The position numbers and the translations under genes are program-made. 64,000 nucleotides of DNA, from NCBI GenBank assembly GCA_050250855.1, contig JBFWNW010000001.1:224001-288000 (forward strand), read 5' to 3'. This document shows, piece after piece, positions 1-64,000 of the stretch. Below the pieces are notes generated by a model. That model saw nothing but the letters and a program-made list of their open reading frames with translations, was not told where the DNA came from and ran no database searches. The DNA comes from Candidatus Babeliales bacterium (lineage in GTDB: Bacteria > Babelota > Babeliae > Babelales > JACPOV01). Each line of letters begins with the position of its first letter. The first letter of the stretch is position 1.

Positions 1-1
1 T

Positions 2-1420
2 GATTTCGATGATGCTCTAGCTGAAAAATTTTTGAATGAAGAGCCGATAGCGGTAGAAGAAATAAAAACTGCTTTACGTAAGGGCGTTCTTGATATGAAA
101 GTTGTGCCATCTTTTTGTGGTACTGCTTTCAAAAATAAAGGAGTTCAGCTTGTTCTTGATGCAGTTGTAGATTATCTTCCTTCTCCTTTGGATGTTCCTC
201 CTGTTGTTGGACAGGATCCTTCAACTGGTGCTGAGATTATAAGAAAAGCAGATCCTAACGAGCCTTTTGCTGCATTAGCATTTAAGATTATGACAGATCC
301 GTATGTTGGTGTTTTAACGTTTTTGCGTGTTTACTCTGGCCAGCTTAAATCTGGTTCTTATGTGTTGAATGCAAGTAACGGTAAAAAAGAGCGTGTTAGC
401 CGTCTTGTAAAAATGCATGCAAATAAGCGAGAAGAGATTGATGAGGTAAGTGCAGGTGATATTTGTGCTGCAGTAGGTGTGAAGGATGCTATCACAGGAA
501 ATACTCTATGTGATGAAGGTCATCCTATTATTCTTGAATCTATTGACGTACCACCTCCCGTTATTTCTGCTTCTATTGAGCCAAAAAATAAAGCTGACTA
601 TGAAAAAATGACATTAGCATTACGTAAAATGATGCTTGAAGATCCGTCATTTAAATTCTCATATGATACTGAAACTGGTCAAACAGTAATTCAGGGAATG
701 GGAGAGCTGCATCTTGAAATTGTGGTGGATCGTTTAAAGCGTGAGCACAAAGTAGAGGTAGTTCAAGGAAAACTTCAAGTTGCTTATAGAGAAACTATTC
801 AAAAACCTGCTGAAGCTGAAGGTAAATACATTAAGCAAACAGGTGGTAAAGGTCAGTATGGGCACGTTTGGTTGAAAGTAGAGCCTTTAGAGCGAGGATC
901 CGAATTTATATTTGAGGATGCTGTTGTTGGGGGTTCTGTACCAAGAGAATTTGTTCCTGCTGTAGAAAAGGGTCTTAAAGAAGCATTACCTTCTGGTATT
1001 TTGGGTGGATATCCTATTGTAGATATTAAAGCAACCTTATATGATGGTTCTTATCACGATGTGGATTCTTCTGAATTAGCATTTAAAGTAGCAGCTTCTA
1101 TGGCATTTAAAGCTGCGATGGCGAAAGCTTCTCCTGTGCTGCTTGAACCTATAATGAAGGTTGAAGTAGAAACTCCAGATGAATATCTTGGTGACGTAAT
1201 GGGTGACTTGAACTCACGACGCGGTAGAATTTCTGGTATGGATGTAAAAGAGGGAACTCAGTTTATATCAGCAGAGGTTCCTTTGGCGGAAATGTTGGGG
1301 TATGCCACAAATTTACGCTCAATGACTAAAGGTCGAGCTGGATATTCTATGGAATTTGAGTGTTATCGCGAAGTTCCACAGAGTGTACAAAATGCAATTG
1401 TAGAGAAAAAGAGTAAATAG
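2..1420 (+). CDS. fusA: Elongation factor G, 5'-truncated by window edge
   Basis: Frame open from base 2 ([11 protein letters not shown]...); EF-G motifs [37 protein letters not shown]; upstream of tuf. Confidence 0.98.
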
Positions 1421-1461
1421 TTGGATTAATTAATTAAATAATAGTTTTTGGGAGTCCATTC

Positions 1462-2652
1462 ATGGCAAAAGAACAATTTCAGCGAAAAAAACCGCATGTT
1501 AATGTCGGTACTATTGGTCACGTTGACCACGGTAAAACAACGTTAACCGCTGCAATAACAAAGCACCAAGCTTCTAAAGGTTTGGCATCAGCTAAAGCAT
1601 TTGATGAAATTGATAATGCACCAGAAGAAAAAGCACGTGGTATTACTATTGCTACATCTCACGTAGAGTATGAGTCTCCTAAGCGTCACTTTGCTCACGT
1701 AGACTGCCCTGGTCACGCTGACTATGTAAAAAATATGATTACTGGTGCTGCTCAGATGGATGGTGCAATTTTGGTTGTATCAGCTGCTGATGGTGCTATG
1801 CCTCAGACTCGTGAACACATTCTCTTGGCACGCAACGTAGGTGTTCCTGCGATTGTTGTGTTCTTGAACAAATGTGACATGGTCGATGACCCAGAAATGA
1901 TCGACATGGTAGAAGAAGAAGTTAGAGAATTATTGACCAAATATGATTTTCCTGGTGATAAGGTTCCTTTTATAAGAGGATCAGCTGTTAAAGCTCTTCA
2001 AGGTGAAAATTCTGAGTTAGGCGGTCAAGCAATTGACAAATTAATGGAAGCTTTAGATAACTACATTCCTGAGCCGGCTCGTGAAATTGATAAACCATTC
2101 TTGATGCCTGTTGAACAAGTATTTTCGATTTCTGGTCGTGGTACTGTAGCAACTGGTCGTATTGAGCGTGGTAAAGTTAAAGTTGGTGATGAAGTTGAAA
2201 TTATTGGTTTCGGAACCAAAATGAAAACAACAGTTACTGGCGTTGAAATGTTTAAAAAAGAAATGACTGATGGTCAAGCTGGTGAAAACGTTGGCTTGCT
2301 TCTTCGTGGTGTGAAAAAAGAAGATGTAGAGCGCGGCATGGTTGTTGTTGCTCCTGGTTCTATTACGCCACACAAAAAGTTTAAGTGTCAAGTATACGTG
2401 TTGAGTAAAGATGAAGGTGGAAGACATAGTCCATTCTTCAATGGTTACAGACCACAGTTCTATTTTAGAACAACAGACGTTACTGGTATTGTAACATTGC
2501 CTGCTGGTCGAGAAATGGTTATGCCTGGTGACAACGTTGTATTAGACGTTGACTTGATTTCACCAATTGCGATGGAAAAAGATCTTCGTTTTTCTATTCG
2601 TGAAGGTGGCAGAACTGTTGGATCTGGTGTTGTAACTGAAATTTTAGAATAA
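1462..2652 (+). CDS. tuf: Elongation factor Tu
   Basis: [36 protein letters not shown]. Confidence 0.99.
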
Positions 2653-2669
2653 GGTTTAGGACAGGTTTT

Positions 2670-2975
2670 ATGAAAAAGCAAAAAATTCGCTTATCATTAA
2701 AATCCTATGATCATCAGTTGCTCGATAAAGCAGTAAAACAAATTGTTTTGACAGCAAAAAGAACAGGCTCTGAAATAGTTGGGCCTGTTCCATTGCCTAA
2801 TAAAAGACAAATTTTTACTGTTCTACGATCTCCTCATGTTGATAAGAAGTCAAGAGAACAATTTGCACTAACAACGCATAAACGTATTCTTGATATCGTT
2901 GCGCCTTCAGATCAAACAATGGACGCATTGATGAAATTAAATATTTCATCTGGGGTTGACGTAGAAATAAGTTAA
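2670..2975 (+). CDS. rpsJ: 30S ribosomal protein S10
   Basis: [20 protein letters not shown]. Confidence 0.99.
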
Positions 2976-2990
2976 GATGAAAGGTCTAGG

Positions 2991-3614
2991 ATGCTGAAAG
3001 GTTTATGGGGAAAAAAAATTGGAATGACGCAAGTATTTTCTAAAGAAAATATTGTGGTTCCAGTTACGGTGATTGATCTTGATAATTGGTATGTAACCAA
3101 CATCAAGACCAATGAGCGTGATGGTTATTCTGCTATTCAAGTTGGTCACTTGAGAAAAAAATACAGTGATCAACCATTTTCAAAAGATTGGCTGAAGCAA
3201 CCAAAAGATTACTTTGTGTTTTTAAGAGAAATTAAATTAGAGAAAGAGCCTGAAACGCCTTTTGAAATAGGACAAGCATTAGATATAACTTCTGTTATTG
3301 AAGAGGGTAAAAATGTTGATGTCTTTGGTATAACAAAAGGTAAGGGTTTCCAAGGTGTTATCAAGCGACATGGTTTTAGAGGGGGTCCTGCGAGTCACGG
3401 TCCTCGATTTGGAAGATGGCCCGGTTCGGTTAGCTTTATGCGCTCTCAAGGTAGAGTTATTAAAGGGAAAAAATTACCTGGACACATGGGTGTTGCTAAT
3501 CGTGTAATGAAAAACTTGGAAATTATTAAGATTGAAAATGGATCAAAAATTGCCTTGGTAAAAGGCAGTGTTCCAGGAAATTCAGGATCGCTCGTATTTA
3601 TGCAGAAAGCGTAA
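2991..3614 (+). CDS. rplC: 50S ribosomal protein L3
   Basis: GKKIGMTQVF, KGKGFQGVIKRHGF, GKKLPGHMG. Confidence 0.98.
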   Translation: MLKGLWGKKIGMTQVFSKENIVVPVTVIDLDNWYVTNIKTNERDGYSAIQVGHLRKKYSDQPFSKDWLKQPKDYFVFLREIKLEKEPETPFEIGQALDITSVIEEGKNVDVFGITKGKGFQGVIKRHGFRGGPASHGPRFGRWPGSVSFMRSQGRVIKGKKLPGHMGVANRVMKNLEIIKIENGSKIALVKGSVPGNSGSLVFMQKA

Positions 3615-3617
3615 GCA

Positions 3618-4271
3618 ATGTGTGCTCGAAAAATGAATAATACAAATACTGATATAAAAGATGCTCAAGTAATGCAAGAAAAAGATTTGGCGAATATTGT
3701 CGCAAGGCGAGAAGTTTCTGCCGCATCTTTTTCAACATGGGTTCGTCAGCTTTTGCAAAATTGGCGACAAGGAACCGTGGGTTGCAAAACAAGAGCAGAA
3801 GTAAATCGTACAGGTAAAAAACCTTGGAAACAAAAAGGTACTGGTAGAGCTCGTGCTGGTACTGCTCGATCTCCATTATGGAGAGGTGGCGGTATTGTTT
3901 TTGGGCCTCAGCCTCGTACGCGTACGTTGAAAGTAACAAAAAAAGTAAAAGAAGGTGTTTTAAACACGCTTTTATGGAATGCTGTTGACGCTGGAAAAGT
4001 TGTTACCTTGAATTGGAAGCTTGATGCTGCCAAACCAAAAACAGCATTAGCTCAACAAGTACTAAAGCAGGCAGGTCTTGATATTGTTAAGGTTTGTTTG
4101 TTGTTGCCGGCTGATGACTTTTTGCATTTTGCTTCATTTGGAAATATACCTAATGTTAGAGTTGTTCCTTTTGATGCGGTAAATGCTTATGATCTAGCTT
4201 TGGCAGATAAATGGGTTGTTTTGGAAAAAGATTTAGACGTCTTTAAGGATATGGTGAGTGCATGGCATTAA
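3618..4271 (+). CDS. rplD: 50S ribosomal protein L4 (start may be 3633)
   Basis: [34 protein letters not shown]10 operon order. Confidence 0.97.
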
Positions 4272-4600
4272 CAATTTATGATATTATTCAGGGACCCATT
4301 ATTACCGAAAAGGCTTCTGATCTAGTAAATAATTTGAATAAAGTTGTTTTAAAAGTACATAACAAGGCAAATAAGCCTCTGATTAAAGAAGCTCTAGAAA
4401 AACTTTTTGATGTAAAAGTTGCTGATGTTCGTGTGATGGTTCGTAAGGGAAAGACTCGTTCGTTTAAAGGAAAAACTACTGTTGCCTCTGATCAAAAACG
4501 AGCAATTATTACTTTGAAACCTGGATACTCGCTTAACATGACAGAAACTCCTGGAGCAGCTGCTACGGAAGTCGTAGAGCGTCCAGAGGCAAAAAACTAA
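4262..4600 (+). CDS. rplW: 50S ribosomal protein L23
   Basis: [32 protein letters not shown]. Confidence 0.96.
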
Positions 4601-4617
4601 GTAAGAAAGAATAAGAA

Positions 4618-5436
4618 ATGGCAATACGGACAAGAAAACCACGAAACGCATCATTACGATTTCAGACCTTTTTAATATCTGATGATATTACTACAACAAC
4701 ACCAGAAAAATCATTAGTTGTTGGGTTAAAAAAACAAGGCGGTAGAAATACGTACGGAAGAATAACTGTTCGCCATAGAGGCGGTGGTGCTGCTCGTAAA
4801 TATCGAATTGTTGATTTTAAAAGAGATATTCATGATGTTCCAGGTAAATTAACAACTATTGAATATGATCCTAATAGAAATGTTCGTATAGGGTTGGTTA
4901 CTTATGCAAATGGAGCAAAGCGTTATGTTTTGATACCAGAGGGACTTAATGTAGGCAACATTATATTTGCAGGCGAATCTGTCGAGCCTAAAATTGGTAA
5001 TGCTCTGCCATTGAAAGCCATACCTGTTGGTTTTATGGTTCATAATATAGAAATTAAGCCGGGATCTGGTGGGAAGCTTGTTCGTAGTGCTGGAAGTTCT
5101 GCCCAAGTTATGGCTAAAGAAGGTGAAAATGTAACCTTAAAAATGCCTTCTGGTGAAATTAGAATGGTTAATCAAAACTGTTGGGCGACAGTGGGAACTT
5201 TGGGTATGGCTGAGTACAAAAACTTGATTATTGGAAAAGCTGGACGCACACGTCATCTAGGCATTAGACCAACAGTGCGAGGTATGGCTATGAACCCTGT
5301 TGACCATCCACATGGTGGTGGTGAAGGTCGTTCGAAATCTGGTTCTCATCCTGTATCTCCATGGGGTAAAGGTGCTAAGGGAACTAGAACTCGTACAAGA
5401 AAAAATCCATTGATTATTAGAAGAAGAAAGAAATAA
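4618..5436 (+). CDS. rplB: 50S ribosomal protein L2
   Basis: IEYDPNR, GKAGRTR, RGMAMNPVDHPHGGGEG. Confidence 0.99.
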   Translation: MAIRTRKPRNASLRFQTFLISDDITTTTPEKSLVVGLKKQGGRNTYGRITVRHRGGGAARKYRIVDFKRDIHDVPGKLTTIEYDPNRNVRIGLVTYANGAKRYVLIPEGLNVGNIIFAGESVEPKIGNALPLKAIPVGFMVHNIEIKPGSGGKLVRSAGSSAQVMAKEGENVTLKMPSGEIRMVNQNCWATVGTLGMAEYKNLIIGKAGRTRHLGIRPTVRGMAMNPVDHPHGGGEGRSKSGSHPVSPWGKGAKGTRTRTRKNPLIIRRRKK

Positions 5437-5461
5437 CTGTTAGGCAAGAAGTGAATATATT

Positions 5462-5743
5462 ATGACTAGATCGGTAAAAAAGGGACCTTTCGTTGACGAA
5501 TCCCTTATGAACAAAGTTGAGAAATTAAAATCGAGTGGTAAGCGTGATGTGATAAAGACATGGTCACGCAGAAGCATGGTTATTCCTGATTTTGTTGGAT
5601 TAACTATTGCTGTTCATAATGGAAAGAAATTTGTACCTGTTTTTATTACTGAAAACATGGTGGGGCATTATTTGGGAGAGTTTGCTCCAACACGAACGTT
5701 TAAAATGCACAGTGGCCAACGTAAAGCTGTAGTTGCCGGGTAA
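5462..5743 (+). CDS. rpsS: 30S ribosomal protein S19
   Basis: [28 protein letters not shown]. Confidence 0.99.
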
Positions 5744-5839
5744 TATAAAATTAGGTATATTAGTATAATAGGCAAAAAAGCCCTTGTACTGCTATAGATA
5801 AGATAATTTGCAAAAATTTTTTTTGCATAGAGGAATAAA

Positions 5840-6184
5840 ATGCAGTTTGTTGCAAAATCAAAATTTGTACGAAAATCACCGTATAAAATAAGGCCTTTGG
5901 CTGACTTTATACGAGGAAAAAATGTTAAAACAGCTATAGATTGGCTTTATGCCAATGAGACACAGCGAGTTACTCCCCTTAAAAAAGTGCTTGAGTCAGC
6001 TGTTGCTAATGCAAAAAATTTAAAAAATGCTAAACCTGAAAATCTTTATATTAAAGATCTTAGGGTTGATCAAGGCCCTATTTTCCGCTATTACAAGGCT
6101 GGAGCTATGGGTCGAGCAGAGATTTTACGTAAACGTTTTAGTCATATAAGTGTGACTTTAGAAGATAAGCAGAAAGAGGTATAG
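5840..6184 (+). CDS. rplV: 50S ribosomal protein L22
   Basis: SPYKIR, LESAVANA, VDQGP, SHISV. Confidence 0.97.
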   Translation: MQFVAKSKFVRKSPYKIRPLADFIRGKNVKTAIDWLYANETQRVTPLKKVLESAVANAKNLKNAKPENLYIKDLRVDQGPIFRYYKAGAMGRAEILRKRFSHISVTLEDKQKEV

Positions 6185-6185
6185 C

Positions 6186-6818
6186 GTGGGACAAAAGGTA
6201 AGCCCTGTAGGCTTTCGTGTTGGTGTTTATCGTGATTGGGATGCACACTGGTTTGCAAGAAAATCTTATGGGAAACAATTGCTTGAAGATCTTGCAGTTA
6301 GAAAATATTTAAATAAAGTTCTTGATGGTGCAGAGATAGGAAGAATTGAAATAGAAAAAGCTGGCGATAGTGTCAAAGTTACTATTCATTCTGCTCGTCC
6401 TGGCCAAGTAATAGGAAAAAAAGGCCAAGATATTGATCAATTGAGACAGCACCTTAGCAAATTAATTGGCCGTAAAAGCATAGAAATTTCTGTGCAAGAA
6501 ATAAAGAAGCCTGAACTTGATGCTAATGTGGTTGCGCGTAATATAGCATCTCAGCTTGAAAAGCGAGCAAGCTATAAATCTGTAATGAAAAAGGCTGTTA
6601 GTGCTGCAATGAGAAGTGGTGCTAAAGGAATAAAAATTCGCTGCTCTGGCCGCTTGGGTGGAGCTGAAATTGCTCGAGAAGAGTGGGTCCGTTTTGGTGC
6701 GATTCCTTTACATACACTTAGATCTGATATTGACTATGGATTTGCTCAAGCAAAGACGACCTACGGAATAATAGGGGTAAAAGTTTGGATTTGTAAGGGT
6801 GATTATCCAGTAGTTTAA
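6186..6818 (+). CDS. rpsC: 30S ribosomal protein S3
   Basis: GTG start; GQKVSPVGFR, RPGQVIGKKG, SGRLGGAEIAR. Confidence 0.99.
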   Translation: MGQKVSPVGFRVGVYRDWDAHWFARKSYGKQLLEDLAVRKYLNKVLDGAEIGRIEIEKAGDSVKVTIHSARPGQVIGKKGQDIDQLRQHLSKLIGRKSIEISVQEIKKPELDANVVARNIASQLEKRASYKSVMKKAVSAAMRSGAKGIKIRCSGRLGGAEIAREEWVRFGAIPLHTLRSDIDYGFAQAKTTYGIIGVKVWICKGDYPVV

Positions 6819-6845
6819 AAATTAGTGAACTAAGAGAGAATTATT

Positions 6846-7268
6846 ATGTTAATGCCAAAAAAAACTAAGTATCGCAAAACACAAAAAGGCACTATGAAGG
6901 GGCGCTCCAAAGGTGCACAAGAGGTTTTCTTTGGAGAATATGGCTTGCAAGCAGTCGAGCCTGCATGGTTAACTTCGCAACAAATTGAAGCAATGCGTGT
7001 TACCATTTCAAGAAGATTAAAAAAAACGGGTAAATTATTTTTACGTGTTTTTCCTGATAAGCCAGTTACAAAAAAACCAGCTGAAACTCGTATGGGTAAA
7101 GGTAAAGGGGCTCCTGAGAGTTGGGTTGCTGTTGTTAAACGTGGAAGAGTCATTGTTGAAATTGAGGGATTATCTGAGGCTGAAACAAAGCAAGCTTTGC
7201 AGTCAGCTGCCTATAAGTTACCTATGAAAACTAAATTTGTGGCAAGGGATCATGAGCAAAATGCGTGA
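6846..7268 (+). CDS. rplP: 50S ribosomal protein L16
   Basis: [20 protein letters not shown]. Confidence 0.99.
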
Positions 7269-7449
7269 AGAATTAAAAAACATGAGTGATGTTCAATTAA
7301 AAGAAAAGATTGAAGATCTTAAGCGAGAATATTTTAGTTTGAGACTAAATGCATCTACCGCTCATATAAAAGATTATTCGCAATTTAAAAAATTACGTAA
7401 AAATATTGCTCGTATTTTTACTCAGTTAAATAGTAAAAGTCGAGACTAA
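7252..7449 (+). CDS. rpmC: 50S ribosomal protein L29 (start 7252 or 7261)
   Basis: [10 protein letters not shown] motif; between rplP and rpsQ. Confidence 0.95.
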
Positions 7450-7454
7450 AGAAC

Positions 7455-7727
7455 GTGATTAAGGATATTGCTGTGGAAGAAAAAAACATAAAACAAAAAA
7501 GCGTACTTACTGGAAAAGTTGTTTCAGATAAAATGGATAAAACTATTTTAGTGGAATATGAACGCACGTATAAAAGTGTGCTTACTAATAAAATTATGCG
7601 TTCAGTAAAAAAATACAAAGTGCATGATGAGCGTGAAGAAGCAAAAGTGGGCGATATGGTTGAATTTTTTGAAGGTCGTCCTGTTTCAAAAACAAAATAT
7701 ATGTATTTAGCGCGCGTTGTGCGTTAA
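7455..7727 (+). CDS. rpsQ: 30S ribosomal protein S17
   Basis: [25 protein letters not shown]. Confidence 0.98.
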
Positions 7728-7746
7728 TTAAATGAGGTAATTGAGC

Positions 7747-8109
7747 ATGATTCAAAAGCAGACATATTTGGAAGTTGCCGATAACTCAGGAGCAAAATTA
7801 CTGCAGTGTATTCATATTGTTGGAAGCACAAGTAAAAGATTTGCATACCTTGGTGATAGAATTAAGTGCGCGGTAAAAAAAGCAATTCCAGGTGGCATGG
7901 TTAAAAAAGGTGACGTTGTTGATGCTGTTATCGTGCGTACAGCAAAAGAGAATAAACGGAATGATGGTAGCTATATTCGCTTTGGCGATAATGCTGCTGT
8001 TATCATTAAAGATAACGATATGGTTGCTACACGTATATTTGGTCCTGTAGCCCGTGAGTTAAAACAATCATTCCCTAAAGTTGTTTCATTAGCTCCTGAA
8101 GTGCTATAA
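7747..8109 (+). CDS. rplN: 50S ribosomal protein L14
   Basis: ATG 7747 after [31 protein letters not shown]. Confidence 0.99.
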
Positions 8110-8123
8110 GAGGTAATTAAAAT

Positions 8124-8435
8124 ATGGAACGTGTAAAAAAAACTGACACAGTTACCGTGGTTTCTGGTAAAGATAAAGGCAAAAGCGGTAAAGTTATTGA
8201 AATTTTGCCTAAAAAAGGTAAAGTATTGGTTAAGGGTGTTGCTCTGGTTACTAAGCATCAAAAAGCTCGTAAACAGGGTGAAGTTTCTGCTATCAAGAAG
8301 CAAGAAAGTTTTGTTGATCTCTCAAATGTTATGCCTAATTGTACTTCTTGCAAAAAACCTGTTCGCATAGGGGCAAAAGTCATTGATTCGGGCAAACGCA
8401 TAAGAGTTTGTAAAAGTTGTAATGAAAATTTTTAG
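8124..8435 (+). CDS. rplX: 50S ribosomal protein L24
   Basis: KOW motif SGKDKGKSGKV; spc operon order. Confidence 0.98.
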   Translation: MERVKKTDTVTVVSGKDKGKSGKVIEILPKKGKVLVKGVALVTKHQKARKQGEVSAIKKQESFVDLSNVMPNCTSCKKPVRIGAKVIDSGKRIRVCKSCNENF

Positions 8436-8452
8436 GTCTATGAGGAATATCA

Positions 8453-9004
8453 ATGGCTAGAGCGCGCTTAGATGAATTATACAAAAAAGAAATTCGTCCT
8501 CAATTAAAGAAAGATTTGGGGTACGGAAATATTATGGAAGTACCTAAACTTTCAAAGATCGTTGTTAATATTGGTGTTAAAGAGGCGGTTTCCGATAGTC
8601 GTATTTTGACTAAGGTTGCAGATGTTCTAGCTAAAATCACAGGACAAGTGCCCGTTCGTACTCTTGCAAAAAAATCTATTGCTGGATTTAAAATTAGAGA
8701 AGATATGCCAATAGGTCTTAAGGTTACTTTAAGAAAAGATAGCATGTATGAGTTTTTGGATCGCTTGGTAAACTTGGCTTTGCCTAAAGTTAAAGATTTC
8801 CAGGGACTTAAAACTAAGCTTGACACTTGCGGTAACTATAATTTGGGATTAAAAGAGTGGTCAATATTTCCTGAAGCTGAAAAAGCAAGTGAAGAATTAG
8901 CAAGCGGTATGAACATAACATTTCATATCGTTAACAAGAAGAATGAAGATGCGTTAGCATTGTTGAAAAAATTTGGTATGCCCTTTAAAAAAGCGGCACG
9001 TTAA
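8453..9004 (+). CDS. rplE: 50S ribosomal protein L5
   Basis: ITGQ.P, AKKSIAGFKIRE, KVTLR, MYEFLDRL. Confidence 0.98.
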   Translation: MARARLDELYKKEIRPQLKKDLGYGNIMEVPKLSKIVVNIGVKEAVSDSRILTKVADVLAKITGQVPVRTLAKKSIAGFKIREDMPIGLKVTLRKDSMYEFLDRLVNLALPKVKDFQGLKTKLDTCGNYNLGLKEWSIFPEAEKASEELASGMNITFHIVNKKNEDALALLKKFGMPFKKAAR

Positions 9005-9017
9005 CTGAGGTTAGGAT

Positions 9018-9203
9018 ATGGCAAAAAAGTCCTTAATTGAAAAAGCAAATAAAACACCAAAATTTGCAGTAAGACAAAGAAATAGATGTAAAGAGTGCGG
9101 CAGGCCTCGTGGTTATATGAGAATGTTTATGTTATGCAGAATTTGTTTTAGAAAATATGCATTAGAGGGTTGGCTACCGGGCATTAAAAAGGCCAGCTGG
9201 TAG
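9018..9203 (+). CDS. rpsN: 30S ribosomal protein S14, zinc-binding type
   Basis: 61 aa, RCKECGRPR...[11 protein letters not shown]. Confidence 0.98.
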
Positions 9204-9222
9204 AACCTGTAGAGGATAGATA

Positions 9223-9618
9223 ATGTCAATTGATTCAATAGGAAATTTTTTAACTATTATACGTAACGGTTTTGTTTTGGGTAAGCGTTCTGTTGAAGCT
9301 CCTTTTTCAACTCTAAAATTTGATATTGCTCAAATACTCAAAGAAGAAGGCTTTATAAAAGATGCTGTTCTTATTGAAAAAGAAAATAACAAAAAATATA
9401 TAAAACTGTTCTTGAAATACGTTAATGGTGAATCGGTTATTCATGAATTAACACGCATAAGTAAGCCGAGTAATCGTTATTATGTTGGGGCTAAAAATGT
9501 TAAGCCCGTGATGGGAAATTTGGGATTATCAATCCTTACTACTAATAAAGGGCTCATGACTGACAAAAGAGCTAAAGAATTATCAGTAGGTGGGGAAGTT
9601 ATTTGCTCGGTTTGGTAA
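9223..9618 (+). CDS. rpsH: 30S ribosomal protein S8
   Basis: LTIIRN, ILKEEGFI, RISKP, GGEVICSVW. Confidence 0.98.
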   Translation: MSIDSIGNFLTIIRNGFVLGKRSVEAPFSTLKFDIAQILKEEGFIKDAVLIEKENNKKYIKLFLKYVNGESVIHELTRISKPSNRYYVGAKNVKPVMGNLGLSILTTNKGLMTDKRAKELSVGGEVICSVW

Positions 9619-9626
9619 GGAATTTT

Positions 9627-10163
9627 ATGTCAAAGATTGGAAGAAGACCAATTGATTTGGGTGATGTTCAAATAGAAGTTAAGGGAAGCGAAGTACATAT
9701 CAAAGGAAAAAATGCATCAAGCGTGCATGTTTTGCCCGATATGCTTTCTGTTCAAGTAGATAAAGATAAAAAGCAATTGAAACTTATGTGTAAAGAGTCT
9801 AATGCTGAAAACAATAGAGTCTGGGGTTTACACAGAGCTTTGTTATCCAACAAAATAGTTGGCGCTGACAAAGGTTTTGTAAGAGAGCTGAATATAACGG
9901 GGTTAGGGTACAAGGGTGTTCTTTCAGGGAATAAGGTTGTTTTTTCTTTAGGTTTTAGCCATAAAATTGATTTTCCTGTTCCTCAAGGCATTTCCTTTGA
10001 AATTGATAAAACAGGTCAAGTTATCAAAATTAAGGGAACCGATAAAGAACAACTAGGATTGATTGCCAGCAGAATTCGTTCATTAAGACCACCTGAGCCT
10101 TATAAAGCTACTGGTATAAAGTTTGCACAAGAAACAATTTTGCGTAAAGCTGGTAAGAGTTAA
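9627..10163 (+). CDS. rplF: 50S ribosomal protein L6
   Basis: MSKIGRRP start, LGFSH, RPPEPYK, RKAGK. Confidence 0.98.
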   Translation: MSKIGRRPIDLGDVQIEVKGSEVHIKGKNASSVHVLPDMLSVQVDKDKKQLKLMCKESNAENNRVWGLHRALLSNKIVGADKGFVRELNITGLGYKGVLSGNKVVFSLGFSHKIDFPVPQGISFEIDKTGQVIKIKGTDKEQLGLIASRIRSLRPPEPYKATGIKFAQETILRKAGKS

Positions 10164-10187
10164 TTTTAACCAATATAAGGAACTGTT

Positions 10188-10544
10188 GTGTCATTAGTAA
10201 GAAAATTAAAGAAAAGAAAAGAGCGTAGAGCATTACGTGTACGCAAAGCGTTTGATGCGAGTGATCTTCCGCGCATTACGGTTTTTCGTAGCGCAAAACA
10301 TATGTATGGTCAATTGATTAATGATGCTTCAGGAGAAACTGTTGCTAGTTATTCTACATTATCCTTAGAAAAGAAAATTAAGGGTGATAAAAAGGCTGTT
10401 GCCCATCATATAGGGGTTGAACTTGCAAAGAAGGCATTAGGCGAAGGAATTAAGCAAGTTGTTTTTGATCGTGGAGCATTTTTATATCACGGTCGAGTAA
10501 AAGCATTTGCAGATGGTCTTCGTGAAGGTGGATTAAAAATTTAA
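10188..10544 (+). CDS. rplR: 50S ribosomal protein L18
   Basis: PRITVFRS, VVFDRGAFLYHGRVKA. Confidence 0.98.
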   Translation: MSLVRKLKKRKERRALRVRKAFDASDLPRITVFRSAKHMYGQLINDASGETVASYSTLSLEKKIKGDKKAVAHHIGVELAKKALGEGIKQVVFDRGAFLYHGRVKAFADGLREGGLKI

Positions 10545-10573
10545 GTACGATATTCAAGGTAGGAATTTAAAAA

Positions 10574-11098
10574 ATGGCTGATGAGCGAAAAGAAAAAGAA
10601 AAAACATTCGTAGACTCTGTTGTGAGTGTACGCCGTGTTACAAAAGTGACAAAAGGTGGAAAACGTTTTTCTTTTTCAGCATTTGTAGTTTCTGGTGATC
10701 AACAGGGGAATATTGGTATAGCTCTTGGTAAGAGTAAAGAAGTTTCTTCTGCTATTGCTAAAGCGACTGCTCGTGCAAGAAAAGATATGATAACTATTCC
10801 TTTACGTGATAAAACAATTCCTTACAGCGTTTCTGGTAAACATGGCGCTAGTAAGGTTGTGATTAGATCTGCCTATAAGGGAACGGGAGTGATTGCTGGT
10901 GGTGCGGTTCGTGCTATCATGAAGGCAGCAGGTATAGAAGATGTATTGGCAAAATCACTTGGTTCAGCAAATAAGCAGAACGTAGTAAAGGCAACACTAA
11001 ATGCGTTGGCTAAATTACGAAGTGTAAAAAAAATGGCTCAATTAAGAAATAAAACACCTAAGCAAATCATAAAGGGAAGTCATGTTTCAGCTCAGTAA
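10574..11098 (+). CDS. rpsE: 30S ribosomal protein S5
   Basis: [26 protein letters not shown]. Confidence 0.99.
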
Positions 11099-11549
11099 TC
11101 TTACTTCTGCAGGAAAAAAAAGAAAGCGCATAGGTCGCGGAGGTAGCCGTGGAGGAACTTCCGGAAAAGGACATAAAGGTCAGAAGGCTCGAACTGGACA
11201 TCATGGTGTTGGTGTCGGATTTGAGGGTGGCCAAATGCCTTTGTCTCGCCGTTTGCCAAAACATGGATTTAATAATAAACCTTTTGCTCAAGAATGGATC
11301 ATTGTTAATGTTGACGTTTTGAACACGGTATTCAGCGATGGCGATGAAGTAACAAAAGAAAAATTGCAAGAACTTGGTGTAATAACACCAAAAAAAGGCA
11401 GCAAAGGCAAAAGATTTAATTCAATCAAAATATTAGGTAACGGTTCTTTGTCAAAAAAATTAACTGTTTTTGCTGACGCCGCAAGTCAATCTGCAATAGA
11501 ATTAATTCAAGCAGCTGGTGGAAAAATTAATTTAACCAAGGAGAAGTAG
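11082..11549 (+). CDS. rplO: 50S ribosomal protein L15
   Basis: [30 protein letters not shown]. Confidence 0.98.
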
Positions 11550-12862
11550 TGATCCTTTTGCGAAATTTCAAGAATATTTTTGCAATTTCTGAATTGCGAA
11601 AGAAAGTGTTTTTTACTCTTGGTTCGCTTATCATTTATAGATTGGGAACGTATATACCGGTTATAGGAGTTAATGTTCCTATGCTGGGTGAACATATGAA
11701 GCGAGCTACGGGTGTAGGTGGCTTATTGGGTTATCTTGATATTTTTTCTGGTGGAGCATTGAGTAAATCAACCCTTTTTGCTCTTGGTATTATGCCGTAT
11801 ATTACGGCTTCTATCATGATGCAAATTTTGAGTATGACTTTGCCTTCTTTAGAGCAATTGCTCAAGGAAGGGGAATACGGTAAAAAGATTATCAATCAAT
11901 ATACACGCTACTTGGCTTTAGGGTTAAGTGTTATGTATAGCTACTGGTATTCTGTATATATAGAGAATGCTAATTTAGCATTAACTCCAGGATGGAGTTT
12001 TCGCTTTATTTTTGTTCTTTCTATGACCGTAGGTTGCTTGCTTGTCATGTGGCTTGCTGATCAAATTTCTTTGTTTGGCGTAGGCAATGGTAGTTCTATG
12101 ATTATCTTTGCTGGTATTGTTTCCAGAATTCCTGGTTATATTATTCAGACAAGGGAACTTGTTCAATTAGGAACGCTACAGCTTTGGCAAGCACTCTTTA
12201 TACTTTTCATATTTATTATTATTACAGGGTTTATTGTTTTCCTGGAAAAGGGAGAACGAAAAATTCCTGTACAATATGCAAGAAGAGTTATAGGAAACAG
12301 GGTCTATGGAGGGCAAAGTACCTATATTCCTTTTAAAATTAACACAGCGGGAATTATGCCGGTTATTTTTGCTTCTCAATTTTTGCAATTTCCTGCAACA
12401 ATTTCTGTTTTGCTATCACAGCGAGCAGAGATCTTTCGATGGATTTCTGAATTGCTGAAGCCTACAGGACTATTTTTTAATTGTTTGGAATTTGGTTTAA
12501 TTGTATTTTTTTCTTATTTTTATACTATGCTGGTGTTTAATCCAGAAGAACTTGCAGATAATATTAAGAAAAGCGGTGGCTTTATACCTGGTATTAGACC
12601 GGGTAAAAAAACGGCTGAATTTTTCTATTATATTTTGATCCGCATAGGTCTTGTAGGTGCCATTTATCTAGCAGGGTTGGCGTTAATGCCGAATATTCTG
12701 TATGCATTATTCCGTATGCCTCCTTTTATAGGCGGAACTTCATTGCTTATTGTTACAGGGGTAGCCTTAGAGCTTTCTGCGCAAGTTGAATCGTATTTAA
12801 TTGAGCATCGCTATGAAGGGTTTTTAACATCTGGCAGGATGAAGGGAAGGATTGCTCGGTGA
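11549..12862 (+). CDS. secY: Preprotein translocase subunit SecY
   Basis: LGIMPYITASI, GNGSS, GGFIPGIRPG, GGTSLLI; multiple TM segments. Confidence 0.99.
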   Translation: MILLRNFKNIFAISELRKKVFFTLGSLIIYRLGTYIPVIGVNVPMLGEHMKRATGVGGLLGYLDIFSGGALSKSTLFALGIMPYITASIMMQILSMTLPSLEQLLKEGEYGKKIINQYTRYLALGLSVMYSYWYSVYIENANLALTPGWSFRFIFVLSMTVGCLLVMWLADQISLFGVGNGSSMIIFAGIVSRIPGYIIQTRELVQLGTLQLWQALFILFIFIIITGFIVFLEKGERKIPVQYARRVIGNRVYGGQSTYIPFKINTAGIMPVIFASQFLQFPATISVLLSQRAEIFRWISELLKPTGLFFNCLEFGLIVFFSYFYTMLVFNPEELADNIKKSGGFIPGIRPGKKTAEFFYYILIRIGLVGAIYLAGLALMPNILYALFRMPPFIGGTSLLIVTGVALELSAQVESYLIEHRYEGFLTSGRMKGRIAR

Positions 12863-13548
12863 GTACAGCATCAGGTAAGAAACAACTTGTAGTTTTTATA
12901 GGCCCTCCGGGTTCAGGTAAAGGGTCGCTCTCTCAGCTTTGTGTCCAAAATTTTGGATGGAAGCAGCTCTCTACAGGGTATCTCTGTAGAAAGCATATTA
13001 ATGAGCAAACAGAAATAGGCCAGCAGATAGATTTTTCTATTAAATCTGGTAAGCTGGTTTCTGATAGCCTCATCGTGCGTATGGTTGAGGAGTGGCTCAT
13101 AGAGCCTTCTTTAGAGGTGCCTCATATTATTCTTGATGGCTTTCCTCGTAACGTGTCTCAGGCTGAGGCGCTTCATGCCATGATTGTTGAGAAACTTTCT
13201 GATTTTCAATTGACAGTTTTTAAATTTTTTGTGTCAGATGAGGTTGTTGCAAGAAGGCTTTTGACTCGATTTATTTGTGAAAATAAAGATTGTCAGGCTG
13301 TATATTCAGATCAAGCTGGAGGAGTAAATCCGAAGGTTTCTGGCGTTTGCGATTATTGTTCTTCATGTCTTGTTAAGCGCAATGATGATGAGGAGCAAAC
13401 AATTATTAATCGTCTAAAAACGTATAGAATGCATGAGCATGAGCTGATAAGTTTTTATAAAACAAGAGGGTTGCCAGTTAATGAAATAGACGCGGAAAGA
13501 TCTCTAGAAGGCGTCTTTAAGATTTTTAAAAATATGGTATTTGGATAG
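12859..13548 (+). CDS. adk: Adenylate kinase
   Basis: GPPGSGKG P-loop, LDGFPR, Cys-containing LID. Confidence 0.96.
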   Translation: MSTASGKKQLVVFIGPPGSGKGSLSQLCVQNFGWKQLSTGYLCRKHINEQTEIGQQIDFSIKSGKLVSDSLIVRMVEEWLIEPSLEVPHIILDGFPRNVSQAEALHAMIVEKLSDFQLTVFKFFVSDEVVARRLLTRFICENKDCQAVYSDQAGGVNPKVSGVCDYCSSCLVKRNDDEEQTIINRLKTYRMHEHELISFYKTRGLPVNEIDAERSLEGVFKIFKNMVFG

Positions 13549-13554
13549 AGCAAT

Positions 13555-14322
13555 ATGATCATTATAAAAAATAAATTATCAATTCAAAAAATGCATCAAG
13601 CAGGTCAAAAACTTGCTGATTTATTTGATGCAATTGGTAAGCATATTGTTCCAGGAACAACAACATTACAGCTTGATTCTTGGATAGAAGCAGAATTAAA
13701 AAAACAAGGTCTTGTTTCTCAATCTAAGGGTTACAAAGGATACAGGCATGCAAGTTGCATTTCTGTGAACGATGAGGTTGTACATGGAGTTCCTGGTAAT
13801 ACCACTATTAAACAAGGTGATCTTGTAAAAGTTGATATTTGTGCTTCATGGAAGGGATATTGTGCTGACGCTGCCCGTTGCTATGTAGTTGGTGATGTCA
13901 GTGGTGATATTAAAAAGTTGATTGAAGCTGCTCAGAAGGCTTTGGATAAAGGTATTGAAAAAGCTGTGCCAGGCAATAGACTTTCAGATATTTCTGCGAG
14001 CATTCAACAGGAAGTAGAAAAGCATGGTTTTGGCGTAGTAAGAGATTTTGCAGGGCACGGTATAGGAAAAGTTATGCATGAAGAGCCTGAAATTTTAAAT
14101 TATGGCCAACCTGGCAAAGGTCCTGTTTTGCGTGCTGGTATGACTTTAGCTATAGAACCCATGATTACTATGGGGCATTATGCTGTATATGTAACACAAG
14201 ATGGATGGACAGTGAAAACAAAGGATAAAAGCTTGGCAGCACACGTAGAAGATACAATTGTTATTACAGAGAAAGGTCCCCAGGTTTTGACTAGAAAAAG
14301 TAATCAAGTGGGGGTAGAGTAG
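13555..14322 (+). CDS. map: Methionine aminopeptidase type I
   Basis: [16 protein letters not shown]...HEEP, AIEPM, AHVEDT. Confidence 0.98.
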
Positions 14323-14323
14323 T

Positions 14324-14551
14324 ATGACACAAAAAAAAGAAGAAGTTATACGCATAGATGGTATTGTTAAAGAAACGTTACCGAACGCTATGTTTCGCGT
14401 AGAAATAGAGGGCGGGCATATAGTTTTGGGACATGTTTCGGGCAAAATGCGTATGCACTATATTAAAATTTTGCCTGGAGATAAGGTTGCACTTGAGCTT
14501 TCACCTTATGATTTAAAGCGTGGAAGAATTGTGCATCGCTATAAAAGTTAA
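14324..14551 (+). CDS. infA: Translation initiation factor IF-1
   Basis: [20 protein letters not shown]. Confidence 0.99.
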
Positions 14552-14569
14552 GCATAATTGAGGGATATC

Positions 14570-14686
14570 ATGAAAGTTCGTACATCGGTAAAAAAAATTT
14601 GTAAAGATTGTCGTGTTGTGCGCCGCAAAAACATTGTAAGAATTATTTGCGACAAAAACCCACGACATAAGCAACGCCAAGGCTAA
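14570..14686 (+). CDS. rpmJ: 50S ribosomal protein L36 (not in ORF track)
   Basis: Manual translation [45 protein letters not shown]. Confidence 0.98.
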
Positions 14687-14702
14687 TTAGAGGATATAAA
14701 AA

Positions 14703-15092
14703 ATGGCACGTATAGAAGGTGTTAATTTACCAATCAATAAACGTATAGAGTATGGCCTAACTTATATTTTTGGTATAGGTCTAAAAAATTCACGCGATAT
14801 TTTAAATAAAGTAAAAATTGATTTGAATAAGCGTGTGAGAGATCTTTCAAATCAGGAAGTTACTTCCATTCAGAAAGAAATTACTCAAAATTATAAAGTT
14901 GAAGGTGAGCTTCGTAAAGAAGTTACCGGCAACATTAGACGTTTGCAGGAAATTGGTTCTTATAGAGGATTGCGCCATAAAAAAGGGCTTCCTTCTAGAG
15001 GACAAAGAACTAAAACGAATGCTCGTACTCGTAAGGGTCCTCGTAAAGCTGGTGGAGCTATTGCTCTTAAGAAAAAAGCTACACTAAAATAA
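14703..15092 (+). CDS. rpsM: 30S ribosomal protein S13
   Basis: [29 protein letters not shown]. Confidence 0.99.
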
Positions 15093-15137
15093 GTGCAATA
15101 AGCAGTTATTGTTTATGAATAAGGGTTAAAGGAAACA

Positions 15138-15521
15138 ATGTCTTACAAGAAGAAAACAAAAAAAGTTAAACGACATATAAATTCTGCTGTTGCGCATGTG
15201 AAATCTTCGTTTAACAATACATTAGTAACAATTACTACTACCGGTGGTGATGTTTTATTAAGTGGCAGCGCAGGAAGATTAGGATTTAAAGGATCTCGTA
15301 AGGGAACTCCTTTCGCTGCAACACAGGTAGGTTCTACATTAGCTAAAGATATGCAGCTGATGGGAATAAAGGATGTAGAAGTGAATTTACAAGGCCCTGG
15401 CTCTGCACGTGATTCTGTTGTAAGAGCTTTGCAGGCTTCAGGATTCAATATTACTGTATTGCGTGATGTTACTCCTCTGCCGCATAATGGTTGTCGTCCA
15501 GCCAAAAAGCGTAGAGTTTAA
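15138..15521 (+). CDS. rpsK: 30S ribosomal protein S11
   Basis: SFNNT, GFKGSRKGTPFAA, DVTPLPHNGCRP. Confidence 0.99.
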   Translation: MSYKKKTKKVKRHINSAVAHVKSSFNNTLVTITTTGGDVLLSGSAGRLGFKGSRKGTPFAATQVGSTLAKDMQLMGIKDVEVNLQGPGSARDSVVRALQASGFNITVLRDVTPLPHNGCRPAKKRRV

Positions 15522-15560
15522 ATTTTATAAAAATTAATATCGGTTTTTGATAAGGGTATT

Positions 15561-16109
15561 ATGAACAACGTTGAAAAAGTTAAAAAAGAAGAGCGTGGCG
15601 CTGCCAAGCGAGGAAAAAAGCTTTCTGAATATGGAAGGCAACTTGCAGAAAAGCAGAAAGTTAAAGAAATGTATGGCATGAGAGAGCGTCAATTTAAGCG
15701 CTTTTTTAAAATAGCTGAACAAAGCGAAGAAGCGACAGGAAGCATGCTTTTAAGCTTGCTTGAGCGTCGTCTTGATAATGTTGTATATCGCTTGAAATTA
15801 GCAACTACGCGTACACAATCTCGTCAAATTATTGTCCATGGACATATTTTGGTTAATGGCAAAAAAGTTTATTCTCCTTCCTATTTGGTTTCTATTAATG
15901 ATGTTATTTCGTTAATGCCTAATGTGTTGGAAAAAACAGTTTTCCTTGAGCAAGTTATTGATAAGCGTATGAAAGTTGGCATTAAAGTACCAGAATGGCT
16001 CGAACTTGATAAAAAAGATCGTAAAGGAAAGATTTTGCGTTTTCCTGTCCGTACCGATATCCAAGTTCCTATCGAAGACCACTTGATTGTTGAGCTTTAT
16101 TCTAAGTAA
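15561..16109 (+). CDS. rpsD: 30S ribosomal protein S4 (short N-terminus)
   Basis: [30 protein letters not shown]. Confidence 0.97.
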
Positions 16110-16168
16110 AAGTAATTTTTTATTGTTTTTTAATTTTTTAAGCATTGAGTATACGGGTAGGGAGGACC

Positions 16169-17215
16169 ATGGACAAGAAGGAGTATAAACCTTTAACTAT
16201 TCCGCGTTTAACGTGGAATAAAAAACAGCTAACAGAGCGCTATGGTGAGTTAGTAGCTCAACCATTGGAGCCTGGTTTTGGCATTACCCTAGGAAATGCG
16301 ATTCGTCGTATTTTATTGGGTGGTGTAGAAGGATCTGCTGTTACATCGGTTGTTATTAAAGGTGTTAATAACGAATTTACGGCGCTACAGGGCGTTAAAG
16401 AAGATACTATGCATGTGCTTCTTAATATTAAGCAACTTGTTATTCGTAATAAGGATGGCTTACCTGGAACCATGCATCTAAAAGTAAAAGGTGAAGCAAC
16501 CGTAACGGGTGCTGACATACAAGCTGATGATCATTTGGAAATTGTAAATCCAGATCACGTTATTGCACATGTTGCAGCTGGCGGTGAGCTTGATATTACT
16601 TTTTTTGTAGAAGCTGGTCGAGGATACAGAGCATCTCAATGGCCTGAGGGTAAACCATTACAGGAAGACCAAAGAATTTATCTTGATGCAATGTTTTCTC
16701 CTGTTCGTCAAGTTTCTTTTGATGTGGAAAAAACACGTGTTGGTAAAGAAATTGATTATGATAAATTGACGATTAAGGTGCATACGGATGGTGCTGAAAC
16801 GCCTCTTGATGTTATGCATTATGCAGTCTCAGTTTTAAGAACCCAACTTGAGCATTTCTTGGCAAGCACAGAAATCCCTTTTAATGAAATTTCTGCAATG
16901 CCAGAAGAAATAAAAGAAGAAAAACCTGTTCAAGCAATTGATCTAGGGCTTAAAGATGTTTCTCCTGAATTCTTATTGAAACCTATCGATGAGTTAGAGC
17001 TTTCTGTACGTGCACATAATTGTTTAATTAGTGCTGATAAAAAACGTATTATTGATCTAGTAAATCTTACAGAAGATGAAGGTCTTAGAATCAAAAACTT
17101 TGGTAGAAAGTCATTGAATGAGGTTAAAGAAAGCTTAAAAGCGTTTGGGCTTTCTCTCGGTATGAATATAGCTGAAGAAGATGTAAAAAGGCTTGTCAAA
17201 ACGATAGAAGAATAA
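16169..17215 (+). CDS. rpoA: RNA polymerase alpha subunit
   Basis: ATG 16169 after GGAGG; PLEPGFGITLGNAIRR, LELSVRAHNCL, NFGRKSLNE. Confidence 0.99.
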   Translation: MDKKEYKPLTIPRLTWNKKQLTERYGELVAQPLEPGFGITLGNAIRRILLGGVEGSAVTSVVIKGVNNEFTALQGVKEDTMHVLLNIKQLVIRNKDGLPGTMHLKVKGEATVTGADIQADDHLEIVNPDHVIAHVAAGGELDITFFVEAGRGYRASQWPEGKPLQEDQRIYLDAMFSPVRQVSFDVEKTRVGKEIDYDKLTIKVHTDGAETPLDVMHYAVSVLRTQLEHFLASTEIPFNEISAMPEEIKEEKPVQAIDLGLKDVSPEFLLKPIDELELSVRAHNCLISADKKRIIDLVNLTEDEGLRIKNFGRKSLNEVKESLKAFGLSLGMNIAEEDVKRLVKTIEE

Positions 17216-17238
17216 GCATATTGCTTTAAGGTAAAATT

Positions 17239-17595
17239 ATGAATCATCAAATTGGTAGAAAAAAATTAAACATAAAACCTTCACACAGAAGATCTTTGTT
17301 ACGTAATCAAGTAATGCTTTTGATTGAGAATGGCCATTTGGTAACAACAAAAGTACGTGTTAAGGAAGTACAAAAATTAGCTGAGCGTTTGGTTACTATT
17401 GCTCGCGAGGGGAATGTTTTTAATGCTCGTCGCAGAGCAAAAATGTTGCTCCCTTATAAAGATGAAGCTCTTACAAAATTGTTTGTAGATATAGCACCTC
17501 GCTATACTGATCGTCAAGGCGGTTATACGCGTGTTATTCCTATGGGCCGTCGCGTGAGTGATACAGCAACTATAGCTCGTCTTGAATGGGTTTAA
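17239..17595 (+). CDS. rplQ: 50S ribosomal protein L17
   Basis: SHRRSLLRN, RQGGYTRV. Confidence 0.98.
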   Translation: MNHQIGRKKLNIKPSHRRSLLRNQVMLLIENGHLVTTKVRVKEVQKLAERLVTIAREGNVFNARRRAKMLLPYKDEALTKLFVDIAPRYTDRQGGYTRVIPMGRRVSDTATIARLEWV

Positions 17596-17621
17596 AACCT
17601 ATAAAAGCTTGTAATAATTTT

Positions 17622-17655
17622 ATGGAGCACTAAAAACAGTGCTCCATTTTTTTTT
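17622..17655 (+). terminator. Rho-independent terminator ending the ribosomal operon
   Basis: ATGGAGCACT-aaaaac-AGTGCTCCAT followed by T run. Confidence 0.9.
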
Positions 17656-17675
17656 ATTTTAATATGGAGGATTTT

Positions 17676-17969
17676 ATGAAATCATTACAATATTTAGTAA
17701 TCATGGTAGGTTTTATTTTTCTGCAATCTTTTTGTATGGAGCCAGAAAGCGTTGCAATGCAAGAAAGAGAATCTAGGCATAACCCAGATGATTTAGAAAA
17801 GTACTTTAATTCTTTTAATTTAGCCAGAAAAGCTCAATCAACATTATGTTCAAAAATAGGTTGTTTTCCAACAGCACGTCAGATTAGCAATGTTCCTTTG
17901 CTTGCCTGTTTTATGACTTCCAACTTAGAAAAACATGTTCAAAAAATTATAAATCAGAAAAATAAATAG
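17676..17969 (+). CDS. Small exported hypothetical protein
   Basis: GGAGG RBS before ATG 17676; signal-peptide-like N-terminus ending SFC-ME. Confidence 0.7.
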   Translation: MKSLQYLVIMVGFIFLQSFCMEPESVAMQERESRHNPDDLEKYFNSFNLARKAQSTLCSKIGCFPTARQISNVPLLACFMTSNLEKHVQKIINQKNK

Positions 17970-17990
17970 ATTATTTATAGATAAAAGATG

Positions 17991-18027
17991 AAAGGCAGGA
18001 AAGAACTTCTTTCCTGCCTTTTGTTTT
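17991..18027. terminator. Probably bidirectional terminator between convergent genes
   Basis: AAAGGCAGGAAAG/CTTTCCTGCCTTT inverted repeat with T tail. Confidence 0.85.
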
Positions 18028-18031
18028 AAAA

Positions 18032-19789
18032 TTACGGTGTTATAACGGTTACAGCTTCAGGAGTAATGCGAATACGTTGACCATTACCTTTTGTTAATAC
18101 AAATCCTGTAAAGCCACTTTCATGATAAATACGTCCAAAATCTTGAAGATATTTAATAGCGATAGCTTCACCAAGATCATTTCCTTGTTGAGTTTCAGAG
18201 CGATAATGTACGCCAGCAAAATTTCTTGCTTGTCCAACATTGGCTGCAATTTTATCAAGCTCGCCACCAACTGTTAATAGATTTGCACCTTCACCAACGG
18301 TAAGAGCAATAAGTTGTGTTGGATCTGCAGGATCTGGTTTCATTGGGGTAACAAAGCTTGAAATAAGAGCTTGATCATCAAAGAATGCTTTTATAATTGT
18401 TTTGCAAGATCCGGCAACAGTAGAATGTCCTTGAGGATATGATGGATGTAAAGGAGATCCTTCAGGAAATAATAAAGCAAGAAGATATGTGTTAACTGAT
18501 TGTCCTGTGTAAAAGCCTGCTTGCAGTTGATTTGTTGCACGTACCCAGTCAAGCAAGTTCACTGTTCCAGCTGGTGTGGTATAGCTTGCAAAGAGTGATG
18601 CGTCAAGATTGTAAGGATTTGATGCTGAAGTTTGTGCATTATGAACAAGGCCTGCCATTGCTTCAGGACGTAGTCTGCGATTACCCAGCCATTTATGCGC
18701 CCATGCATTTTTGAATGCTTCTTCCATGGCGCCGCCAATAGCATTATAAATATCGCCTACGAGGAAGGTAACAAAACCTTCTTCGTTTGGTGCCGAGCCG
18801 TTTGAGTAAGGCAGTACGGGTGAAAGTGGTGCTCCGTAGAAAAGAAGAATATTAGTAATGAAGTTGCAAAAGTCTACCGGAGAATCCATATGTACCGTTG
18901 TTCCAGCATCTTTACCACAGATGATTAAACGTTGGCCGCTAAAATCACTTGGTTGGTACGGTTTTGGAACATTGCCATTTTGTATCTCTACAAAATCTTC
19001 AAAAGAAACCCCGAATTGTCGGTTCTGCGCAATAGGGATATATTGATTTTGCACGATGTCAGCTTGAAACACACGATGATTTGGTAGAAACCAAAATTGT
19101 GAGATATAAGGCCCTACCAAGTTTCCTGCATCATTGCCTCTAAAAAGCTCAGCGGCTGTTACGGTGCCATTATTAGAAGGTCCTTTGTAAGCACTACCAA
19201 GGGCGGTCAAAATTGCTGCAGCATTATTTGTTAATGAGCCACCATTGATAGTATCTACATCGGTGTTGGCACCAGTCCCATAATCTTCAAAATTTACGCT
19301 ACGGCAGATCATTTGCAAATAGACTTCAATCATATCCGCAGCTGCTTCTGCGCTTGAAAGATTAAATGCTAGAGGCATAGGAGTGATCATGGCCGGCGTA
19401 CCAACTAAGCTACGAGCAAAAGCTGATTGAGGATTTACAAACTTTCTTCCACCAGCACGTTGAATAGCATTGAAATCTTCTTGCAGGCCGCTATAAAGCG
19501 CTGTTAGCAAGCGTTGGTAATTCAGTTGACCATTTGCTGTTAATAATCCTGTAGCAGCATCATGCTCTAGGCCTTTGGTAAATGATCCTGCATAGGCAGC
19601 TAGATCGTCATCGCCGTTGTGTTCATTGTAAATGTCGTAATTTGGCTGTTGAAGACATTCTTTGTTTGCAGCAAATACGCGGCAATTATAATTATTAGTT
19701 TTTGGATTTTTTATAATAGAAAACATTGAGTCTTCTTGAGCATAGATACCTAATGCAACAAAAAAACTTATATAAAAAAGTTTTTTCAT
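18032..19789 (-). CDS. Secreted vanadium-dependent haloperoxidase family protein (bromoperoxidase-like)
   Basis: Signal peptide; motifs KW..NRRLRPEA, PEGSPLHPSYPQGHS, GELDK, RNFAGVHYRSE; N-terminal FTKGLEH and FVNPQ blocks recalled from algal/cyanobacterial VBPOs. Confidence 0.88.
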   Translation of the reverse strand: MKKLFYISFFVALGIYAQEDSMFSIIKNPKTNNYNCRVFAANKECLQQPNYDIYNEHNGDDDLAAYAGSFTKGLEHDAATGLLTANGQLNYQRLLTALYSGLQEDFNAIQRAGGRKFVNPQSAFARSLVGTPAMITPMPLAFNLSSAEAAADMIEVYLQMICRSVNFEDYGTGANTDVDTINGGSLTNNAAAILTALGSAYKGPSNNGTVTAAELFRGNDAGNLVGPYISQFWFLPNHRVFQADIVQNQYIPIAQNRQFGVSFEDFVEIQNGNVPKPYQPSDFSGQRLIICGKDAGTTVHMDSPVDFCNFITNILLFYGAPLSPVLPYSNGSAPNEEGFVTFLVGDIYNAIGGAMEEAFKNAWAHKWLGNRRLRPEAMAGLVHNAQTSASNPYNLDASLFASYTTPAGTVNLLDWVRATNQLQAGFYTGQSVNTYLLALLFPEGSPLHPSYPQGHSTVAGSCKTIIKAFFDDQALISSFVTPMKPDPADPTQLIALTVGEGANLLTVGGELDKIAANVGQARNFAGVHYRSETQQGNDLGEAIAIKYLQDFGRIYHESGFTGFVLTKGNGQRIRITPEAVTVITP

Positions 19790-19807
19790 AAAATTTCCTT
19801 CTTTTGG

Positions 19808-21442
19808 TTAGAAGCTAATTCCAAATTTACCCCACACAAGCCAACGATCAAGCCCTGTATTCATAGTATGTGAAAATTCATAAGAACCACCAAATCCTGC
19901 AAATACTGGATAGCAAAGGTTATCCCAATGGTAGCCGAATGCTGAATAAATGGTGTGGCTCATAACACATGGATGAGCTGCCGAAGATAGATCGATATCA
20001 TCTTCGGTTATTATGCCGCGTCCATAAGCATTGGTAATATCTTGTGGATTAAATGGTGTTGTTAGGATAAGGTTTGCGATACTTGCTTCATTAAGTAATA
20101 GATCTGCTGTTATGTTACGCACAGGATTCGTGATTCCCATGCCAGTGCTATCTTTTATTGCAGCCTCAGAACCAAAACGTTTTTTTAATGATACACATTC
20201 GGCTTGGCGAGCAAAGAAGTTATAACCCCATTCTGCTTCAAAGCCGTTGCAAGCTGGGCTTCCTTTTAGAACAATTGCCATATTATTAGTGAAATTAAAA
20301 CCTGGTTTTACCGAAGCATCTTGGGTAAGGGTATTAATGCCAGGAGATGAAAGGAATATTGATTGTAAAAGATTTGTGTTGGCAAGATTTAAAGCCTGTG
20401 TTGCTTGTGCCTGATTCTCATAGAGCTCAATATAGCGAGACCATGGTTTATATTTTAAATCAAAGGAACGTTTTTCTCTTGTTTTAAAGAGATATTGCAT
20501 AACAAGTGTATTTTCAAGACTTAGTTGTAAATCATTATTGCAATTTTGCCATAAGACATAACCACCATTGCCGCCCCAAAGTGTACCAAAATGACCACCA
20601 TTACCAGCAATTGCTTCAAATACATATTCACTTTTTACTTTATTGCCAGTAGGGAATGTTGCACCGATAAAAGGTTCAAAATAATAACATTCATTTGAGG
20701 CCCATTTCATGCCAACTTGAAGCTGAATAAAAGCAAGCTTTGTTGTTTTATGAATTTTGTTATCAATTTTGCCATAGTTCCAGTCGCTTTGAACCAAAGC
20801 TTCGGTCATATTTTTTAAATTTTGATTTAAGTTTGTTGTTTCTCCAGCGATTGGTTGTACTTCATAGAGTGCGGTGTTGGTAACAATTTCTTGTAATCCC
20901 ATAGTGTTGCGCACATGTAAAACTGGGGCTGAAATGCCATACCAGAACCAATGTTCACCAAGATAACGTTCTTGCTGCCAGCTAAAACCAAAACCAACAA
21001 CAGACTGCTGTGGATTTAGAGTAACTAAACTTTCAAATGCAGGTAATGGAAGCGTTGGAATGCTTAAGAAACTGCTAATAAATGGACTAAATTCTATACT
21101 AAAAATATTGAAGTTTTGCGGCAGAACATTTTTACTATTAATAGCTATAGTTCCATCAACAGGAATTTCATTTGAGCAATAAGGGGCAAAGAAGGTGCCT
21201 AAATGAGCTTTATTGGTTGATTTGCCACCAAACACAACTCCTTGAAATGCACCGTCAATGCCACATTCACGGGCAGTTCTTCTGTTGCGAGCCAGTGATT
21301 CATACTCAGGAGACCCGATTTGAAACTGTGGTCGCACGGTAAAGAAGGTTTGACTTGTTGCTTTACAACTACAATTATGGTCTGCAATAGTGGTTCCTAT
21401 AGCAGAAAGTAGTAAAAGGACGGAAGAAAGTTTTTTCTTCAT
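19808..21442 (-). CDS. Exported protein, probable outer-membrane beta-barrel
   Basis: Signal peptide, alternating aromatic/Gly beta-strand-like segments, C-terminal WLVWGKFGISF. Confidence 0.65.
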   Translation of the reverse strand: MKKKLSSVLLLLSAIGTTIADHNCSCKATSQTFFTVRPQFQIGSPEYESLARNRRTARECGIDGAFQGVVFGGKSTNKAHLGTFFAPYCSNEIPVDGTIAINSKNVLPQNFNIFSIEFSPFISSFLSIPTLPLPAFESLVTLNPQQSVVGFGFSWQQERYLGEHWFWYGISAPVLHVRNTMGLQEIVTNTALYEVQPIAGETTNLNQNLKNMTEALVQSDWNYGKIDNKIHKTTKLAFIQLQVGMKWASNECYYFEPFIGATFPTGNKVKSEYVFEAIAGNGGHFGTLWGGNGGYVLWQNCNNDLQLSLENTLVMQYLFKTREKRSFDLKYKPWSRYIELYENQAQATQALNLANTNLLQSIFLSSPGINTLTQDASVKPGFNFTNNMAIVLKGSPACNGFEAEWGYNFFARQAECVSLKKRFGSEAAIKDSTGMGITNPVRNITADLLLNEASIANLILTTPFNPQDITNAYGRGIITEDDIDLSSAAHPCVMSHTIYSAFGYHWDNLCYPVFAGFGGSYEFSHTMNTGLDRWLVWGKFGISF

Positions 21443-21530
21443 ACATCACTCTCCTTTAAAAGTGGATTTAAGATTCTCTCATTACTAACTTGTATCCCAC
21501 TTTTAAAAAAAAGCCAACCTTTTTTACGTT

Positions 21531-24242
21531 TTATCCTTGCTCTATGACTGTAACAAAAGAACCTTGTGTCGCTTTATTGACAAAGAAATGTACCGGGAAT
21601 TGATCTTTCATGGTAGGTAAGTGAGAAACAATAATTACTTTCGCAAAATTGTCTTGGATTTTTAAAATGGCATCCATGATATGGTTTAAGCCTTCTTCGT
21701 CTTGAGAGCCAAAGCCTTCATCAATAATAAGAGTTTGTAATGAAGTTCCAGCTCTGCGTGCAAGTAGTTTTGAAATAGCAATACGTAGTGCAAAATCTAT
21801 ACGGAAAGCTTCACCGCCAGAAAAAAGCTCATAAGGTCGAATGCCCATAGGGTCAGATATTTTGATATCAAGCGTTTCTTTAGTGCCGCCTTTTTTAAGG
21901 TCACGGAGAGATTCAATAATAATATGTGCTTGATTGTTAGTTAGTTCTGCCAGTAAATTATTTGCTTCATATTCTATTTCTGGAAGCGCATCTTCTATGA
22001 GTAGTGCTTGCACGCCATCTTTTGATAATGCCGTTGCTAAAATAGCATAATCATGATGCGTCGCAATAAGAGATTCTATGGTTTTTTGATGTTCTTTATA
22101 TTCTGTTTTCTGCTTTTGAATCGTTTTTTGTTCTTGCTCAAGACTTCCTTTTTTGTGTACTAAAGCTTCTTTGTTTTTTTTGAGTGCTTCAGTATTTGTA
22201 TGAAGTTCCTGTTCTTTGTGCAGGAGTGTATTTTTTTGTTCATCTAGGTGTATTGCTTTGAGTGCATCTTCTTTTTGGCGTATATCTTTTTTGTGGATTT
22301 TGAATTCTGCACACGCTTTGAAAAAATCTTTTTTGCGTTCTTCTTGTTGGCTTATCTGATGAAGAGATGTTAGCAATTCTTCCTCTTGCGCTGTTAATGC
22401 TTGCAGAAGATCTATAGCCTTTTTATGTTCTTCACTCTTATAGTTAAGAGCTTTGGTTTCTTCAATAATATCCTGTATTACTTTTTTTTGTTGCTTATAT
22501 GTTTCATGCTGCTCCAGGGATAGCGGTAAAGCAGTTTCTTCTGTGCTGATAATTTGCTTTAAAGCTTCATATTCTTGTTTGAGCGCGGTGATTAAAGTAG
22601 TAAATTCTTGTTCTTTTGTACTTAGAGCAGTGATCTCTTGCCGTTTGGCCGCTTCTTTTTTCTGCAATTCTTTCAAACGTAGTGTTATAATTTGTGTACT
22701 TTCTTTAGTGCTGCGCATTGATTCAATCTGTTTGTGCTGTTCTACTAAAAGTTCTTTTAGTTTGGGTAGAATGTGTGAAAATCTTTTGAATTGATGGCGA
22801 AGCGTTTGCTCCTGTTTTGCAAATTGCGCTTTTAAAAATTTTTTACGTGAAGCAGAAAGATTTTGTTCGCACAAAGGGCAGCTAGGATTGTGAGGATCTT
22901 GAATGAATCCCTTCTTTTGCTCAAGTTCTTTGAGCGTGCTATTGACTATATTTGCACGAGCAACCCACGTATGATAAAAATATTTTCTTTTTTCAAACTG
23001 CTTTTCAAGAGCAGGATCTTCAGCTTTGTGTAAAGCAAGCGTAGCTTTAAGTTCTTCTTGCTCTTTACTATAAGCTTCGAGTTCTTTTTTAGAGAGTACG
23101 GTTTGGGTGCCAATGGTTTGCAGAGTTTCTTCTTGGTGTTTTATGGTGCTTGCAAGGCGTTCGGCAGCAAGTTGTTTTTTATGAATTTCTTGCAAATATT
23201 GTTCTTTAAACTGAGCAATTATTGTTTGTTCTCGCTCTTTTTCTTGCAGATAAAGTTCTTTAAATGCTAAAAGTTCACTTTGTTTTGCTGAATATTCATC
23301 CGCTTTTTTAGCTACGTTACTTTTTTCAGTTTTTATCTGCTCAAGAGAGGGAAGTTGTTTTTGTTTTTTGTGCACTGAGCGCCACGTAGTAAAGTTTTTG
23401 AGAAGCTCTTCTTCTATTTTTTTTTGTTCTTTTCTTTGTTGTTCAAGTTCATACGTTTTACGAGCACGTTCTTGTTCTTTTCCTGCAAGAACAATTTTTT
23501 CTTGTTCTAGGTTTTGTTGTTGCTGATGTAGATTTTTTTCTTGCAAAGCGATTTGTTCTAACTCAGAAGAAACTTTTTTGAGTTCTTCTTCTAAGACAGG
23601 TTCATGGGCTACATCCTGTGCCAAACGTTCTTGCAATTGCTTTAAATGCTCACTATCTTGCACGGCTTGTTTAGCTTTATCAAGAGCAGCTTTGCGAATT
23701 GATTCATACGTATCAAGTTGCAAAATAGATGCTAAAATTTCTTTACGTTCTTTTGGTGATTTTTTTGAAAATTCATTAGCTTGTCCTTGGCGCAAGAATG
23801 CTGTATTAACAAACGTTTCAAAGCTCAGGCCAAGCATTTTTTCAATAGTTTCTTGTGTGCCGCGTATCGTTTTTTCTGTTAAAGGTTTGAGCGTATCTGT
23901 TTCTTGTTCAAGTACACCAAATTCTAACGAGGCATAAGGGTTACCATTGCGCGTTAAGGCAAATTCACGACGTACGCGATAGGTTTGATTATTAAAATAA
24001 AAATCGAATATGACAAGCATGCTCGTTTGGCCTAAACGCAAAAGTTGAGCATCTGGCTTGAGTGTTCCTGTTGTTTTACGCGCTTGTCCCCAGAGCGCCC
24101 AGGTCATGGCATCAAGCAGAGCAGATTTGCCATGTCCATTTTTGCCACTCAAACAAATAAGCGGATAATTACCGAAATTGATTTCTTGAAGTTGCGAGCC
24201 GTAACTTAAAAAGTTTTTAATCTGTAGTTTTAAAGGAATCAT
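21531..24242 (-). CDS. sbcC: SbcC/Rad50-type SMC-family ATPase
   Basis: Walker A GKNGHGKS, long coiled coil with CPLC zinc hook, FSGGE signature, IIDEGFGSQD. Confidence 0.9.
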   Translation of the reverse strand: MIPLKLQIKNFLSYGSQLQEINFGNYPLICLSGKNGHGKSALLDAMTWALWGQARKTTGTLKPDAQLLRLGQTSMLVIFDFYFNNQTYRVRREFALTRNGNPYASLEFGVLEQETDTLKPLTEKTIRGTQETIEKMLGLSFETFVNTAFLRQGQANEFSKKSPKERKEILASILQLDTYESIRKAALDKAKQAVQDSEHLKQLQERLAQDVAHEPVLEEELKKVSSELEQIALQEKNLHQQQQNLEQEKIVLAGKEQERARKTYELEQQRKEQKKIEEELLKNFTTWRSVHKKQKQLPSLEQIKTEKSNVAKKADEYSAKQSELLAFKELYLQEKEREQTIIAQFKEQYLQEIHKKQLAAERLASTIKHQEETLQTIGTQTVLSKKELEAYSKEQEELKATLALHKAEDPALEKQFEKRKYFYHTWVARANIVNSTLKELEQKKGFIQDPHNPSCPLCEQNLSASRKKFLKAQFAKQEQTLRHQFKRFSHILPKLKELLVEQHKQIESMRSTKESTQIITLRLKELQKKEAAKRQEITALSTKEQEFTTLITALKQEYEALKQIISTEETALPLSLEQHETYKQQKKVIQDIIEETKALNYKSEEHKKAIDLLQALTAQEEELLTSLHQISQQEERKKDFFKACAEFKIHKKDIRQKEDALKAIHLDEQKNTLLHKEQELHTNTEALKKNKEALVHKKGSLEQEQKTIQKQKTEYKEHQKTIESLIATHHDYAILATALSKDGVQALLIEDALPEIEYEANNLLAELTNNQAHIIIESLRDLKKGGTKETLDIKISDPMGIRPYELFSGGEAFRIDFALRIAISKLLARRAGTSLQTLIIDEGFGSQDEEGLNHIMDAILKIQDNFAKVIIVSHLPTMKDQFPVHFFVNKATQGSFVTVIEQG

Positions 24243-24298
24243 AATGCTGACCTATATTTTTTCTTTTAGTGTATAGGTAAGATTATGATTTAACAAAT

Positions 24299-25000
24299 TT
24301 AACTTTTTTTTAGAAGATTACTGACTTCATCTTTTGAAAGTAAGCGCCACATGCCGGGCTTGAGCCCTTTTTTTGTTAAGCCAGCAAAGCGTATGCGGTC
24401 AAGTTTTTTTACGTCATAATCAAGCTCTGCAAAGAGACGACGAATGACCCGTTTTTTGCCGCTGTGGAGGGTAACGAATACAATCGCTTTATTTTTAGGA
24501 TCATCTTTGAGACTATCAACTTTAATAAGTCCATCTCTTAACCTGATTCCTTTTTTTATCATACTTTTGTGTTCAGATAAAAGCGGCTTATCAAGAGTGA
24601 CTTCGTATACTTTTTGTATGCCGTGGCGCGGGTGGCCAAGATCTTGTGCTAACTGGCCATCATTGGTCAGTACTATTAATCCGGTAGTGTCACGATCTAA
24701 GCGCCCAATAGAAAAAAGACGTTTTTTTTGTGCCAAAGGGATAAGTTCAAAAATTGTTTTTCTACCAAATTCATCATCCGTAGAACTTACATATCCTTTT
24801 GGTTTGTTTAAAAGAATGTATGTTTTTTCTTCAACTTTAATAAGTTTGCCATTGAACTTAACAGAATCTTTAGGTTGTACTTTATAGGTAGGTTCACTGA
24901 CAATAACACCATTAACCGTAACAAGCTCATCTTTAATAAGCTCAACCGCTTTTCTACGAGAACAAATGCCTGCTTGTGCAAGGTAATGGTTTAAAAACAT
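24299..25000 (-). CDS. rRNA pseudouridine synthase, RsuA/RluB family
   Basis: S4 domain SRRKA, LNKPKG, GRLDRDTTGL. Confidence 0.95.
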   Translation of the reverse strand: MFLNHYLAQAGICSRRKAVELIKDELVTVNGVIVSEPTYKVQPKDSVKFNGKLIKVEEKTYILLNKPKGYVSSTDDEFGRKTIFELIPLAQKKRLFSIGRLDRDTTGLIVLTNDGQLAQDLGHPRHGIQKVYEVTLDKPLLSEHKSMIKKGIRLRDGLIKVDSLKDDPKNKAIVFVTLHSGKKRVIRRLFAELDYDVKKLDRIRFAGLTKKGLKPGMWRLLSKDEVSNLLKKS

Positions 25001-25002
25001 TG

Positions 25003-25578
25003 TTATGAAGCCTTTTCAGTATTTTTTTGTTCTATTAAATCGTATATTTTTTGTATGTAGCTATTATCAGGGTATTGATTAGCAAGATTAATAACTTTTG
25101 TGGTTATATTATTAGAAATGGGCAAATCATTATTTTTAATAATTTTTTCAAAATCTTCATATTCATTTTTTCCAATGTATTCTTCTTTTTCAAGAATGCG
25201 ATACAAGACCCCTTCAAATGCTTCTGGATTTAATTGATTTTTCCAATCGCATTGCTTTTCTTTGTGCGTAAAGCCAAGGAATTTTTTTTCTTCACAATGC
25301 TTAATTAATGCTTTTACATAGTTAGGTAAAGCCGGATCATAAGGATTGTTATTGATAATTTGTACTAAGCCGTCTTTAGTTTGATCGGCATTGATTTTAT
25401 TTTGCGCATGGAGGCCTAGCAATGCTGCTGGCTGTTTTCCTTTTATTGCTTCTTTTTGTCTTGTCTCAGAATTAAGATGCAGCGGTTTGTTTTCTGAGTC
25501 CGAACTCCAAGGGTTATACCATGAACATTGAACGGATGTTGAAAAAAGCATAATAAACACTAAAAGATGATTTTTCAT
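25003..25578 (-). CDS. Exported hypothetical protein
   Basis: Signal-peptide-like N-terminus; no recognised motif. Confidence 0.7.
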   Translation of the reverse strand: MKNHLLVFIMLFSTSVQCSWYNPWSSDSENKPLHLNSETRQKEAIKGKQPAALLGLHAQNKINADQTKDGLVQIINNNPYDPALPNYVKALIKHCEEKKFLGFTHKEKQCDWKNQLNPEAFEGVLYRILEKEEYIGKNEYEDFEKIIKNNDLPISNNITTKVINLANQYPDNSYIQKIYDLIEQKNTEKAS

Positions 25579-25746
25579 AGATAGTCCTTCAAGCTGAAAT
25601 ATTCTTTATTGAGAGCTATTTTTATAGTGTCTTTAAGAATTCCAAAGATCGCCTTATTTGTCAAGGTAATGTAGCATGATAAGAAGCATACAGTTGTTAT
25701 TTTTAGTATACTGTATTACAGTTTTTTTGAAAGGTAAGGAGACATT

Positions 25747-27141
25747 ATGCAAGACCATATTTTTCGGCAATATGATATTCGGGGTAAAGTAGGGCAAGAG
25801 CTTCTCTTAGATCAGGTCTATGATTTGGCTAAAGCTATTGTTTATTATTTTGTACAAAAGAATCCTGCACTCAAAACCATAGCAGTTGGTGCTGATGGCA
25901 GAACCCATTCGCCGGCCATCAAGCAAGAACTTTGTCGAGCGCTGCAGGATAGTGGTATTGATGTACTTTTTGTAGGTACCTGCCCAACGCCTGTTTTGTA
26001 TTTTTCTCTGTTTAATCTGCCCGTAGATGCGGGGCTTATGATTACCGCTTCCCATAATGGTAAAGAATATAATGGGATTAAAATCTGTTTGGGTAAAGAA
26101 TCGGTATGGGGAAGTCAGATTCAGGAAATAAAAGCTTTATATGCTCAAAAAGCTGCGGTTAAGGCTGAGCATAGGGGCTCCTATAAAGAATATAATCTTA
26201 TTGAAGATTACACTGATTGGATGGTCAAAAAATTCCCTCATTTAGTAAATATGGACATTGCTGCCGTTGTTGATTGTGGTAATGGTGCAGCTGGAACCGT
26301 GTGGCCCATGCTTATTAAAAAAATGCAGTGGAAGAAGGTAGATTTACTCTTTCCTGAAGTTGATGGCACCTACCCAAATCATGAAGCCGACCCTATTGTT
26401 GAAGAAAATATGCTAGATGTAAAAAAAAACCTTCTTTCTGGTTGCTATGATGTTGGCTTGGGGCTTGATGGGGATTGCGATCGCATGACGCCCATGACCA
26501 AACAGGGGCAGCTGGTGCAAGGAGATAAAGTTTTAGCTCTTTTTGCCCAAGATATTATTAAAAATCATCCCAAAGCACCAATTGTTTTTGATATTAAATG
26601 TTCATCCGGCCTTGCGGACGTTATTGCTGCCGTTGGTGGTCTTCCTTGTATTTCCCCTTCCGGACATTCTATTATTAAAGATCAAATGAAAAAGCAAAAA
26701 GCATTATTGGCCGGTGAATTAAGCTGCCACTTTTTTTTCCATGATCGCTACTTTGGGTACGATGATGGCAACTATGCAGCGCTGCGCCTTTTTGAGCTTC
26801 TCGTTCAATCTGGTAAAACGCTGCAAGAACTATTGACTATTTTTCCCGAAAAATGGAGTACGCCGGAAATTCGCATAGCGTGCGACCAGCATGCCATGGC
26901 GTCTATTGTTGAGCATGTCAAAGAGCACTTTATAAAAGAGGCAAAAGGAGAGATAATGACAATTGATGGAATTCGCGTTACGATGAGCTATGGATGGGGC
27001 ATGGTGCGTTCATCAAACACGCAGCCAGTTATATGTTTAAGGTTTGAATCTGATAGTCAGGCAGGATTGCAGCAGATCAAACAAGATTTTAAGGGTGCTT
27101 TAGAACCATATTTAAGTAAAGAAGCATTGATGCACTTATAG
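25747..27141 (+). CDS. Phosphomannomutase/phosphoglucomutase
   Basis: YDIRG, ITASHN, DGDCDR, GELSCH, RSSNTQP. Confidence 0.95.
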   Translation: MQDHIFRQYDIRGKVGQELLLDQVYDLAKAIVYYFVQKNPALKTIAVGADGRTHSPAIKQELCRALQDSGIDVLFVGTCPTPVLYFSLFNLPVDAGLMITASHNGKEYNGIKICLGKESVWGSQIQEIKALYAQKAAVKAEHRGSYKEYNLIEDYTDWMVKKFPHLVNMDIAAVVDCGNGAAGTVWPMLIKKMQWKKVDLLFPEVDGTYPNHEADPIVEENMLDVKKNLLSGCYDVGLGLDGDCDRMTPMTKQGQLVQGDKVLALFAQDIIKNHPKAPIVFDIKCSSGLADVIAAVGGLPCISPSGHSIIKDQMKKQKALLAGELSCHFFFHDRYFGYDDGNYAALRLFELLVQSGKTLQELLTIFPEKWSTPEIRIACDQHAMASIVEHVKEHFIKEAKGEIMTIDGIRVTMSYGWGMVRSSNTQPVICLRFESDSQAGLQQIKQDFKGALEPYLSKEALMHL

Positions 27142-27151
27142 AGTTATTGTC

Positions 27152-27988
27152 ATGAGAACGATTGGTTTACATTTGCGTATTTTTTCTGATTTGGTGGCAA
27201 CAGCACATCAGGCGCTTGCTTTGCAATTGCCAACGTTCCAATGTTTTTTAATGTATCAAGAAACAAAAAGACCACTGAGACCTAGTCAGAAAAATATTCA
27301 ACAATTTCTTGTATTACGCCAACAGTTCAAGGAGCTTTTTGTTCATGGTTCTTATTGGATAAACTTGTGTGGCGTTAATGCAGAAAAAAGCTTACATGTT
27401 CTTAAGAAAGAGCTTGATGTAGCAAAACGATGTGGTTTTTCTCATTACATTTTACACCCAGGTTCTTCGAATGGTCTTTATGAACGAGAAAAAGGCATTG
27501 AATGCTTGATTAGTACGCTGAATAATCTTACTGACCATGAGCAAGATATTACTATCGTTCTAGAAAATACGGCTCATGGAGGCATGAGTGTTGGCGGTGA
27601 TTTTGCAGATTTTGTTTATATTCTAGAGCGTCTTGATTATCCAGAGCGTATTAAGTTTTGTTTAGATACGGCACATGCTTATGCATTTGGCTATGATATT
27701 GTAACGGCACGAGAAGATTTTTTTAAACGTATAGAGCAAACAATAGGATTTTCATCATTGGCAGTTATACATTTGAATGATACGCAAGAGTCTCTCGGGT
27801 TAAAGCGAGATAGGCATGAAGCGCCTGGTCAAGGTAATATCGGTATTGAAGCATTGCAAGCTATTGCCATGGATGAACGGTTGAAGCATATTCCATTAAT
27901 TTTGGAAACGCCGCAATGTTCGCTTGAAGAACAAAAAAGTATTATAGCATTAATACATGGTTGGCATGAAAATAAGGAGAAAGAGTGA
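27152..27988 (+). CDS. nfo: Endonuclease IV
   Basis: HGSYWINL, HPGS, ENTA, CLDTAH, HLND, DRH, ILETP. Confidence 0.95.
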   Translation: MRTIGLHLRIFSDLVATAHQALALQLPTFQCFLMYQETKRPLRPSQKNIQQFLVLRQQFKELFVHGSYWINLCGVNAEKSLHVLKKELDVAKRCGFSHYILHPGSSNGLYEREKGIECLISTLNNLTDHEQDITIVLENTAHGGMSVGGDFADFVYILERLDYPERIKFCLDTAHAYAFGYDIVTAREDFFKRIEQTIGFSSLAVIHLNDTQESLGLKRDRHEAPGQGNIGIEALQAIAMDERLKHIPLILETPQCSLEEQKSIIALIHGWHENKEKE

Positions 27989-29001
27989 GAATAGCAATTA
28001 ATGGTTTTGGAAGAATAGGAAAAAATTTTTTACGCACTATTATGCTTGATCCAGCAGCATTGCATGGACTTGACGTTGCTGTTATTAATATTGGTCCGGC
28101 AGATAAAGAGTATGTAGGTCTTTTTTTTAAGTACGACACTATTATGGGCCATTATCCAGGGACCGTGGAGCAAAGAGGTTCTACCTTAATTATCGATGGT
28201 AAATCAATAGAAATTATACAAGAACTAGATCCATTACAATGTCCTTGGAAAAAAATGTCGATTGATTGGGTAGTTGATTGTTCGGGTAAATTTACCACGC
28301 GCGCAGGAGCAGAAAAGCATTTGAAAGCGGGAGCAGGTGCAGTACTTATTTCAGCGCCAGCAAAGGATGAAGATATTTCTATTGTTCCTGGTGTTAATGA
28401 ATCACTATATAAAAAAAGTAATCATAAAATAGTTTCTCTTGGCAGTTGTACAACCAATGCATTTTGCACCATGCTTAAAGTATTGCATGATGAACTTACT
28501 GTTGAATCTGGTTATATGACAACCGTGCACTCGTACACAAACTCGCAAGCATTGCTTGATCTTCCTATGGACGCTAAAGATCCACGGCGTTCACGCGCTG
28601 CTGCTCTTAATATTGTGCCGACATCGACGGGTGCTGCAAGAATGGTAGATATTATTTTTCCTGAATTGAAAGGAAAAATAAATGCATCGGCAGTGCGCGT
28701 TCCAGTCGGCAATGTTTCTCTGGTAGATTTTGTTTTTTCTGCTAAAAAAAATGCGTCAGTCAAGCAGTTGAATGATCTGTTTATGCTGGCAGCAACAACA
28801 TCGCTTAAAGGTATTGTTGATGTGGCAACCGAACCATTAGTTTCTAGTGATTTTATTGGCGATGCCGCTTCTGTTATTATTGATACGCTTTCAACAAGCG
28901 CGAATGGACCATTAATGCATGTTGCAGGATGGTATGATAATGAATGGGGTTACAGCTCTCGCATGAAAGATTTTTTACTTTTTATTAAAGGAATGGCATG
29001 A
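27985..29001 (+). CDS. gap: Glyceraldehyde-3-phosphate dehydrogenase
   Basis: INGFGRIG, SCTTN, PTSTGAA, WYDNEWGYS. Confidence 0.97.
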   Translation: MRIAINGFGRIGKNFLRTIMLDPAALHGLDVAVINIGPADKEYVGLFFKYDTIMGHYPGTVEQRGSTLIIDGKSIEIIQELDPLQCPWKKMSIDWVVDCSGKFTTRAGAEKHLKAGAGAVLISAPAKDEDISIVPGVNESLYKKSNHKIVSLGSCTTNAFCTMLKVLHDELTVESGYMTTVHSYTNSQALLDLPMDAKDPRRSRAAALNIVPTSTGAARMVDIIFPELKGKINASAVRVPVGNVSLVDFVFSAKKNASVKQLNDLFMLAATTSLKGIVDVATEPLVSSDFIGDAASVIIDTLSTSANGPLMHVAGWYDNEWGYSSRMKDFLLFIKGMA

Positions 29002-29783
29002 AAAGAGCATCTTTGTTTGCGTTGCTGCTAATTGCAGCATTGCATGCATCAGATTCTGAAAATAGTTTTGTACATATTAGTTCTGATAATGAAAGTCAAA
29101 AATCTTTTGTTTTGTTGGGTAGTTCTCATTCTTCAGTAAGAGCACAGGCTTCACCTGATTCTCAGAGTTTAGATAACTCAGATTCCTCAATGGAAAAGCA
29201 CTATTCAAGCTGCCAAGGCTCTGAAGATGAAGATAATTTTGGTATTAAACCTCAAAAACCAAGATCATTTGCTAGTGTTGTTGGGCAAGAACCTAAGGAA
29301 AATGAGTTTTATATTGAATTTAAAGATGGACCATTTAGAAATATTATAAGTGAGATTTACTTTAAGGGTGGCAGTTCTAATTATGAACTTTCTGAAACGC
29401 AAAAGGAGCCGAAATATTATTCTTTTTTTTGTATTCCTTTGCTGTGTATAAAAAAACCTGTAGAGGCAAAGCCTGCATATTATGATGATGCGCTTAATTT
29501 GTATAAAAAAATAGAAGAGGTTGTCAGCAAAAATAGTGGCACTCTTAGTCCAGGAAAAGCCAATGCTGAACACGTAATTGGGCTTAACCTGAATATGCCA
29601 TGGTCTGAGCAAGAGGGATTTGCTTTTATACAGAACGATTTAGCTTTTTTTGAAAAGTATATAAAGGAAACTGGTACGCTTGAGCCCGAGTTTCAACCTG
29701 CAGTAGAGCAAGAAGAGATTGGTGTGCGATCTTCTACGAAGAATAGTGATAGCAGTAGTAATAGTAAAGAACATATGGAATAA
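28998..29783 (+). CDS. Exported Ser-rich hypothetical protein
   Basis: Signal peptide, low-complexity Ser/Asp termini; ATGA overlap with gap stop. Confidence 0.7.
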   Translation: MKRASLFALLLIAALHASDSENSFVHISSDNESQKSFVLLGSSHSSVRAQASPDSQSLDNSDSSMEKHYSSCQGSEDEDNFGIKPQKPRSFASVVGQEPKENEFYIEFKDGPFRNIISEIYFKGGSSNYELSETQKEPKYYSFFCIPLLCIKKPVEAKPAYYDDALNLYKKIEEVVSKNSGTLSPGKANAEHVIGLNLNMPWSEQEGFAFIQNDLAFFEKYIKETGTLEPEFQPAVEQEEIGVRSSTKNSDSSSNSKEHME

Positions 29784-29846
29784 ATGAACCATTTTTCTTC
29801 ACAAATTCCTAAATTTCTGTATTATAGAGCTAACATATCTTAAGTG

Positions 29847-29923
29847 GGGCCCATAGCTCAGTTGGTCAGAGCAATCGGCTCATAACCGAGAGGTCCCAGG
29901 TTCAAGTCCTGGTGGGCCCACCA
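29847..29923 (+). tRNA. tRNA with CAT anticodon, probably Ile2 (lysidine)
   Basis: GGGCCCA/TGGGCCC acceptor stem, loop CTCATAA, TTCAA T-loop, CCA end; acceptor resembles Ile2 rather than Met. Confidence 0.9.
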
Positions 29924-29986
29924 CAAAGAGCATGTCTATCCCTTATACGGTATCAGTACGCAAAACCATACGAAGGGTTTTAAGCT

Positions 29987-30694
29987 ATGAATCAACAATC
30001 TTTACAAACGTTAATTGCTTTAGTTGAATTTGATCAAGAGCTATTGGCTGTAGAACGATCAGTTGAAAAGCTTCAATATGAACTTGAGGAAGCGCGAAAA
30101 GAATCTACGTTATGCCATGAAGGCCTTGATCGCGTGCAAACAGCAAAGCATGTTTACAAGAAAGAAGTTGACCTTAAAGAGCTTGAAATGAAAACGCTTG
30201 ATCAAGAGCAAAAAGATGCGCGTAAACGGCTTGATGGTGCTGCAAATCAGCGAGAATATAATTCTGTATTAAAAGAAGTTGAAGCGCTGCAAAAAAAGCA
30301 AAATATCCTGGAAGAAGAGTTGCTTGCTTTGTGGAAAAAGTATGAGCATGCGGAAGCTGAAGTAAAAGAAAGAAAAGTTGAGTGCGATAACAGACTTGTT
30401 TCTTTAAACACCGTCATTACTGAAAAAATGCAAGCTATAAATAGTATGCAAGAAAAGTTAGCGGAGCTTAAAAAAGTACGTGATGAAAAAGTAAAAAATG
30501 TTCCTGAAGAACTTATGGAAAAATACAATGCTATGTACAAGCAGGTAGCAAATCCTATCGTCCCTATTGGAAAAAATAGTTGCTCTGCGTGTTTTTATCC
30601 TTTAACAAGGCAAATGGTTATTGATACGCAGCAAGGAAAACTATTGCAGTGCAAGGATTGTTTTAGATTTTTATATTACAAAGAAGGTTTGTAA
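29987..30694 (+). CDS. Coiled-coil protein with C4 zinc ribbon (CT398/HP0958-like)
   Basis: Long coiled coil, CSAC...CKDC.R.LY C-terminus; next to RNase HI. Confidence 0.88.
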   Translation: MNQQSLQTLIALVEFDQELLAVERSVEKLQYELEEARKESTLCHEGLDRVQTAKHVYKKEVDLKELEMKTLDQEQKDARKRLDGAANQREYNSVLKEVEALQKKQNILEEELLALWKKYEHAEAEVKERKVECDNRLVSLNTVITEKMQAINSMQEKLAELKKVRDEKVKNVPEELMEKYNAMYKQVANPIVPIGKNSCSACFYPLTRQMVIDTQQGKLLQCKDCFRFLYYKEGL

Positions 30695-30706
30695 GAGTTT
30701 AAACTG

Positions 30707-31222
30707 ATGAAGCAATTAACCTTTTTTAATGATTGTACTGATCCTATTAAACCATTAGAAAAAGATTCACAATCTTGGAAACTTTTTATTGATGGTGCAT
30801 CACGCAATAACCCTGGCCGTTCTGGTGCAGGAGTGTATCTGTTAAAGAATGAAGAACCTGTTTATAAAGAAGGTTTTTATTTAGGTATTAAAACGAATAA
30901 TCAAGCAGAATATTTAGCATTATTGCTGGGTATTTTTTCAGTAAAAAATTTATTAAATCCTGAAGATATTTTATATGTTGTTTCTGATTCTGAGCTTTTA
31001 GTCAGACAAATTAAGGGGGAGTACAAAGTTAAAAAGCCAGAACTAAAACTTCTTTACACGTGTGTTTTTTCTATGCTCAAAGATATTAACTATTCTTTTT
31101 GCCATGTACTGCGCCATTTGAATAAAGAGGCTGATGCATTAGCAAATAAAGGCATAGATGATGGTACGCCAGTTCCTCAAGATTTTTCTTTACTGCTTGC
31201 AAACCATGGTTTTAAACTCTAG
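30707..31222 (+). CDS. rnhA: Ribonuclease HI
   Basis: DGASRNNPG, TNNQAEY, SDSELLVRQ, NKEADALAN. Confidence 0.93.
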   Translation: MKQLTFFNDCTDPIKPLEKDSQSWKLFIDGASRNNPGRSGAGVYLLKNEEPVYKEGFYLGIKTNNQAEYLALLLGIFSVKNLLNPEDILYVVSDSELLVRQIKGEYKVKKPELKLLYTCVFSMLKDINYSFCHVLRHLNKEADALANKGIDDGTPVPQDFSLLLANHGFKL

Positions 31223-32591
31223 GTTTTTATTTTTTATAATTCTTGTGTTTGCTATGCAAGTACAAGCTCGTTCAAAGCGCGATGTAAAACAGCTTCCCCT
31301 TTCATCTCTTGTTGGTGCAGATATTGTACTTAAAAAAAAATTTTCAAAAGCATGGTGCAGTAGAAATGGTTTAGCATTTCTGTGTAATCATTGCCTTGCT
31401 AAAAGCAAGACATTTTTAGTGCCACGAGAAGCTTGTGTACAATCTCGTTTGCATAATCAGATCAAACAGTTTGAATCGTTACATAAAGAAAAACAGTTAG
31501 CATCATTTTTTTCATTTATGGTGCGCGTTTTGCTACAAGAAAAATTACTGAACTCCCCTGATGAATGGGTTATAAAAAGTCATGGTGGTTTTATGATTTC
31601 ATCAGCAGATCAGCCAGGAAAGCAGTTGTTTTATCCTTCAAATACACTATCTATTAAAACGCATGCTAATGCATTATATCTTGATAATAAGCGTTGTGAT
31701 GCACAAAAAATTATGATAAAACCAGCGCATGGTTATTTGCATTATGATGATTATCATTATCAAGGAGCGTTTTTGGTTGTCATAGACCAAGAACGTGCTT
31801 ATTTAATAAGTCAGCTTGATATTGAGGATTATATTTTTTCTGTGCTGCGTTGGGAAAGTTGGCCAGGGTGGCCGGTTGAGGTCAATAAAGCATTTGCGAT
31901 TGCTTGCAGAAGTTATTTAATTGCTAAAGTGTTGCAAGCGAATAAAAAAAATAGCTTGTACCACATTAAAAATTCTAATATTCACCAAACCTATAATGGT
32001 ATGCATGGTTGCTATAATTTAAAACAAGCAATTGATGAAACACGCGGCCTCATTTTAGCACACAATAAAAAGCCGATTGAAGCAATGTTTGATTGTTGTT
32101 GTGGTGATGTAATTCCAGCAAAATTGAGTGGCGTGAATTTTAAAAAAGCTCCTTACTTGGCGCGCCGCTATCCGTGTAATTTTTGCAAGCCGTGTAAAAT
32201 TTATGCATGGCGCTTAGAATATTCCGTAAAAGAGTTTCTTGATATTTTGCATCAAGCAGGGTACCCCATCAAAACTATTCTTGATATTGCGGTAGTAAAA
32301 AAAGATTCTGCAGGTGCAGCAAAAGAGATTTTAATACGGGGGAATAATGCCGTGATAACCTTTACCGGCAAGCAGTTTTATTCTTTGCTTACTAAAATAA
32401 AAAGTTACTGTTATACCATAGAAAAAAAAGATGATACGATTATTTTTGATGGCAAGGGCTATGGTCACCACCTTGGCATTTGCCAGTGGGGTGCACGACG
32501 CATGATTGATGAAGGGTGGACCTATGCTTCGATTTTACATTTTTATTATCCGGGCAGTATGTTAATGGAATTAAAAAATACGGTGAGTTGA
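31206..32591 (+). CDS. SpoIID/LytB domain peptidoglycan lytic transglycosylase
   Basis: EDYI.SV...E, KAFAIACRSY, Q.Y.G, GYGHHLGICQWGA, ILHFYYPG; start uncertain. Confidence 0.9.
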   Translation: MVLNSRFLFFIILVFAMQVQARSKRDVKQLPLSSLVGADIVLKKKFSKAWCSRNGLAFLCNHCLAKSKTFLVPREACVQSRLHNQIKQFESLHKEKQLASFFSFMVRVLLQEKLLNSPDEWVIKSHGGFMISSADQPGKQLFYPSNTLSIKTHANALYLDNKRCDAQKIMIKPAHGYLHYDDYHYQGAFLVVIDQERAYLISQLDIEDYIFSVLRWESWPGWPVEVNKAFAIACRSYLIAKVLQANKKNSLYHIKNSNIHQTYNGMHGCYNLKQAIDETRGLILAHNKKPIEAMFDCCCGDVIPAKLSGVNFKKAPYLARRYPCNFCKPCKIYAWRLEYSVKEFLDILHQAGYPIKTILDIAVVKKDSAGAAKEILIRGNNAVITFTGKQFYSLLTKIKSYCYTIEKKDDTIIFDGKGYGHHLGICQWGARRMIDEGWTYASILHFYYPGSMLMELKNTVS

Positions 32592-32595
32592 AGAG

Positions 32596-32718
32596 TGGTT
32601 CGAGACGTTTTTCTACGAAAAACCCTCACCACGAACGGATTTAAAAAATAATTATAGTATTTTAAAACTTACAAAATTAATCTCCCGTTCGTGGTGAGGA
32701 ACGAAGTGTCTCGAACCA
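32596..32718. repeat. Paired inverted REP-like palindromic repeat (family A)
   Basis: TGGTTCGAGAC...CTCACCACGAACGG / CCGTTCGTGGTGAG...GTCTCGAACCA arms around an AT-rich spacer; relatives at 59483-59661. Confidence 0.85.
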
Positions 32719-32747
32719 TAACGGGATTTTTAGTAAAAGGGTTTGGT

Positions 32748-33206
32748 ATGCCAAATTATAAAGGTCATCTTGTTGGTGGGGCTGCTGCTTTTGGCATAGT
32801 TCTTTATTGCATAAAAAGCAAAAATCCAACTATTATTACTGCGCTTGAATGGTTGTGCTGTGCATTATTGGGCGCCTTGTTTCCTGATATTGATACAAAA
32901 AGCAAGGGACAAAAAATTTTTTACCGAATGGTATTTTTTTCTGTTGTTGTTTTGCTTATACAAATGCGGATACGAGCAGTAGCATTTGTTAGTTTATTAG
33001 CACTTTCACCATTACTCATTCGTCACCGTGGCATTACGCATTCATTATGGTTTATTGTGTTTTTATGCAGTTCTGCATTGGTCTATGCACATATATTTGC
33101 ACCAGCATACGCGCAGCTTGTTTTTTTTGATGCGTTGTTTTTTTGTGCAGGGGCAATTTCTCATTTGTGGTTGGATCTGGGTTTACGGAGAATGTTGCGT
33201 ATTTAA
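32748..33206 (+). CDS. Membrane metal-dependent hydrolase (YdjM-like)
   Basis: MP.YKGH, LFPDID, HRGITHS, SHLWLD; start at ATG 32748 because the upstream extension lies in the repeat. Confidence 0.9.
   Translation: MPNYKGHLVGGAAAFGIVLYCIKSKNPTIITALEWLCCALLGALFPDIDTKSKGQKIFYRMVFFSVVVLLIQMRIRAVAFVSLLALSPLLIRHRGITHSLWFIVFLCSSALVYAHIFAPAYAQLVFFDALFFCAGAISHLWLDLGLRRMLRI
33165..33206 (+). repeat. Repeat R0: 3' end of the hydrolase gene, ending LWLDLGLRRMLRI*
   Basis: ttgtggttggatctgggtttacggagaatgttgcgtatttaa; similar copies R1-R3 downstream. Confidence 0.9.
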
Positions 33207-33853
33207 TGAAATGGAAAAGCTGGTGTTCCCACTGTTACAAGAACAAGAAATGTTACAAAGAAACAAGCTATACAACAAATCACACAAGGTGTAACTATTA
33301 CGCAGTTACAACAGTAGGTCATCTTATGCAGTTTTTCATTATCTTTGGGTATTTGAGTTGCACAGTATAGAGCAAGCTCATTTATTTTGGTTTTAGGGAC
33401 AACAATATTTTGCTTTTCAAGATCATTCTTTATTTTTTCTGAGAAAAAGGTTGTGTCATTGCCAGCAGAGTAAGAGCTATGGAATAGTTTTCTAGGAGAA
33501 AAGATTATTTTTGATGCTAGATTGTGTTGTTTTTTTAAAAACTCTAAACATTCTTTCTGACGTTCTTCATTTTTAGTATATATTTTCCAAGCATTATCTT
33601 TTGTTAAAGGCATTTCCAATTTAATTAATTTTTTACAATCTTTATTAAGTTTTGTATCAAAACTTGTTTTATCAAACTGGGTAAAGTTTTTGGCAATATA
33701 TTGTGCCGTTAACTTTTTTAATGAGGTGACAGTTTTTTGTTGTTTCATTGGGATAACAATTTCATCATTGTCTTGTGGCAACAGATTATACTTATGTTCC
33801 ATTGCATACGAGAGTGTGCTTAGTGTGAGTAGTAAAATTATGTAATTTTTCAT
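33203..33853 (-). CDS. Array paralog 1: exported protein with C-terminal Cys-rich TM anchor
   Basis: MKNYIILLLTLSTLSYAME, SLKKLTAQYI, RQKECLEF; hydrophobic tail. Confidence 0.85.
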   Translation of the reverse strand: MKNYIILLLTLSTLSYAMEHKYNLLPQDNDEIVIPMKQQKTVTSLKKLTAQYIAKNFTQFDKTSFDTKLNKDCKKLIKLEMPLTKDNAWKIYTKNEERQKECLEFLKKQHNLASKIIFSPRKLFHSSYSAGNDTTFFSEKIKNDLEKQNIVVPKTKINELALYCATQIPKDNEKLHKMTYCCNCVIVTPCVICCIACFFVTFLVLVTVGTPAFPFH

Positions 33854-33880
33854 GATTAATCTTTTTTGTTATGTTTTTAT

Positions 33881-33921
33881 CTGTGGTTAGATTTTGGTTT
33901 GCAAGAATGTTACGGATTTAA
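33881..33921 (+). repeat. Repeat R1 (copy of hydrolase 3' end, 1-nt deletion)
   Basis: ctgtggttagattttggtttgcaagaatgttacggatttaa. Confidence 0.9.
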
Positions 33922-33922
33922 C

Positions 33923-34561
33923 TTACTGATCAGATGATCCATTTATAATAATATATATGAGAGCAATTAACCCTGAAAGGACAAAGCAAGAGCATGTGGC
34001 CATGGTTCTTTTTTCAAAACACCAACGAATTTTTTTCATCTGTTCATGGGTGAGTTCTTTATTGCACTTTTCTAAACAATAAGAAGTAATTTGTTGTTGT
34101 TGCTCGGGCGTTAATTGAGAGAAATTGTTTAGGCTTTTTTGAAAAAAATTTTTCCAATTTATAAGTGTTGTTTTTTCCTTTATATCATCCATGTCGCTTT
34201 TTATTAGACCAAGCTGGCTGGTATCAGGTCGATTAAGCTGATAAAAAAAATCAAGGCATTCTTGTTCTCGTTTTGGATGTTTAGTATACATTGCAATTGC
34301 ATTATCATTGGTCAATGGCAGTTCCAATTCAACTAATTCTTTACAGTCTTCATTAAGTTTTGTATCAAAACTTGTTTTGTCAAACTGGGTAAAGTTTTTA
34401 GCAATGTATTGTGCCGTTAGCTTTTTTAATGAGGTGACAGCTTTTTGTTGTTTCATTGGTAGAGCAATTTCATCATTATGCTGTAGCAAGAGTTGATACT
34501 CTGGTTCCATTGCATACGAGAGTGTGTTTAGTGTGACCAGTAAAATTATGTACTTTTTCAT
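33923..34561 (-). CDS. Array paralog 2
   Basis: N-terminal half near-identical to paralog 1; REQECLDF; C-terminal TM. Confidence 0.85.
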   Translation of the reverse strand: MKKYIILLVTLNTLSYAMEPEYQLLLQHNDEIALPMKQQKAVTSLKKLTAQYIAKNFTQFDKTSFDTKLNEDCKELVELELPLTNDNAIAMYTKHPKREQECLDFFYQLNRPDTSQLGLIKSDMDDIKEKTTLINWKNFFQKSLNNFSQLTPEQQQQITSYCLEKCNKELTHEQMKKIRWCFEKRTMATCSCFVLSGLIALIYIIINGSSDQ

Positions 34562-34581
34562 GATTAATCTTTTTTTATCCT

Positions 34582-34620
34582 TGGTTAGATCTTGGTTTGC
34601 GGAGAATGCTACGGATTTAA
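34582..34620 (+). repeat. Repeat R2 (copy of hydrolase 3' end)
   Basis: tggttagatcttggtttgcggagaatgctacggatttaa = WLDLGLRRMLRI*. Confidence 0.9.
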
Positions 34621-35276
34621 TGAAAGAGAGACACAGCTGCGAAAACTGAAGAAAGAAAGCAGAATGCTGTCGGTACGGCGCAAAGTATTTGGCACCATCC
34701 GGCTCTATTCATAGTTATCATAACGGGATTATTTTTTTTAGCAGGAACAGGATACACAGCGCCCTGAAAGCCGTTTAAATTTTCTTTATGTGCTTTTTTG
34801 GCATCCCGCTGAAGTTTTTCTGCGCATTTATTTATAATTCGTTGTCTTAAATGTGAAGCCACTAGGATATTTTTTTCTTGCAGATGTTGATCTATTTGTT
34901 TGAGAAAATACTCCTTGTTGTATTTTTTCTTATAAGACTTATCTATGAATTCGTTCTGAACAGACCATGCGTGAAACGAAATTTGATTTACAGGTTTAAA
35001 TTCATACTGTGTTACCAAAAATTGTTCACACTCTTGTTCTCGTTTTTCATATTCAGTAAATATTTTCCATACATTGTCAGGATTTAATGGTAGTTCTCGT
35101 TCAATAAGATCTATACAATCTTGCGGGATGGTATCTGGTTTGATTTGTGCTTCGAATTGTTTGTAATTTTGTGTAACAGAGAGAACAGCAAGAGTTTTTA
35201 GTGAAGGAAATTCATTAGGTTCCATTGCATATGAAACGGTGCTTAGCGTGACCAGTAAAATTATATATTTTTTCAT
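34617..35276 (-). CDS. Array paralog 3
   Basis: SYAME, PSLKTLAVL, ELPL..DN, REQECEQF; C-terminal TM. Confidence 0.85.
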   Translation of the reverse strand: MKKYIILLVTLSTVSYAMEPNEFPSLKTLAVLSVTQNYKQFEAQIKPDTIPQDCIDLIERELPLNPDNVWKIFTEYEKREQECEQFLVTQYEFKPVNQISFHAWSVQNEFIDKSYKKKYNKEYFLKQIDQHLQEKNILVASHLRQRIINKCAEKLQRDAKKAHKENLNGFQGAVYPVPAKKNNPVMITMNRAGWCQILCAVPTAFCFLSSVFAAVSLFH

Positions 35277-35284
35277 GGTAGCCT

Positions 35285-35326
35285 TTGTGGTTAGATCTGG
35301 GTTTACGAAGAATGTTGCGGATTTAA
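35285..35326 (+). repeat. Repeat R3 (copy of hydrolase 3' end)
   Basis: ttgtggttagatctgggtttacgaagaatgttgcggatttaa = LWLDLGLRRMLRI*. Confidence 0.9.
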
Positions 35327-35330
35327 GTAT

Positions 35331-35885
35331 CTAGTTTAAAGATAAAGCTATTACCATACCAAAATATAAAAATGGAAATCCCATACCGCATATTATCAAA
35401 GCAATGTTTCCACAAAAGTCTGATGCTTCATTAAGGTTCCATTGTAGTTCTTTATGGCATTGGTGTGCTATAGTAATAAGCTTTGTTTTATCATGTATAA
35501 TTGTATGCTTTTTAGCATCATTTTCTATTTTATTGTAAAAATAGTTTTCATTATATTCATTTAAATATTTTCTTTGTTCTTTTTGAGTTAAAGAAGGAAC
35601 TTTATCGCTACAATATGCATTGACCAAAAATTGCTCACACTCTTGTTCTCGTTTTTTATATTCAGTAAATATTTTCCATACATTGTCAGGATTCAATGGT
35701 AGTTCTCGTTCAATAAGATCTATACAATCTTGCGGAATAATATCTGGTTTGATTTGTGTTTCGAATTGTTTGTAATTTCGTGCAACAGTCAGAACAGCAA
35801 GAGTTTTTAATGAAGGAAATTCATTAGATTCCATTGCATATGAAACGGTGCTTAGTGTGAGCAATAAAAATATGTATATTTTCAT
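35331..35885 (-). CDS. Array paralog 4
   Basis: N-terminal half near-identical to paralog 3; C-terminal TM. Confidence 0.85.
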   Translation of the reverse strand: MKIYIFLLLTLSTVSYAMESNEFPSLKTLAVLTVARNYKQFETQIKPDIIPQDCIDLIERELPLNPDNVWKIFTEYKKREQECEQFLVNAYCSDKVPSLTQKEQRKYLNEYNENYFYNKIENDAKKHTIIHDKTKLITIAHQCHKELQWNLNEASDFCGNIALIICGMGFPFLYFGMVIALSLN

Positions 35886-35893
35886 GTTGATTT

Positions 35894-36427
35894 TTATAAT
35901 TCACTAATAGTATAAATAATATATCCCATGAATACGCATGTCAGTAAGCAGTAAAAATTACCGATATATTGATAGCAAGATATTTTTCTTTTTCTTGATT
36001 CATCATGGAATGTTCTTTCTACAAGTTCAGGAATTGCTATGCTTATTTCATCAGGTTCTAGTTGTTGGTTTTGTAATGTAGTATAAAAAAATTCTCGAAT
36101 ATGTTTTTCTTGCTCCTGAGAGCTAGTATATATAAAATTGTCTTTAAAATAAATGGGTGGAGAATTATGTTGATAAAAGAATTCTAAACATTCTTGTTCT
36201 CTGTCTTGATTATGCTTAAAGATGTTTAAAACATTATCGTCTGTTAATGGTTTTTCCCATGCAATTGCTTTTTTGCATTCTCGGGGTAGTGTTGCGGTAT
36301 TATTAATTTTTTCTTCAAAGTTTTTATAATTTTTTCCAATATATTGACTAGTTAATTTTTTTAAAGAAGGTATTTCCATGCTAAGCGTTATGGTGTTTAC
36401 CAGAAAAAAAATAAATTTTTTTTTCAA
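35894..36427 (-). CDS. Array paralog 5 (divergent, first transcribed)
   Basis: TTG start after GGAGAGG; LS-MEIPSLKKLTSQYI, PLT.DN, REQECLEF; C-terminal TM. Confidence 0.8.
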   Translation of the reverse strand: MKKKFIFFLVNTITLSMEIPSLKKLTSQYIGKNYKNFEEKINNTATLPRECKKAIAWEKPLTDDNVLNIFKHNQDREQECLEFFYQHNSPPIYFKDNFIYTSSQEQEKHIREFFYTTLQNQQLEPDEISIAIPELVERTFHDESRKRKISCYQYIGNFYCLLTCVFMGYIIYTISEL

Positions 36428-36544
36428 TTGTACCCTCTCCAAAACAAGTTTACTAGTATAGGCTTTTTTTTAATATCACCTATTCATAGTTTATTTTGCA
36501 AGATTTCTTGCTAGTTTTTTCTAGCAAGATAGGCTTTAATACAA

Positions 36545-36600
36545 AAAAAATAACAAAGCTCGCAATAATGCAAACGTTACTGCGAGCTTTGTTATTTTTT
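36545..36600. terminator. Long inverted repeat, probable terminator
   Basis: AAAAAATAACAAAGCTCGCA / TGCGAGCTTTGTTATTTTTT. Confidence 0.8.
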
Positions 36601-36623
36601 ATTCTGATTCAGTTTTAAGAATT

Positions 36624-37037
36624 TTAGTAATCGCAGCAATTATCTTTGTATCTCTCATATTGACCAATAATATCCTTATTTAAGAATATAGTACTTATGC
36701 CACCAGCAGTTAATGCTAAACCAATAGTCGCCATTGCAGAGCCACCTATTCTTGCCGCAACAGATTTGAGCTCCGAAAATATTTTAGAGCATAAACCTTG
36801 GTCTAAGATTTCTTTCTCTGGATGAGCTTGAAGTGTTTGTTCTACACCTTTTTTGACTAATAATAGGCCAATGACAGAAAGGCCTATGCCAAAAGCGTTT
36901 AAGGCTTTTACTCTCGTGTCATTACTGCTAGGGGTATAATACCATTGATCGAATTTTTGATACACATTAGAGCAATTTAGCTGAAAGACTTGAGAGCTTG
37001 TTATGAGCAAAAAAAGTAGAAGAGACTTTAAATTCAT
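36624..37037 (-). CDS. Hypothetical exported/membrane protein
   Basis: Signal-like N-terminus MNLKSLLLFLL plus two Gly-rich hydrophobic segments. Confidence 0.7.
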   Translation of the reverse strand: MNLKSLLLFLLITSSQVFQLNCSNVYQKFDQWYYTPSSNDTRVKALNAFGIGLSVIGLLLVKKGVEQTLQAHPEKEILDQGLCSKIFSELKSVAARIGGSAMATIGLALTAGGISTIFLNKDIIGQYERYKDNCCDY

Positions 37038-37244
37038 AAGATTTACCTTATTTTGTAGAGTGAAATAATGCATAAATAATACGGTTTTTGTGACTTTTAG
37101 TCAAGTTCAAACAATGCTCATTAGACTAACTCTTGTTTTTTTTGTATCAGTGAGATACACCAAGTATAGAAATACAGTTTATGGAGCCGGGTGAGGATGT
37201 CAGTAAAAAATTGTAAGCAGGTAAGAGCTACCCTCTCCCGTTTT

Positions 37245-38627
37245 TTAATTCTTAAAATAAAGTAGAGCTGTGCTTACCAAGACGCCAGGAATAAGAGGAA
37301 TTAGTGGTGTGCCCAATAAAGGCCATAAAGCAGAAACGGTAGCGCCGGCAATTAAAGCAGTAAGTGCGGTAGAGCTTTTTATAGATTTTCCATAAAGTGC
37401 TGCAACAACAACGGGACTGAATGATGCCCCTAATCCTGACCATGCATAGGTGACAAGACCCATGACGGTTGCGCTATTGCGGTAGCCAATCGCATAACCA
37501 AAGAGGGCAACCAAAATAATGCTGCAGCGTGAAACCCAGATTAGTTCTTTATCATGCGCTTTGTGCGTAATGATTTTTTTATAAAAATCTTCAGTGATAG
37601 AATTTGCAGCAACCAGAATCTGCGTATCAATTGTTGACATCGTAGCAGCAAGAATTGCGCATAAAATAATGCCACCAAAAAATGGATTAAAAAGCATTTT
37701 AACCAGCTGTACAAATACCATTTCACTTCTAGCCAAATGAGGCGTAAGGCCCATGCCAACAAGTCCTACGGCAACAGCACTGAGTAATGAAATTACAAGC
37801 CACGTCATACCCAGATATTTTGCTCGTTTTGTATGTTCAGGATTATCAATGCCCATATAGTTAACCACTACATGCGGCATCCCCAAATAACCAACACCCC
37901 AGACAATACCATTAAGCATTTCTATCAATGTTGTAATATTACCAGAGGGAATTAATGATAATGAAATATTATTGTGCGCTGCATAGGATATAATTGGCTG
38001 TAAGCTTCCTAAAGTATATAAACTGATAATTGGTACTATAGCAATCATGGCAAGCAAAAACATTCCTTGAAAAAAATGATTCCATACAAGGGCAATAAAG
38101 CCACCGCATAAAATATAAAGAAGTGATGCACCAAGGCCAATAACCATGCCGGTGTGATAATTAATACCAAAGACCGCTTCAAATACGCGGCCCATGCCTG
38201 TTAATCCTGCGCCAATATAAAAACTAAAAAAGAACATAAGAATAATACTAGAAGCAATCCCTAGATAGCCTTTTTTGTCGTTGAAGCGTTTTTCTAAGAA
38301 AGATGAAAGGGTAACCGTTTGATACTGCTCGGTGGCAACACGTAATTTTTGTGCAATAAAATGCCAGCTTAAAAACATACCGCCAACAAGACCTATGGCA
38401 ATCCAAGCACCTTCTAGTCCTTGCGTATAGATTGTTGCCGGAAATGCCATAAAAAGCCATGCGCTCATATCACTTGCATGCGCAGCTATAGCAGTAACCC
38501 AATAGTTAACGCCACGGTTGCCCAGCATAAATTCTGAGGAAGTTTTTGTTTTAAGGTAGCTAACAATACCTATCAAAAAAAGAATGCCAAAATATAGTAA
38601 AAATGCGACCAAAAGTGCTATATTCAT
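37245..38627 (-). CDS. putP: Sodium:solute (proline) symporter
   Basis: ASDMSAW, GYLGMPH, AILAATMSTID.Q, AWSGLGASF.P. Confidence 0.9.
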   Translation of the reverse strand: MNIALLVAFLLYFGILFLIGIVSYLKTKTSSEFMLGNRGVNYWVTAIAAHASDMSAWLFMAFPATIYTQGLEGAWIAIGLVGGMFLSWHFIAQKLRVATEQYQTVTLSSFLEKRFNDKKGYLGIASSIILMFFFSFYIGAGLTGMGRVFEAVFGINYHTGMVIGLGASLLYILCGGFIALVWNHFFQGMFLLAMIAIVPIISLYTLGSLQPIISYAAHNNISLSLIPSGNITTLIEMLNGIVWGVGYLGMPHVVVNYMGIDNPEHTKRAKYLGMTWLVISLLSAVAVGLVGMGLTPHLARSEMVFVQLVKMLFNPFFGGIILCAILAATMSTIDTQILVAANSITEDFYKKIITHKAHDKELIWVSRCSIILVALFGYAIGYRNSATVMGLVTYAWSGLGASFSPVVVAALYGKSIKSSTALTALIAGATVSALWPLLGTPLIPLIPGVLVSTALLYFKN

Positions 38628-38828
38628 TATGGTTCCTAAAATAATTAATAGTTTTATATAAGGTTAGAATACCTGAATTTTGTAAAAAAGGGAAAATCTA
38701 CCTTTTTTTTTACCTGAAATCTATGATTAGGTCTTATTTTTAAGCATTTTTCTTTATTTTTAGAGCTTGTTTTTGTTATACTGAAAATAAACAGGTTACC
38801 GTAGTTAAAAAAGAGATAAAAAAGGAGT

Positions 38829-39617
38829 ATGAAAATGAATACTAAAAAGTTGTTAATCTTAGCACTATTGCTTATTTCTGGTGCAGCAATCCGCGCTGGT
38901 ATAGAGCTTGAAACGCAATTGCCAGAAGAAATTAAGAACAAATTAGTGCAATTGCAGAGTCAATTAAAAAATCAGGCAATTTTAAAAACTAAAACTAAAG
39001 GTGGTTCTAAATATCCTGTGTTGCTTGATAAAAATAATCTTCGCCTTGGTTTGCAGTTTATAACAAAAGAAAATCTTGAAAATTTGACACCAAAACAGAT
39101 TGGTCATTTAAAAGATGCGGTGAAAAATATTTATGATAAAGGATTGCAGCAACCAGTAAATATTAATTTAACAAATGCTCAGTTTAAATTAGTTCCTTTT
39201 GCCGAAGGTACTTTTAATGGCTGGCGTTTATTACTTGAACTTGATGCAGAACAGCAATCCCAAGCATTTAATGATTTTCAGAAAATCTTATATGATGAAT
39301 TAGCACAAAAGAACATTCAAGTTGATACTGGTGCATCATTATTTATAACGCTTGGGTTTACTCGCTTCGAGCAGGTTAAGAATGCTATTAAAGATTTTAA
39401 ATTACAAGCTACTGTACAGCCATTTGCACTTGGTTCTTTGATTTTGACAACGGTTAATTTAGATGTAAAGCCGACAACAATACGTATTGAACGAAAACCT
39501 ATCGAGGAATTTGGCAAGAATGTATATGTGCCTGCACCTGGTGATACTCAATTTGGTAAAAAAGGCCGTACCGGTAAAACAGGTAGATTGGGTAGAAGAG
39601 GCCAGCACAAGTTATAA
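38829..39617 (+). CDS. Exported protein, degenerate 2H-phosphoesterase paralog with basic tail
   Basis: Signal peptide; by-eye alignment to the downstream 2H protein, HxT motifs replaced by RLG and FIT. Confidence 0.7.
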   Translation: MKMNTKKLLILALLLISGAAIRAGIELETQLPEEIKNKLVQLQSQLKNQAILKTKTKGGSKYPVLLDKNNLRLGLQFITKENLENLTPKQIGHLKDAVKNIYDKGLQQPVNINLTNAQFKLVPFAEGTFNGWRLLLELDAEQQSQAFNDFQKILYDELAQKNIQVDTGASLFITLGFTRFEQVKNAIKDFKLQATVQPFALGSLILTTVNLDVKPTTIRIERKPIEEFGKNVYVPAPGDTQFGKKGRTGKTGRLGRRGQHKL

Positions 39618-39628
39618 TCTAAAGAGAT

Positions 39629-40180
39629 ATGGCAAATACGTATGTAGCATTTATGCTTCCTGATGATCTGCAAGAACAGATTGTTGCAGTGCAAGATGAA
39701 CTTAATGCACGGTTGAAGCAGCAGGGGTTGCCACTTCTTAAAAAACGATTGCCCGAGCGCTTGCATATAACGTTGCAATTTATAAGAAAAAATGATGTTT
39801 CTCAGGAAGAGATTGCAAAAATTGTTCGTGCATTACAAGCCATTGCACATGAATTTAAATCTATTGAGCTTGCACAGAATCTTGCGCAAGCTCAGTTTGC
39901 TTTCTGGGGACCGGTTGTCGTATTGGTATTAAAACCACATGAAGAGTTAACTGCTTTAGTTGCAGCAGTAAGAAAAGCATTTGATAATGCTGGCATTGAA
40001 TATGATAAAAAATTTCCTGACTATATTCCACATCTGACGATTGGTTCTTTAGATGAAGCATCACGCAATTTTTTACAGCAGCAAAAAATACAAGTTCCAG
40101 AGATTAAAACGTACAAAGCGGATGCACTTGTTTTACGTTCAGCAGGAGCAAATGCAGCCCATATTTTTCTTAAGAGATAG
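39629..40180 (+). CDS. 2H phosphoesterase, RNA 2',3'-cyclic phosphodiesterase (ThpR/LigT) family
   Basis: Two HxT motifs: LHITLQF and PHLTIG. Confidence 0.88.
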   Translation: MANTYVAFMLPDDLQEQIVAVQDELNARLKQQGLPLLKKRLPERLHITLQFIRKNDVSQEEIAKIVRALQAIAHEFKSIELAQNLAQAQFAFWGPVVVLVLKPHEELTALVAAVRKAFDNAGIEYDKKFPDYIPHLTIGSLDEASRNFLQQQKIQVPEIKTYKADALVLRSAGANAAHIFLKR

Positions 40181-40982
40181 AAAAAAGTTTTTGCGCGTTA
40201 GTTGTTGTTTGCTGAGCAATAGTTTCAAAATCTGTAGCGCGTAGTTCTGCTAAAAATTCTGCAATAGCTTTAATATACTGTGGATGATTGCGCTTACCGC
40301 GAATTATCTGTGGTGGCAAGAATGGTGCATCAGTTTCCAGCACAATATGCTCAAGCTTAATTTTTTTAAAAATTTCACGCAGCGCTTCATTTTTAGGATA
40401 GGTAAGCGTGCCACCAATGCCAACATAAAAACCAATATCTATGACATAATCCGCAAACTGTTGATCTTCTGAAAAGCAATGAATAACGCCGCGAAAGTTT
40501 TTTTCTTTTTTATATTCTTCAAGAGCATAGACTGTTTCTTGCACTGCATCTCGCGTATGAATAATAATGGGAAGATTATGAGTAAGGGCTAATTCAACCT
40601 GCGCTTTGAAAGCATCTTTTTGTTGTTGTATAGAAAAATCAGGATAATGTTTATCAAATCCTATTTCGCCGATGGCAATTATTTTATTCCGTTCTTTGTC
40701 AACCAACAGTTTTTGTAATGCTGCCATATCTTTTTGCCAGCCTTTGGTAAGATCATTTGGGTGTATACCAATTGCTGCATAGCAATCCTGAAATGTTCGT
40801 GCAAGAGCAATACAGTTTAAACTTTCAATAACACTTGTTCCAACATTAATAATACGGTTTACGTGTTCATGGGCAGCTTGTTTTACAATGGTAGCAGCGC
40901 CCGTAAAATCGTCTGGCTTGAGCGGTACATCGAAATCTTTTTTTATCATTATGTTAATATGACAATGAGTATCAATAAGCAT
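40170..40982 (-). CDS. tatD: TatD family nuclease
   Basis: DTHCH, GIHP, IGEIG.D, IIHTRDA, HCFS, LETDAPFL. Confidence 0.95.
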   Translation of the reverse strand: MLIDTHCHINIMIKKDFDVPLKPDDFTGAATIVKQAAHEHVNRIINVGTSVIESLNCIALARTFQDCYAAIGIHPNDLTKGWQKDMAALQKLLVDKERNKIIAIGEIGFDKHYPDFSIQQQKDAFKAQVELALTHNLPIIIHTRDAVQETVYALEEYKKEKNFRGVIHCFSEDQQFADYVIDIGFYVGIGGTLTYPKNEALREIFKKIKLEHIVLETDAPFLPPQIIRGKRNHPQYIKAIAEFLAELRATDFETIAQQTTTNAQKLFSIS

Positions 40983-41082
40983 AAAAAACCTTTTTGTTAA
41001 GCATGTTATATGGTTGAAGCGTGATTGGATCTTTAGTTTGTTGTTTTAAAAATCGTTTATTTTACGTAAAAAATACCATTAT

Positions 41083-41110
41083 TTGACAAAGAAATAAATC
41101 AATTTATGCT
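41083..41110 (+). promoter_or_regulatory. Putative sigma70 promoter of hup
   Basis: TTGACA-16 nt-TATGCT. Confidence 0.6.
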
Positions 41111-41191
41111 ATTACATTAAGTTACAGGAAACTAAAAAGTTGAGTTTTAGTGAAGAGCAGTGTTTAACATAAAAACCTTAGGAGTTCTTTT

Positions 41192-41470
41192 ATGAACAAA
41201 AGTCAATTAATTGACTCTCTTGCTGAAGAAACCGCGTTCAGCAAAAAAGACGTTACACGTTTTTTGGATAGTCTTGCACGCACTGTTCAACGTGCGTTAA
41301 AGAGCGGAGACAAAGTACAATGGGCAAGTTTCGGTACGTGGTCTGTATCGCGCCGACCTGCTCGTAAAGGGATTAATCCAGCAACCAAAGAACGCATCAA
41401 TCTACCAGCGGTGAACGTACCTAAGTTCAAACCTGGCAAAGCGTTACGCGAGGTTGTTCGTTCTATTTAG
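41192..41470 (+). CDS. hup: HU DNA-binding protein
   Basis: MNKSQLI, FGTW, RKGINPAT, PKFKPGKALRE. Confidence 0.96.
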   Translation: MNKSQLIDSLAEETAFSKKDVTRFLDSLARTVQRALKSGDKVQWASFGTWSVSRRPARKGINPATKERINLPAVNVPKFKPGKALREVVRSI

Positions 41471-41499
41471 TTGTTGTAAATAGAGCTTTTTATTCGTAC

Positions 41500-41530
41500 A
41501 AGGGTCGCAGAAATGCGACCCTTTTGCTTT
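41500..41530 (+). terminator. Rho-independent terminator after hup
   Basis: AAGGGTCGCA-gaaa-TGCGACCCTT plus T tail. Confidence 0.9.
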
Positions 41531-41613
41531 TCAAAATTTTTCTTTTTGGCTATATTGAATGTATTCACCATAAATACTAGGATAAATTCAGGAAACCATA
41601 TGAGGGACGCAGT

Positions 41614-42849
41614 ATGATCGATCTCAATCTTCTGAGAGAAGAGCCAGAAAAAACAGTTGCACGCATTTTAAAAAAAGACCCTTCTTTTAATGCGCAAAGA
41701 TTACATGAGCTAGACCAAGATGTACGCGGTTTACGCTTGCAGGTAGAAGAGCTGCGCCATAAAAAAAATGAACTGGCGCAAGCAGGCAAAAAAGGTGTAA
41801 CAGACGAACTGCGCCAACAATCTATTGAGGTCAGCAAAAAGCTCAAAGAGGCGGAGTCTGATTTAGAAAAAGTTGAAAAAGAGTTTCAAGAGCTTTACCT
41901 TTCATGTCCAAATATACCTGCAGAAGATATCCCTGAAGGGTTTAAAGAATCAAATAAAGTAGTCAAAGAATACGGCAAAAAGCCAACCTTTAATTTTTCT
42001 ATAAAAAATCATGTAGAGCTGGGCACTGCTTTGGGGTGGTTTGATTTTGAAGCGGCAACAAAAATCACTGGAAGCAACTTTGTTGTTTATCTGGATGATG
42101 CTGTGAAGCTCATGTATGCGTTAACTATGTTTATGCTTGATAATAATAAAAAGCATGGCTTTAAAATGGTTCTTCCTCCTTACTTAGTTAATGAAAAATC
42201 ATTATATGTTCCTGGCAATTTTCCAAAATTTAAAGACCAAGTATATGCTATTCCTGAAGATGGTTTTTATCTTATTCCCACAGCGGAAGTTGCTTTGGCT
42301 AATTTATACCGAGACCATATTTTTGCAACACAAGATTTGCCAAAACGCTTAACAGCTTGGACCGGTTGCTTTAGACGCGAAGCAGGTGGTTATGGTGCAA
42401 CAGAGCGTGGGCTGATTCGTATTCATGAATTTGAAAAAGTTGAACTCTTTACCTTTTGCCAACCAGAAGAGGCAGATAAAGAACTTGAACGCATGCTTGT
42501 TTGCGCTGAGGAACTATTGCAGCAATTAGGACTTACCTATCGCGTTAGTTTGCTGGCAGCACAAGATTGTTCGTTCCCTGCAACGCGTACATTAGATATT
42601 GAAGTATGGATGCCGGGGCAGAATGCTTATTATGAAGTTTCTTCTGCAAGCAATTGTTCAGATTTTCAGGCTCGTAGAGGAGCGATTCGTTATCGCAGAA
42701 GTTCAACCAGTAAACCAGAACTTGTTTATACCTTAAATGCATCATCTTTGGCACTGCCGCGTTTAATGGTTGCTTTAATGGAAACGTATCAGCAAGAGGA
42801 TGGCTCTATTAAAATTCCAGAGATTTTAAAAAAATATGGTGTTTGGTAA
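41614..42849 (+). CDS. serS: Serine--tRNA ligase
   Basis: LIPTAEV, CFRREAG, GLIRIHEFEKVE, EVSSASNCSDFQARR. Confidence 0.98.
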   Translation: MIDLNLLREEPEKTVARILKKDPSFNAQRLHELDQDVRGLRLQVEELRHKKNELAQAGKKGVTDELRQQSIEVSKKLKEAESDLEKVEKEFQELYLSCPNIPAEDIPEGFKESNKVVKEYGKKPTFNFSIKNHVELGTALGWFDFEAATKITGSNFVVYLDDAVKLMYALTMFMLDNNKKHGFKMVLPPYLVNEKSLYVPGNFPKFKDQVYAIPEDGFYLIPTAEVALANLYRDHIFATQDLPKRLTAWTGCFRREAGGYGATERGLIRIHEFEKVELFTFCQPEEADKELERMLVCAEELLQQLGLTYRVSLLAAQDCSFPATRTLDIEVWMPGQNAYYEVSSASNCSDFQARRGAIRYRRSSTSKPELVYTLNASSLALPRLMVALMETYQQEDGSIKIPEILKKYGVW

Positions 42850-43701
42850 ATGATATCTCCTGAATTATTGAAAAAAATTCGTGCCATTCAGCTTAAAACG
42901 AGACGCATTTTAAGTGGTTCTATGGTTGGCGATAGCCGAACTGCAAAAAAAGGTTTTGGTTTAGAGTTTGAGCAGTTAGCTGAGTATCAATTTGGTGATG
43001 ATATTCGCTTTATTGATTGGAAAAGTTCAGCGCGTACTAATAAGCTTCTTTTAAAAGAGTATCGTGAAGAGCGTAATCGTGTTGTTATGCTTGTGGTTGA
43101 TGGTTCGCGTTCAAATTTCTATGCCTCAGGAGACCGTCTTAAGTATGAGGTTATAGCTGAAGTTGCTTCAATTATAGCACTTGCTGCTCAGAACGGTAAA
43201 GATGCTGTTGGCCTTATTCTTGTTACCGATAAGGTTGAACTTTATATTCCACCAAAAAATGGTAGGAAGCATAGTAATATTATTATGGAAGCTCTTTTTA
43301 ACTTTAAACCACAATCATTGGGAACGAATATTGCAGCAGGTTTGAAAAAACTTATGCAGATCAAATCCCGCGATATGTTTTGTTTTTTAATTTCTGATTT
43401 TATTGATGCTCATCTAGAAAAAGATATGCGAGCAGCTTCTCAATATCATGAATTGGTAGCTTTGCATGTGCAAGATTCTTTTGAGCAAGCATTGCCTGAC
43501 GTTGGTTTTTTAGAGCTTGTTGACTTAGAATCTGAAACAAAGCTCGTTGTTAATACCAATGCTGAAACTCCTAATAGGTATTTGGCTAAGCATCAGGATT
43601 TGCTTACAAAAACTTTTAAGAACAATAACATAAAGCATATGGTAATTAAACCTGATCAAGATTATTTATATCCATTGATCAAATTTCTCATAAGGAGATA
43701 A
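42850..43701 (+). CDS. DUF58 (vWA-like) protein
   Basis: EYQFGDDIRFIDWKSSAR, D.S.S, LISDF. Confidence 0.92.
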   Translation: MISPELLKKIRAIQLKTRRILSGSMVGDSRTAKKGFGLEFEQLAEYQFGDDIRFIDWKSSARTNKLLLKEYREERNRVVMLVVDGSRSNFYASGDRLKYEVIAEVASIIALAAQNGKDAVGLILVTDKVELYIPPKNGRKHSNIIMEALFNFKPQSLGTNIAAGLKKLMQIKSRDMFCFLISDFIDAHLEKDMRAASQYHELVALHVQDSFEQALPDVGFLELVDLESETKLVVNTNAETPNRYLAKHQDLLTKTFKNNNIKHMVIKPDQDYLYPLIKFLIRR

Positions 43702-43705
43702 GGTT

Positions 43706-44224
43706 ATGGCGTATGATCCAAAAAATCTTATTGTGTATGATGATCTGTATGATCTTTGGGCTGCATCATGGTGGCAGCAGCGGTGGTTTTGGGTTTTGAT
43801 AGGGATTATGGCTACTTTGATTGCGTTTGGTTTATTTTTTCTTATTAAAAAATTTAAACAAAGTAAAAAGACCAATCAAGACCCGTGGCAAGAAGCTTTG
43901 GCTTTGTTGCAGATGATTGATCCTGAAGGTTTTAAAGATAGATTGGCACATAAAGATTTTTATGCTCAGGTTACGTTGATTCTAAAAAATTATTTAGGGG
44001 CTCGCTATGATCTTGCACTTGCAAGCAAGACTGATGATGAAGTTATAGAGCTTGTATGTTCTTCTTCATTTCCAGCATCATTACATGATTCTTTAAAAGA
44101 GATTTTTACTGGCGCTCTTTTTGTTAAGTTTGCCAATCAGGATGCGGCTTTTCAGAAAATGCTTCAAGATTTAGAGGCATCAATGAAGATGGTAAAAGTT
44201 ACCATGCCAAGCCCCCCCTCTTGA
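43706..44224 (+). CDS. Single-TM protein of the type found in MoxR/DUF58/Bat clusters
   Basis: N-terminal TM, FY....ILKNYL, SKT..E, LFVKFA; follows DUF58. Confidence 0.7.
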   Translation: MAYDPKNLIVYDDLYDLWAASWWQQRWFWVLIGIMATLIAFGLFFLIKKFKQSKKTNQDPWQEALALLQMIDPEGFKDRLAHKDFYAQVTLILKNYLGARYDLALASKTDDEVIELVCSSSFPASLHDSLKEIFTGALFVKFANQDAAFQKMLQDLEASMKMVKVTMPSPPS

Positions 44225-44426
44225 CACGTCTGGTAAACTATAAGTAGGTGCTTTCACATGAATTGGTATAGTAGAGTTAATCTATAGAGTTACAGAGGGG
44301 TGCTGTAGAGGGTTTTGAATATCTAAGGGACAAAATATAATATCGTTTTTTTAGTATATGGAAGCCAGAGGATGTGTTATCTGTCTGGTTTTTTTCTATC
44401 ACCATTTTTTATTGGAGAATTTATTT

Positions 44427-44885
44427 ATGGCAAAGCATGTAGGGGTAAAATTACCTGAAGATTTAATAAAAGTTCTAAAAAAGGGTACTGTTGGCATTTT
44501 GGCAACGTTCTCTGAAAAGGGACTTCCCCATACTACTCCTGTTCAATGTCTTTATCCCAAGGGTCTTGAGAGTATTTTAATGTCTATCTCAAAAGATCAT
44601 GCTGGCTATCATAACATGGTATGGCAAAAAAAAGTTATGCTTTCTTTTTTAGATGAAAATAACGTCGCATATAGTGTTTTGGGAAGAGCTGGTGTTGTTA
44701 GAGCACCATCATTAGTACATCCATTGATGAATGTTGTTCGAATTGATATTATCGATATTAAAAGTGATCGTTCCACATTGACGCGCGTGGAAAGCGGTGT
44801 ACGCTGGAGTTATACTTCGTGGGAAGCGGAAGAGTTGGTTAATAGTTTAACACAAGAGTTAAAGCAGTTATCTGAAACATTATAA
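44427..44885 (+). CDS. Pyridoxamine 5'-phosphate oxidase-like FMN-binding protein
   Basis: ILATFSEKGLPHTTPV split-barrel motif; GGAG RBS before ATG 44427. Confidence 0.75.
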   Translation: MAKHVGVKLPEDLIKVLKKGTVGILATFSEKGLPHTTPVQCLYPKGLESILMSISKDHAGYHNMVWQKKVMLSFLDENNVAYSVLGRAGVVRAPSLVHPLMNVVRIDIIDIKSDRSTLTRVESGVRWSYTSWEAEELVNSLTQELKQLSETL

Positions 44886-44902
44886 CCTGTGATGGGGCTC
44901 AT

Positions 44903-46162
44903 ATGAATCATGGTTGTTCTAAAAAGTCGATGGCATATTGTTCTTTTCTGTTATCTTTTTTCTTTGTGCTTATATATGTTCCATGTCTCTTTGCACAAGA
45001 TGTTACTCCAGAAGATCAGCAACCTCAAGAGGTTGTTGAGCAAAAACAAGAATCCGATTCTACTCCCGCAGAGCAACCAAAGCAAGAACAGGAAGATGAA
45101 AAGCAAGAGCCGCCAGCTCAAGAACCTCAAAAGCAAGAATTGCAGAAAGAGGATAGTGCGCAACAACCTGCACAAACTCCCGAGCAAGCAGCTCCTGTTG
45201 TTAAAAAAGAGGGTATTGATACCGTAGATATAGAAGAGGGTGGCAACTGGCTTTTAAAACGTAAAGCGTTGGAAGATACTGCAGATACTATTGAAAAAAT
45301 AGTTAATACGTTTGGTAAGATTGTTGAAGCGAGTACAACCTATAAAATAAGACGTAATAAAATAGATAACGATTACGATCTTTATATTGCAACTATGGGC
45401 TTTAACCTAGGAGATCTTGATCAATTGCTGACAGATGTTTCTGAAGAGCTTGAGCGTGAACGCCAAAAAGATGTAGCTCTTACTGCTGATGAACGAGCAG
45501 CTATGGCAACGGTTAGAGAAAAACAAAACGAAATTAAGCAACTGCAAGCAGAGCTTAAAGCGCTTGCCGATTTAGATCAAGAAATTGATAAAGTGATAGA
45601 TACGGTTGATACGCAGATTAAAACAGCAAGTAATTATCAAAATCAGGCGTGGAAATATTTTCAAGAAATAAGAAAAGTTTTAAGCGATGAACGAGCTGAA
45701 GATCTTTATTATCGCACGGTAAGCTTACAAAAAAGTATGGAAGATATTTATGCCTACATTACCGGAACTCTCAGTGTTTATTTTACAAATCAAATTGAGA
45801 CCTTAAGAGGTCACATGGATTCAATAAAATCAAAAGTTGAATCGTTACAAAAAATGGGCATAGATCTTCAGAAAAAACTTAAGCAGTTTGAACAAGAAGA
45901 TGAAGAGCAAAGAATGCAGCAAGAAAAGCAAGAGCAGGATGAAGCGGTACAAAAGGCGGTCAAAGAGGCGGCTGGCAAGCGCAATAAATCAAATTGGCTT
46001 AATCGCTTAAGAACGATAGTTATCTGGCCATTTGTTCAGGTAAAAAACTTTGTAGTTGGCGCTTTTGACTATGTAGCTAGTTTTTTCAGATCCCCTAAAA
46101 AGCAGGTTGTAAAGCCTGAAGTTACTCAAAATAAACCCGATCTGGAGTCCTTGCCTAAATAA
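44903..46162 (+). CDS. Exported coiled-coil hypothetical protein with Q/E/P-rich linker
   Basis: Signal peptide, low-complexity segment, long heptad-rich region. Confidence 0.75.
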   Translation: MNHGCSKKSMAYCSFLLSFFFVLIYVPCLFAQDVTPEDQQPQEVVEQKQESDSTPAEQPKQEQEDEKQEPPAQEPQKQELQKEDSAQQPAQTPEQAAPVVKKEGIDTVDIEEGGNWLLKRKALEDTADTIEKIVNTFGKIVEASTTYKIRRNKIDNDYDLYIATMGFNLGDLDQLLTDVSEELERERQKDVALTADERAAMATVREKQNEIKQLQAELKALADLDQEIDKVIDTVDTQIKTASNYQNQAWKYFQEIRKVLSDERAEDLYYRTVSLQKSMEDIYAYITGTLSVYFTNQIETLRGHMDSIKSKVESLQKMGIDLQKKLKQFEQEDEEQRMQQEKQEQDEAVQKAVKEAAGKRNKSNWLNRLRTIVIWPFVQVKNFVVGAFDYVASFFRSPKKQVVKPEVTQNKPDLESLPK

Positions 46163-46189
46163 AAACTTCTGATTTGGTCTCTTTTTTCG

Positions 46190-46218
46190 TTGATCAAATG
46201 CTTTAAATCTGGTACATT
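46190..46218 (+). promoter_or_regulatory. Putative promoter of tRNA-Leu/secD
   Basis: TTGATC-17 nt-TACATT with TGn extension. Confidence 0.5.
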
Positions 46219-46237
46219 TTTCTTTGCACCAAATTAT

Positions 46238-46324
46238 GCCGAGGTGGTGGAATTGGTAGACACGCAGCTTTGAGGTGGCTGTGGGAGAAATCCTGTAGGG
46301 GTTCGAGTCCCCTCTTCGGCACCA
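46238..46324 (+). tRNA. tRNA-Leu(GAG)
   Basis: GCCGAGG acceptor, loop TTGAGGT, long variable arm, CCA. Confidence 0.96.
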
Positions 46325-46387
46325 GAAATAGAGAAATCAATATCTTTTAAGGCGAGTCAGTTTTATGAATTGCGAAAGGAATTTCTT

Positions 46388-47956
46388 ATGAACGTATCTC
46401 TACGCACGTTAGCTTCTTCAGCTTTTATAGGTTGGATAGTTCTAGCTTGTTTTGGGTTATTTTATTTATTTACCTGGAAAGACGGACGTCCTCAGTTAAG
46501 GCCTGATCGTATTAAATTCGGTATAGATTTGGTAGGAGGAACTTACATTACGCTTGAGGTACAAACGGAAAAAGCAGTTGATGCAGATCTTTCTGATAAA
46601 ATGCAGGTTATGGTAAAAAACATAAAAGAAGCAAAAATGGCTCTGCCTGTATCAAAAACGGTTAAGGACCAACGTATTGTTCTTAAATTTGATTCTGTAA
46701 AAGCAGCAAATGAAGCATCGGGCCTTATTAGTGGTCTTGATAATACGTTAACCTATGTTACTGAAGGCTCTGAAATTCGTGTAACCATGAAAGATGCTAT
46801 TGCTGAAAGAGTTAAAGAAGCAGCAGTAAAAAGTAATATTGATGTTTTAAGAACACGTCTTGATGGTTTAGGTGTAGGTGAAATTACTATTGCAGCTCAA
46901 GGTGAGAAAAATATTGTTATTGAATTGCCTAATGTGGATGATCCGCAAAAAGCAAAAGCAATGATAGGTAAAGCTGCACTTCTTGAAATGAAGTTAGTTG
47001 AACGTATGGCTTCAAATGAAGATGAACTTTTAGAAGATTATGATGGCGAAGTGCCAGATGGATTTACGGTGCTTGAAGCAAAAAATGGAAAATCATATTA
47101 CCTAGTACCAAGTTTTTCTGATATTACTGGTCGCCTTTTGAAAGATTCCTATACAGGATTTGGCGGTCAATCGGGCTCTGAGATTGTAGTGCACTTTAAA
47201 TTCAATCCAGTCGGTGGGCAAAAGTTTTATGAGTTAACCAGCAAAAATCCTGGTCGCCATATTGCCGTAATTGTTGATAATAAAGTTATTTCAGCACCAC
47301 GTATTTCTACTCCTATTGGGGCAGAAGGGTACATTCATGGTGACTTTACTAAAGAAGGAGCCTCTGAGCTTGCAGCGTTACTTAAATCGGGTGCTTTTGT
47401 TGCGCCAGTAACGTTTGAAGAAGAACGTCAAATTGGTCCTTCTCTTGGGCAAGAATCTATTCATGCAGGGCTTATGGCATGCGTATTTGGGCTAGCACTT
47501 CTTTTTGTCTTCAGTACTTTCTTGTATAAATTATCAGGCTTCTTTGCATTCATTACGCTGTTGTATAACTTGTTAATTATTATGCTTGCTGTTTCTTGGA
47601 TGGGTGCAACGTTAACATTACCTGGTCTTGCGGGTATGGTTCTTACGACAGGTATGGCAATTGACGCTTCAATTTTGATTTTTGAAAAAATAAGAGAAGA
47701 GCTTGCACAAGGTATTACGATAGCAAAAGCGATTCAGCTAGGCTTTGCTGATGCTATGGTTGTTATTTTGGATTCAAATATTACAACCTTTTTGGTTGGT
47801 ATAGTGCTCTATTGGTTTGGTACAGGCCCTATTCAAGGTTTTGCCGTTACTATGATGGTTGGTATTATTTCAACCTTGATTACAGGTCTGTTTTTCCTCA
47901 GATCAATTTTTTCTTTTATGTTAGATACATTTTCTCTTCAAAAATTAAGTATTTAG
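46388..47956 (+). CDS. secD: Protein translocase subunit SecD
   Basis: GIDLVGG, IGPSLG, LTLPGLAG...GMAIDASILIFEKIREE, GPIQGFA. Confidence 0.96.
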   Translation: MNVSLRTLASSAFIGWIVLACFGLFYLFTWKDGRPQLRPDRIKFGIDLVGGTYITLEVQTEKAVDADLSDKMQVMVKNIKEAKMALPVSKTVKDQRIVLKFDSVKAANEASGLISGLDNTLTYVTEGSEIRVTMKDAIAERVKEAAVKSNIDVLRTRLDGLGVGEITIAAQGEKNIVIELPNVDDPQKAKAMIGKAALLEMKLVERMASNEDELLEDYDGEVPDGFTVLEAKNGKSYYLVPSFSDITGRLLKDSYTGFGGQSGSEIVVHFKFNPVGGQKFYELTSKNPGRHIAVIVDNKVISAPRISTPIGAEGYIHGDFTKEGASELAALLKSGAFVAPVTFEEERQIGPSLGQESIHAGLMACVFGLALLFVFSTFLYKLSGFFAFITLLYNLLIIMLAVSWMGATLTLPGLAGMVLTTGMAIDASILIFEKIREELAQGITIAKAIQLGFADAMVVILDSNITTFLVGIVLYWFGTGPIQGFAVTMMVGIISTLITGLFFLRSIFSFMLDTFSLQKLSI

Positions 47957-47979
47957 GGTATACTACATACTAGTTTAAA

Positions 47980-48056
47980 GGCGACGTAGCTCAGTTGGCC
48001 AGAGCGGCGGAATCATAATCCGTAGGTCAGAGGTTCGAATCCTCTCGTCGCCACCA
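47980..48056 (+). tRNA. tRNA-Met(CAT), elongator
   Basis: GGCGACG/CGTCGCC fully paired acceptor, GCGGA-ATCATAA-TCCGT arm, CCA. Confidence 0.92.
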
Positions 48057-48085
48057 TAAAATACAAAGATTGTTAATTGGTCTTA

Positions 48086-48691
48086 ATGAATACAGTATCA
48101 TTTCTTAATTTACCAACCTTACTGACTCTTTTTCGATTAGTTTTTTCTCCATTTATTTTGCCTATTCTTCTTGTCACGTTTCTTCCCTATAATAATTTTG
48201 CAATTAACGTAAGTCTGACAATGGTTTTTTCTTTATTGAGCCTGACAGATTTGCTTGATGGTTATATGGCTCGGAAATTTAGTCAAGAAACGGAATTAGG
48301 CAAAGTTTTGGATCCTATAGCAGATAAGTTTTTAATGTATGCAACGCTTATTTCTCTTTTGGCAGTACATAAAATTTATTATTATTGGGTTATTCTCTTA
48401 ATTGGTAGAGAATTTTTTATTATGGGGCTTCGTCTTATTGCCGTTCAAAATAATTTTACTATAGCAGTATCATTTTATGGCAAATTAAAAACAATGGTTC
48501 AGTTCTTTTACTTTGCGTTTGCTATTCTGAATCCTGCTTTACTTCATGCAGCGCTTGAAATGCCGTTTTTTTTAATCCAATCATGTTTGCTTGCCTCTAC
48601 TCTTCTTTTATCATGTGGTTCTGCATATATGTATTACCAAGAGTTTATTAAAATGATAAAAATAAGGGTTTATGAAGGTGATTTTAGATAG
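48086..48691 (+). CDS. pgsA: CDP-diacylglycerol--glycerol-3-phosphate 3-phosphatidyltransferase
   Basis: TDLLDGYMAR...GKVLDPIADK, GKLKT. Confidence 0.94.
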   Translation: MNTVSFLNLPTLLTLFRLVFSPFILPILLVTFLPYNNFAINVSLTMVFSLLSLTDLLDGYMARKFSQETELGKVLDPIADKFLMYATLISLLAVHKIYYYWVILLIGREFFIMGLRLIAVQNNFTIAVSFYGKLKTMVQFFYFAFAILNPALLHAALEMPFFLIQSCLLASTLLLSCGSAYMYYQEFIKMIKIRVYEGDFR

Positions 48692-49250
48692 CATAATACT
48701 TATTCTTGCGTATATCGTTGGTGCATTTCCTACCGGCGTTTTATTGGCACGGTGGTATGGTATTGATGATATTACTCAACATGGATCGGGTAATATTGGT
48801 GCGACTAACGTTGGAAGAAAATTAGGAGCACGGGGATTTATAACTGTTTTTGTAGGAGATGCGGCAAAAGCGTGGGCTTACGTGCAGCTTGTACGATGGT
48901 ATGGTTTTTCCGAGAATACAGTTTTATTTGTTGGCGTAGCTCTTTTAGTTGGCAATAGTTATTCTATTTTTTTACAAGGTAAAGGCGGCAAGGGCGTTGC
49001 TACAAGTATGGGAATTTTGCTTGCGCTAGAACCAATGGTTTGCTTGATAGTATTTTTAGTGTGGGCCTTATTTTATTGGTATCTGAAGATTGTCGGAATA
49101 GCATCAGTTGGTGCGTATTTTATTCTTCCTTTGATAGCATATTTTTTTCAACCATTGAATTTTTCTTATCTCCTCTTTATGGTATTTATGAGTGCATGGG
49201 GTATAATGCGCCATTATGCTAATATACAAAGCTATATAAGGAAGCTTTGA
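48672..49250 (+). CDS. plsY: Glycerol-3-phosphate acyltransferase
   Basis: GSGNIGATNV, GKGGKGVAT, RH.ANI. Confidence 0.95.
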   Translation: MKVILDSIILILAYIVGAFPTGVLLARWYGIDDITQHGSGNIGATNVGRKLGARGFITVFVGDAAKAWAYVQLVRWYGFSENTVLFVGVALLVGNSYSIFLQGKGGKGVATSMGILLALEPMVCLIVFLVWALFYWYLKIVGIASVGAYFILPLIAYFFQPLNFSYLLFMVFMSAWGIMRHYANIQSYIRKL

Positions 49251-49703
49251 ATGTTTTTAGAATTTTTTGTGTATGGGATTTTTCTTTTTTGCTCTACCAG
49301 TTCTTTGGCTGCACTTATTGAAAAAACTATGACAGTAGAAACTGACCAAAATCGTATTGTGTTTTCTGCTTGGCATGAGAATACGTATGAAAAAGTAGAA
49401 TCGATAGTTTTGTTTAATAAAAGATCTTCTTCTAAGCCCAATATTGTCCTATGGGCTTTATCGGATGATAAAAAGAAAATTGCAGTGCAAATAAAAGAAT
49501 TTAACTATTATCTTTTTTTTGATGATAGAAGTCCTGTGACCATTTTTCCTCAAGCGATTGATAATAATATTTTTGTTTTTAACATGCCAAAGAAAAAGTT
49601 ATTATTTCAAATGAAACCAAAAGGTGCATTTACTTCTATGACAGTGGCTAATGATGGTACAGTAACCTTGATAAAAAAAAGAGAGTTTTCAGATGAATTT
49701 TAA
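49251..49703 (+). CDS. Exported hypothetical protein
   Basis: Signal-like N-terminus; tightly packed between plsY and the ligase. Confidence 0.65.
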   Translation: MFLEFFVYGIFLFCSTSSLAALIEKTMTVETDQNRIVFSAWHENTYEKVESIVLFNKRSSSKPNIVLWALSDDKKKIAVQIKEFNYYLFFDDRSPVTIFPQAIDNNIFVFNMPKKKLLFQMKPKGAFTSMTVANDGTVTLIKKREFSDEF

Positions 49704-51438
49704 ATATGTAGCGCAGATTTTTGAATATATAGAAAAGGAAAGCTCGCGCATAGAAATCACCAAGCTTCTTGCCGATTTATTTAAAAAAGCAGATGGTAAG
49801 CAAGCGGATATTATCTGTAATCTTTCTCTTGGCATGCTGCAACCACCATACCTTGGTACCCAATTTAATTTGGCAGAAAAAAGTCTTATTGGCGTTGTTG
49901 CACAACTTATTGATAAGTCAGAAAAAGAGGTAGCAGAGCTAACAAAAAAAATGGGTGACCTTGGCTTAGTTGTTACTACATTTTATAATCCAAATGAAGG
50001 CAATAAAGAATTAAGTTTATACGAAGTTTATGATCGTTTGTGTACTATTGAGGCTCTTGGTGGAGAAGGTTCTCAAGAAAAGAAAGCTCAAGAAGTGCTT
50101 GATCTTTTGCAAAAGTTGGATGCTTTTGGTGCAAAATATGTAATTCGTATTATTCTGGGCACCTTGCGGCTTGGTTTTTCTGATATGACTCTTGTTGATG
50201 CTTTATCATGGATGCAAGTGGGAGATAAATCCTTACGTGCAGTAATTGAGCATGCTTATAATATCTGTGCTGATATTGGCTTGATTGCCAAAACCTTGAA
50301 AGATGAAGGTGTTGAAGGCCTTAAGCATATGAAGATTCATGTTGGTATACCTATTCGTCCGGCTGCTGCTGAACGAATGCCAACAGCGCACGATATCTTT
50401 GAAAAACTTGGTCCTTGTGTAGCACAACCAAAGCTTGATGGTTTTCGTATTCAAATTCATCTTGATAAAAATAAGAAAACTTCAGAGGTACGCTTTTTCT
50501 CTCGCCATTTGGTTGATATGTCATACATGTTTCCTGATTTAGTAGAAGCATTATTAAAGCTTCCTGTGCAAACTATGATTGCAGAAGGTGAGGCGATAGC
50601 TTATGATACGCATACTGGAACATTTTTGCCCTTTCAAGAAACGGTAAAGCGAAAGCGTAAACATGGCATTGAGCAAGCTGCGACGGAATATCCCTTACGT
50701 GTTTATCTTTTTGATCTTCTTTATTGCAATGGCGAATCATATCTTGATAAATCTCATGAAGCACGGCGTACAAAACTGCTTTCTTTGGTACAAGATTCTG
50801 ATGATGAACGGGTACAGGTAATCGGTGAGCAAGAAATTAATTCTGTCAAAGAACTTGAGGCCTATTTCCATGAACAAATGGATCGAGGTCTTGAAGGAAT
50901 TGTAGTCAAGAAACCGAATTCGCATTATCAACCGGGTAAGCGTAACTTCAACTGGATCAAATTCAAACGGCACGAAGAGGGACAATTAGAAGATACTCTT
51001 GATTGTGTTGTTTTAGGTTATTATGCTGGATCTGGTAAACGTGCACAGTTTGGTATAGGTGCATTTTTAGTAGGAGTTTTTAATAAAAAAGAAGATAGCT
51101 TTGAAACGGTAGCAAAAATTGGTACGGGTCTTTCTGATGAAGGATGGCAAGAGCTCAAGAAAAAACTTGATCTACTCAAGGCACCAGAAAAACCAAAGAA
51201 TGTTGTATGTGCCAAAGAGTTGTATCCTGATGTATGGGTTTATCCTGAGCTGATTTGTATAGTTCGTGCCGATGAAATAACCCGCTCTCCTTTACATGCA
51301 GCAGCAAAAACAGCAGAATCTCTTGGGTATGCATTACGCTTTCCGAGGTTTATGGGTTACCGTCCTGATAAAGGGGTAGAAGAAGCAACAACAATTACTG
51401 AACTAAAAAGACTATACGAAGATCAATTTGCGCAATAA
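49693..51438 (+). CDS. ATP-dependent DNA ligase, archaeal/eukaryotic type with N-terminal DNA-binding domain
   Basis: LRLG, QPKLDGFRIQIH (motif I), EGE, FDLLY, EGIVVK, YQPGKR..NWIKFK, LRFPRF. Confidence 0.95.
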   Translation: MNFKYVAQIFEYIEKESSRIEITKLLADLFKKADGKQADIICNLSLGMLQPPYLGTQFNLAEKSLIGVVAQLIDKSEKEVAELTKKMGDLGLVVTTFYNPNEGNKELSLYEVYDRLCTIEALGGEGSQEKKAQEVLDLLQKLDAFGAKYVIRIILGTLRLGFSDMTLVDALSWMQVGDKSLRAVIEHAYNICADIGLIAKTLKDEGVEGLKHMKIHVGIPIRPAAAERMPTAHDIFEKLGPCVAQPKLDGFRIQIHLDKNKKTSEVRFFSRHLVDMSYMFPDLVEALLKLPVQTMIAEGEAIAYDTHTGTFLPFQETVKRKRKHGIEQAATEYPLRVYLFDLLYCNGESYLDKSHEARRTKLLSLVQDSDDERVQVIGEQEINSVKELEAYFHEQMDRGLEGIVVKKPNSHYQPGKRNFNWIKFKRHEEGQLEDTLDCVVLGYYAGSGKRAQFGIGAFLVGVFNKKEDSFETVAKIGTGLSDEGWQELKKKLDLLKAPEKPKNVVCAKELYPDVWVYPELICIVRADEITRSPLHAAAKTAESLGYALRFPRFMGYRPDKGVEEATTITELKRLYEDQFAQ

Positions 51439-51460
51439 CTATACATAAAAAAGGATAGTA

Positions 51461-51940
51461 ATGAAAGCAAAGCTCTTAGTCTCTGCGAGTGTATTTTTTT
51501 TTCTTTTTTCTCGATTATTCGCAATGGAATCTGAGAAAGAAGAATATTTCCCAAAAGAGGTAACATTTCAAGATATTTTTCCACGTTGTCAGAAGCTTAT
51601 TACCTCTTATTTTCCCAATGCTAAACCATCGTTTTATAATTCTACACCACCAGTATCGTTTTTTATTATTACAAGTACCTATAGTTTTTGTATTGATGCC
51701 ATGACAGACAGTAAAGAATGTAAAAAAGCCTTTTATGAGGTACATACAATCTTTCAAGAATCTTGTTCTCTTTTTAAAAAAAGTAAAAATAATGAACAAG
51801 AAAAGACAGCAATTTACTTAAATGATACTGCTTTACATAAAATCATGGGGCTTATCATCAACCAAGACAAAGAACTAACAGGATCTTATAATAAAAAACT
51901 ACTAGCATTATATGAAAAAGCTATGAAAGCAGATGAATAG
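51461..51940 (+). CDS. Exported hypothetical protein
   Basis: AAGGA RBS; signal peptide ending LFA-ME. Confidence 0.72.
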   Translation: MKAKLLVSASVFFFLFSRLFAMESEKEEYFPKEVTFQDIFPRCQKLITSYFPNAKPSFYNSTPPVSFFIITSTYSFCIDAMTDSKECKKAFYEVHTIFQESCSLFKKSKNNEQEKTAIYLNDTALHKIMGLIINQDKELTGSYNKKLLALYEKAMKADE

Positions 51941-51968
51941 CAGCCTTTTTTTGCAAATAAAACAAGTA

Positions 51969-52592
51969 TTATGATGAAAATGCCTCTTTAAAAAACTGAG
52001 CTTCCTTTGCAGGGTCATCAGCATGCGTAATTGCTTTGCTAATAACAATGCCATCAGGTTTTATAGAATTAATTTTATCAACGATGGAACGCTCAATTTT
52101 GCCAGAAACGTAGATGGGTAAATTAGAGTTCCCGCGTACCATATCCCAGGCATCAATGAATTTTAAAGGATCTTCATCTTCATATGAACGATGTACGAGC
52201 AAAGCAGAAACACCCATGCTTTTTGCCTCAAGAGCAGATTGCCCTGGCGATGCTGCATCGAGTAAATCGAGCATGATTTTAGCGCCTAAATTTTCTGCAG
52301 TGGTACATGCGGAATGGATGACGCTTGTATTGGTACCGGCCATAACGGTTATCCATTGCGCACCAGCTTGCACGAGCATGGTGACTGTTTGTTTGCCGCA
52401 ATCAACAATTTTGGCATCAGCAAGAATTGTTTTTTTAGGGAATGTTTCCTTAAACTTTTCAATGGCACTTAGTCCATATTTAAAAAGCAAGAGTGAACTA
52501 ATTTCGAATGTATCGATATATGGTTCAACTTTTTTGGCAATTTCTAGTGATTTATCAAGATCAATTAAGTCAAACGAAATTTGTACTTTCAT
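51969..52592 (-). CDS. Hexulose-6-phosphate synthase / OMP-decarboxylase-family TIM barrel, divergent
   Basis: QISFD, DAKIVD.G, GAQWITVM, AIT.ADDP. Confidence 0.85.
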   Translation of the reverse strand: MKVQISFDLIDLDKSLEIAKKVEPYIDTFEISSLLLFKYGLSAIEKFKETFPKKTILADAKIVDCGKQTVTMLVQAGAQWITVMAGTNTSVIHSACTTAENLGAKIMLDLLDAASPGQSALEAKSMGVSALLVHRSYEDEDPLKFIDAWDMVRGNSNLPIYVSGKIERSIVDKINSIKPDGIVISKAITHADDPAKEAQFFKEAFSS

Positions 52593-52687
52593 ACGATTCC
52601 TTTATAACCATGAGATAGCATGATTCTTGTAAGTATACCATTGTTAGTTTATTTTGAAAAAAGGGTAGTTTAATCATGTCTCCATTA

Positions 52688-53398
52688 TTACCTTATATTC
52701 AGTTGCTGCGAGTAGTAAACATCGGATTGTTTTTGTACTAATGATTTAAGCGGTCCAAAGAATTGTCGTACGGTTAAAACCCATAGTGCTTGAGCAGCAA
52801 CATTAAGTCCTTTTTTTGCATAAATATCAGGCAAAACAAGTTGAGGATTATTATTGGTTATTGTTATACCTTCAGGTACATAGATATTTTGTGGTTTTGC
52901 AAATAAAACAATAGTATCCAGTGTTATGATATTATTGGTAGGCAGGGCAATCTGCTTAGTTTGCCAGAGCCAATCTTTTGTAGCCGGATCTTGTATGCGC
53001 TCAATAGAATACATTTGGGCCTGCGATAAAGGATCCAACTGCCAATGGTGAATCGTATTGCCGATCATAAAAATTGGTATAATGCGCGGTGTAATTAACA
53101 GCTTAAAAGCATCTTTTTGTTGTTTGCGTGGGAAGGTCATCAGCCCATCCATGTCAGAAAGAGCTAAATATCCTGCATACGAACCAAAAAGTCCTAGGTT
53201 GGAGGTGTTTTTTAGGTAATTATTTTTGAAGGTTTTTGCCAACGTTTTTCCAGGAGTTATTAAATTATTAAGGTGCTTTTTATGATCAAACTCTTTTTCA
53301 TCTTCTGGATAAGGACGAATAAAGAAATTAATAGTGCTATAAGTTGTACAGCAGTAACTAAAGAGCAAAAAATATGATATCTTAAGCGCAAGTCTCAT
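52688..53398 (-). CDS. Exported hypothetical protein
   Basis: Signal-like N-terminus, 236 aa ORF. Confidence 0.7.
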   Translation of the reverse strand: MRLALKISYFLLFSYCCTTYSTINFFIRPYPEDEKEFDHKKHLNNLITPGKTLAKTFKNNYLKNTSNLGLFGSYAGYLALSDMDGLMTFPRKQQKDAFKLLITPRIIPIFMIGNTIHHWQLDPLSQAQMYSIERIQDPATKDWLWQTKQIALPTNNIITLDTIVLFAKPQNIYVPEGITITNNNPQLVLPDIYAKKGLNVAAQALWVLTVRQFFGPLKSLVQKQSDVYYSQQLNIR

Positions 53399-53459
53399 AA
53401 TTTTCCCTTTATGTGAGCCTTGTGTTTTAGGTACATTGTTATGATAACAAAGGTTTTTT

Positions 53460-54134
53460 ATGAAAAGCTACGGTTTAGATAATCAAGAATATTTTTATGA
53501 ACTGACCACGCAGGAAGAAGCGGCATTAAAGCATTTTTTTGTACAGGAAAAACTTAATGAAAAACAGGCTGGTCAGTTTAGAACCTATTTAATAGAACTT
53601 ATAATTTGGAATAAAAAATTTAATATTACGGCACTTGATACGGTGTCAGATATTATAGCTTACCATTTTCAGGATTCACTTAAAGTTCGAGATTTCATAC
53701 CTTTACAAAATTCTCGGGGCATAGCTGATGTTGGCTCTGGAGGAGGATTTCCTGGTCTTCCCCTAGCAATTTTATTTCCTGATCTTCCTGTAGTATTAAT
53801 TGAAGTTAATACTAAAAAAATAGAATTTTTGGAGCATATTAAAGTATTACTTGAACTTCATAACGTGACGGTGAGTCCTTTTGATTGGCGTACTTTTTTA
53901 CGAAAAACTGAATATCCAATAGATTTTTTTTGTGCACGCGCATCACTAGACCCTGAAGAGCTAGTACGTATATTTAAACCTGGTTGTTTTTACAACTATG
54001 CACAGTTAATTTATTGGGCTTCATCTGGATGGCATGGAGGTGAGCCGGAAAAGCCATTTTTAAAAACTGAAATTCCGTATAAGATAGGGGAAAGGTCAAG
54101 AAAATTTGTGGTTTTTTCTGCTAAAAATCATTGA
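53460..54134 (+). CDS. rsmG: 16S rRNA m7G527 methyltransferase
   Basis: WNKKFNITA, HFQDSL, DVGSGGGFPGLPLAI. Confidence 0.93.
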   Translation: MKSYGLDNQEYFYELTTQEEAALKHFFVQEKLNEKQAGQFRTYLIELIIWNKKFNITALDTVSDIIAYHFQDSLKVRDFIPLQNSRGIADVGSGGGFPGLPLAILFPDLPVVLIEVNTKKIEFLEHIKVLLELHNVTVSPFDWRTFLRKTEYPIDFFCARASLDPEELVRIFKPGCFYNYAQLIYWASSGWHGGEPEKPFLKTEIPYKIGERSRKFVVFSAKNH

Positions 54135-54149
54135 AGTAAGGAGAGTGGC

Positions 54150-55616
54150 GTGATCTTACAAGAATTAGGTAATAAAGTAAGTCTTAGGATCTTTGGGAGC
54201 AAAGATCTTACGCATAAAGAAGATTCTTTACTCAAAAGTTATGTTGGCGGTATTCTTGATGTTAAACACGGTGAAAGTTACGGAAAAATTTTAGGTTATT
54301 TTTTTCCCGAGTTTATTACGGCACTTCTTTTATATTCAGTGGTTCCTCTCATTGACGCTCGCTGGATTGCTTCACTCAAATCTACTTCTATTTATGCAAC
54401 GGTGGGTGTTACCAATACGCTGATTCATTTTATCATAAAAGCTGCAGAAGGTCTTTCTGTCGGTACGGTAATATTAGCAGGGCATTATAATGGCCTGCAG
54501 GATTATAAAGAAGTTGGCCGTTCAGTGCTCAGTTCATTTTGGGTGACCTGCGTGGTTGGTGGATCAATTGCGAGCATGCTTTTTTTTGGTGCACATTGGA
54601 TTTATGTCGCCTACGGTGTTCCTCAAAAAATGATAGAGCTCGGGGTACCCTTTTTGCGTCTTAAAGCTCTTGGGCTTTTTTGTATGTTTATTAACTTTGC
54701 TTTTGTAGGATTTTTGCGTGGTATTAAAAAGCCAAAAATTCCTATGCAGCTTTTTATTGGTGGTTGTATAGTATTTCTTTTTTTTGATTATGCTCTTATT
54801 TATGGCTCTTTTGGCTTGCCAGAGCTTGGATTAATGGGCTCAGCATGGGCTACTGTTATTCAGTATGCTTTTATGCTTATTGCTGGTATAGCTTACATTG
54901 TTATTGATCCTGCAAATCGTATATATAGTATCAGCTTATTTACGCACCTTGCAAGTTGGCGCCATATAGTTTCCATTTTCCAATTAAGTTGGCCCATTGT
55001 ACTTGATAAAGCTGTTTTTGCAGCGGCGTATATTTGGCTAGGGTATCTTATTAATCCTATGGGCAAGTATGCGATTGCTAGTTATAGCGTTATAAAAGAT
55101 TTAGAGCGGCTTGCTATTCAGCCAGCAGGAGCGTTTGCTCAGGTAATTACTTTTTTAGTGAGTAATTCTTATAGTGTCGCAGATTGGCAAGGGATTAAAA
55201 CGAATATAAAAAAGACAATTTTTCTCGCCTCACTGTTTGTTTTTTCAACATTATTAATATTTTCGATCTGGCCTGCTTTTTTTATTTCTATTTTTGACCA
55301 AAAAGGCAAGTTTACGGCTTTTTCTGCGGGTGTTTTTCCTTTTTTAAGTGTACTTGTTTTCTTTGATTTGCTACAATTGGTACTATCAGGAGCTTTGCGT
55401 GGAGCTGCTAATGTGAAAGTTGTCATGCTTGCTCGATTGGGAATTTTCTTGGTATATTTTATTCCCATATCCTGGTTTATAGCAGGGTTACCCCTTGAAA
55501 ATCAGATGTTAAAATTTTTATTAATTTATGGTTCATTTTATATCGGGAACGGCCTGATGAGCCTCATATATGTGTATCGCTTTCGTGGAAACCGCTGGAA
55601 AGATAAAGCTATTTAG
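54150..55616 (+). CDS. MATE family efflux transporter
   Basis: Many TM segments, GFLRG...P, PELGLMGSAWAT, GALRG. Confidence 0.9.
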   Translation: MILQELGNKVSLRIFGSKDLTHKEDSLLKSYVGGILDVKHGESYGKILGYFFPEFITALLLYSVVPLIDARWIASLKSTSIYATVGVTNTLIHFIIKAAEGLSVGTVILAGHYNGLQDYKEVGRSVLSSFWVTCVVGGSIASMLFFGAHWIYVAYGVPQKMIELGVPFLRLKALGLFCMFINFAFVGFLRGIKKPKIPMQLFIGGCIVFLFFDYALIYGSFGLPELGLMGSAWATVIQYAFMLIAGIAYIVIDPANRIYSISLFTHLASWRHIVSIFQLSWPIVLDKAVFAAAYIWLGYLINPMGKYAIASYSVIKDLERLAIQPAGAFAQVITFLVSNSYSVADWQGIKTNIKKTIFLASLFVFSTLLIFSIWPAFFISIFDQKGKFTAFSAGVFPFLSVLVFFDLLQLVLSGALRGAANVKVVMLARLGIFLVYFIPISWFIAGLPLENQMLKFLLIYGSFYIGNGLMSLIYVYRFRGNRWKDKAI

Positions 55617-55624
55617 GTATAACT

Positions 55625-55909
55625 ATGACAAAAATTACAAAACAGGAACTTTTAAAAATTGCACAAATTTCTCAGTTGCGTCTTGATGAAGCTGATATTG
55701 AACCCCTTATCAAACAGATTCAGGATGTTTTGACGTATGCTGAGCGTGTACAGGAAGTAGCTGAAGATATTCAGATGCCCTCAACGCAAAATATCAATGT
55801 TTTGCGCGAAGATATGATAGTTACTACTGTAGCACAGCCACTTTTAGATCTTGCGCCTGAGCGTGAGGAAGATTATTACGTGGTGCCAAAAATTATTGAA
55901 AATAAATAA
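55625..55909 (+). CDS. gatC: Asp/Glu-tRNA amidotransferase subunit C
   Basis: NVLRED, YYVVPKI; upstream of gatA. Confidence 0.93.
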   Translation: MTKITKQELLKIAQISQLRLDEADIEPLIKQIQDVLTYAERVQEVAEDIQMPSTQNINVLREDMIVTTVAQPLLDLAPEREEDYYVVPKIIENK

Positions 55910-55917
55910 GGATCTGC

Positions 55918-57363
55918 ATGAAAGATTTTGCATTTGCAACGATAGATCAATTAAAAAAAGCTTTAGATGAAAAAAGTATTTCTAGGCAAGAGCTTTTAAA
56001 TTTTTTTATTAAGCGTTTTGCTGATTATGACAAAAAATTAGGTTCTGCTCTTGAGGTTTTTGATGCAGAATCAATTTTAAAGAATAGTTCTGATAAGGGT
56101 CCTCTTGCAGGAATTCCTGGTCTTATCAAAGATAATATTGCCCAAAAAGAACGCTCATTGACCTGTGCTTCAAAAATCTTAGAAGGATTTAAAGCTACTT
56201 ATGATGCTACGGCAAGTTATCGTCTTAAGAATGCTGGCGCCTTATTAATTGGCCGTGCAAATTTGGATGAGTTTGCTATGGGAAGTTCAACAGAAACTTC
56301 TGCGTTTCAAAAAACGGCAAATCCATGGAATCTACAGTGTGTTCCTGGTGGTTCAAGTGGTGGCTCTATTGCAGCGGTTGCCGCTGGGCTAGTGCCGTGG
56401 GCTCTTGGCTCTGAAACAGGAGGCTCTGTTCGTCAGCCGGCTGCGTTATGTGGTATTGTTGGTCTTAAGCCGACATATGGTCTTGTTTCACGTAATGGTC
56501 TTGTTGCATACGCTTCATCGCTTGATCAAATTGGTATTGCAACGCGTACGGTGCGTGATAATGCGCAGGTTCTTTCTGTTATTGCAGGGCATGATACCAA
56601 AGATTCATCAAGTTTATATGTAGATAAAAAAGATTATACTTCATTACTTGATGGCAAGCTCAAAGAAGGTTTTAGAATTGGTGTATTAGAAAATGCTCTT
56701 GATGCTGAAGGCATGTCTCCTGAAATGAAGGAGGCTTTGCAGGAAGTCATTAAGAAATATGAACAAATGGGCGCTATAATCAAACGTATTAAACTACCTA
56801 TCATGGATTATGCTGCAGCTGTCTATTTTATCATTAGCCGTGCAGAAGCTGCTTCTAACTTGGCACGCTTTGATGGCGTACGCTATGGCTTGCGTGATGA
56901 AGCGTCAAGTCTGAGCGCTATGTATACCAATACGCGTCATGATGGATTTGGCCAAGAAGTGCAAGTTCGTATTATGACTGGTAACTATGTACTTTCAGCT
57001 GGCCATGCAGCAGAGTTTTATAGCAATGCAAAAAAAGTACAACGATTGATGCAATATGAATATGCGCAGACTTTTAAAGAAGTTGATGCATTAATAAGTC
57101 CTGTAACGCCAACAACAGCGTTTAAATTTGGTGCTTTTGATCAAGATCGTTTACAAATGGATTTACAAGATTACTTTACCTGCTCGGTAAACATTGCGGG
57201 TATTCCTGCTGTTGCGGTGCCGTGTGGTTTTTCAAAAGATAAAATGCCTATGGGCTTTCAGTTAATTGGACCACATCTTTCTGAGGCGCGCTTGTATCAA
57301 GCTGCCTATGCTTACGAGCAAGAAATGCCATGGCATACCATGCATCCTGAGGAGTTTATTTAA
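55918..57363 (+). CDS. gatA: Asp/Glu-tRNA amidotransferase subunit A
   Basis: KDNI, DEFAMGSS, PGGSSGGS, TGGSVRQPAA, SNLARFDGVRYG. Confidence 0.97.
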   Translation: MKDFAFATIDQLKKALDEKSISRQELLNFFIKRFADYDKKLGSALEVFDAESILKNSSDKGPLAGIPGLIKDNIAQKERSLTCASKILEGFKATYDATASYRLKNAGALLIGRANLDEFAMGSSTETSAFQKTANPWNLQCVPGGSSGGSIAAVAAGLVPWALGSETGGSVRQPAALCGIVGLKPTYGLVSRNGLVAYASSLDQIGIATRTVRDNAQVLSVIAGHDTKDSSSLYVDKKDYTSLLDGKLKEGFRIGVLENALDAEGMSPEMKEALQEVIKKYEQMGAIIKRIKLPIMDYAAAVYFIISRAEAASNLARFDGVRYGLRDEASSLSAMYTNTRHDGFGQEVQVRIMTGNYVLSAGHAAEFYSNAKKVQRLMQYEYAQTFKEVDALISPVTPTTAFKFGAFDQDRLQMDLQDYFTCSVNIAGIPAVAVPCGFSKDKMPMGFQLIGPHLSEARLYQAAYAYEQEMPWHTMHPEEFI

Positions 57364-57383
57364 AATAAAAAAAAGGAGAGGAG

Positions 57384-58010
57384 ATGTTTCAAGATCGTTA
57401 TGATGCAGCCAATCAGCTTGCTCTTGCTTTAAAACAGTACCAAAATAATCCTGATGTTATAATTTTAGCTATTCCTCGTGGCGGGCTTGAACTTGGCTTT
57501 GTGCTAGCAGAGCAACTTAAAGCGCCGCTTGATGTTGTTTTTGCCAAAAAAATTGGTGCACCGAATAACCCTGAATATGCAATTGGTGCGCTTACGCTGC
57601 ATGAACAAGAGATTGATCCCCGTTTTATGGATGTTTCTATGCAGGATTACATTGATCAAGAAACTGAACGGATTCGCACACTGCTCAAAAAACGCTACCA
57701 AGAGTATCGAGGTCAAAAGCTTGCCCTTGATCTTCATAATAAAATTGTCATTGTTGTTGATGATGGCGTTGCCACGGGAAGAACGGTAAAGCTTGCCCTC
57801 AAAGAAGTAAAACAGTTCAAACCAAAAAAATTAATCCTAGCAGTTCCCGTCGGCGCTCCTGATACTATCAAAGAGTTAGAAAAATATGCTGATGAAGTTG
57901 TTTGCTTGCAAAAAGCAGAGCTATTTTTTGCCGTAGGGCAATTTTATGATCAGTTTCCCCAAGTTGATGATCAAGAGGCGATTCGCTTATTGCATAAAGC
58001 TAATGACTAA
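57384..58010 (+). CDS. Phosphoribosyltransferase family protein
   Basis: FQDR..A, LAIPRGG, VVDDGVATG, AVGQFY..FPQV. Confidence 0.92.
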   Translation: MFQDRYDAANQLALALKQYQNNPDVIILAIPRGGLELGFVLAEQLKAPLDVVFAKKIGAPNNPEYAIGALTLHEQEIDPRFMDVSMQDYIDQETERIRTLLKKRYQEYRGQKLALDLHNKIVIVVDDGVATGRTVKLALKEVKQFKPKKLILAVPVGAPDTIKELEKYADEVVCLQKAELFFAVGQFYDQFPQVDDQEAIRLLHKAND

Positions 58011-58077
58011 ATGATGTTTTTTTTATAAAGATTATTTTTTTGTTTTGTTCATGGGTTAGGGGTTCTATTTTATTTGC

Positions 58078-58483
58078 ATATCTCACGGCACCCTCATGCC
58101 GGGTGCAGGGCACAAAGGTATTGCGTGCCCAATACCTTTGATACAAGGGCACATAAGAGAAGATCTCTTATGTATCTCTCTGCGCTCATAACTCGGCTTC
58201 CAGATTTTTATTAAAAAAAATCTGAGAAGCTCTCAAACAGATGAGCTTTCAAGGTGCACTAAACTATTTTTTATACATTTACACCGGTAGCGAATCATCG
58301 ACCTGCCGTGTCCGCCATAGCTCGAAGAGCGACGGCTGGAAAATCGAGGGTTGAAAACCCGAAGAGTGAGTGGTTGATGTCTGAGCGGGCAAGCGATCCA
58401 ACAGCATGTTGGTGTATTTTTGTCCAGCCCTTTTGTACAAGCAAAAGGGGCTGGTCCCGTCCCGGAGAGGGACCGTGAGATAT
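58078..58483. mobile_element. ~400-bp non-coding multi-hairpin element with terminal inverted repeats (MITE-like or structured RNA)
   Basis: ATATCTCACGG at 58078 / CCGTGAGATAT at 58473-58483; several internal hairpins; more GC-rich than flanks. Confidence 0.6.
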
Positions 58484-58596
58484 ATGAAAGCAAAAAATAT
58501 AATTAAAAAATTTATAATCATTAGCTTTGTACAATACTACAATTTTTATATAAGCTTTTTGTAAAAAGCTTATTGTCTCTTGTAAAGGAGTAGTAG

Positions 58597-59436
58597 ATGA
58601 GATTATTTGCAACGCGTTCATGCCGCCATTTAATGGAAGATTTTAAAGAGATTGCAGGGCATGTAGAGATCAAAACATTTTCTGATGGCGAAATTTATGT
58701 GCGCCTTTTGGAGAATGTTGCCAAGCAAGACGTATGGGTATTAGCGCAAACGGCACCGCCTGCAGAAAATCTTATAGAACTTTATTTTTTGCTTGATGCA
58801 TTGCAGCGCGAAAATGCCAACGTTAATCTTTTTTTAACGTACTTTGGGTATGCGCGGCAAGATCGTACTGCTTATGGAGAAGCATTGAGTAGCGAAGTGC
58901 TTTTTCGCTTTTTGCAAACATTTAACATAAAAAGTACTAAAATTCTTCATATTCATAATCCTAAATTGCGTGTATTTTATGATTTTCAAGATGTTATTTT
59001 ATTAGATTTTTTTATTCCGTATGCACAAGAGGCTGATATACTTGTTGCGCCGGACCATGGTGCACAGGCGTTGGTAGCATCTATAGCTGAATGTGCAAAA
59101 AAAGAATATGTGGTTATGAGCAAAACGCGTAGTAGTCACGAACATATTGAAAAAATCACCATTAACGGTACGGTAAAAAATAAGAGAGTCCTTTTGATTG
59201 ATGATATGATTGCAACAGGTGGCACTATTGTACATGCAGCAAAAATTCTTAAAGAACATGGTGCGGTAGAAATTGCTGTTGCTGCTACGCATGGTGTATT
59301 TTCCGACGATGCGTATAACCGCATTGCAAAAAGTGCAATAGATAGAGTTTTTGTAACAAATTCATTGCCACAACAAGAACATGAAAAAGTTACGGTAGTT
59401 AATTGTGCCCCTATGATTGAGCATTTTTTTCGTTGA
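58597..59436 (+). CDS. prs: Ribose-phosphate pyrophosphokinase
   Basis: FSDGEIYV, YFGYARQDR, APDHG, IDDMIATGGT, ATHGVFS, VTNSL. Confidence 0.94.
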   Translation: MRLFATRSCRHLMEDFKEIAGHVEIKTFSDGEIYVRLLENVAKQDVWVLAQTAPPAENLIELYFLLDALQRENANVNLFLTYFGYARQDRTAYGEALSSEVLFRFLQTFNIKSTKILHIHNPKLRVFYDFQDVILLDFFIPYAQEADILVAPDHGAQALVASIAECAKKEYVVMSKTRSSHEHIEKITINGTVKNKRVLLIDDMIATGGTIVHAAKILKEHGAVEIAVAATHGVFSDDAYNRIAKSAIDRVFVTNSLPQQEHEKVTVVNCAPMIEHFFR

Positions 59437-59482
59437 GCGGTATTATATTAATGTGAATTTGAGTTTTGATAGTATTTAAATG

Positions 59483-59661
59483 CGCTCATGGTGAGTGATT
59501 TCGAAGAAATCGTATCGAACCATATGAGCAAAAATGTTGTTCGAATGCTTCGACAAGCTCAGCACGAACGGAGTGAGGGTTGAGCGCAGCGTTTACTCCT
59601 GCATGCCCGACGTAGCACTGTGCGAAGTCTGGGAGTTTGATCGAAGGGTCACCACGAACGG
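59483..59661. repeat. Composite cluster of palindromic repeats (family A units plus one family B unit)
   Basis: GCTCATGGTGAG..GTATCGAACC, CTTCGACAAGCTCAGCACGAACGG, TCACCACGAACGG; family B at 59598-59632. Confidence 0.8.
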
Positions 59662-59668
59662 TATAGAG

Positions 59669-60544
59669 ATGTTTAAATCTTGTAAGAATGAAGTTATCTT
59701 AAAATCGTATATTTTTTTTATATTTATTGCTGTTTTTACTAGTTATGCTGCACGAGAGCCCGTTGTAACGCATAAAAAACATAAGCGGTATCAACCGTTG
59801 CTTTGTAGAGATCGTCCGTATAGAAGTTGCCTGAATAAGTTTGGTTTTATTGTAGGTGATATTGTACAGGATGCTTTAAAACTTAACTGGTATTTATTTT
59901 CTGTTACCTCTGCAAAAGTTATAACAGGATTTATACCTCCTTATCTTTTGACGCGCCAATTTGATGAACGTATTCAATGTCACTTTTATGATGAAGCATG
60001 CCACAAAAATGTTAATCAATTTCCCAAGGCATGCCATACGATAGCAAAGAATGGTGTTGGTATTCCTATGGTTCTTCTTTCAAGTCTTGTTGTTTTTGCA
60101 CCAGATGAAGATTTGCGGCAAACGGCACGTATGTTTATTATAGGTTTGCCATTTGTACATTCAGGTAAAGATATCATAAAAAAAATGCGCTCAAAATGTT
60201 GTTTGCGGCCGTGGAATGAGAATTTTAGTTGTACCAAGCGTTCTTCTGGCGGTTTTCCATCAGGTCATATGGCGAATGTAACGTACGCGGCAACACTTTT
60301 TGGTATTCGTCATGGCCTTGAATGGGCCATTCCACTCAGTTGTTTGGCGGCATTTGTTTTTGCAGATTTTGTTAATTGTAATCGCCACTATGTTTCACAG
60401 CTTATTGCCGGTGCAGGGCTTGGCGTTTTGTATGCTCTGGCAGCTGACCAAGTAATTAAACGAAAATTTTCTGAGCACTGCTCATGCAGCGTAGGGCGTG
60501 ATGAACAGGGCCATTCGACAATTAAGGTAGCGTATAAGTTTTAG
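59669..60544 (+). CDS. PAP2-family phosphatase-like membrane protein
   Basis: K.....LRP, FPSGH, RHYVSQL; the ORF extension to 59534 translates repeat DNA. Confidence 0.8.
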   Translation: MFKSCKNEVILKSYIFFIFIAVFTSYAAREPVVTHKKHKRYQPLLCRDRPYRSCLNKFGFIVGDIVQDALKLNWYLFSVTSAKVITGFIPPYLLTRQFDERIQCHFYDEACHKNVNQFPKACHTIAKNGVGIPMVLLSSLVVFAPDEDLRQTARMFIIGLPFVHSGKDIIKKMRSKCCLRPWNENFSCTKRSSGGFPSGHMANVTYAATLFGIRHGLEWAIPLSCLAAFVFADFVNCNRHYVSQLIAGAGLGVLYALAADQVIKRKFSEHCSCSVGRDEQGHSTIKVAYKF

Positions 60545-60622
60545 ACTCTTGTTCTCCTGTCTTACGCTCTATATACTTAAAAAAGATAGTAAAAATTATG
60601 GCCATAAAAAAGTAAAAATAAT

Positions 60623-61429
60623 ATGCCTCATATAACGATTCGTCATATTTTTTTTACCGCTATTCTAGGTATTCTACTCTTTTTTGTAGGGACATCATTA
60701 CTAGTAGCCGGTAAATCTTTATTATATATGGTAACGTCTACCGTAACCTATCCCTTTTTGTATGTACAAAAGAGCATTGCGCAACCTATTAATTCTTTTT
60801 TTGAGCGTAGGAAAACAACGCAAGAGCTTTTAGAACAGATCAAACAGCTGCAACAAGAACGTGAAATGCTTATAGAATATACCGTGGCGCTTGAAGCGGA
60901 ATTTGATTTTGCAGCAGAAACTAAAGAGCTCATACAATTTTGCAAGCGCTATGATATGTATGAAAAACATTTAGCACAAGTTCTTTTGCGTAATTTTTCT
61001 GATCAAGGACATTTTTTCTTAGTTGAAGGTGGTTCTAGAAAAGGTATTGAAGTTGATATGGTGGCCATTTATAAAAACTGTTTAATTGGTCGCGTAGTAG
61101 AAGTATATCCTTATTATGCCAAAGTAGTATTGATCAGCGATAAACAATGCAAAGTTGCTGCCTATTGCGCACAAACAAAAACCGAAGGTATTTATGAAGG
61201 GCTGAATCAGCCTGATGGATCTCTTGCTCATGTCAGCCATTTAAAGCCATTACAAAAAGATGAACGGGTGATCTCTAGTGGCCAAGGGTTAGTATTTCCG
61301 CGCGGCTTTGGATTAGGTAAAATAAATTCTTACGAACTTGATGGTATTTATTACAAAGTACACGTTGCACCCCTGCTTGATTTGACAACAATTTCTTGTT
61401 GTTATTTGATCAAGAAGGGAACAGATTAA
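60623..61429 (+). CDS. mreC: Rod shape-determining protein MreC
   Basis: N-terminal TM, coiled coil, LIGRVVEV, SSGQGLVFPRG. Confidence 0.9.
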   Translation: MPHITIRHIFFTAILGILLFFVGTSLLVAGKSLLYMVTSTVTYPFLYVQKSIAQPINSFFERRKTTQELLEQIKQLQQEREMLIEYTVALEAEFDFAAETKELIQFCKRYDMYEKHLAQVLLRNFSDQGHFFLVEGGSRKGIEVDMVAIYKNCLIGRVVEVYPYYAKVVLISDKQCKVAAYCAQTKTEGIYEGLNQPDGSLAHVSHLKPLQKDERVISSGQGLVFPRGFGLGKINSYELDGIYYKVHVAPLLDLTTISCCYLIKKGTD

Positions 61430-61430
61430 A

Positions 61431-62330
61431 TTATTTTATTGCACAGCTTAGTAACGCTTTTCTAATCATACCCTCAAGCGGTGAGCTTGCATCTTCTGTA
61501 GGATCTTGTTGTCCCATAAAGTAGCCAAGCCAGCCACGTGCAGATTCTGAAGGTTTTATCCATTCTATTTTTTCTTCAATCAATGCAGCTTTTTTAAGAT
61601 AAGCAATAGCGTTAGAAAGTGAGCCAAGCTCATCAACAAGGCCATTCTGTAACGCTTGTTTGCCGGTAAAGAGTTTACCATTTGCCCATTCAGGGGCTTT
61701 TGCTAATGATATTCTTTTTCTATTGCGCGCAACGTGTTCAATAAAGGTTTGGTAACTATCGTGCGTAATACCTTCTAAATGTACCAGTTCTTCTTGAGTA
61801 GGGTTGGTAAAGGGATTGGTTGAATCTTTGTAATCGCCGGTTTTTATTGATTCATATGTAATATTGTGGTGGGCTAAAAAGTTTTTTACTTTAAATTGAT
61901 TCGGAATGGTGGTCCCAATGCTCCCGATGATAGTAGAGGGGGAAGCGATAACATGATCTGTTGTTGCAGCAATAAGGTAAGCGCCCGATGCACAGATATT
62001 TTCCGTTAACACAATAATAGGTTTAGGATATTTTTTCTTATAAAATTCAATTTCATTAGCAATCGCTTCTGCTGATCCTGCGGTGGTTCCTGAAGATTCT
62101 ATTTTAACCAAAATGGCTTTGATTTCGGGGTTTTTGTAGAACTTTTTGAGATATTTGATGTAATGCGAGGAATTGCTTACCATGCCATTGATAGGCAGGT
62201 ACGCTACTTTTGTGTGCGGTTTGAGTGCATCAAAATACTGCTTTTTTATGCTATGCAAGAGTGGTGGTGCTATTTGTAAGAGAATAAGAACGAAGAAAAT
62301 CGTTTTTAAATAATCGGTTATTTTCGCCAT
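61431..62330 (-). CDS. sppA: Signal peptide peptidase, S49 family
   Basis: CASGAYLIA, IGSIG, KTGDYKD, GKLFTGKQA..GLVDELG. Confidence 0.93.
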   Translation of the reverse strand: MAKITDYLKTIFFVLILLQIAPPLLHSIKKQYFDALKPHTKVAYLPINGMVSNSSHYIKYLKKFYKNPEIKAILVKIESSGTTAGSAEAIANEIEFYKKKYPKPIIVLTENICASGAYLIAATTDHVIASPSTIIGSIGTTIPNQFKVKNFLAHHNITYESIKTGDYKDSTNPFTNPTQEELVHLEGITHDSYQTFIEHVARNRKRISLAKAPEWANGKLFTGKQALQNGLVDELGSLSNAIAYLKKAALIEEKIEWIKPSESARGWLGYFMGQQDPTEDASSPLEGMIRKALLSCAIK

Positions 62331-62433
62331 ATAATTCCTAAAAAAAGGTGAACCTATAAGGTTTAATTTTTAGCCTGTTGTTAGTATATACAAAAAGGAA
62401 TGAAAAATTAAAACAGTTTTTGGCTTTTTTCTT

Positions 62434-62462
62434 TTGACTTTTCTCATCTTTTTCTCTACACT
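62434..62462 (+). promoter_or_regulatory. Putative sigma70 promoter of the tRNA cluster
   Basis: TTGACT-17 nt-TACACT. Confidence 0.65.
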
Positions 62463-62514
62463 TTTCATTACAATTAAGGTTACTTGAGAGAGAAACCTTT
62501 GAAATGTAGATTAG

Positions 62515-62591
62515 GGGCGGTTAGCTCAGTTGGTTAGAGCACCAGTCTTACAAACTGGGGGTCACAGGTTCGAATCCTGTATCGCCCACCA
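62515..62591 (+). tRNA. tRNA-Val(TAC)
   Basis: CCAGT-CTTACAA-ACTGG anticodon arm, CCA. Confidence 0.97.
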
Positions 62592-62642
62592 GGCTTCGCT
62601 TATCCGGGTTTTCAAACTCGGCAAGCTTCGCCCGGCGAGGCC
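62592..62642 (+). repeat. Family B palindromic repeat directly after tRNA-Val
   Basis: GGCTTCGCT-hairpin-AGCTTCGCCCGGCGAGGCC. Confidence 0.7.
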
Positions 62643-62654
62643 ATGAAAAATTAT

Positions 62655-62730
62655 TCCTCGGTAGCTCAGTTGGTAGAGCACACGACTGTTAATCGTTAGG
62701 TCGCAGGTTCGAGTCCTGCCCGAGGAGCCA
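62655..62730 (+). tRNA. tRNA-Asn(GTT)
   Basis: TCCTCGG/CCGAGGA acceptor, loop CTGTTAA, CCA. Confidence 0.97.
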
Positions 62731-62769
62731 GTTTATTCTAGCAGGCGGTCTTAATAGTATTCGATAATT

Positions 62770-62849
62770 GGGGCTGTAGCTCAGTATTTGGTTAGAGCGT
62801 TCGCCTGTCAAGCGAGAGGTCGCGAGTTCGAGTCTCGTCAGCCCCGCCA
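62770..62849 (+). tRNA. tRNA-Asp(GTC), variant with enlarged D-loop
   Basis: GGGGCTG/CAGCCCC acceptor, loop CTGTCAA, CCA. Confidence 0.95.
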
Positions 62850-62927
62850 TCTTTTTAGATATTTTATTTACAATTTTCTCTAGCTTCTTGCAAAAACCCC
62901 TAAGTTTTGAGAAGCTTAAATCTATTA

Positions 62928-63005
62928 GGGGCTGTAGCTCAGTTTGGTTAGAGCGTTCGCCTGTCACGCGAAAGGTCGCGAGTTCGAGTCTCGTCAGCCC
63001 CGCCA
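62928..63005 (+). tRNA. tRNA-Asp(GTC)
   Basis: GGGGCTG/CAGCCCC acceptor, loop CTGTCAC, CCA. Confidence 0.97.
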
Positions 63006-63041
63006 GTCTCCGCTCCTTTTGGAGCTTCGGCCGGCACGGCC
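63006..63041 (+). repeat. Family B palindromic repeat directly after tRNA-Asp
   Basis: GTCTCCGCTCC-tttt-GGAGCTTCGGCCGGCACGGCC. Confidence 0.7.
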
Positions 63042-63104
63042 ATTTTTTTAACGGAACTATTTAAAAATAATTACTTTTTTCCAGGCAACTCTTTGATTTG
63101 TGAA

Positions 63105-63998
63105 TTAATTATCTATAAAAGCTTTTAATGCTTGCCCTGTTAAAGAATCTTTATTGTGGGCAATTTCTTGTGGCGTGCCGCTTGCAACAATGGTACCGCC
63201 AGCACTTCCGCCGCCCGGGCCAAAATCGATAATAGTATCGGCATTCATTATAGCATCTATATTATGTTCAATTACCACCACCGTATTTCCTTGAGCTACC
63301 AATTTTTTTAGAATAGTAAGTAATTTTTCTACTTCCTGAGGATGCAGGCCTGTTGTTGGTTCATCAAGCAAGTAAAGGGTATTTCCCGTTTCAGCTTTGG
63401 CTAATTCAGCCGCTAGCTTAATGCGTTGTGCTTCGCCGCCCGATAAGGTTGACGTAGATTGCCCTAAGGTAAGATACTCTAAACCTACTTGCTTCATTAC
63501 CTCTAAAAGGGCGAAAATCTTTTTTTCATGTTTAAATACCGCAAGGGCATCGCTTACTGCCATAGCTAAAACGTTTGCAATAGAATAGCCCTTGAATTGT
63601 ATTGCTAATATATCTTCATTAAATCGCGTACCGTTGCATACGGGGCATTCTTTTTGGATGTCGGGCATAAAGGTCATATCAACTTCCACGACGCCAGCGC
63701 CATTACAATTTTGGCAACGTTGATCGGAACTATTGAAAGAAAATTTTTCTGCACCAAAGCCACGATTTTTTGCTTCTGGCAAAGCGGCAAATAAATCTCT
63801 TATATGATCAAAGAGTTTTGTATACGTTGCTACGTTGGAGCGGGTTGATTTTGTACTACCTATGGCGCTTTGATCAACGGTAATTATACGATTACAATAA
63901 TCTAACCCTTCAAGCGAAGTATGTTTTCCTGGTATTTCGCGCGCATTATTAAAATGTTTTCGTGCAGCTTTGTCTACAATATCAAATAAGAAGGTTGA
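63105..63998 (-). CDS. uvrA: Excinuclease ABC subunit A (or UvrA-like paralog), C-terminal part; 5' end outside window
   Basis: Frame open to the edge (STFLFDI...VDQSAIG...RSNVATYT); FSFN..RC..C.G, LSGGEAQRIKLA, LDEPTTGLH. Confidence 0.92.
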   Translation of the reverse strand, partial: STFLFDIVDKAARKHFNNAREIPGKHTSLEGLDYCNRIITVDQSAIGSTKSTRSNVATYTKLFDHIRDLFAALPEAKNRGFGAEKFSFNSSDQRCQNCNGAGVVEVDMTFMPDIQKECPVCNGTRFNEDILAIQFKGYSIANVLAMAVSDALAVFKHEKKIFALLEVMKQVGLEYLTLGQSTSTLSGGEAQRIKLAAELAKAETGNTLYLLDEPTTGLHPQEVEKLLTILKKLVAQGNTVVVIEHNIDAIMNADTIIDFGPGGGSAGGTIVASGTPQEIAHNKDSLTGQALKAFIDN

Positions 63999-64000
63999 TT

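Follow-up and report, generated by a model that had tools for sequence, protein, structure and literature searches.

Why is the 3′ end of a membrane hydrolase gene repeated between the genes that lie downstream of it on the opposite strand? The question is raised by a 64,000-nt stretch of DNA from Candidatus Babeliales bacterium (GCA_050250855.1, contig JBFWNW010000001.1, positions 224,001-288,000 of the forward strand), which is referred to here as the window. The genome under study (G000; 1.22 Mb, 95% complete) represents one strain in assembled contigs, and it was compared with a sister species (G001), the sole other species of the genus in the comparison, and with members of other genera. 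The hydrolase belongs to the YdjM family (Pfam PF04307; E = 1.7e-16) and is present in 40 of the 41 related genomes searched. MPNYKGH is the start of its relatives and was hence chosen as the start of the G000 gene. The gene is intact, being of full length and having a tail that can be aligned with the tails of its relatives. In 6 of the 7 other family genomes examined, lineage-specific minus-strand genes lie downstream of the hydrolase, mostly without copies of its tail; the site behind this gene is a general hot spot. The features of the G000 locus are listed in the table.

Table. Features of the hydrolase locus in G000, with positions in the window.
Feature	Position	Strand	Remarks
YdjM/YbcI-family membrane hydrolase gene	32748..33206	+	PF04307; start set at MPNYKGH
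R0, working end	33168..33206	+	WLDLGLRRMLRI and TAA; stop overlaps g1 stop by 4 nt (TTTAA)
g1, 216 aa	33203..33853	-	N-terminal signal-like and C-terminal hydrophobic helices; ortholog of G001 gene A, 66% amino acid identity
R1, decayed copy	33884..33921	+	1-nt deletion and L>F
g2, 212 aa	33923..34561	-	mosaic: 5′ halves of g2 and g1 share 83% DNA identity (repeat family D1); 3′ half unrelated
R2, intact copy	34582..34620	+	same peptide as R0 and TAA; overlaps g3 stop by 4 nt
g3, 219 aa	34617..35276	-	ortholog of G001 gene B, 73% amino acid identity
R3, intact copy	35288..35326	+	same peptide as R0 and TAA; departs from R0 at 3 sites, all silent
g4, 184 aa	35331..35885	-	5′ halves of g4 and g3 share 93% DNA identity (repeat family D2)
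g5, 182 aa from TTG start (161 aa from later ATG)	35894..36442	-	8 nt upstream of g4; no tail copy between
Terminator-like hairpin, strong, 20 pairs (inverted repeat I1)	36549..36596	-	upstream of g5
Element E, single-copy	37168..37245	.	42-nt core shares 93% identity with a far-end stretch of the G001 array

R0 comprises the final 12 codons of the hydrolase and its stop. As a previous inspection of the letters alone (the sequence-only reading) had reported, further copies of this end recur between minus-strand paralogs, with R1, R2, and R3 each flanked by such genes on both sides; only the start then given for R1, 33881, took in the preceding Leu codon. The codon differences listed at that time are all correct. 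Relative to R0, R3 carries TTG>TTA, CGG>CGA, and CGT>CGG, while R2 carries TTG>TTA, CTG>CTT, TTA>TTG, TTG>CTA, and CGT>CGG, and both translate to exactly WLDLGLRRMLRI followed by a stop. R1, with 7 differences, has CTG>TTT as its L>F change, and its deletion falls in the first Arg codon. G001 carries two further copies, RA0 (the proximal one) and RAB, or three counting its working end; frameshifts are found in two of the five non-working copies, R1 and RA0. All six copies stop at a hydrolase-frame TAA or TAG, and their starts agree within ~3 nt. Since homology sets in at the Leu/Trp codons, the repeated unit is ~42-45 nt long (in R2, Pro rather than Leu precedes the Trp codon). The neighbors of the copies differ, with three kinds of sequence on the right and two or three on the left. 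In G000, four copies delimit three units, and a fourth unit (g4, g5) lies past the last copy. The search for other arrays punctuated by gene ends that the sequence-only reading had suggested found the pattern at the hydrolase locus only, both in the G000 genome and in G001.

Each of g1 to g4 has a tail copy at its 3′ end, whereas g5 has none. The paralogs had no Pfam match at the curated cut-off. Their family has a very restricted distribution: of the 261 genomes from the order, three gave a match, one of them just at E = 4.8e-4, and among 5.8 billion proteins the family had three matches, all from G000 or G001. The paralogs are fast-evolving membrane proteins, probably host-facing. The 83% and 93% identity of paired 5′ halves points to ongoing unequal exchange or conversion, and part of the history of the array is ordinary recombination between these conserved halves.

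Among the six copies (R0 to R3 together with RA0 and RAB), 11 columns vary: nine at third codon positions, two at the first positions of Leu codons, and none at a second position (P = 1.4e-4 for nine or more of the 11 falling at third positions). Every one of the 11 is silent in the hydrolase frame, an outcome that never arose in six sets of 400,000 simulations, one set per mutation setting (simulated P < 2.5e-6), and the number of variable residues is 0 in that frame versus 2 to 9 in the five other frames. The synonymous bias claimed in the sequence-only reading is thus significant, and it extends to the copies of G001. The sole protein-level changes, L>F in R1 and the frameshifts in R1 and RA0, sit in decayed copies. 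Five of the 11 columns vary solely among non-working copies, and these too are all silent (P = 0.0007-0.003). In G007, a genome of another genus, a duplicated hydrolase end, read in the hydrolase frame, is altered at 7 of 16 residues; by this comparison, a plain duplicate of the gene end has decayed at the protein level, unlike the copies of the array.

Comparison across genomes shows that the array is an insertion, since the hydrolase directly adjoins the symporter gene, the far-side neighbor of the array, in another genus (G002), where the two lie back to back. G001 is the only relative that carries the array, and its content differs, with two paralogs, an ATPase gene, and a 612-aa gene compared with the five paralogs of G000; the expectation that the array would not be invariant among relatives therefore held. 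In both species g1 precedes g3. Silent sites of core genes are saturated between G000 and G001 (fourfold identity, 0.15-0.44; third-position identity, 0.40-0.48), whereas g1/gene A and g3/gene B retain a fourfold-site identity of 0.72-0.76. The array is thus younger than the core genome and must have moved from one lineage to another. DNA identity between the two species jumps from 67% to 78% at the left edge of the copy, and R0 matches RA0 at 33 of 39 bases but the working hydrolase end of G001 at just 27 of 39; that working end differs from the tail copies at 12-13 of 39 bases. An AAA ATPase gene of G001, unrelated to the paralogs and oriented opposite to those of G000, is bracketed by the G001 working end (WLDLGFKKMFRI and a stop) and RA0, which have a 12-nt direct repeat, CTGTGGTTAGAT, in common. 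A flanking repeat of at least 12 nt was present at 1 of 12 examined loci of that ATPase family, namely, the G001 array. R2 and its positional counterpart RAB are identical at 34 of 39 bases, with only silent differences, within a collinear alignment of 79% identity. The copy itself is retained between the species, while the leader from the copy to the next start codon cannot be aligned. The type of sequence to the left of R2 differs from that to the left of RAB, so these junctions may have formed independently.

No site-specific mechanism of the integron kind was found for the integron-like array that the sequence-only reading had envisaged. The units g1 to g4 are indeed single-gene cassettes in one orientation with a 3′ repeat, as in an integron. 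However, the ~42-45-nt repeat contains no attC-like hairpin (an attC would be expected as an imperfect palindrome of ~55-140 nt), and G000 has no integron integrase, the integron-integrase models yielding 137 and 132 bits, far short of their cut-off of 265. Only two tyrosine recombinases (PF00589) are encoded in this genome, one on contig C1, ~181 kb past the end of the window, and one on contig C3; they score best as XerD and XerC. No recombinase was found within the window, consistent with the original statement that it holds no integrase, and no serine recombinase was found in the 95%-complete genome. G001 has four large serine recombinases (485-486 aa) on small elements, and no link between these and the array site was found; in both genomes the repeat pattern is confined to the hydrolase locus. 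The copies also gave little sign of a structured nucleic acid: their minus-strand consensus structure has 0 pairs, on the plus strand they fold weakly and the covariation term is positive, and single-sequence folds are no better than shuffles (z, -0.9 to +1.3). They had no Rfam match and contain no promoter or terminator consensus. Their conserved bases are thus not attributable to a minus-strand promoter or RNA motif, the possibility against which the first interpretation had to be held.

The account that we favor, and to which we would give an even chance, is a tandem accretion in which successive gene units recombined into the hydrolase end, each carrying or leaving a working end. The tail copies would then be scars left at the junctions of a small gene island that grew, and spread from lineage to lineage, through recombination at the hydrolase end. 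A unit of ~0.7 kb would consist of the ~42-45-nt gene end, one minus-strand gene, and its short leader, and it would enter via the conserved patch (C/T)TGTGGTT(A/G)GAT, which encodes LWLD. After entry, the hydrolase would retain a complete end, and the earlier end would be displaced outwards, remaining beside the stop codon of the older unit. Differences among the copies would be silent because most of them arose while the copies were translated gene ends; a displaced copy would then decay, as the frameshifted R1 and RA0 may have done. Circular intermediates may have taken part, and the joining could be due to RecA-type homologous recombination on 12-45 nt of homology or to a recombinase supplied in trans. 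The basis for this model is the copies with their exact borders and silent-only divergence, the difference of the inserted array between the species, its younger age, and the bracketed gene of G001; from these we infer an order of events in which every copy had formerly served as a working end. The serial accretion proposed in the sequence-only reading is partly supported, by the silent-only divergence, variable content, younger cassettes, and bracketed gene, but it has to share the history of the array with recombination between paralog 5′ halves.

Some observations run against accretion. No dedicated recombinase was found, just XerC/XerD-like genes. No circles, deletion variants, or junction variants were seen in the contigs of the one strain, whose four runs had 0 joints. 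Much of the mosaic structure comes from exchange of paralog 5′ halves, not from exchange at the copies. The common order of g1 before g3 in the two species counts here too, and a simple newest-nearest order predicts that R1 should be closest to R0, but R3 is. The hot spot is mostly devoid of tail copies, and G007 shows that plain gene duplication is able to copy a tail. With the paralog family in only two genomes, the reconstructed history relies on few events. A more far-reaching proposal, which we consider less likely than not, is that the units form an integrase-less miniature cassette system: single-gene units with a 42-45-nt target-restoring arm, moving between species of obligate intracellular parasites and stacking at the end of the hydrolase, a housekeeping gene, by homologous recombination or with a recombinase borrowed in trans. 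The arm of such a cassette would be under cassette-level selection, because a cassette that broke the host gene would be lost on entry.

Plain local tandem duplication, in which one illegitimate duplication of the gene end with its neighbor led on to unequal crossing-over and gene conversion among the paralogs, would make the copies neutral leftovers and their silent pattern a matter of chance or a by-product of occasional conversion from the working end. The recently common 5′ halves of the paralogs fit such a history, as do the L>F of R1, the frameshifts in two of the five non-working copies, and the failure to find a dedicated recombinase in G000 or a structural variant in its contigs; moreover, in G007 the duplication of an overlapping neighbor copied the hydrolase end. 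Few changes are private to single orphans, so on their own these are weak evidence against neutrality. We nonetheless regard this history as improbable, given 11 silent columns that no simulation reproduced in any setting and five that are silent among the non-working copies alone. Had the copies been successive snapshots of one working end, about half of the changes would, by our estimate, have been replacements. Duplication also leaves unexplained the ATPase gene between two tail copies in G001, an array younger than the core genome, and copies that end exactly at the stop beside unrelated right-hand sequences.

We likewise think it unlikely that the copies are selected where they stand, whether as a spacer in the operon of minus-strand paralogs, through antisense pairing of the paralog transcript to the hydrolase mRNA at its 3′ end, or by being translated into a very short peptide. 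The retention of R2 and RAB next to an unalignable leader speaks for such selection, and if the two are true orthologous orphans, their five differences, all silent (P = 0.0007-0.003), would indicate constraint in place, not history. In addition, the copy occupies most of the gap from the paralog stop to the ribosome-binding region of the next paralog, and the minus frame whose third positions coincide with those of the hydrolase frame is well kept, with 2 conservative changes in 12 residues. A nucleic-acid function, however, would not predict the 3-base period, and the lack of structure, Rfam match, and promoter or terminator consensus described above also argues against it. Antisense pairing would be poor in G001, whose working end differs so widely from the copies. 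A peptide is opposed by a hydrolase-frame stop 2-7 codons upstream of each orphan and by the lack of a conserved start, and coding in the minus frame is opposed by a TAA before each copy, forced by the plus-strand T-TAA/TAG, and by g2 and g4 being out of phase with that frame. The frameshifts in two of the five orphans weigh against selection in place as well.

Gene-end integration and tandem accretion have precedents in prophages, ICEs, and islands of kilobase size, which either carry a recombinase or borrow one. In Escherichia coli, e14 (and phage 21) integrates in the 3′ end of icd, supplying a replacement end while the old end stays on the far side as a displaced C-terminal pseudogene, icdC; the two ends differ mostly synonymously, and recombination between them restores the working gene (PMC13626634). 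The likeness to the array lies in a unit within a protein-gene end, a surrogate end, a displaced old end, and mostly synonymous differences (PMC13626634). In the array, too, the repeat is the 3′ end of the target up to the stop, and the target is intact. Unlike the array, e14 is a single insertion, namely, a prophage of 15 kb that brings a site-specific system of its own (PMC13626634). The array units, by contrast, are ~0.7 kb in size, hold one paralog each, are stacked three to four deep, and come without a recombinase or excisionase of their own. The ssrA islands of Dehalococcoides form a tandem row downstream of one gene, with direct repeats of its 3′ end between them, and have strain-variable content; some are without an integration module and were read as cis-mobilisable passengers and as accretion (PMC3146451). 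Tandem units, 3′-end repeats of one gene, and varying content are thus common to both, and the islands differ in having an RNA-gene target, a 20-bp repeat, kilobase size, and, in 16 of them, the serine-recombinase module dsiB (PMC3146451). The target of the array is a protein tail, so its repeat bears a codon signature; nor was a module of this kind found.

In Streptococcus thermophilus, ICESt1/ICESt3 and integrase-less CIMEs accrete in tandem at the fda 3′ end. The array resembles these in that at least two elements are separated by the same attachment repeat, derived from a protein-gene end, and in that some elements have no recombinase of their own. That system relies on the tyrosine integrase of a related ICE in trans, whereas none for the array site was found in G000 or G001. 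With integron arrays, the locus shares single-gene, promoter-less units in one orientation and a short recombination repeat after each; unlike integrons, it has no IntI, attI, or attC-like palindrome, and its repeat is a copy of the coding end of a neighboring gene. If accretion is the correct reading, a coding attachment sequence means that the copies record the constraint under which they diverged, so that accretion and plain duplication can be separated by sequence alone. Babeliales (Dependentiae) have small genomes and live intracellularly, and accretion would offer them a simple route to gain or swap single, fast-evolving, probably host-facing membrane proteins. Were the copies a mere duplication scar, the locus would still be a clear hot spot of lineage-specific, predicted exported proteins.

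Between the strong hairpin and g1 there is no minus-strand terminator-like site, and g5 to g1 may therefore be a single transcription unit. On the symporter side, Element E marks the border of the variable region common to both species.

In the window's 1.22-Mb, 95%-complete genome, five minus-strand membrane-protein paralogs, g1 to g5, stand between a membrane hydrolase of the YdjM/YbcI family (Pfam PF04307, E = 1.7e-16) and a sodium-solute symporter. The working end of the hydrolase (R0) recurs downstream as three orphan tail copies (R1 to R3), whose differences from the gene end had been listed correctly in the sequence-only reading, as rechecking confirmed. Every copy immediately follows the stop of its right-hand gene and precedes the start of its left-hand gene by 10 to 30 nt. 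At R0/g1 and R2/g3 the two stops overlap by 4 nt, and the g4-g5 gap holds no tail copy. A search of the whole genome found no second occurrence of the tail-copy pattern elsewhere.

Features of the hydrolase locus in the window and, in order, in the sister species G001
Feature	Locus	Position	Strand	Description
R0	window	33168-33206	+	working end: last 12 codons and stop; hydrolase ends at 33206 with tail WLDLGLRRMLRI and stop
R1	window	33884-33921	+	L>F plus 1-nt deletion
R2	window	34582-34620	+	peptide identical to that of R0, TAA stop
R3	window	35288-35326	+	peptide identical to that of R0, TAA stop
g1	window	33203-33853	-	paralog
g2	window	33923-34561	-	paralog
g3	window	34617-35276	-	paralog
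g4	window	35331-35885	-	paralog
g5	window	35894-36442	-	paralog
1, hydrolase	G001			tail WLDLGFKKMFRI and stop
2, AAA ATPase gene	L024	3399-4676	+	
3, RA0	L024	4705-4744		tail copy with 1-nt insertion
4, gene A	G001			g1 ortholog
5, RAB	L024	5404-5442		intact copy, peptide WLDLGLRRMLRI and TAG
6, gene B	G001			g3 ortholog
7, 612-aa gene	G001			absent from the window's genome; followed by the symporter

Across six copies of the tail, the 11 variable columns comprise nine third positions, two first positions of Leu codons, and no second positions. We compared this pattern with simulations under six mutation settings (400,000 runs each), in which a random single change was silent with a probability of 0.26 to 0.33. 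In every setting, 11 of 11 silent columns were reached in 0 of 400,000 simulations. The probability of at least 9 of 11 falling at third positions was 1.4e-4. The synonymous bias is thus significant against random substitution, in line with the initial claim that neutral decay of a plain tandem duplication would not have spared the protein sequence. Five columns vary only among the nonworking copies, and all five are silent (P = 0.0007 to 0.003). Many columns fail the four-gamete test, indicating that variants were either shuffled among copies or hit repeatedly; the Phe codon of R1, TTT, is the product expected from mixing the Leu codons TTG and CTT.

A minus-strand promoter or RNA motif had been named as another possible explanation of the conserved bases, and none was found. 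Rfam searches over 32400-37400 (E up to 1) gave six weak matches; all scored under the gathering thresholds, and the copies had none. A promoter scan returned 19 promoter-like sites, versus 21.2 expected, with none inside the copies, which also lack promoter and terminator consensus sequences; RNA folding of the copies revealed no conserved structure on either strand. We also considered and rejected translation of the orphans. We do not think that they are translated at present, because their hydrolase frame is closed 2 to 7 codons upstream with no conserved start, and because the minus frame that shares third positions, which is nearly as well kept (two conservative changes), starts behind a TAA forced by the plus-strand T-TAA/TAG and is out of phase with g2 and g4. 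The remaining four frames have 7 to 9 variable residues. The copies contain a short inverted repeat, TTAGATCYG ... CGGATTTAA, but it is weakened by two changes private to R0 and shows no covariation, and we rejected it as a dif-like or attC-like site. The motifs GTTAGAT and ATTTAAC, which we took to resemble integron core sites, occur in the wrong order, and this likeness was dropped.

The hydrolase was present in 40 of 41 related genomes searched. Its tail, in which a basic stretch comes after WLDLG, genuinely belongs to the protein and is moderately variable. Another hydrolase of the genus, P0003, encoded on a 12.6-kb contig, is 68% identical and has the tail LGIRRVFRI. Since the hydrolase and symporter lie back to back in a relative from another genus (G002), the array is an insertion. 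In G001, a sister species of the same genus, the locus is syntenic with the window and different in content. Serial addition of units, as proposed in the sequence-only reading, implied that relatives would differ in their arrays, and the content was indeed not invariant: G001 holds an ATPase gene, two paralogs, and the 612-aa gene. Between the two species, silent sites of the core genes have reached saturation (fourfold-site identity of 0.15 for the hydrolase, 0.44 for the symporter, and 0.27 for SpoIID; third-position identity of 0.40 to 0.48 for these three), and the cassettes are unsaturated (fourfold-site identity of 0.76 for g1/gene A and 0.72 for g3/gene B). DNA identity to G001 is 67% over the hydrolase body and 78% beyond a step at about 33155. 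R0 matches RA0, a displaced G001 copy, at 33/39 positions and the working G001 tail at only 27/39, a divergence resembling that of the remaining hydrolase body. Collectively, these fourfold identities, this step, and the likeness of R0 to RA0 show that the array, tail copies included, has a more recent common ancestor than the two genomes do; it has moved between lineages, with the tail copy as the left border of the moved part. No donor of the working G001 tail was found among 20 loci.

The ATPase gene of G001 belongs to a patchy, multicopy family found in 175 of 261 Babeliales genomes, with up to at least seven matches per genome, and absent from the window's genome. Distant families hold its best matches (77 to 78% identical). 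A conserved palindrome, CCTTGnAAAnT ... AnTTTnCAAGG, directly precedes the start codon at most of the 12 ATPase loci examined (including L069 to L079); in G001 it occurs twice, as 43-nt repeats. The gene has the look of a mobile or self-regulated module. Flanking repeats of at least 9 nt were lacking at 4 of the 12 loci, 7 had just 9- to 10-nt AT-rich matches, and only the G001 locus had a 12-nt repeat, so the module itself does not make such repeats. Because the G001 direct repeat, CTGTGGTTAGAT, is the exact left edge of the tail copy, this unrelated gene has entered precisely between two tail copies. The hydrolase-attached and displaced G001 copies have 13 differences (ungapped, 39-nt unit).

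As controls, we scanned gene tails in the window's genome (1432 ORFs; 7-residue words from the last 12 residues, within 10 kb) and found no comparable array; most other matches were ends of adjacent full-length paralogs. Six short-range cases were inspected and rejected as plain repeats in which sequence after the stop was copied too, some with replacement changes. Among 26 hydrolase loci (about 8 to 10 kb downstream of each), local tail copies were found in the window's genome (two), G001 (one), and a further relative, G007 (one); the other 23 loci had none, and shuffled tails gave a mean of 0 to 0.1. The G007 copy has an identical core of 18 nt set in weak homology that spans 16 codons. It falls inside the coding end of a second minus-strand paralog, differs at 7 of 16 residues when read in the hydrolase frame, and has the appearance of a plain duplicate. 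Behind the hydrolase, six of seven other family genomes examined have lineage-specific genes on the minus strand, and many of these genes have signal-like starts; the region is a general hot spot. In G007 (L053) and G008 (L054), the open frame of the first minus-strand gene behind the hydrolase extends antisense into the hydrolase coding end, by 185 and 125 nt, respectively, and reads the Phe/Leu-rich codons of that end as a Lys-rich tail, and in G003 the neighbor overlaps the hydrolase by 45 nt. These are either real antisense overlaps or overlong ORF calls.

Given the relatives, the ages, the silent-only statistics, the null tests of function, the controls, and the ATPase unit, the simplest account is that units were serially recombined into the hydrolase end, and we give it an even chance of being right. 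Units would have recombined one after another via the conserved LWLD-coding patch, by homologous recombination on 12 to 45 nt or through a recombinase that worked in trans and was later lost. Every event would leave a complete working end and push the previous end outwards; the copies would have diverged mainly as working ends, in more than one lineage, and decayed after displacement. Plain duplication, which would fit the G007 copy, is improbable for the array in light of the silent-only statistics. That the copies instead serve a function where they stand is likewise a doubtful reading after the null searches for motifs, although R2 and RAB may be orthologous orphans in the strict sense, a relation that would speak for constraint in place and against serial recombination. 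Also against the latter are the placing of g1 before g3, common to both species, the closest likeness of R0 to R3 and not R1, and a clear role of exchange between the 5' halves of the paralogs. The history of the locus rests on two genomes, and the read evidence on one strain: contigs from four DNA runs (Logan, all of the same strain; the fourth as small pieces only) had zero other letters and zero joints and are uninformative on circles or deletion variants. Three runs from landfill, X1 to X3, contain this strain.

Known relatives of the accretion idea include the accretion of ICESt1/CIME at fda and integron arrays. Others are e14, inserted in icd with icdC as the displaced fragment (PMC13626634), and the tandem ssrA islands of Dehalococcoides (PMC3146451). 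The array here would be a small variant of this known kind, without a recombinase. The only tyrosine recombinases in the window's genome are XerC/XerD-like, and it has no serine recombinase. G001 has four paralogous large serine recombinases (L086 to L089; 485 to 486 aa, 59 to 92% identical) on what appear to be small integrative elements elsewhere; those at L086, L087, and L089 adjoin a conserved gene of about 380 to 450 aa.

The paralogs share one layout: a hydrophobic helix at the N terminus, which ends in Y-A-M-E, then a conserved domain (about 80 residues), a variable middle, and another hydrophobic helix at the C terminus. Upstream of g5 there is a strong terminator-like hairpin; a single transcription unit from g5 to g1 is plausible, since the promoter and terminator scan found no terminator-like site on the minus strand from the hairpin to g1. 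The paralogs had no Pfam match at the cutoff, and an Atlas model (pLDDT of 0.50) gave no usable match. AlphaFold2 with 12 sequences predicted an all-helical fold (pLDDT of 74) without a PDB match at E up to 0.001 (best, 0.67). The family was found in 3 of 261 genomes of the order, namely, the window's genome, G001, and one weak match (E = 4.8e-4). Among 5.8 billion proteins there were three matches, all from the window's genome or G001. A profile search of 1.84 billion representatives gave 11: five from these two genomes, five small proteins sharing N-terminal motifs, and a 943-aa repeat protein, which is probably spurious. A metagenome scan with g3 found one weak locus (40% over 45 residues). 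The paralogs (33203-36442) evolve fast at all codon positions; identities of cassette genes between species are 0.78 to 0.82, 0.86 to 0.89, and 0.74 to 0.75 at codon positions 1, 2, and 3, a similar, modest divergence pointing to selection, relaxed or diversifying, on membrane proteins that probably face the host.

Two other elements were noted. The inverted-repeat element at 32596-32720, immediately upstream of the hydrolase, is a dispersed repeat, with about 20 near-identical 40- to 46-nt copies on four contigs of the window's genome, and extra contig depth in the sequencing runs falls on it. A single-copy element (37168-37245 in the window; L024 6170-6260 in G001) adjoins the symporter stop in the window and the stop of the 612-aa gene in G001 and had no Rfam match. 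Its 42-nt core, CAGTTTATGGAGCCGGGTGAGGAT ... CTCTCCCGTT, is 93% identical between the two species and possibly forms a long-range stem; the element may mark the far limit of the variable region common to both, or be a small RNA.
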